Positions 1 to 11,579 of a stretch of 11,579 bases of DNA are shown one piece after another. The position numbers and the translations under genes are program-made. Where the stretch lies: assembly GCA_017609985.1 (NCBI GenBank), contig JAFCCW010000021.1, positions 1 to 11,579 on the forward strand, written 5' to 3'. Position 1 is the stretch's first letter; the number at the start of each line of letters is the position of its first letter. This DNA is from Candidatus Iainarchaeum sp. GTDB lineage: Archaea; Iainarchaeota; Iainarchaeia; Iainarchaeales; JAFCCW01. The notes under the pieces are model-generated. The model saw nothing but the letters and a program-made list of their open reading frames with translations. It ran no database searches and had not been told where the DNA came from.

Positions 1-114
1 TCTGATAGAAAGTATTAAGTTCAACAGGATATATAACATTCAAACGTATCACCGATAAATAGGAGGCACAACCTCCTATTTATCACTGTTTATAAAGGAT
101 TTCTACAGAGCCCA
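1..114. repeat. Left terminal inverted repeat (114 bp)
   Basis: 1-114 is the exact reverse complement of 11466-11579; the match breaks at 115/11465. Confidence 0.97.
54..84. repeat. Perfect palindrome within the left TIR (13-bp arms, 5-nt spacer)
   Basis: GATAAATAGGAGG-CACAA-CCTCCTATTTATC. Confidence 0.95.
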
Positions 115-381
115 TTTCCGCCTGAACGCCTTTTCCAGCCCGGTTAGCGTTTCCAAATCAACTAGTTTTTCTTTCTGCTCGTCGCTTAATACCCCTTGCG
201 CCCTTTCAACCAGCAGGGGCGTAATAACCCTTAAATCCGGTATGCGCTCAAAGCATTCGGCCCTAAACTTTTCCAGGGCCTTTTTACGGTTCTTGGCATA
301 AGTTGTTTGTATGTGGTAACCTTCGACCTTAAACACGCAGGAGAAAGGTTTATTGCCTGACTTTTTTACTTCAAGCACCAT
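103..381 (-). CDS. Hypothetical protein (92 aa)
   Basis: Overlaps the upstream AbrB-like ORF by 11 nt, suggesting translational coupling; no recognised motif; the last 12 nt lie inside the TIR. Confidence 0.6.
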   Translation of the reverse strand: MVLEVKKSGNKPFSCVFKVEGYHIQTTYAKNRKKALEKFRAECFERIPDLRVITPLLVERAQGVLSDEQKEKLVDLETLTGLEKAFRRKWAL

Positions 382-532
382 TAGTTACCAGCTCCTTTAC
401 TATTAGCGCCCGCTTCTCATTAGGCGCAGGATAAACCATTAACTCCGTGCCCTTAGCCCAGCCAAGCAGCTGCACGTACTGCTTAGGCAGGTTAATGAAA
501 AGCGTTTGCTTACCCTGCTGTATTTTTACCAT
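371..532 (-). CDS. AbrB/MazE/SpoVT-family DNA-binding protein (53 aa)
   Basis: MVKIQQGKQTLFINLPKQYVQLLGWAKGTELMV matches the swapped-hairpin pattern (I.LPK.....LG...G..L.V). Start moved from 577 to ATG 532 because GGTG lies just upstream. Confidence 0.8.
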   Translation of the reverse strand: MVKIQQGKQTLFINLPKQYVQLLGWAKGTELMVYPAPNEKRALIVKELVTNGA

Positions 533-629
533 TAAAAAACACCGTACAATCAGTACTCTCATTAATATTATAAGCACGAGGGGACTAACAAGTAGGTAAC
601 CGGGCTAATGGTTTAGTTCATTGGCTAGC

Positions 630-645
630 CCTACCGGGGGCGCTT
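630..645 (+). repeat. att-like core, copy 1 (tRNA 3'-end-like fragment)
   Basis: CCTACCGGGGGCGCTT is identical at 8704-8719 and 10872-10887. It parses as T-stem 3' strand (CCTAC) + acceptor 3' strand (CGGGGGC) + discriminator G, followed by a T-rich tract. Confidence 0.75.
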
Positions 646-708
646 TCTTCTTTTTCAAACGCCCCCCCTCTGCATTTAAATTGGTTTCGGTTGAGGAGGA
701 GAAAAGAT

Positions 709-933
709 ATGAGGGAATACATTCACCCCTATAAACACAACCTGGAGAAGGAAATTCAAAGGGTTAAAGATTCAAAAATGCTTGCATCAAACAAGCAGCT
801 TATTCTGAAATTCTACAAGCACAACATGGCCCAGGAACTCAGCCTGCCAAGAATGGAAAGGCAAACAAGCGTCCTGAGAAAGGTTGCAGAGTGGCAGAAA
901 AAGGTTTTTACGGGTTTGTGTTGCCCAAAGTAA
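709..933 (+). pseudogene. Truncated tyrosine recombinase/integrase, N-terminal fragment only
   Basis: YIHPYKHNLEKEIQRVKDSKMLASNKQLILKFYKHNMAQELSLPRMERQTSVLRKVAEWQKKVF resembles the N-terminus of archaeal tRNA-targeting integrases (NK.LI..F......GLS..R...Y...L...A.W..K.F). GAGGAGG RBS precedes ATG 709. Stops after 74 aa with no catalytic R-H-R-Y domain; lies 64 bp from the att-like core. Confidence 0.7.
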
Positions 934-997
934 CCTTGAATTAAACTTTACGCAAGCAAAAGAAATTGAAGCAAAAAAAGTATTGGAAAAGCTGTTT

Positions 998-2248
998 TTA
1001 GTTTGCTAGTGATATTTCGAAGTTTATTTTTAGCCCTCTCGCAGTTCTTGTGACTTTTTTGTTTTTGGTTGTTACTAGTCCTGCCTTTTTTAGTTTTGTA
1101 ATGTATTGGCTTGTGTTTGATAGTTGCATGTTTATGTCTTTTGCTATTTCCGATATTGTTCTTGTTCCGTTTGCGAGGACGAGTATTTTCATTACGTTTT
1201 CGCTTTTGAGCAATGCGCTGAGTTGCTTTAGCTGCTTTTTTGTTTTCACTGTTTGGAATTGAGGTTCTGGGTCCTCTAAATTTTTCGTTGATTCTTTGGC
1301 TTTTTGCAAGTAGCTGAAAAGGTTATTTGAGAGAGAAGCAGTAATGTTTTCCTTTGATTCGTTTTTGAGGGCTTCCGGCACTTTTTCCAATGGCAAGATC
1401 TTTTTTCCTTTCCGAGTTGTTATCGTTACTTCTGAAAGCAAAGTGTTGAAAACGTTTTTGTAAAGATTCTGTAAGTCTTCTTTTTCAAAATGCCATTTTG
1501 AGACAATCTGGCTTATTTCGCTTACGCTCATACCCCAATGAGGTATTTGGGAATCTATATCTATTCGAGGAATGTCTTTTGAGAGAATTATTAGCGGCCT
1601 TTCAGTGCTTGTAAGGCCTTCGTTGTACATTGCTTTCCTTGTTGCATAGTAAAGCATTTTCCTTTGAGGGGCAGAGTACATGACTTCTATTGGTTTCTTT
1701 TGGTCTTCAGGGTAAAGCTCGTGGAAAAAGTTTGCAAAAAAGACGTCGGCAGGTAGCTGAATTAAGTAGTTCAGCTTTTCATTGAGGTCGTGTTCGTCAA
1801 GGTCCATTAAGCCTAGAACAGAATAGTATTTTGCAAAAAAGGCTTTTTCTTTCTGTTGCATGAATCTAGCCCAGAGTTCGGAAGAGGTGTAAGTATTTAA
1901 GTTGGAAATTCCAAGGGCGTTTGCCAAAGAAGTAATCTCGTCCTTTTTCTTTTTAATGTATTCCTCAGAAGTCAAAGACCGATACTTTTCAAATTCAACT
2001 TTTTTAAAATAAGGGTTTGAAAGGATATTCATATCCCATAAGACAAGCACAACATTAAAGCCGACTTTTGAGAGCTTTGCAAGGTTGAATAAATGGGTTA
2101 ATGTGATATAATTGTATTTAAGGTGAGTTAAAGAGTAAAAAATAGTTGGAGCGCCTTTTCCGGCAGAATTTTCAAGAACAGATTTAAGGGTTTCCCTATC
2201 CTGTGTTGAAACCGTGAAACTATCCAAAGTTTTTGTTATCGCTTCCAT
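998..2248 (-). CDS. Putative transcriptional regulator: degenerate TyrRS-like (class Ic aaRS) domain + C-terminal ArsR-type winged HTH
   Basis: C-terminal MKILVLANGTRTISEIAKDINMQLSNTSQYITKLKKAGLV is a clear wHTH. N-terminal segments LAKLSKVGFNVVLVLWDMN, TYTSSE, LIQLPADV, QRKMLYYATR, PLIILSKDIP and MSVSEISQIV recall archaeal TyrRS in the same order, but HIGH and KMSKS are absent. Confidence 0.75.
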   Translation of the reverse strand: MEAITKTLDSFTVSTQDRETLKSVLENSAGKGAPTIFYSLTHLKYNYITLTHLFNLAKLSKVGFNVVLVLWDMNILSNPYFKKVEFEKYRSLTSEEYIKKKKDEITSLANALGISNLNTYTSSELWARFMQQKEKAFFAKYYSVLGLMDLDEHDLNEKLNYLIQLPADVFFANFFHELYPEDQKKPIEVMYSAPQRKMLYYATRKAMYNEGLTSTERPLIILSKDIPRIDIDSQIPHWGMSVSEISQIVSKWHFEKEDLQNLYKNVFNTLLSEVTITTRKGKKILPLEKVPEALKNESKENITASLSNNLFSYLQKAKESTKNLEDPEPQFQTVKTKKQLKQLSALLKSENVMKILVLANGTRTISEIAKDINMQLSNTSQYITKLKKAGLVTTKNKKVTRTARGLKINFEISLAN

Positions 2249-2269
2249 ATCAGCCCAATTTCCAAAGAC

Positions 2270-2305
2270 TAATAACTTATACTATTACCATAACAAGAGT
2301 TATTA
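2270..2305. promoter_or_regulatory. Candidate operator in the divergent promoter region
   Basis: TAATAACT-N20-AGTTATTA inverted repeat, overlapping a TATA-like TTAAATATATAT (2303-2314) about 30 nt upstream of ATG 2340. Confidence 0.4.
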
Positions 2306-2339
2306 AATATATATCCAATATTAAATAATTAGATAGAAA

Positions 2340-3842
2340 ATGAGTTTTTCATTCCACAGCTCGCAGGAATTTGTAAAAGACATAAACGACAGTTTTTCTT
2401 TCACTGATTTAAAGCCAACTCTGCGCGTAGGCGTAACAGAAAAATGCAACCTCAAATGCCCATACTGCCACAGGGAAGGCATTACAGAAAAATATACAAA
2501 TTACCTTAGCCCCGAAGAATATTCTATAATAGCCAATACATTCCACAGCCTTGGACTATCAAAAGTAAAATTTACCGGCGGAGAGCCCTTGCTTAGAAAA
2601 GACCTTGCCAAAATAGTGCAGGCTTTTATGCAAGCTGGCTTTGAAGACCTTTCTATGATAACAAATGGAACCCTGTTAAACAGGAAAAATCTGCTTGAAC
2701 TCAAAGAAGCAGGTCTTAATAGAATAACAATAAGCTTTGATTCCCTTAAACAAAAGAAAGCAACACAGATTAGCGGATGCGACTGCCTTGAAAAGGTTCT
2801 GGAAAACGTATCTCTTTCAAGAGAGTTCTTTGAAGACGTTAAAGTAAATTGTGTTATTCTGCCAGGAATAAATTTTCCAAGCGAAATACTGGACTTCGCC
2901 AACTTTTGTAGGGACAATGACGTAACCCTCAAATTACTTTCAAGGCTGTCAGATGATACACCCTACCCTTTATGCAGCCAGGCTTTAGTAGAGATAAAAC
3001 TCTATAAACACTTGAAGAGAAAAGAGATCTGCACTGAAGGCGTTGTCCCGGCAACAAAATATTTCTTCTCAGACGGAACAAAGGTAGAAGTAAACGATTT
3101 CAGAAGCAAGGAATACAGACGAATAATAAGCAACAACAAGTCCTGTGAATCCTGTGAACTAAAAGAACAGTGTGTTGAGGGGCCTTACGCAATAAGAGTT
3201 ATGCCTGACGGAGAAATAAAGCCGTGCCTTTTGAAAAAGGATAACACAATCAAATTCCGCAAGGTAACCAAAAGCAGAACAAAACTAATCTGTTTAACTG
3301 GGCTGGCCAGTTCAGGAAAAAGCAATTTCACGAAAACAGCAGAAAACATGTTTAACATCAAAAACGTTTACGTTGGAAAAATTCTAAAAGACAAAGCAGG
3401 GGAAACACATGCAAAACCCACTTATGATAATGTAATGACTGTAAGCAAAGAAATTTACAAAGAGAAAGGCCCTTTGGGAACAATTTTAGAAAGCTTCCAT
3501 GCAACTCAGGGAAATATCACAGATGAAAAAGTAATTATACTTGATTCTGTTAGGAGCGTTGAAGAATACAATTTCCTCAAACAGTTCTTCAAAACATACC
3601 TTGTAGGCGTAATCTGCAACAGGAGTGAGAGATTCAAAAGGGCAAAAAAAGGATACTTTAAATTAACAAAAGACCAGCTAATAAAAAGAGACAAGCTCGA
3701 ATTGGGGGAAGAAAATGACGAACCCTCATTCAACATCGGAGAACTTTTAGGACACGTTGATTACTACATTTTAGGCGAATCACAAAACTTCAAACAGGAA
3801 ACAGCAGAAATAATAAAGGCGATAATGAATGATAGAAGTTGA
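2340..3842 (+). CDS. MoaA-like radical SAM enzyme fused to a C-terminal P-loop NMP/dephospho-CoA-kinase-like (UPF0200-like) domain
   Basis: rSAM motifs LRVGVTEKCNLKCPYC (CxxxCxxC), KFTGGEPLLR, ITNG, ISFDSL, VKVN and CESC...IRVMPDGEIKPCL. From about aa 315: LICLTGLASSGKS (Walker A), ILDSVRSVEE, RFKR, RDKLELG, VDYYI. Confidence 0.88.
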   Translation: MSFSFHSSQEFVKDINDSFSFTDLKPTLRVGVTEKCNLKCPYCHREGITEKYTNYLSPEEYSIIANTFHSLGLSKVKFTGGEPLLRKDLAKIVQAFMQAGFEDLSMITNGTLLNRKNLLELKEAGLNRITISFDSLKQKKATQISGCDCLEKVLENVSLSREFFEDVKVNCVILPGINFPSEILDFANFCRDNDVTLKLLSRLSDDTPYPLCSQALVEIKLYKHLKRKEICTEGVVPATKYFFSDGTKVEVNDFRSKEYRRIISNNKSCESCELKEQCVEGPYAIRVMPDGEIKPCLLKKDNTIKFRKVTKSRTKLICLTGLASSGKSNFTKTAENMFNIKNVYVGKILKDKAGETHAKPTYDNVMTVSKEIYKEKGPLGTILESFHATQGNITDEKVIILDSVRSVEEYNFLKQFFKTYLVGVICNRSERFKRAKKGYFKLTKDQLIKRDKLELGEENDEPSFNIGELLGHVDYYILGESQNFKQETAEIIKAIMNDRS

Positions 3843-4374
3843 AATCAGAACGATTGTAGGCAATTCTGAAGAAGCAGGAAAAAAGCTGCAAAAATATCCC
3901 CTAATTAAAAACAAGATGCAGACGGATGAATACTTTTCTCATCCTTCAAGGGACTTTTACGCAAACCCTATTCTGAGAGAGTATGTAAGAATAAGGCATG
4001 GCAAAAACCCTACTTTTGAGTACCACAAAGCCCACATAAAAAACGGGAAAAAGACACACTCAGAAGAATTTGAAGTGGCAATAGAAGACGTTAAAAAAAT
4101 GAAGGGAATACTTGAACAGCTTGGATTCAAACCATTTGTAACAGTTAAAAAAGCAAGAAAAACATTTGACTGCGGAAAATTTGAAGCATGCCTTGATACA
4201 ATAGAATCCCTTGGCACTTTCTTGGAAATAGAGGCAAAAGAAAACCTTGGCGGAATAGAAAAAACAAGGCAGGAATGCATAAATTTTCTGAAAAAACTTG
4301 AAATAGAATATGTTCCTGCACCCGACAAAGGCTATCCGGACATGCTTGCCGAAAAAATTACACCAAAACAATAA
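3829..4374 (+). CDS. cyaB: CYTH-domain protein (class IV adenylate cyclase/triphosphate tunnel metalloenzyme family)
   Basis: MIEVEIR (ExExK/R), QTDEYF, VRIR, EEFEV, LGF....VKKAR, LDTIESLGTFLEIE, GYPDML; overlaps the upstream gene by 14 nt. Confidence 0.9.
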   Translation: MIEVEIRTIVGNSEEAGKKLQKYPLIKNKMQTDEYFSHPSRDFYANPILREYVRIRHGKNPTFEYHKAHIKNGKKTHSEEFEVAIEDVKKMKGILEQLGFKPFVTVKKARKTFDCGKFEACLDTIESLGTFLEIEAKENLGGIEKTRQECINFLKKLEIEYVPAPDKGYPDMLAEKITPKQ

Positions 4375-4449
4375 CCAAGCAAAAAAGGCAGAAAACGCCG
4401 ACTAATTCTATAACTAATAATAAAAAGGTCAAGCGAAGAAAGTCATTGA

Positions 4450-4531
4450 GCAGGTGCTTTCCTGCCTGGCTTTAATAGCTCGGGATTGCACCTGCAACCA
4501 GTCAACCACCAGGTTGAAAAAAAATCAACCA
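4450..4531 (+). other. Structured intergenic element (possible cis-regulatory RNA or operator)
   Basis: GCAGGTGC (4450-4457) pairs with GCACCTGC (4488-4495); GGTTGA (4512-4517) is complementary to TCAACC at both 4502-4507 and 4525-4530. Confidence 0.4.
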
Positions 4532-4576
4532 GAAGTATTTGGATAAAAACAAAGCAGAAGTTATTGGGTGAATGAA

Positions 4577-5095
4577 ATGGAACAGCAAGCACTAGAACTA
4601 AAGAAAATTTTCAACGGGATGATTGATAGTTTTGGATTAAACCATGCTCGAGTATACTATATCCTTATTTCAAGCGAAGTAAAAACAGCAAAGCAATTGG
4701 TTCAGGAAACAGGGATCAACCAGGCCACTGTTTACGCCGTTCTGCGTGAGCTCATAAAATGGGATCTAATCCAACAAAGCAACACAAATCCTGCAAGCTA
4801 TTATATTGGAAACCCAATGAAAACATTTGAAAAGCAGGTAAGAAAAAAGGAAAAAATAATTACCGGAAAAAGGAAGCTGCTTGAAGATCTGATTGCTTCA
4901 GATGTTGACGAAAGCGAAAAGTACTTGATTAAAATTGGCAAAGGAGAACAGACAAAACTAGTAAATGTTCTAACGAATAAAGAACTGCGTTATAGAGAGG
5001 AGATGGTTAAGGTTAGAGATAGTTTGGATAAAATGTTGAGAGCTGCCCCGGTTAAGGAAAAAGTTAGCCCTCTTTATTCAACCTACAGGAAATAA
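4577..5095 (+). CDS. TrmB-family transcriptional regulator (wHTH with short C-terminal region)
   Basis: FGLNHARVYYILISSEVKTAKQLVQETGINQATVYAVLRELIKWDLI...NPASYY..NP is a typical TrmB HTH. GGTGA RBS (4567-4571) favours ATG 4577 over GTG 4568. Confidence 0.88.
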   Translation: MEQQALELKKIFNGMIDSFGLNHARVYYILISSEVKTAKQLVQETGINQATVYAVLRELIKWDLIQQSNTNPASYYIGNPMKTFEKQVRKKEKIITGKRKLLEDLIASDVDESEKYLIKIGKGEQTKLVNVLTNKELRYREEMVKVRDSLDKMLRAAPVKEKVSPLYSTYRK

Positions 5096-5118
5096 TTTCA
5101 AAAAAGGAGGTTAACACA

Positions 5119-6444
5119 ATGAAGAGTTCAATATACAATATTTTTGTTCCAACCAAAGACAGTTCAAAGTTTGTTGCATACAACACCCTCAGAGGTAGCA
5201 CAACTATTGTAAACGACGAAGTAAAAAAAGCAATCCAAGGCAATAACTTGCCAGATGATAAAAAATTGTTGGAAAAACTGCAAAAAACTAACCTGGTTGT
5301 TGATGATGAGTCCGATGAAAAAAACCTTTGCAAATACCTCCACAACAAGCACAAGTTTGACAACAGCTACCAGCACTTTTGCGTTATCATTACATATGAC
5401 TGCAATTTCCGCTGCCCCTACTGCTATCAGGGAGCTGACAAAAACAAACACCCTATTTCAGAGGAAATGCTTGAAAAAGTCATAAAATGCATTAAGCGCA
5501 CATGCAAGGAAAGAAAAGCCAAAGACCTTGAAGTCACCTTGTACGGCGGCGAACCATTTATGTTCCCAAAAAAATGCAAAAAGCTTGTTGAAGAAACAAG
5601 CCAATGGGCAAAAGAGAATAACATAATATTCCACTTAAGCGTACTGACAAACGGATCCCTTATAACAAAAGAAATAGCTGAATGGCTCTCAGATTACAAG
5701 GCAAGAATACAGATACCGCTTGACGGATACAAAACAGTTCACGACAAGTACAGATACCACATAGGAAAAAACAAAGGATCATACGAAGACCTCATGCAAA
5801 CATTCAACTATTTTAAGGGAACAGACGCAAGCATTCATCTAAGAATAAGCGTAACAAAAGAAACATATCCAACAATGGGAAAAATGCTTGATGACCTAAA
5901 AGCAAGAGGCCTAACACATTTGCACCCAGACTTTTGTTACATTACAGCGTTTGTTGAAGCATGCAATAGCTTTAGCCCATACTGCCTAAAAGATTCTGAA
6001 CTCTACTCCGTTCTGCCAGAGTTGTGGAAAATGTCAAGAGAAAAAGGCTTCAAAACAGATATGTTGAAACCACAGGTGTCGCCACTGCCCTGTAGCAGCA
6101 TAGCAGACGGAAGCTATGTAATAGACCCAACGGGAAACATTTACAAGTGCTGGGAACTGGTAATACAAAAAGAGCACATCGTGGGAAGAATACTTGACAA
6201 TGGAAAAATGGAACTAACGCCAAAATACTTCGAAACTCTTAGCAGAGACCCAAGTACAATAGAAGACTGTGAAAAATGCAAGTTTCTGCCAGCCTGTTCA
6301 GGAGGGTGCATCTGCAAAGCATGCTGGAACAAAGGAACATACCAAGCAAGTGGTTGTGGAACAGTCAAATTCCTGTTGGTTGAACAACTAAAAGCATACC
6401 TTTTGCAAGAGTACCCAGAAACGTTTAAAACATTACTCGAGTAG
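5119..6444 (+). CDS. Radical SAM/SPASM-domain protein, probable RiPP maturase
   Basis: CNFRCPYC, YGGEP, LTNG, QIPLDG..VHDKYR. SPASM motifs PCSS...IDPTGNIYKCW and CEKCKFLPACSGGC (Cx2Cx5Cx3C). An ~80-aa N-terminal extension (SIYNIFV...YNTLRGS...LEKLQKTNLVV) resembles that of peptide maturases. AGGAGG RBS. Confidence 0.92.
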   Translation: MKSSIYNIFVPTKDSSKFVAYNTLRGSTTIVNDEVKKAIQGNNLPDDKKLLEKLQKTNLVVDDESDEKNLCKYLHNKHKFDNSYQHFCVIITYDCNFRCPYCYQGADKNKHPISEEMLEKVIKCIKRTCKERKAKDLEVTLYGGEPFMFPKKCKKLVEETSQWAKENNIIFHLSVLTNGSLITKEIAEWLSDYKARIQIPLDGYKTVHDKYRYHIGKNKGSYEDLMQTFNYFKGTDASIHLRISVTKETYPTMGKMLDDLKARGLTHLHPDFCYITAFVEACNSFSPYCLKDSELYSVLPELWKMSREKGFKTDMLKPQVSPLPCSSIADGSYVIDPTGNIYKCWELVIQKEHIVGRILDNGKMELTPKYFETLSRDPSTIEDCEKCKFLPACSGGCICKACWNKGTYQASGCGTVKFLLVEQLKAYLLQEYPETFKTLLE

Positions 6445-6452
6445 GTGATACA

Positions 6453-6542
6453 ATGGAAAAGAACCAAAAAGCAAAATTTGAAATTGAGGTCATTGAAGAA
6501 AAATCAAAGCCAAAAATTTCACACTGCTTTGTACTAGTATAA
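6453..6542 (+). CDS. Small ORF (29 aa, MEKNQKAKFEIEVIEEKSKPKISHCFVLV), candidate RiPP precursor peptide
   Basis: Absent from the ORF track. AGGTGAT RBS overlaps the rSAM stop codon; ATG 6453 to TAA 6542 fills the gap between the rSAM and MBL genes; charged leader-like N-terminus and Cys-containing hydrophobic tail. Confidence 0.8.
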   Translation: MEKNQKAKFEIEVIEEKSKPKISHCFVLV

Positions 6543-6555
6543 AAAGTTGAATTGT

Positions 6556-7452
6556 ATGGAACTCAAAAAAATAGATGAGAACATTTCCTACATACCAAAT
6601 CCGTCAAACATAGGAATAATTCAAAATGGAAATAACTGCATACTAATAGATACTGGTTTAGACGCAGATACAGGGAAAAAAATCCTGAAACTCCTTGAAG
6701 AAAACCATCTAAAAGTAAAAGCCATTATCAACACACATGCCCACGCAGACCACTATGGAGGAAACAACACAATCAAAAACAAAACAAAATGCTTAACCTA
6801 TGCGCCAAAAATAGAAGCAAGCACTATAGAAAATCCAATCCTTGAACCCCAAAGCTTCTTTTCGGGGGCCAATCCAATAAAAGAACTAAAAAACAAGTTT
6901 CTAATGGCCGAACCATGCAAAGTAGACCATCAAATTGAAGGTACTGAACTAGAAATAAACGGCCTTTCACTAAAACCAATACAATTACCAGGGCACTCAA
7001 TAAACCAAACAGGCATTGCATTCAACAACAACCTTTTCTGTGCAGACAGCTTCTTCTCAAAAGAAACAATACAAAAACACAAAATCCTCTTCTTTACAAA
7101 CATAGAAGAAACCAAAAAAACACTCAACAAACTAAAAGAAACAAATTACAAATCATACATACCAAGCCACCTGGAACCGATAAGCAACTCAGAAAATCTT
7201 ATTAACGAAAACCTGAAGGCAATAGAAAAAACAGAAACGGACATTTTGGAAACACTGCAAGAAGAAAAAGACATTGAACAAACACTCAAAGACTTAAGCG
7301 ACAAAACAGAAATAAAAATAAAAACAATACAGCAGCACTACTTGCTCAAAACTACAATACTCGCCTACCTTGAATACCTCAACAAAAACAAGCAAGTTGA
7401 AATTAAAACAGAAAACAACAGACTAACCTGGAAAAAGAATACCACCGGCTAA
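6556..7452 (+). CDS. Metallo-beta-lactamase-fold hydrolase
   Basis: ILIDTG, THAHADH (HxHxDH), PGHS, ADS and PSH motifs; ATG 6556 preferred to TTG 6547. Confidence 0.93.
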   Translation: MELKKIDENISYIPNPSNIGIIQNGNNCILIDTGLDADTGKKILKLLEENHLKVKAIINTHAHADHYGGNNTIKNKTKCLTYAPKIEASTIENPILEPQSFFSGANPIKELKNKFLMAEPCKVDHQIEGTELEINGLSLKPIQLPGHSINQTGIAFNNNLFCADSFFSKETIQKHKILFFTNIEETKKTLNKLKETNYKSYIPSHLEPISNSENLINENLKAIEKTETDILETLQEEKDIEQTLKDLSDKTEIKIKTIQQHYLLKTTILAYLEYLNKNKQVEIKTENNRLTWKKNTTG

Positions 7453-7457
7453 AGGCT

Positions 7458-7994
7458 CTATTTCTTCTTTTCATCAACAGAAAAAGAAGCAACCTTGCCA
7501 CCACTCAACCTCAAAACATCACTAACCTGAAGACGCACAAGCTTTGACCTCGAACCACCGCCACACCAAACAGTCTTACGCCTAACAATCCCCCTATCAA
7601 TAAAAGTGGGCATCTTTCTCTTATGCCCAATAGGAGGAACACCCCCTGTAGGAAAACCAGAAGCCCTCTCAGCAACCTCAACAGGAGCAGTCTTCACAGA
7701 CTTAAAACCAGTAACCTTCTGCAAAAGATGCCTATTGACCTGAAGATCAGCCCTCAAAACAGCCACAAAAGGCTTATCAAACTCATTAACAAAGACAAGC
7801 GTCTTAGCAAAACTCTTCAAAGGAATGCCAGTAACTCTCGAAGCCTCAACCGCATGCTTAGTAACCTTCTTAGACAAAAACTCACAAGCAACATGATTCC
7901 TAATAAGAAAAGCCTTCAAATTAGACCTGGGCGAAACTCTCTTAACCTTAGGCGTAGGCCTTACTCTAACAGCTTTCTTCTTGTGAACAACCAC
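7458..7994 (-). CDS. YbaK/ProX-family aminoacyl-tRNA deacylase (editing domain)
   Basis: FAKTLVF (conserved Lys), SGFPTGGVPPIG (GxxxP), FID, VWCGGGS. AGGTG RBS favours GTG 7994 over 8003. Confidence 0.9.
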   Translation of the reverse strand: MVVHKKKAVRVRPTPKVKRVSPRSNLKAFLIRNHVACEFLSKKVTKHAVEASRVTGIPLKSFAKTLVFVNEFDKPFVAVLRADLQVNRHLLQKVTGFKSVKTAPVEVAERASGFPTGGVPPIGHKRKMPTFIDRGIVRRKTVWCGGGSRSKLVRLQVSDVLRLSGGKVASFSVDEKKK

Positions 7995-8099
7995 AAAAAA
8001 CACCTATAACAAAATAGTGATTTTCAACTTATTAATCCTTTTGAAAAAACCAAAAAACATTATTAGAGGAAAAAACAAGTAAAATAAGGAGAAACATAA

Positions 8100-8566
8100 A
8101 TGAGCCTAACAAGAAAAGCAATAGTAGTAGCCGGAATAATAGTAAACCAAAAGTGTGAAGTTCTGATAGTCCAAAGAAACCCAAACGAAAAAAACTACGC
8201 AAACAAATGGGAGCTCCCAAGCGGAAAAGTGGACCCAGGCGAAACAATAAAACAGGCATTCGAAAGAGAAGTACTTGAAGAAACAGGGCTAAAAGTAAAA
8301 CTCTCCTCAATAAGATGGCCAACAAGTCAATTCAAATACACAATTCAAGGCAGAACAGAAACAAGGATAACAACACAAAAAACTACCTAATAGAACTAGC
8401 AAACCCAAAACAAGTAAAACTCAGCCCAGAACACGTAAAGTTCGCATGGGTAAAACCAAGCAACCTACAAAAATACGACTTAATAGAAGGCTTGCCAAAG
8501 GTCATAGCAACAGGATACAAAAGACTAGCAAAAAGAAAAAAGATTAGAGCAGTAGAAAAAAAATAG
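8100..8566 (+). pseudogene. Nudix hydrolase split by a 1-nt frameshift
   Basis: The Nudix box GKVDPGETIKQAFEREVLEETGL is in 8100-8390, and the C-terminal VKLSPEHVKFAWV motif is in the -1 frame (to 8566). One extra base near the A6 run at 8377-8382 restores a ~155-aa protein. Confidence 0.82.
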
Positions 8567-8617
8567 TCCGACCAATCAAAAGAGCCCCAAGAAGAAAAAT
8601 CTAATTTAACAGATAAA

Positions 8618-8719
8618 TTAATTAACAACCTTGCACTATACTGTTTCTGCATAATAAATTCAGCCGGCCAATGCATGGGCGGCGTTTGATTTTGAAGATG
8701 AAGCCTACCGGGGGCGCTT
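8618..8719 (+). repeat. 102-bp direct repeat ending in att-like core copy 2
   Basis: Gapless alignment to 10786-10887 with 11 mismatches by manual count. Confidence 0.93.
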
Positions 8720-8736
8720 GTTACCTATATGGTAAC
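8720..8736. promoter_or_regulatory. Palindrome upstream of the antitoxin gene (candidate operator or recombinase site)
   Basis: GTTACC-TATAT-GGTAAC directly abuts core 2 and ends 32 nt before ATG 8769. Confidence 0.4.
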
Positions 8737-8768
8737 CTTTTTATTCTTTTCTTGCCCTATATATTAGT

Positions 8769-9413
8769 ATGACTAAGTCATTGACAGGGCAGGAATTCTC
8801 CTTGTATAGCTTATTGTTCTTGAAGTTTGGAAGCAAGCAGTTTGGTTTGGATAGTGTGCGCTGGTACTTTAGCAAACAGACTTTGAAGAAGTTAATTTTT
8901 AATTTGGTTAAATCAGGCTGGTTAAAAAGAGCTGGCAGAGGAGTTTATGCCTGCATTGCCCCAAGAGAAGCGGTAAGCGCCTTGTTTGAACCAAAGGTTG
9001 AGAAAACATTGCAGGAATCCAAGTTGAGTTACTGCTTTACAAAAGCCAGTGCTGCTGAAGTCTGGAGCAACGAAACTTACATTCAGAGAAGCTGGGAGTA
9101 CAGCCCGTTTTTCGTAAAGGTTTTGAGGAAGGAATTGGGTAAGTGGAAGCAGTTTTTGGATTCAAGAGAAGTAAAGTTTTTTGTTAAAAAGCCATCAAAC
9201 ACCATTGGAGAATTTGTCGTATTGGTTCCAGTTGCTTCAATGAAAATAGATTTTCATGACAGGAAGCCTGTTGAGGCATTGCAGGAAACGATTGCGTTTT
9301 GTGAGGCAAACAAGGACAGCTTTGAATACGTCTTGGCCTACTTGTCCAACAAATACAAGAAGAAAACCTCTGCGTCAAAAGAAATGTTGATTAAGGCGAG
9401 GGAAGCATTATGA
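8769..9413 (+). CDS. AbiEi-like type IV TA antitoxin (N-terminal wHTH)
   Basis: LKKLIFNLVKSGWLKRAGRGVY matches the AbiEi-type wHTH (L.K.G.L.R..RG.Y); ATGA overlap with a downstream nucleotidyltransferase. Confidence 0.7.
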   Translation: MTKSLTGQEFSLYSLLFLKFGSKQFGLDSVRWYFSKQTLKKLIFNLVKSGWLKRAGRGVYACIAPREAVSALFEPKVEKTLQESKLSYCFTKASAAEVWSNETYIQRSWEYSPFFVKVLRKELGKWKQFLDSREVKFFVKKPSNTIGEFVVLVPVASMKIDFHDRKPVEALQETIAFCEANKDSFEYVLAYLSNKYKKKTSASKEMLIKAREAL

Positions 9414-10093
9414 TTTTTGAGGAAAGAGAAAAATTCATTTTTTCACTGCTTGAGGGACTAAAAGGCAGAGTTGACTTCGTTGTAATCGGAGGCTATGCAA
9501 TTAACGCTTACACCCTGCCTCGTTTTTCAGTAGACTGTGACCTTGTAGTCAAAGACAAGAAAGCAATGCTTGCAGTCAAAAAAATCCTTGAAACCAATGG
9601 CTTTGCCAAAAAAGCAACAGGTACTTTGCCAGGCTACAAGGGAGAATTCCTCTGCCTTGCAACAAAAAAGCCCGTTATTACAACTTTTGATATTCTGGCT
9701 AGCAACGTTGAAGACAGAATTACTGGAACAATGTTTCCAGCAGAACTCATCTTCAAGAATTCCACAAAAAGAACAATCTTTGGCAAAGGCAGCCCTACAA
9801 AAATTGAAACAAGGGTAGCAGATGCCGAAATGCTTTTCGTGATGAAAGCAGTCAGCTGCAGGAAGCCAGATATCAGGGACGTGTTTATGCTGGCTTCAAC
9901 AAAGCTTGACAAGGAAAAGATTTTGCAAATAACAAAGGAGGTTCCAATTCCGGCAGAAAGCATTGAAAAGATTACCTCAAAAGTTAACTCAAAAGGATTC
10001 AAGGACGCACTACAAGGGGTCTTTGGAATGCTTCCAGAAAAGCAATTTGAAACAAGCAAAAAGAAACTGCTCGCTTTGCTGAAGGGTGTTTAA
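9410..10093 (+). CDS. AbiEii-like Pol-beta superfamily nucleotidyltransferase (type IV TA toxin)
   Basis: FVVIGGYAINAY..PRFSVDCDLVV (GG.A...R.S.DxD) and MKAVSCRKPDIRD (K....R..D..D). Confidence 0.82.
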   Translation: MIFEEREKFIFSLLEGLKGRVDFVVIGGYAINAYTLPRFSVDCDLVVKDKKAMLAVKKILETNGFAKKATGTLPGYKGEFLCLATKKPVITTFDILASNVEDRITGTMFPAELIFKNSTKRTIFGKGSPTKIETRVADAEMLFVMKAVSCRKPDIRDVFMLASTKLDKEKILQITKEVPIPAESIEKITSKVNSKGFKDALQGVFGMLPEKQFETSKKKLLALLKGV

Positions 10094-10139
10094 ACAACGC
10101 CAAAACAATATTAAACAGGATATAACAACAATTGCTTAG

Positions 10140-10754
10140 ATGACCGAAACAAAAGAGGAAATAGGCAACTGCAAAAAGTGTGATAAGATAATTGGCGGAC
10201 ACAATATTTACCTCCATGAGGGTTTTTGTGACAAGTGTTTTTTTGAAGAGTTTTTCCCAGAACCAGATCATGAAAAAGCAAAAAAGGAAATAGAATTCCA
10301 AAGAAGCCATTTAAAACCAGAGCTTCAAAAGTTTCTTGGAAAAAACGAGTCTTTCTTTGAAGAAAAATATGGCTTGAAAAAATATTTTGAAATCCTTGTT
10401 GAAAACAAAAAGGCAATACAATTCGCGTTTTGGATTATCCAACAGGCAAAAACAGAAAAATTTGTCCTTTTCACACTTTACGATGGCATCATAACAAACG
10501 CATCAGAAATTTACAAAAAAGATATTGGAGAAAACTTTCTGAAGACAAAGATTTTTGAAGAATGTGAAGAGATACATACTTCGCAATCACTTATAGATCT
10601 TCAATCGTTTTACATGTTTTCTGGCGAAGGCATGATTTTCTTATCAACAAACAAACAATTGTCAGAAATCATTGAAAGAACAGCAAAAGAACTGAAACTT
10701 GAATACACAGTGGATGAAACTAAAGACTTTGCCAGGCCTGCAGAAAATCATTGA
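10140..10754 (+). CDS. Hypothetical protein with N-terminal Zn-ribbon (Cx2C-x15-Cx2C)
   Basis: CKKC-DKIIGGHNIYLHEGF-CDKC; 204-aa ORF on the same strand as the TA pair. Confidence 0.75.
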   Translation: MTETKEEIGNCKKCDKIIGGHNIYLHEGFCDKCFFEEFFPEPDHEKAKKEIEFQRSHLKPELQKFLGKNESFFEEKYGLKKYFEILVENKKAIQFAFWIIQQAKTEKFVLFTLYDGIITNASEIYKKDIGENFLKTKIFEECEEIHTSQSLIDLQSFYMFSGEGMIFLSTNKQLSEIIERTAKELKLEYTVDETKDFARPAENH

Positions 10755-10785
10755 AGTGAAAACTAATTCGCTACAAACCAGTGCT

Positions 10786-10887
10786 TTAATTAACAACCTT
10801 GCACTTTATAGTTTCTGTATAAAAAATTCAGCCGGCCAATAAGAGGCAGGCGTTTGATTTTGAAGATGAAGCCTACCGGGGGCGCTT
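10786..10887 (+). repeat. 102-bp direct repeat ending in att-like core copy 3
   Basis: About 89% identical to 8618-8719; shares 20 bp (CCTACCGGGGGCGCTTTCTT) with copy 1; followed by a T-tract. Confidence 0.93.
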
Positions 10888-10897
10888 TCTTTTTTTC

Positions 10898-11386
10898 TTA
10901 GTTTTTGAATCTGGGGCCTGTGACCTTTTTTTTCTTTTTCCAGTCTATTGCAATTGAGACCAGCCACAGGATGTTTATTATGGCAAAGGCTACTGCAACA
11001 AGATCTAGCATTCTCCATTCATTGGTGAATCCAAAAAAGAAGGAAAGAAGGCCTGCGAAAAAAGTTGCTACTGCTTTTGTTTTCTGTTTTTTGTAAATCG
11101 CAAAAGCTGTTATAAAGTCAAATGTTCCCAGCAAAAACAAGACAATTCCATTGATTAAGTTTAGGATCATAAACCCTGCTAAAAACAGAACCATTTTTAT
11201 CAAATCTGGCTCTGGAAGGGGTGGCCCAATACCTGACATGGAAACAAAAGAAAAGGCTACAAACAGGATTACTACAATTAAAAGGGAAAAAAACAACAAG
11301 GTCAAAAGCATGGATTTTGCCAGCAGTTTTTTAACTTTTGAAAGTTCTTTTTCCTCACTTTGCTTTTTTTGTGCCAAGGCATTCAC
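10898..11386 (-). CDS. Hypothetical integral membrane protein (about 4 TM helices)
   Basis: Four long hydrophobic segments with Lys-rich N-terminus, loop and C-terminus. Confidence 0.78.
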   Translation of the reverse strand: MNALAQKKQSEEKELSKVKKLLAKSMLLTLLFFSLLIVVILFVAFSFVSMSGIGPPLPEPDLIKMVLFLAGFMILNLINGIVLFLLGTFDFITAFAIYKKQKTKAVATFFAGLLSFFFGFTNEWRMLDLVAVAFAIINILWLVSIAIDWKKKKKVTGPRFKN

Positions 11387-11465
11387 TTCAAATAACTGTA
11401 GTTGTTAGGACTTTACCTATTTGCAGTTCTAACGTGCTTTCTCCTACTTTATTGTTTCGGCGGGC

Positions 11466-11579
11466 TGGGCTCTGTAGAAATCCTTTATAAACAGTGATAA
11501 ATAGGAGGTTGTGCCTCCTATTTATCGGTGATACGTTTGAATGTTATATATCCTGTTGAACTTAATACTTTCTATCAGA
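11466..11579. repeat. Right terminal inverted repeat (114 bp; palindrome at 11496-11526)
   Basis: Exact reverse complement of 1-114. Confidence 0.97.

Follow-up and report, generated by a model that had tools for sequence, protein, structure and literature searches.

A probable tandem stack of decayed integrative elements behind tRNA-Asn(GTT) in a DPANN-type archaeon

Introduction

Tandem integration accompanied by fragmented integrases and partial tRNAs has been described in both archaea and bacteria (PMC8371274, PMC5704250, PMC4383910, bioRxiv 10.1101/2020.12.28.424599), as far as the available portions of these sources extend, and the comparisons made here draw on the same portions. Islands in tRNA genes, including tandem arrays, have been mapped by Islander (Hudson, Lau & Williams 2015, PMC4383910). 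Such islands share with the locus reported here a tyrosine integrase acting on the 3' part of a tRNA gene, regeneration of the tRNA, a displaced cognate fragment at each island end, tandems at one tDNA and att sites in the T-stem/acceptor region. In streptococcal ICE/IME islands (PMC5704250), CIMEs, like the modules described below, have lost recombination genes and kept attL and attR, and accretion likewise proceeds by entry of a new element into the att site that bears the tRNA end; in principle, a resident integrase can excise a CIME tandem in several ways. The tycheposons of Prochlorococcus (bioRxiv 10.1101/2020.12.28.424599) are cargo-carrying, tRNA-targeting tyrosine-recombinase elements of a similar layout, in which a partial tRNA alone stands between neighbours, newcomers displace older elements outward, and integrase fragments and partial tRNAs lie scattered. 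For archaea, the review “Archaeal tyrosine recombinases” (PMC8371274) notes tandem integration of several elements at one locus and covers elements with non-partitioning integrases in which, as here, the integrase is whole when integrated and adjoins the tRNA; the available text of this review holds no occurrence of “DPANN”.

Here we describe a stretch of 11,579 nt (the window) from a metagenome-assembled genome (37 contigs, 1.16 Mb), together with a survey of relatives covering 196 genomes of the same order. Most probably, the window holds part of an integration hotspot behind the single tRNA-Asn(GTT) of a small DPANN-type archaeon, where decayed integrative elements are stacked in tandem.

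Results

Three displaced copies of a tRNA 3' end

A scan of the window finds the 16-nt sequence CCTACCGGGGGCGCTT at 630, 8704 and 10872, each time on the + strand and without mismatch, so that the three cores are identical (16/16) and in direct orientation relative to one another; they are spaced 8074 and 2168 nt apart. The expected count is 0.01, and three or more matches were obtained in 0 of 200 shuffles. The core takes its first 13 nt from the 3' end of tRNA-Asn(GTT) (contig C37 of the same genome, C37:35021-35094), which terminates in CCTACCGGGGGCG and is the sole tRNA-Asn among the 38 tRNA genes found. This 13-mer occurs four times in the 1.16-Mb genome, three times in the window and once at the tRNA-Asn(GTT) 3' end.

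630..642, +, core 1: displaced 13-nt 3' end of tRNA-Asn(GTT); the 16-nt identity extends to 645
8704..8716, +, core 2: joins module B to the DNA that stands directly behind tRNA-Asn in the relative G041
10872..10884, +, core 3: outermost displaced tRNA-Asn 3' end

An earlier note on this DNA had reported the three cores and read them as displaced tRNA 3' ends of an isotype left open. The exact copies and their tRNA origin are both borne out, and the host tRNA that this reading called for is tRNA-Asn(GTT) on C37. The proposed match was mistaken in detail: the GAAG ahead of the core is not a T-loop, since the tRNA has TTCAAAT there and contributes 13 nt only, and the tRNA starts with GCCCCTG, not GCCCCCG.

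Arms and integrases

Cores 2 and 3 are preceded by an arm of 86 nt which, as had been noticed before, the two copies share; with the 16-nt core it forms a 102-nt direct repeat (8618-8719 and 10786-10887) of 89% identity.

643..708, +, left (integrase-proximal) arm, aligned with the tRNA-Asn/integrase junction of C37
709..933, +, integrase remnant: ~66-70 homologous N-terminal codons, then unrelated residues and a stop; catalytic domain deleted
8618..8703, +, arm 2, at the right end of module B, where the element family has a conserved sequence
10786..10871, +, arm 3, right arm of module C: family right-end sequence

The left arm holds a TTTAAAT box, GGAGG and TCTTCTTTTTCAAACGCC, the last being an inverted complement of a stretch within the right arm, and positions 654-908 of the window are 80% identical in nucleotide sequence to the left end of the G041:C3 element described below. 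The right arm is predicted to carry binding sites for the integrase or an accessory protein. The DNA 5' of core 1 is not arm-like (37 matched positions, against 35.5 +/- 6.5 in 100 shuffles); as this flank is not the family arm, it can be identified only tentatively as the right end of the element upstream, element A.

Exact arm and core words gave no matches above chance in public contig collections. Within the order, 13 of the 196 genomes have the arm, among them 9 of the 23 in one family, beside differing tRNA-tail cores and, as the earlier reading would have it, beside different cargo. Complete elements in these relatives consist of a tRNA, an integrase, cargo, the ~86-nt arm and a 13-14-nt copy of the tRNA tail; the family comprises three complete reference elements and at least five tRNA targets. 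G041:C3 has tRNA-Ser(tga), an integrase 79% identical to the window remnant, the arm and an exact 13-nt direct repeat at a spacing of 23,057 nt (23.1 kb). G041:C18 has tRNA-Arg(gcg), an integrase, a TrmB-like gene, the arm and a 14-nt direct repeat (4,239 nt, 4.2 kb). G113:C84, behind tRNA-Thr(cgt), has an integrase (63% identical) and the arm between exact direct repeats (7,664 nt, 7.7 kb).

The remnant that follows core 1 is indeed a dead integrase N-terminus, as had been suggested: 709-918 is identical at 55 of 70 positions to the N-terminus of a 398-aa integrase of G041, and no catalytic domain is left. It matches 0 Pfam families, and over 67 aa it shares 45% identity with the integrase beside tRNA-Asn in the same genome. 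There, on C37, a left arm resembling that of the window comes after tRNA-Asn, and then an integrase ORF of 367 aa or more whose catalytic domain is complete (PF00589, 73.5 bits, cutoff 27.1). The best NCBIfam match of the integrase is XerA_Arch (92.6 bits, cutoff 220), and the integron-integrase model TIGR02249 gives 39 bits (cutoff 265). An SSV-type self-partitioning integrase was considered and rejected: the start codon comes ~66-70 nt after the core, and the integrated G041 and G113 elements have undivided ORFs. Archaeal integrases that, as here, are not split on integration are known as “pNOB8-type”.

Modules B and C

The cores at 630 and 8704 bound module B (8.07 kb) and those at 8704 and 10872 bound module C (2.17 kb), with no catalytic integrase domain in between. 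The cargo of module B as a whole spans 998..8566.

998-2248, -, wHTH protein
2340-3842, MoaA-like radical SAM fused to an AAA_18 kinase-like domain
3829-4374, CYTH
4568-5095, TrmB-like regulator
5119-6444, radical SAM/SPASM maturase-like
6547-7452, MBL hydrolase
7458-8003, -, YbaK-type editing domain
8100-8566, NUDIX, split over two frames

The TrmB-like gene is common to the G041:C3, G041:C18 and G106:C45 elements. Module B and the G041:C3 element share the left arm with the integrase start, the TrmB-like gene and the right arm, and differ in the intervening cargo. Since it contains an integrase remnant, module B was formerly autonomous.

Module C encodes a candidate type IV toxin-antitoxin pair resembling AbiE and a third protein, and has no integrase.

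8720..8736, +, palindrome GTTACCTATATGGTAAC at the left edge of the AbiE-like operon
8769-9413, +, AbiEi-like
9410-10093, +, AbiEii-like nucleotidyltransferase
10140-10754, +, 204-aa protein

The AbiEii-like protein of the window, the putative toxin, scores 21.8 bits against a cutoff of 22.5 and matches PDB 8an4 at E 0.0065; PF08843 is matched by all 14 of 14 homologues at E<=0.01 (best 5.7e-7). For the AbiEi-like protein, the putative antitoxin and regulator, AbiEi_4 gives 19.7 bits (cutoff 25; 3 of 14 homologues match), and the PADLOC AbiEi match has an E of 3e-4. The palindrome is kept in relatives, 2-5 nt after whatever stands before it, which would fit an autoregulated operon.

In G041, tRNA-Asn is followed directly by AbiEi, AbiEii and the 204-aa gene, and the window from 8704 to 10732 is 82.7% identical in nucleotide sequence to this locus (2066 nt). 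As the tRNA there directly abuts the AbiE-like genes, this is an empty site for the 8.07-kb module B; G000 and G106:C45 carry arm and core at the position of the tRNA-Asn/AbiE-like junction. The same placement would make module C the oldest layer of the stack, and not a recently captured cassette. Where the window has arm 3, G041 shows a degenerate stretch that resembles the arm (28 of 42 nt by eye) and lacks a core, so that module C may be read otherwise than as an old integrated element.

Contig ends and linkage to the tRNA gene

1..114, -, IS element end, outward-facing: ~1 kb IS with a DDE transposase; first ~17 transposase codons
103..577, -, two small ORFs that overlap (92 aa and 68 aa), presumably in the right-hand part of the element that precedes core 1
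10898..11386, -, gene of a 162-aa membrane protein, presumably flanking the array on the outside
11466..11579, +, another copy of the IS end, outward-reading as well and in inverted orientation to 1-114

Positions 1-114 and 11466-11579 form a 114-nt inverted repeat of 100% identity, with the 16-nt IS terminal repeat at 97-112. A length of 114 nt is the k-1 overlap of the assembler, and seven other contig pairs overlap by exactly 114. Of the 196 genomes, 35 have the IS end sequence, in many instances at the end of a contig, and in G142 it closes a unit of 988 bp that encodes a DDE_Tnp_1 transposase. Searches of Pfam, NCBIfam, PADLOC and PHROG gave no match to the 92-aa and 68-aa ORFs, and the G041 locus has no homologue of the 162-aa protein.

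tRNA-Asn lies on another contig than the array, and an IS copy stands at either end of the window, the two in inverted orientation; the window's contiguity and orientation relative to the tRNA gene are therefore taken from synteny with G041, where the locus bearing module C is syntenic with the FtsZ flank of the C37 tRNA-Asn. The GC content of the window (0.38) is within the range of the genome.

Discussion

Elements of this family would insert, by site-specific recombination of a tyrosine integrase, at the 3'-terminal 13 nt of a tRNA gene, which comprise the 3' strands of the T-stem and acceptor stem together with the discriminator base. The copy of these 13 nt that the element brings along would restore the tRNA, with the integrase gene beginning ~66-70 nt beyond it, and at the far end the ~86-nt conserved arm would abut the displaced original 13 nt. 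Each newcomer would enter at the regenerated tRNA and move older elements outward, which implies the order A, B, C; the stack would thus read tRNA-Asn, element A (on C37, with a full catalytic domain), core 1, B, core 2, C, core 3 and flank, and the insertions presumably took place in the reverse of that order. Modules B and C keep both att sites and have no recombination function of their own, and so are CIME-like remnants. The resident integrase could still excise either, and toxin-antitoxin genes may help such remnants persist. The earlier note proposed that tyrosine-integrase elements directed at tRNA genes had entered one site repeatedly, which agrees with the complete relatives bounded by direct repeats and with the empty site in G041. 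Its modules without a functional integrase hold as far as B has a stump and C none, but not as cassettes, since they are multi-gene units of which at least one formerly had its own integrase.

That integrase-less units of cargo, arm and core are instead mobile mini-elements, moved in trans by co-resident integrases and functionally like integron cassettes or satellites, appears unlikely. Several compact loci in relatives speak for it: at two of them, the AbiE-like pair by itself lies between tRNA-tail repeats at tRNAs other than tRNA-Asn, with G133:C16 having AbiE behind tRNA-Ser(gga) and an 11/13 repeat at a distance of 1,519 nt, and G068:C21 having three copies that resemble a tRNA tail, spaced 1,444 and 1,463 nt, with a shared short arm before each fragment; and in G106:C67, a PIN-domain gene is enclosed by a pair of arm-plus-core copies at a distance of 1.79 kb. 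The left edge of the AbiE operon falls within 2-5 nt of a tRNA or tRNA tail in the window and in 5 of 11 loci of relatives, but the operon lacks adjoining tRNA-like sequence in the other 6, and toxin-antitoxin genes, being expected to outlast deletional decay, would leave the same picture as a mini-cassette. The full identity of the cores, though the arms differ by 11%, favours this explanation, whereas the variation of cores with the tRNA target means that a single cassette cannot simply hop among targets; moreover, module B was once autonomous, and neither circles nor empty sites were seen for module C. We give as little credence to a wider version, under which att sites in the order would be modular, with a constant ~50-nt distal arm for the whole integrase family and a swappable, tRNA-matched part next to the core, and tiny integrase-less units, typically a toxin-antitoxin pair with an arm, would hitch-hike via resident integrases at tRNA genes, the whole making up a tRNA-based cassette system, a functional parallel of integrons. 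Integrons do share with the window an array of units each ending in a recombination-site repeat, and toxin-antitoxin cargo in arrays. Arm plus core, on both strands, however, shows no attC-like fold (z -0.89 to +0.94, from 200 shuffles), insertion is into a tRNA gene, the units are multi-gene with their own regulatory sequences, and the integrase, far below the integron-integrase cutoff, is not IntI. As the arms do not fold like attC, the integron analogy, and with it the integron-style platform of the earlier note, is unsupported.

Local segmental duplication or homologous recombination, rather than separate integrations, could have produced the repeated arm and core, given that the window has two arm copies only, in direct orientation and 2.17 kb apart. 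This is very improbable: the DNA beside the two copies is unrelated, the arms are 11% divergent while the cores are identical, the arm also ends complete direct-repeat-bounded elements at other tRNAs in other genomes, and the arm-core-AbiE junction is present in the independent assembly G106:C45. An assembly or binning artefact, with the contig chimeric or derived from another organism, might be suspected in a metagenome-assembled genome of 37 contigs whose contig ends are k-1 overlaps inside a multicopy IS, yet it is scarcely credible, since two other genomes also have module C and the core 2 junction (those at cores 1 and 3 being seen in one assembly), the C37 tRNA-Asn flank with FtsZ is syntenic with the module C locus of G041, and the GC content fits the genome.

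The tandem stack differs from its described counterparts in several respects. Islander tandems, according to the available text, need an integrase per member, whereas here only the tRNA-proximal member has one, B retaining a 66-codon stump and C none; the host is a DPANN-type archaeon, and the tRNA and its fragments lie on separate contigs. Compared with the available account of streptococcal CIMEs, the host is archaeal and conjugation genes are absent. Tycheposons belong to a different host domain, and the available text on them (bioRxiv 10.1101/2020.12.28.424599) does not mention a long right arm conserved across tRNA targets. The stack is nevertheless an ordinary tandem island of a known kind (tandem accretion, CIME-like remnants, tycheposon-like islands) and leaves current understanding unchanged.

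No publication on the arm-bearing element family was found in the literature, judged by titles and abstracts. The family provides a precisely delimited set of integrative elements for ultra-small archaea, whose mobile elements are little described. Its ~86-nt end signature is usable to map island borders in fragmented metagenome genomes, and the family forms a natural series in which to study how one integrase family switches its tRNA target yet keeps its arm.

Cores, their tRNA origin and the context of the array

The 16-mer CCTACCGGGGGCGCTT (the core) occurs three times on the + strand of the window, as the earlier note on this DNA had claimed, and three matches were reached in none of 200 shuffles. 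The features of the window are the following:

1-114 and 11466-11579: perfect 114-nt terminal inverted repeat
630, 8704 and 10872, + strand: cores 1, 2 and 3
709-933: ORF related to the integrase N-terminus
2340-4374: MoaA-like radical SAM protein fused to an AAA_18 kinase-like domain, then a CYTH protein
4568-6444: TrmB-like regulator, then a radical SAM/SPASM enzyme
8100-8566: NUDIX gene
8618-8719 and 10786-10887: 102-nt direct repeat, the arms with cores 2 and 3 at their ends
Core 1 to core 2: module B, 8,074 nt
Core 2 to core 3: module C, 2,168 nt, with genes for an AbiEi-like protein of 214 aa, an AbiEii-like nucleotidyltransferase of 227 aa and a 204-aa protein

Outside the window, the source genome (1.16 Mb in 37 contigs, the window being the entire contig C11) has a single further copy of the core's first 13 nt: on contig C37 it forms the 3' end of tRNA-Asn(GTT), the sole tRNA-Asn among the 38 tRNA genes found. 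In the tRNA, these 13 nt make up the 3' strands of both T-stem and acceptor stem, together with the discriminator base. The proposed derivation of the core from a tRNA 3' end is thus borne out by a host tRNA, for these 13 nt only; the GAAG ahead of the core, which had also been read as tRNA sequence, belongs to the arms and is not tRNA-derived. No tRNA gene lies inside the window. Among 60 relatives, the 13-mer is present in one genome only (G041), because close relatives are few. On C37, FtsZ is encoded upstream of tRNA-Asn, and downstream there is a stretch resembling the sequence after core 1, followed by an integrase ORF (>=367 aa, 73.5 bits against PF00589) that runs off the contig. Contig C33 opens with 41 nt that nearly repeat the final part of this integrase gene at its 3' end (38/41 nt, judged by eye), and large genes follow; C33 may hold the main part of the element next to the tRNA, or else reflect strain variation.

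That the terminal inverted repeat closes a linear plasmid or viral genome was considered and ruled out, since the repeat is an insertion sequence (IS) end of k-1 length: 114 nt is also the overlap length of seven other contig pairs, and the repeat is the transposase-proximal end of a ~1-kb DDE IS (DDE_Tnp_1 transposase, 16-nt terminal repeat GGATTTCTACAGAGCC). This IS is multicopy across the order: of 196 genomes from it, 35 carry this end, frequently where a contig stops. As the IS end stands on both sides of the window and points outward, the 11.35 kb in between are framed as in a composite transposon, and it is therefore synteny, and not continuous sequence, that ties the array to C37.

Module B and the integrase remnant

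ORF 709-933 is identical at 55 of 70 positions to the N-terminus of a 398-aa integrase from a relative, and shares 45% identity over 67 aa with an integrase encoded elsewhere in the same genome. The homology ends at about codon 66 and no catalytic domain is detectable in the ORF, in agreement with the dead integrase previously proposed after core 1. Compared with a 23-kb element on contig C3 of G041, module B has 80% nucleotide identity in the left arm (the integrase-proximal stretch after core 1) and integrase start, 75% in the TrmB-like gene and 88.5% in the right arm, and nothing beyond these is shared. Module B is a member of the same family that has lost the integrase body and carries other cargo.

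The cargo at 2340-4374 matches the PADLOC viperin and viperin-kinase models (E 1e-22 and 4e-13) and scores 191 bits, below cutoff, against MoaA models; to judge from these matches, it may serve nucleotide-modifying defence. The nearest relative of the radical SAM/SPASM enzyme is the CefB "Cys-every-fifth" peptide maturase (336 bits against a cutoff of 600). The NUDIX gene at the end of the module is apparently split into overlapping frames (8100-8390 and 8315-8566), with the NUDIX match in the first part only, and is probably frameshifted.

The arm and the element family

The upstream arm attributed to copies 2 and 3 was recovered as the 102-nt repeat including the core (89% identity). The sequence upstream of core 1 was rejected as a diverged arm, as 100 nt gave 37 matches to arm 2 (shuffles 35.5 +/- 6.5). 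A BLAST search with the 92-nt arm across 196 genomes of the order gave matches in 13, often several per genome; 9 of these 13 belong to a single family, represented by 23 genomes. As the earlier note had anticipated, the arm flanks other cargo in related genomes, e.g. in G041:C3 and G106:C45. In an alignment judged by eye, the distal ~50 nt of the arm (TTAATTAAC..CCTTGCACTATA..TTCAGCC) are nearly constant and the core-proximal ~35 nt vary with the tRNA target; within the latter stretch, GGCGTTTGATTTTGAAGA is inversely complementary to a segment of the left arm. A stable hairpin, attC-like or otherwise, was ruled out for the arm, which has no such fold, and the four weak Rfam matches in the window (E<=1) all lie outside the arms and cores. 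An exact arm/core 25-mer had no match in genome_contigs or viral_contigs; a 20-mer had two in metagenome_contigs, both in unrelated high-GC coding DNA without tRNA.

In G041, integrases of the same family lie 66-70 nt behind tRNA-Ser(tga) and tRNA-Arg(gcg), and a remnant with three stops lies behind tRNA-Ser(gga). The arm of the window is the right end of these integrase-bearing elements.

Table. Integrase-bearing elements in related genomes (genome:contig; tRNA; right end or repeats; distance)
G041:C3; tRNA-Ser(tga); arm 88% identical, then 13 nt of the tRNA-Ser tail repeated exactly; 23,057 nt between the repeat and the tail of the tRNA itself
G041:C18; tRNA-Arg(gcg); arm, then 14 nt of the tRNA-Arg tail repeated; spacing 4,239 nt
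G113:C84; tRNA-Thr(cgt), 0.78 kb ahead of the repeats, own tail differing at one base; integrase 63% identical to that of C37 and arm, flanked by an exact 13-nt repeat on either side; spacing 7,664 nt

Upstream of the arm, a TrmB-like regulator gene is likewise shared, and in G041:C18 and G106:C45 a ~135-aa ORF lies between this gene and the arm. Further traces in the source genome belong to the same family: an exact tRNA-Leu(cag) tail directly ahead of an integrase N-terminal remnant (C24:6276), a repeat of the tRNA-Gln(ctg) tail at a distance of 93 nt from the tRNA gene (C36:4024), and three more arm copies (C21:27795-27837, C3:2945-2991 and C24:793-889), one of them followed by a tRNA-Leu-like tail.

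Module C and the small units

The three genes of module C lie directly behind tRNA-Asn in G041, with FtsZ upstream as on C37 (82.7% identity over 2,066 nt), so that G041 represents the site without module B. An arm and core at the position of this tRNA-Asn/AbiE junction are found in the source genome and in G106:C45, where a related TrmB-like gene precedes the arm and the cargo is otherwise different. In G041, the 204-aa gene is followed by a stretch that resembles the arm but lacks a core, so that any account of how arm 3 arose is provisional.

The AbiE-like operon starts with a conserved palindrome, which in relatives lies 2-5 nt from whatever precedes it.

Table. Left neighbour of the AbiE operon at 11 loci of relatives
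tRNA-Asn; 1/11
Arm and Asn core; 1/11
tRNA-Ser(gga); 1/11
Other tRNA-tail-like fragments; 2/11
Nothing tRNA-like; 6/11

In G133, the AbiE-like pair stands alone between a tRNA-Ser tail and an 11/13 repeat 1,519 nt away. G068 has three tRNA-tail-like copies at spacings of 1,444 and 1,463 nt, the last two flanking the AbiE pair; ARAGORN found no complete tRNA on this contig (G068:C21), and the first copy is a T-arm-plus-acceptor fragment. Each fragment is preceded by a common short arm unlike that of the window. This short arm, TTTAACTRATTG plus ~8 nt, stands ahead of tRNA-tail fragments adjoining the AbiE-like operon in both G068:C21 and G110:C9, which points to a second type of arm among other families of this order. 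On G106:C67 (1874-3780), two copies of the window's arm lie 1.79 kb apart, each followed by a tRNA-Asn core with one mismatch, with an ORF of 78 aa, a PIN-domain gene and an ORF of 294 aa between them; by its predicted content, the segment is a second small unit that lacks an integrase and has a toxin-antitoxin-like pair. The AbiE-like and PIN units may be mini-elements mobilised in trans or, just as well, those parts of decayed elements that have persisted because the loss of a toxin-antitoxin pair is costly.

Comparison with known systems

The integron-style platform suggested earlier is not upheld: the arm has no attC-like hairpin, the integrase is not an integron integrase, and the structure is one of tandem insertions at a tRNA site. 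Nor is the integrase of the SSV type, since its gene stays unsplit on integration. Passages in the literature describe tandem tDNA islands (PMC4383910) and, under the name of CIMEs, decayed att-flanked remnants together with accretion (PMC5704250) in bacteria, and note tandem integration for archaea (PMC8371274); tycheposon islands, in the part of their description considered here, are similar in their outward-pushed layers, fragmented integrases and partial tRNAs (bioRxiv 10.1101/2020.12.28.424599). Judged from titles and abstracts, no paper describing this element family in these archaea was found.

The array shows the classical pattern of successive insertions at one regenerated tRNA, in which module C would be the oldest layer, module B the next, and the integrase-bearing element of C37 the nearest to the tRNA. 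The window is likely a stack of insertions at tRNA-Asn, a real and well-explained structure of an already known kind, and the arm signature is a useful by-product of the analysis.

Follow-up and report, generated by a model that had tools for sequence, protein, structure and literature searches.

A conserved 29-residue partner peptide of an archaeal radical SAM/SPASM enzyme and a candidate peptide-modifying cassette

Our analysis of the window, a stretch of 11,579 nucleotides from Candidatus Iainarchaeum sp. (contig JAFCCW010000021.1), indicated that a short open reading frame (ORF) directly behind a radical SAM/SPASM (rSAM) enzyme gene encodes a conserved partner peptide of this enzyme, and that related enzymes carry a homologous peptide as a C-terminal tail. 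We consider it rather probable that positions 5119-7452 form a three-gene cassette (Table 1), which consists of an rSAM/SPASM maturase, its 29-residue substrate peptide and an MBL/winged-helix hydrolase, and that the chemistry is thioether formation at the Cys of the peptide; the substrate role of the peptide, the thioether, its acceptor atom and the role of the MBL protein are what we infer. If this holds, an rSAM/SPASM family without a curated model would have a supported precursor, and this in archaea with small genomes, a group whose peptide chemistry is nearly unexplored.

Table 1. Positions of the genes, domains and motifs of the putative cassette in the window
Feature	Position	Strand	Remarks
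Shine-Dalgarno-like AGGAGGT	5105..5111	+	7 nt upstream of the rSAM ATG; sequence reading
Radical SAM/SPASM enzyme gene	5119..6444	+	441 aa; split form without tail; stop TAG at 6442-6444
N-terminal RRE-like domain (about residues 1-85)	5119..5373	+	Predicted docking site for the leader part of the peptide
CX3CX2C radical SAM cluster motif (C95/C99/C102)	5401..5424	+	Invariant in 30/30 aligned homologues
SPASM cysteine region	6091..6357	+	C325, C344, C384, C387, C393, C397, C399, C413
Ribosome-binding site AGGTGAT for the peptide gene	6443..6449	+	Overlaps the rSAM stop codon; 3-nt spacing to ATG
29-aa partner (candidate precursor) peptide gene, stop included	6453..6542	+	Sequence, tail HMM, codon comparison
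Leader-like motif FEIEVIEEKSKP, peptide residues 9-20	6477..6512	+	Aligns with the fused tails
Core KISHCFVLV	6513..6539	+	Extreme C-terminus of the peptide; sole Cys25 at 6525-6527
MBL-fold metallohydrolase gene	6556..7452	+	298 aa from ATG 6556; start inferred from where the L115/L035 alignments begin
HAHADH metal motif (HxHxDH type)	6736..6753	+	Sequence reading
Winged-helix C-terminal domain of the MBL protein	7168..7449	+	AF2 pLDDT 90.2

The preliminary description of this DNA had pointed to an ORF of 29 aa located 8 nt past the rSAM stop codon with its own AGGTGAT, and all these features are present in the sequence. The encoded peptide, MEKNQKAKFEIEVIEEKSKPKISHCFVLV, ends in ISHCFVLV, and its frame is offset by +2 relative to the rSAM gene. 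At a GC content of 0.35-0.40 (AT-rich), an ORF of 29 aa by itself could arise by chance; three tests speak against chance. A profile HMM (tail HMM) was built solely from the C-terminal 24 residues of 32 fused homologues. Among 51,234 stop-to-stop ORFs from all six frames of the genome, the sole significant match was C11:6429-6539 (E = 1.5e-8, 35.6 bits; runner-up, E = 1.5), and among 42,332 ORFs from the 167 loci examined, the matches were confined to the loci of the rSAM-peptide family itself. The homology of the peptide to 32 enzyme tails indicates that the ORF is a real gene, and on these sequence comparisons we regard it as genuine, not a chance ORF. When the codons were compared with those of a second locus carrying a free peptide (L115), the core (residues 21-29) had four identical, five synonymous and no non-synonymous codons, residues 9-20 had four of each class, and residues 1-8 had one identical, one synonymous and six non-synonymous codons. 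The remaining five reading frames across the peptide are interrupted by stop codons in the window, in L115 or in both. Purifying selection on the peptide gene is shown at the level of codons.

Among the 33 rSAM relatives P0008-P0040, 32 have a C-terminal tail that ends in HCY[V/T]LV, is homologous to the peptide and is attached via a variable linker; these fused relatives are 42-52% identical to the enzyme of the window. The split form is represented by seven distinct proteins (68-100% identity), all of which terminate at 441-445 aa. In a quick tree, the split and fused forms were separate sister clades (SH-aLRT 99 and 100), and the conservation of the peptide, whether free or as an enzyme tail, therefore delineates a compact family of one split and one fused clade. 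The split form, as found in the window, is probably the older state. Since the peptide is fused to the enzyme in the relatives, pairing of enzyme and peptide is indicated ('Rosetta stone'), which bears out the earlier proposal that the hidden ORF encodes the partner of the rSAM enzyme. At the DNA level, the comparison covered two split loci (the window and L115) and one fused locus (L035). The DNA of L115 begins within the rSAM gene, whose product is 74% identical to that of the window; it is followed by AGGTGAT, a TTG start codon, a peptide of 29 aa ending in KISHCFVLV and then the MBL gene as in the window. L115 thus shares the RBS, peptide and MBL layout of the window. The frame offset and the gap differ between the two loci (+2 and 8 nt in the window, +1 and 13 nt in L115), and the 3-nt spacing behind AGGTGAT is identical.

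The peptide had also been described as an acidic leader-like part (FEIEVIEE..P) followed by a short His-Cys-Phe core, and both parts are conserved in L115 and homologous to the 32 fused tails. In the fused tails, the aligned counterpart of the leader-like motif FEIEVIEEKSKP reads hydrophobic-x-[LI]-[QE]-x-[IV]-[ED]-G-x-Q-x-P, and the Pro is kept in all 32. The core residues H, C, aromatic, L and V are invariant in the 32 fused tails and both free peptides, the aromatic residue beside the Cys being Y in the fused and F in the split forms.

The enzyme matched the radical SAM family of Pfam (PF04055; 64 bits, cut-off 29.5). The SPASM pattern for two auxiliary clusters is CX9-15GX4C ... CX2CX5CX3C ... 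C, and the enzyme of the window has C325-X13-G-X4-C344, C384-X2-C387-X5-C393-X3-C397 and then C413. The SPASM cysteines, already noticed in the preliminary description, do not vary among the 30 aligned homologues, except for C387, which is retained in the split clade and replaced by His in most fused-clade rows of the alignment. The top NCBIfam model was CefB (NF038107; 336 bits, cut-off 600), aligned over nearly the full length (enzyme residues 1-430 against positions 1-433 of the 444 in the model), followed by TIGR04463 (231 bits, cut-off 525), Clo7bot (192 bits, cut-off 600), geopeptide (165 bits) and PapB (160 bits); all these five families are maturases of Cys-rich peptides or thioether maturases. 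The fused members P0013 and P0033 also stayed below the CefB cut-off (307 and 275 bits). Judged from these scores, which are far below the cut-offs, the family is outside every curated model tested, and it is isolated among 1.84 billion representatives, where its own two clusters scored 791 and 707 bits and the next one 379 bits. The closest solved structure is that of the thioether-forming CteB (5wgg/5why; 82 bits by sequence, Foldseek E = 9.5e-21). A Pfam search at E <= 0.01 gave no match to a PqqD domain in the enzyme.

The enzyme shares with CteB (SCIFF), PapB (ranthipeptides), CefB, TIGR04463 and Clo7bot an RRE-like N-terminal domain, a radical SAM barrel and SPASM, and the substrate of such maturases is likewise a small neighboring Cys peptide with leader and core. 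The peptide of the window differs in having one Cys in a fixed C-terminal hexapeptide instead of many, and in being encoded downstream of the enzyme or fused to it. The features of sacti/ranthipeptide-type maturases, namely CX3CX2C, SPASM, an RRE (in silico) and a linked short Cys peptide, are all found here. The system nevertheless falls outside the individual families: CefB/CefA by score and by its single Cys against a Cys at every fifth residue (according to the family name), PapB (NF047865) with its match over residues 87-406 only and a cut-off of 340 bits, and MftC (TIGR03962) at 59.8 bits. The new RiPP family of the preliminary description stands as an enzyme-peptide family outside the curated models; a released natural product is hypothetical.

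In the AF2 model of the fused homologue P0013 (pLDDT 89.7), the N-terminal domain has three strands followed by three helices, the leader part of the tail forms strands at 442-446 and 449-455 (pLDDT 93-94), and the last four residues have pLDDT below 50. Co-folding of enzyme and peptide, which had been proposed as a check, gave a complex score of 0.82 (best control, 0.36), with at least 83% contact agreement between runs and a partner pLDDT of at least 65. The mark thereby passed was attained by 58 out of 80 solved complexes and by 2 out of 110 mismatched pairs, in a calibration on chains of 30 residues or more and on alignments other than those of this analysis, the peptide having 29 residues. 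The contacts with the lowest error are those between peptide residues 10-16 and enzyme residues 26-32, 35, 53 and 57; more widely, peptide residues 7-26 contact enzyme residues 25-58 and also 317-329, 344-346, 397 and 399, and residues 27-29 lie outside the confident contacts. The leader-like part is thus predicted to dock on the RRE-like domain, with the Cys near the SPASM cysteines, and the models are consistent with the earlier suggestion that the N-terminal extension is an RRE; binding of the leader as an added beta-strand, as expected of an RRE, is seen in silico only. Note that the pass of the complex model may stem from resemblance to the solved maturase-peptide complexes of CteB (5wgg) and SuiB (5v1t).

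The MBL gene lies directly downstream in all three loci with DNA (window, L115 and L035), the protein of the window being 66% and 50% identical to its neighbors in L115 and L035, respectively, and 13 further rSAM homologues were paired with an MBL match on equally sized contigs. The MBL protein is a conserved partner of the rSAM-peptide pair. Its membership in the system, which the preliminary description had left undecided, is supported by these loci, although the family also occurs without the rSAM gene in Clostridia: orthologues were found in 44 of 399 Clostridia genomes, and the 12 of these 44 loci read as DNA had no rSAM gene next to the orthologue. The protein matched Lactamase_B (PF00753; 93 bits), and its winged helix superposed on LACTB2 (4ad9_A; Z = 8.7, rmsd 2.7, 86 aligned, TMq 0.68), TTHA1429 (2zo4; Z = 8.1) and 5u8o, the Z values for 4ad9 and 2zo4 not exceeding those of generic winged-helix regulators, many of which were also among the top matches. 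It is like the LACTB2/TTHA1429-type hydrolases in its HxHxDH motif, Lactamase_B domain and winged helix, and differs from them in its low sequence similarity (E = 1.2e-4 against 4ad9) and in the link to an rSAM-peptide pair, found only in the subfamily of the window. The PqqD domain (PF05402) gave sub-threshold matches in the MBL orthologues of L035 and L117 (E = 0.1 and 0.04, 13-15 bits, cut-off 23.4) and none in the protein of the window; no RRE protein was among the fold matches listed, and PqqB was absent from the best 25 NCBIfam matches.

In the mechanism that we propose, FEIEVIEEKSKP would bind the RRE-like N-terminal domain of the enzyme as a beta-strand, which would bring the core, H-C-(F/Y)-V-L-V-COOH, to the active site, close to the auxiliary Fe-S clusters. 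A hydrogen would be abstracted there by the 5'-deoxyadenosyl radical, and the Cys sulfur would join a core carbon to give a thioether macrocycle (-2 Da); as the acceptor we would guess at the alpha-carbon of the terminal Val, four residues past the Cys and next to the free carboxylate. The MBL/winged-helix protein probably acts hydrolytically on the peptide once it has been modified, and the product is probably a small peptide with a sulfur bridge, of an as yet undescribed kind. In the fused relatives, where this peptide forms the C-terminal end of the enzyme, the enzyme would act on its own tail. Core conservation far above that of typical RiPP cores, and the single product per protein that a fused enzyme would yield, count against the proposal. 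A further point against it is that, as noted earlier for the window, no protease or transporter gene was seen, and the same holds for L115 and L035.

The spacing of the core, C-F-V-L-V-COOH, resembles that of the macrocyclisation by PapB (Eastman, Roberts and Bandarian 2025, PMC12373016), in which Cys and a terminal residue with a free carboxylate are likewise separated by three residues. In that study, PapB removes the hydrogen at the position alpha to the carboxylate, and the bond that results is S-C(alpha); the acceptor must bear a carboxylate and lie C-terminal to the Cys, and the Cys of leader-CSANG is linked in vitro to the alpha-carbon of the C-terminal Gly. The PapB substrate there is engineered, whereas the terminus in the window is, by its sequence, an L-Val; moreover, PapB rejects a C-terminal L-Ala, Lys, Phe, Asn, Ile or Gln and accepts Gly and D- or beta-residues, which counts against L-Val as the acceptor unless the enzyme of the window differs. 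If the crosslink does target the C-terminal residue, the family would offer a natural means of closing thioether macrocycles at the C-terminus of L-peptides and a natural counterpart of a reaction so far known, as far as this source goes, only with engineered PapB substrates. The fused/split architecture (32 fused and 7 split members in sister clades) is of the borosin type: in accounts of borosins, the core is fused to the C-terminus of the enzyme (OphMA-type) or encoded by a separate precursor gene ('split borosin'). Borosin enzymes are, in contrast, SAM-dependent backbone N-methyltransferases, not radical SAM enzymes, and have no sequence relation to that of the window. If the proposal holds, enzyme-substrate fusion would also reach into radical SAM chemistry. 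The literature searches turned up no radical SAM enzyme that naturally carries its precursor as a fusion. Since enzyme and substrate are one protein in the fused form, the chemistry could be read from its own C-terminal peptide, making it a convenient experimental object. A bolder version is speculative, and we give it rather little credence: this would be the first natural self-modifying radical SAM family with a substrate tail, forming an S-C(alpha) ring at the last residue, and HC(Y/F)VLV, released or processed by the MBL protein, would be a conserved cofactor or signal of DPANN-type archaea, not a variable antibiotic.

The same pair may instead perform another core chemistry, such as a mycofactocin-like oxidative decarboxylation or C-C crosslink, formation of a Phe/Tyr/His cyclophane, epimerisation or Cys oxidation, with a cofactor-like product released by the MBL protein. 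In the mycofactocin (MftA/MftB/MftC) and PQQ (PqqA/PqqE/PqqB) pathways, an rSAM/SPASM enzyme with an RRE acts on a peptide of about 30 aa at its invariant C-terminal residues, and there is a partner of metallohydrolase fold, as the MBL protein may be here; the PQQ gene set in particular also pairs a small peptide with an rSAM/SPASM enzyme and includes an MBL-fold protein. The core of the window's peptide is a different sequence, and its MBL protein has an MBL plus winged-helix build like that of LACTB2/TTHA1429. The invariant core, exactly C-terminal in all 32 tails and both free peptides, resembles cofactor precursors more than antibiotics, and the aromatic residue next to the Cys is invariant, but so is the Cys itself. 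Cyclophane, mycofactocin and sulfatase-maturase models do score weakly (YhhB 82, MftC 60 and anSME 95 bits), but MftC is far below its cut-off of 265, mycofactocin precursors have a C-terminal Tyr that this peptide lacks, and the five best families as well as the best structure point to Cys-rich peptides and thioethers. We consider another chemistry unlikely. Still less likely, in our view, is that tail and peptide have a regulatory or structural role, as a plug that mimics a substrate or as the source of a Cys ligand for an Fe-S cluster, and that the real substrate is elsewhere. Fusion would make a true substrate single-turnover in 32 relatives, yet true-substrate cores fused to the enzyme are described for borosins in the accounts mentioned; the extreme core conservation would suit such a role, but the tail shows the division into leader and core known from RiPP precursors, and in the models its leader part docks on the RRE-like domain. 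His at the second Cys of CX2CX5CX3C in most of the fused clade leaves room for another ligand to complete the cluster site, but the split clade retains C387 and still keeps the peptide Cys. The loci have no protease or exporter, but beside the enzyme no other conserved candidate substrate gene was found.

That the 29-aa ORF is a chance frame, or a frameshift or assembly leftover of a fused gene that is not separately translated, we regard as hardly credible and largely refuted by the homologues and L115. It lies in a different frame immediately 3' of the rSAM gene, most relatives are fused, and the assembly is in 37 contigs and 86.6% complete. However, the seven split proteins all end within the same five residues, AGGTGAT and its spacing are the same in both split loci despite the different offsets and gaps, and the two clades are separate with high support. 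Split enzymes end in YPE.F, an ending common to many outgroup C-termini (by eye) and missing from the fused forms.

The preliminary description placed the system under the control of the upstream TrmB-type gene, which encodes a helix-turn-helix (HTH) protein of 175 aa (PF01978; 39 bits, cut-off 25.6). Membership in the full sugar-sensing TrmB family, with HTH and C-terminal effector domain, was rejected, the HTH alone being found; the full-length models gave 16 bits for TrmBL1 (cut-off 650) and 15.5 bits for TrmBL2 (cut-off 530). As a feature of the family, the control is not supported. Upstream of the fused locus L035 there is an unrelated ORF of 172 aa with no Pfam match and no similarity, the closest homologues (73-75% identity) are in genomes G041 and G106, which lack this rSAM, and have other genes downstream, and none of 14 homologues was on a contig equal in size to that of any rSAM homologue. 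By these comparisons, the TrmB-type gene is not a conserved part of the rSAM-peptide family, and it is doubtful that it is an integral regulator of an rSAM-peptide operon. It ends 23 nt upstream of the rSAM start on the same strand, so that co-transcription or local autoregulation is possible in the genome of the window.

The cassette lies on a contig of an archaeal assembly (1.16 Mb, 37 contigs, 86.6% complete), and its features are summarized in the table. The hidden ORF proposed as a peptide precursor in the preliminary description was exact, since the rSAM stop, the AGGTGAT and the ATG were read off the sequence as described, and the translation is MEKNQKAKFEIEVIEEKSKPKISHCFVLV. The layout of the window is a conventional split arrangement, in which the peptide has its own gene downstream of the enzyme gene. 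Note that an unusual gene pair is located just upstream of the cassette: the gene at 2340-3842 (+) encodes a second radical SAM protein (500 aa; PF04055, 98 bits) with a fused P-loop AAA_18-like domain and overlaps the CYTH/CyaB-like gene by 14 nt.

Features of the cassette and its immediate neighbours
Feature	Position	Strand	Remark
CYTH/CyaB-like gene	3829-4374	+	TIGR00318, 101 bits (CYTH/class IV adenylate cyclase-like)
175-aa protein with TrmB-type HTH	4568-5095	+	
Radical SAM/SPASM protein, 441 aa	5119-6444	+	stop TAG 6442-6444
AGGTGAT before the peptide start	6443-6449	+	
29-aa ORF (peptide)	6453-6542	+	ATG at 6453
MBL-fold protein	ORF from 6547, end 7452	+	ATG 6556 = likely start
YbaK-like deacylase	7458-8003	-	convergent with the cassette

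A search of 5.8 billion proteins with the enzyme gave two groups of close relatives: six proteins with 68-85% identity to the window enzyme and a similar length (441-445 aa), and 33 proteins with 42-52% identity, mostly of 463-499 aa. The alignment showed that the C-terminal extension of the longer homologues consists of a variable linker (about 20 residues) and a conserved stretch with HCYVLV at the extreme C-terminus. The ending HCY[V/T]LV was present in 32 of these 33 proteins (P0008-P0040); the sole exception, P0028, bears the source label 'partial' and ends early, and another homologue, P0041, is truncated even earlier. Among the 32 fused tails, Pro -10, His -6, Cys -5, Tyr -4, Leu -2 and Val -1 are invariant, position -8 is always Met or Ile, and Val -3 and Gly -14 are found in 31 and 28 tails, respectively. 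The window peptide, FEIEVIEEKSKPKISHCFVLV, matches the consensus of the tail profile (lelqiIEGrqePkMSHCYVLV) residue by residue. This profile was trained on the fused tails alone, excluding the split-clade sequences, and it detected the 29-aa ORF among the 51,234 stop-to-stop ORFs of the whole genome (E 1.5e-8), without a second match below E 1.5. Among 42,332 ORFs from 167 loci, it matched only the fused locus L035 (a training member), the window copies and a further split locus, L115, and none of the approximately 110 loci with more distant relatives of the rSAM contained a tail-like peptide. The check for short ORFs beside rSAM homologues thus favoured the proposed precursor, with a matching peptide in L115 and the same stretch fused to nearly all of the longer relatives. 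These comparisons identify the window peptide as the detached tail of the fused relatives. Three loci of the family (window, L115 and L035) were read as DNA.

The enzyme was found at E <= 1e-40 in two of 215 species genomes of the phylum, namely the window's own and that containing L115 (G118), whose enzyme is 74% identical to that of the window. In L115, AAGGTGAT comes after the rSAM stop, and three bases separate it from the TTG start of a 29-codon ORF with the conceptual translation LENTNKKSFKIEIIEEYSNPKISHCFVLV (the TTG start would give Met in vivo), and the MBL gene is located 12 nt after this ORF. A programmed frameshift or a broken gene as the source of the separate peptide was ruled out: the gap between the rSAM stop and the peptide is 8 nt in the window versus 13 nt in L115, the frame offset is +2 versus +1, so that the two loci share no frameshift site, and each peptide ORF has its own RBS. 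An origin of the cassette from foreign DNA was also considered, and the GC content, which is even across the cassette (0.35-0.40), gave no such signal. Comparing the peptide codons of the two split loci, residues 21-29 (the putative core, KISHCFVLV) have four identical, five synonymous and no non-synonymous codons, residues 9-20 (the leader-like part) have four of each, and residues 1-8 have one, one and six. A gradient of this kind is expected for a peptide with leader and core that evolves under purifying selection.

The family forms a compact group at a clear distance from other proteins, because the bit scores of its profile against 1.84 billion cluster representatives fall from 791 (fused representative) and 707 (split) to 379 for the next protein. 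We reconstructed a quick maximum likelihood tree of seven split, 31 fused and 12 outgroup sequences, omitting P0016, P0028 and P0041 (short or truncated); only the enzyme bodies, with the tails removed, entered the tree. The split and fused sequences were reciprocally monophyletic sisters (SH-aLRT 99 and 100), and a single change of state is enough to account for them, although the tree itself does not polarise this change. The split enzymes carry ...YLLQEYPE.F... at the C-terminus, a sequence missing from the fused forms, and YPE.F-type endings were seen by eye (uncounted) in many of the outgroup C-termini inspected; we therefore infer that the split state probably came first, with one origin of the fusion. 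The source labels of the members are Micrarchaeota, Aenigmarchaeota and one Gammaproteobacteria, and the neighbour genes of L035 look archaeal by eye. No orthologue of the enzyme was found in 60 genomes of the same order (best match, 25% identity), and a scan of genome contigs gave only two distant rSAMs (27% and 23% identity) and no family member. Among 80 loci retained from metagenome contigs with overly general patterns, L035 was the only family member, and the 28 loci from viral contigs (top identity, 27%) contained none. Downstream of the fused locus L035, a 634-aa ORF (9359-11263, -) resembles, by eye, an MCM-type helicase with an intein-like insert.

In the homologue alignment, the CX3CX2C motif (C95, C99 and C102) and nine more cysteines are invariant. 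The curated families that score highest with the window enzyme all act as maturases on Cys-containing peptides, and each match stayed below the cut-off of its family (bits/cut-off: CefB, 336/600; TIGR04463, 231/525; Clo7bot, 192/600; geopeptide, 165/400; PapB, 160/340). Fused members gave similar sub-cut-off scores, and by these scores the enzyme belongs to no curated family. The closest solved structure, by both sequence and fold, is CteB (SCIFF thioether synthase), followed by TigE, anSME, SuiB and ChlB. The second Cys of the SPASM motif CX2CX5CX3C (window 6091-6357), C387, is retained in the split clade and is replaced, mostly by His, in the fused clade (H392 of P0013, the L035 protein; at least 90% conserved there), and because of this exchange an auxiliary cluster may have different ligands in split and fused enzymes.

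We also modelled the interaction of the enzyme and the peptide. In the AlphaFold2 model of P0013 (31-sequence alignment; mean pLDDT 89.7), the N-terminal domain is strand-strand-strand-helix-helix-helix, the leader-like part of the tail forms two strands (442-446 and 449-455, pLDDT 93-94), and the final four residues have pLDDT < 50. In line with the precursor proposal, co-folding of the window enzyme with the free peptide scored 0.82, and the highest score among three controls was 0.36; these figures express model confidence and not measurement. Of 80 solved complexes, 58 reached this mark, compared with two of 110 mismatched pairs, counts that hold only roughly here (own alignment, chain < 30 residues), and the pass may reflect likeness to the solved complexes of CteB and SuiB with their peptides. 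The runs share at least 83% of contacts (partner pLDDT at least 65). In this complex, the peptide contacts enzyme residues 26-32 through its residues 10-16; the part up to its residue 26 extends to enzyme positions 317-329, 344-346, 397 and 399 in the SPASM cysteine region, as well as to 140, 174, 198, 242, 271 and 273. Both models support, short of demonstrating, a RiPP recognition element (RRE)-type binding of the leader and a placement of Cys25 in the active site on the side of the auxiliary clusters.

By analogy, the system would work like a sacti/ranthipeptide-type RiPP system; we infer its chemistry, the fate of its product and the role of the MBL protein. A Cys thioether crosslink in the core is favoured because of the nearest enzyme families, the invariant single Cys and the end of the core, which has a free carboxylate and always lies exactly four residues after this Cys. 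The relevant passages of PMC12373016 describe PapB as requiring a carboxylate-bearing acceptor C-terminal to Cys and abstracting the hydrogen alpha to the carboxylate; in vitro, the ring of leader-CSANG was closed at the alpha-carbon of its C-terminal Gly, and a C-terminal amide abolished the reaction. This Cys-X3-terminus geometry recurs in C-F-V-L-V-COOH and would explain why the motif is never found away from the terminus. The same passages report that PapB rejected the C-terminal L-residues tested; weighing this, we therefore regard the thioether as about evenly poised and the C-terminal alpha-carbon as its acceptor as rather unlikely.

The membership of the MBL gene, left undecided in the preliminary description, can be partly settled. 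It directly follows the peptide or tail in all three loci read as DNA, and the identities to the window MBL protein (66% in L115 and 50% in L035) parallel those of the enzyme (74% and 48%). Among 120 listed MBL homologues, 13 have a 'longest contig' size identical to that of an rSAM homologue (split clade: 12508, 8819, 9919 and 27706; fused clade: 29683, 7395, 31056, 2550, 5934, 14400, 52592, 7598 and 22417), which is a proxy for, not proof of, both genes being on one contig. On the other side, the MBL family is wider than the rSAM-peptide system: it comprises 438 proteins at E <= 1e-20, and full-length orthologues (32-46% identity) occur in 44 of 399 sampled Clostridia genomes. In the 12 of these 44 loci examined, neither an rSAM relative (best tblastn E 0.51) nor a tail-like ORF within 1.5 kb was found. 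In the Clostridia loci L116-L127, the MBL/winged-helix orthologues are in repeated housekeeping-looking neighbourhoods (by eye without a family scan: D-Ala-D-Ala ligase-like Ddl, glutamate racemase-like MurI, PP-loop ATPase-like, YpeB-like and arginyl-tRNA synthetase-like), which hints at a general function of this subfamily. The C-terminal 94 residues were modelled as a winged helix (pLDDT 90.2), which superposes on the C-terminal domains of the MBL proteins LACTB2, TTHA1429 and 5u8o, but no better than on generic regulators; Pfam PqqD matches were sub-threshold and the fold matches are generic winged-helix, and an RRE function of this domain is only a lead. We conclude that the MBL protein is a recruited, conserved partner, which, as a guess, would release the peptide hydrolytically or tailor it.

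The TrmB control proposed at the outset was not borne out as a feature of the family. The TrmB-type gene ends 23 nt upstream of the rSAM start on the same strand. Directly upstream of the fused rSAM in L035 is an unrelated 172-aa ORF (4394-4912, +), which matched no Pfam family and does not resemble the window TrmB. The enzyme is absent from the genomes with the closest TrmB homologues (G041 and G106; 73-75% identity), in which other genes lie downstream of TrmB, and none of 14 TrmB homologues shares a longest-contig size with any rSAM homologue. TrmB is a neighbour in the window, not a family feature.

A search of the main texts of the literature found neither the family, an HC(Y/F)VLV-type motif nor a natural rSAM-precursor fusion; supplementary lists of RRE-associated rSAMs could include members. 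In the relevant passages, the word 'fused' in PMC10288494 denotes RRE domains or MBP tags, and PMC13692751 concerns a different archaeal system, CrpC/CrpA. The fused and split pairing of enzyme and peptide parallels that of borosins. The family is of interest for its validated hidden precursor, its fused relatives, a C-terminal core with a single Cys and its DPANN-type hosts.

Elsewhere in the window, a 416-aa protein (998-2248, -) has a C-terminal winged-helix (ArsR/HTH_5-type) domain as its only recognised domain. The overlapping genes 8769-9413 (+) and 9410-10093 (+), with weak sub-threshold AbiEi-like and AbiEii/nucleotidyltransferase-like Pfam matches, may be a type IV toxin-antitoxin pair.
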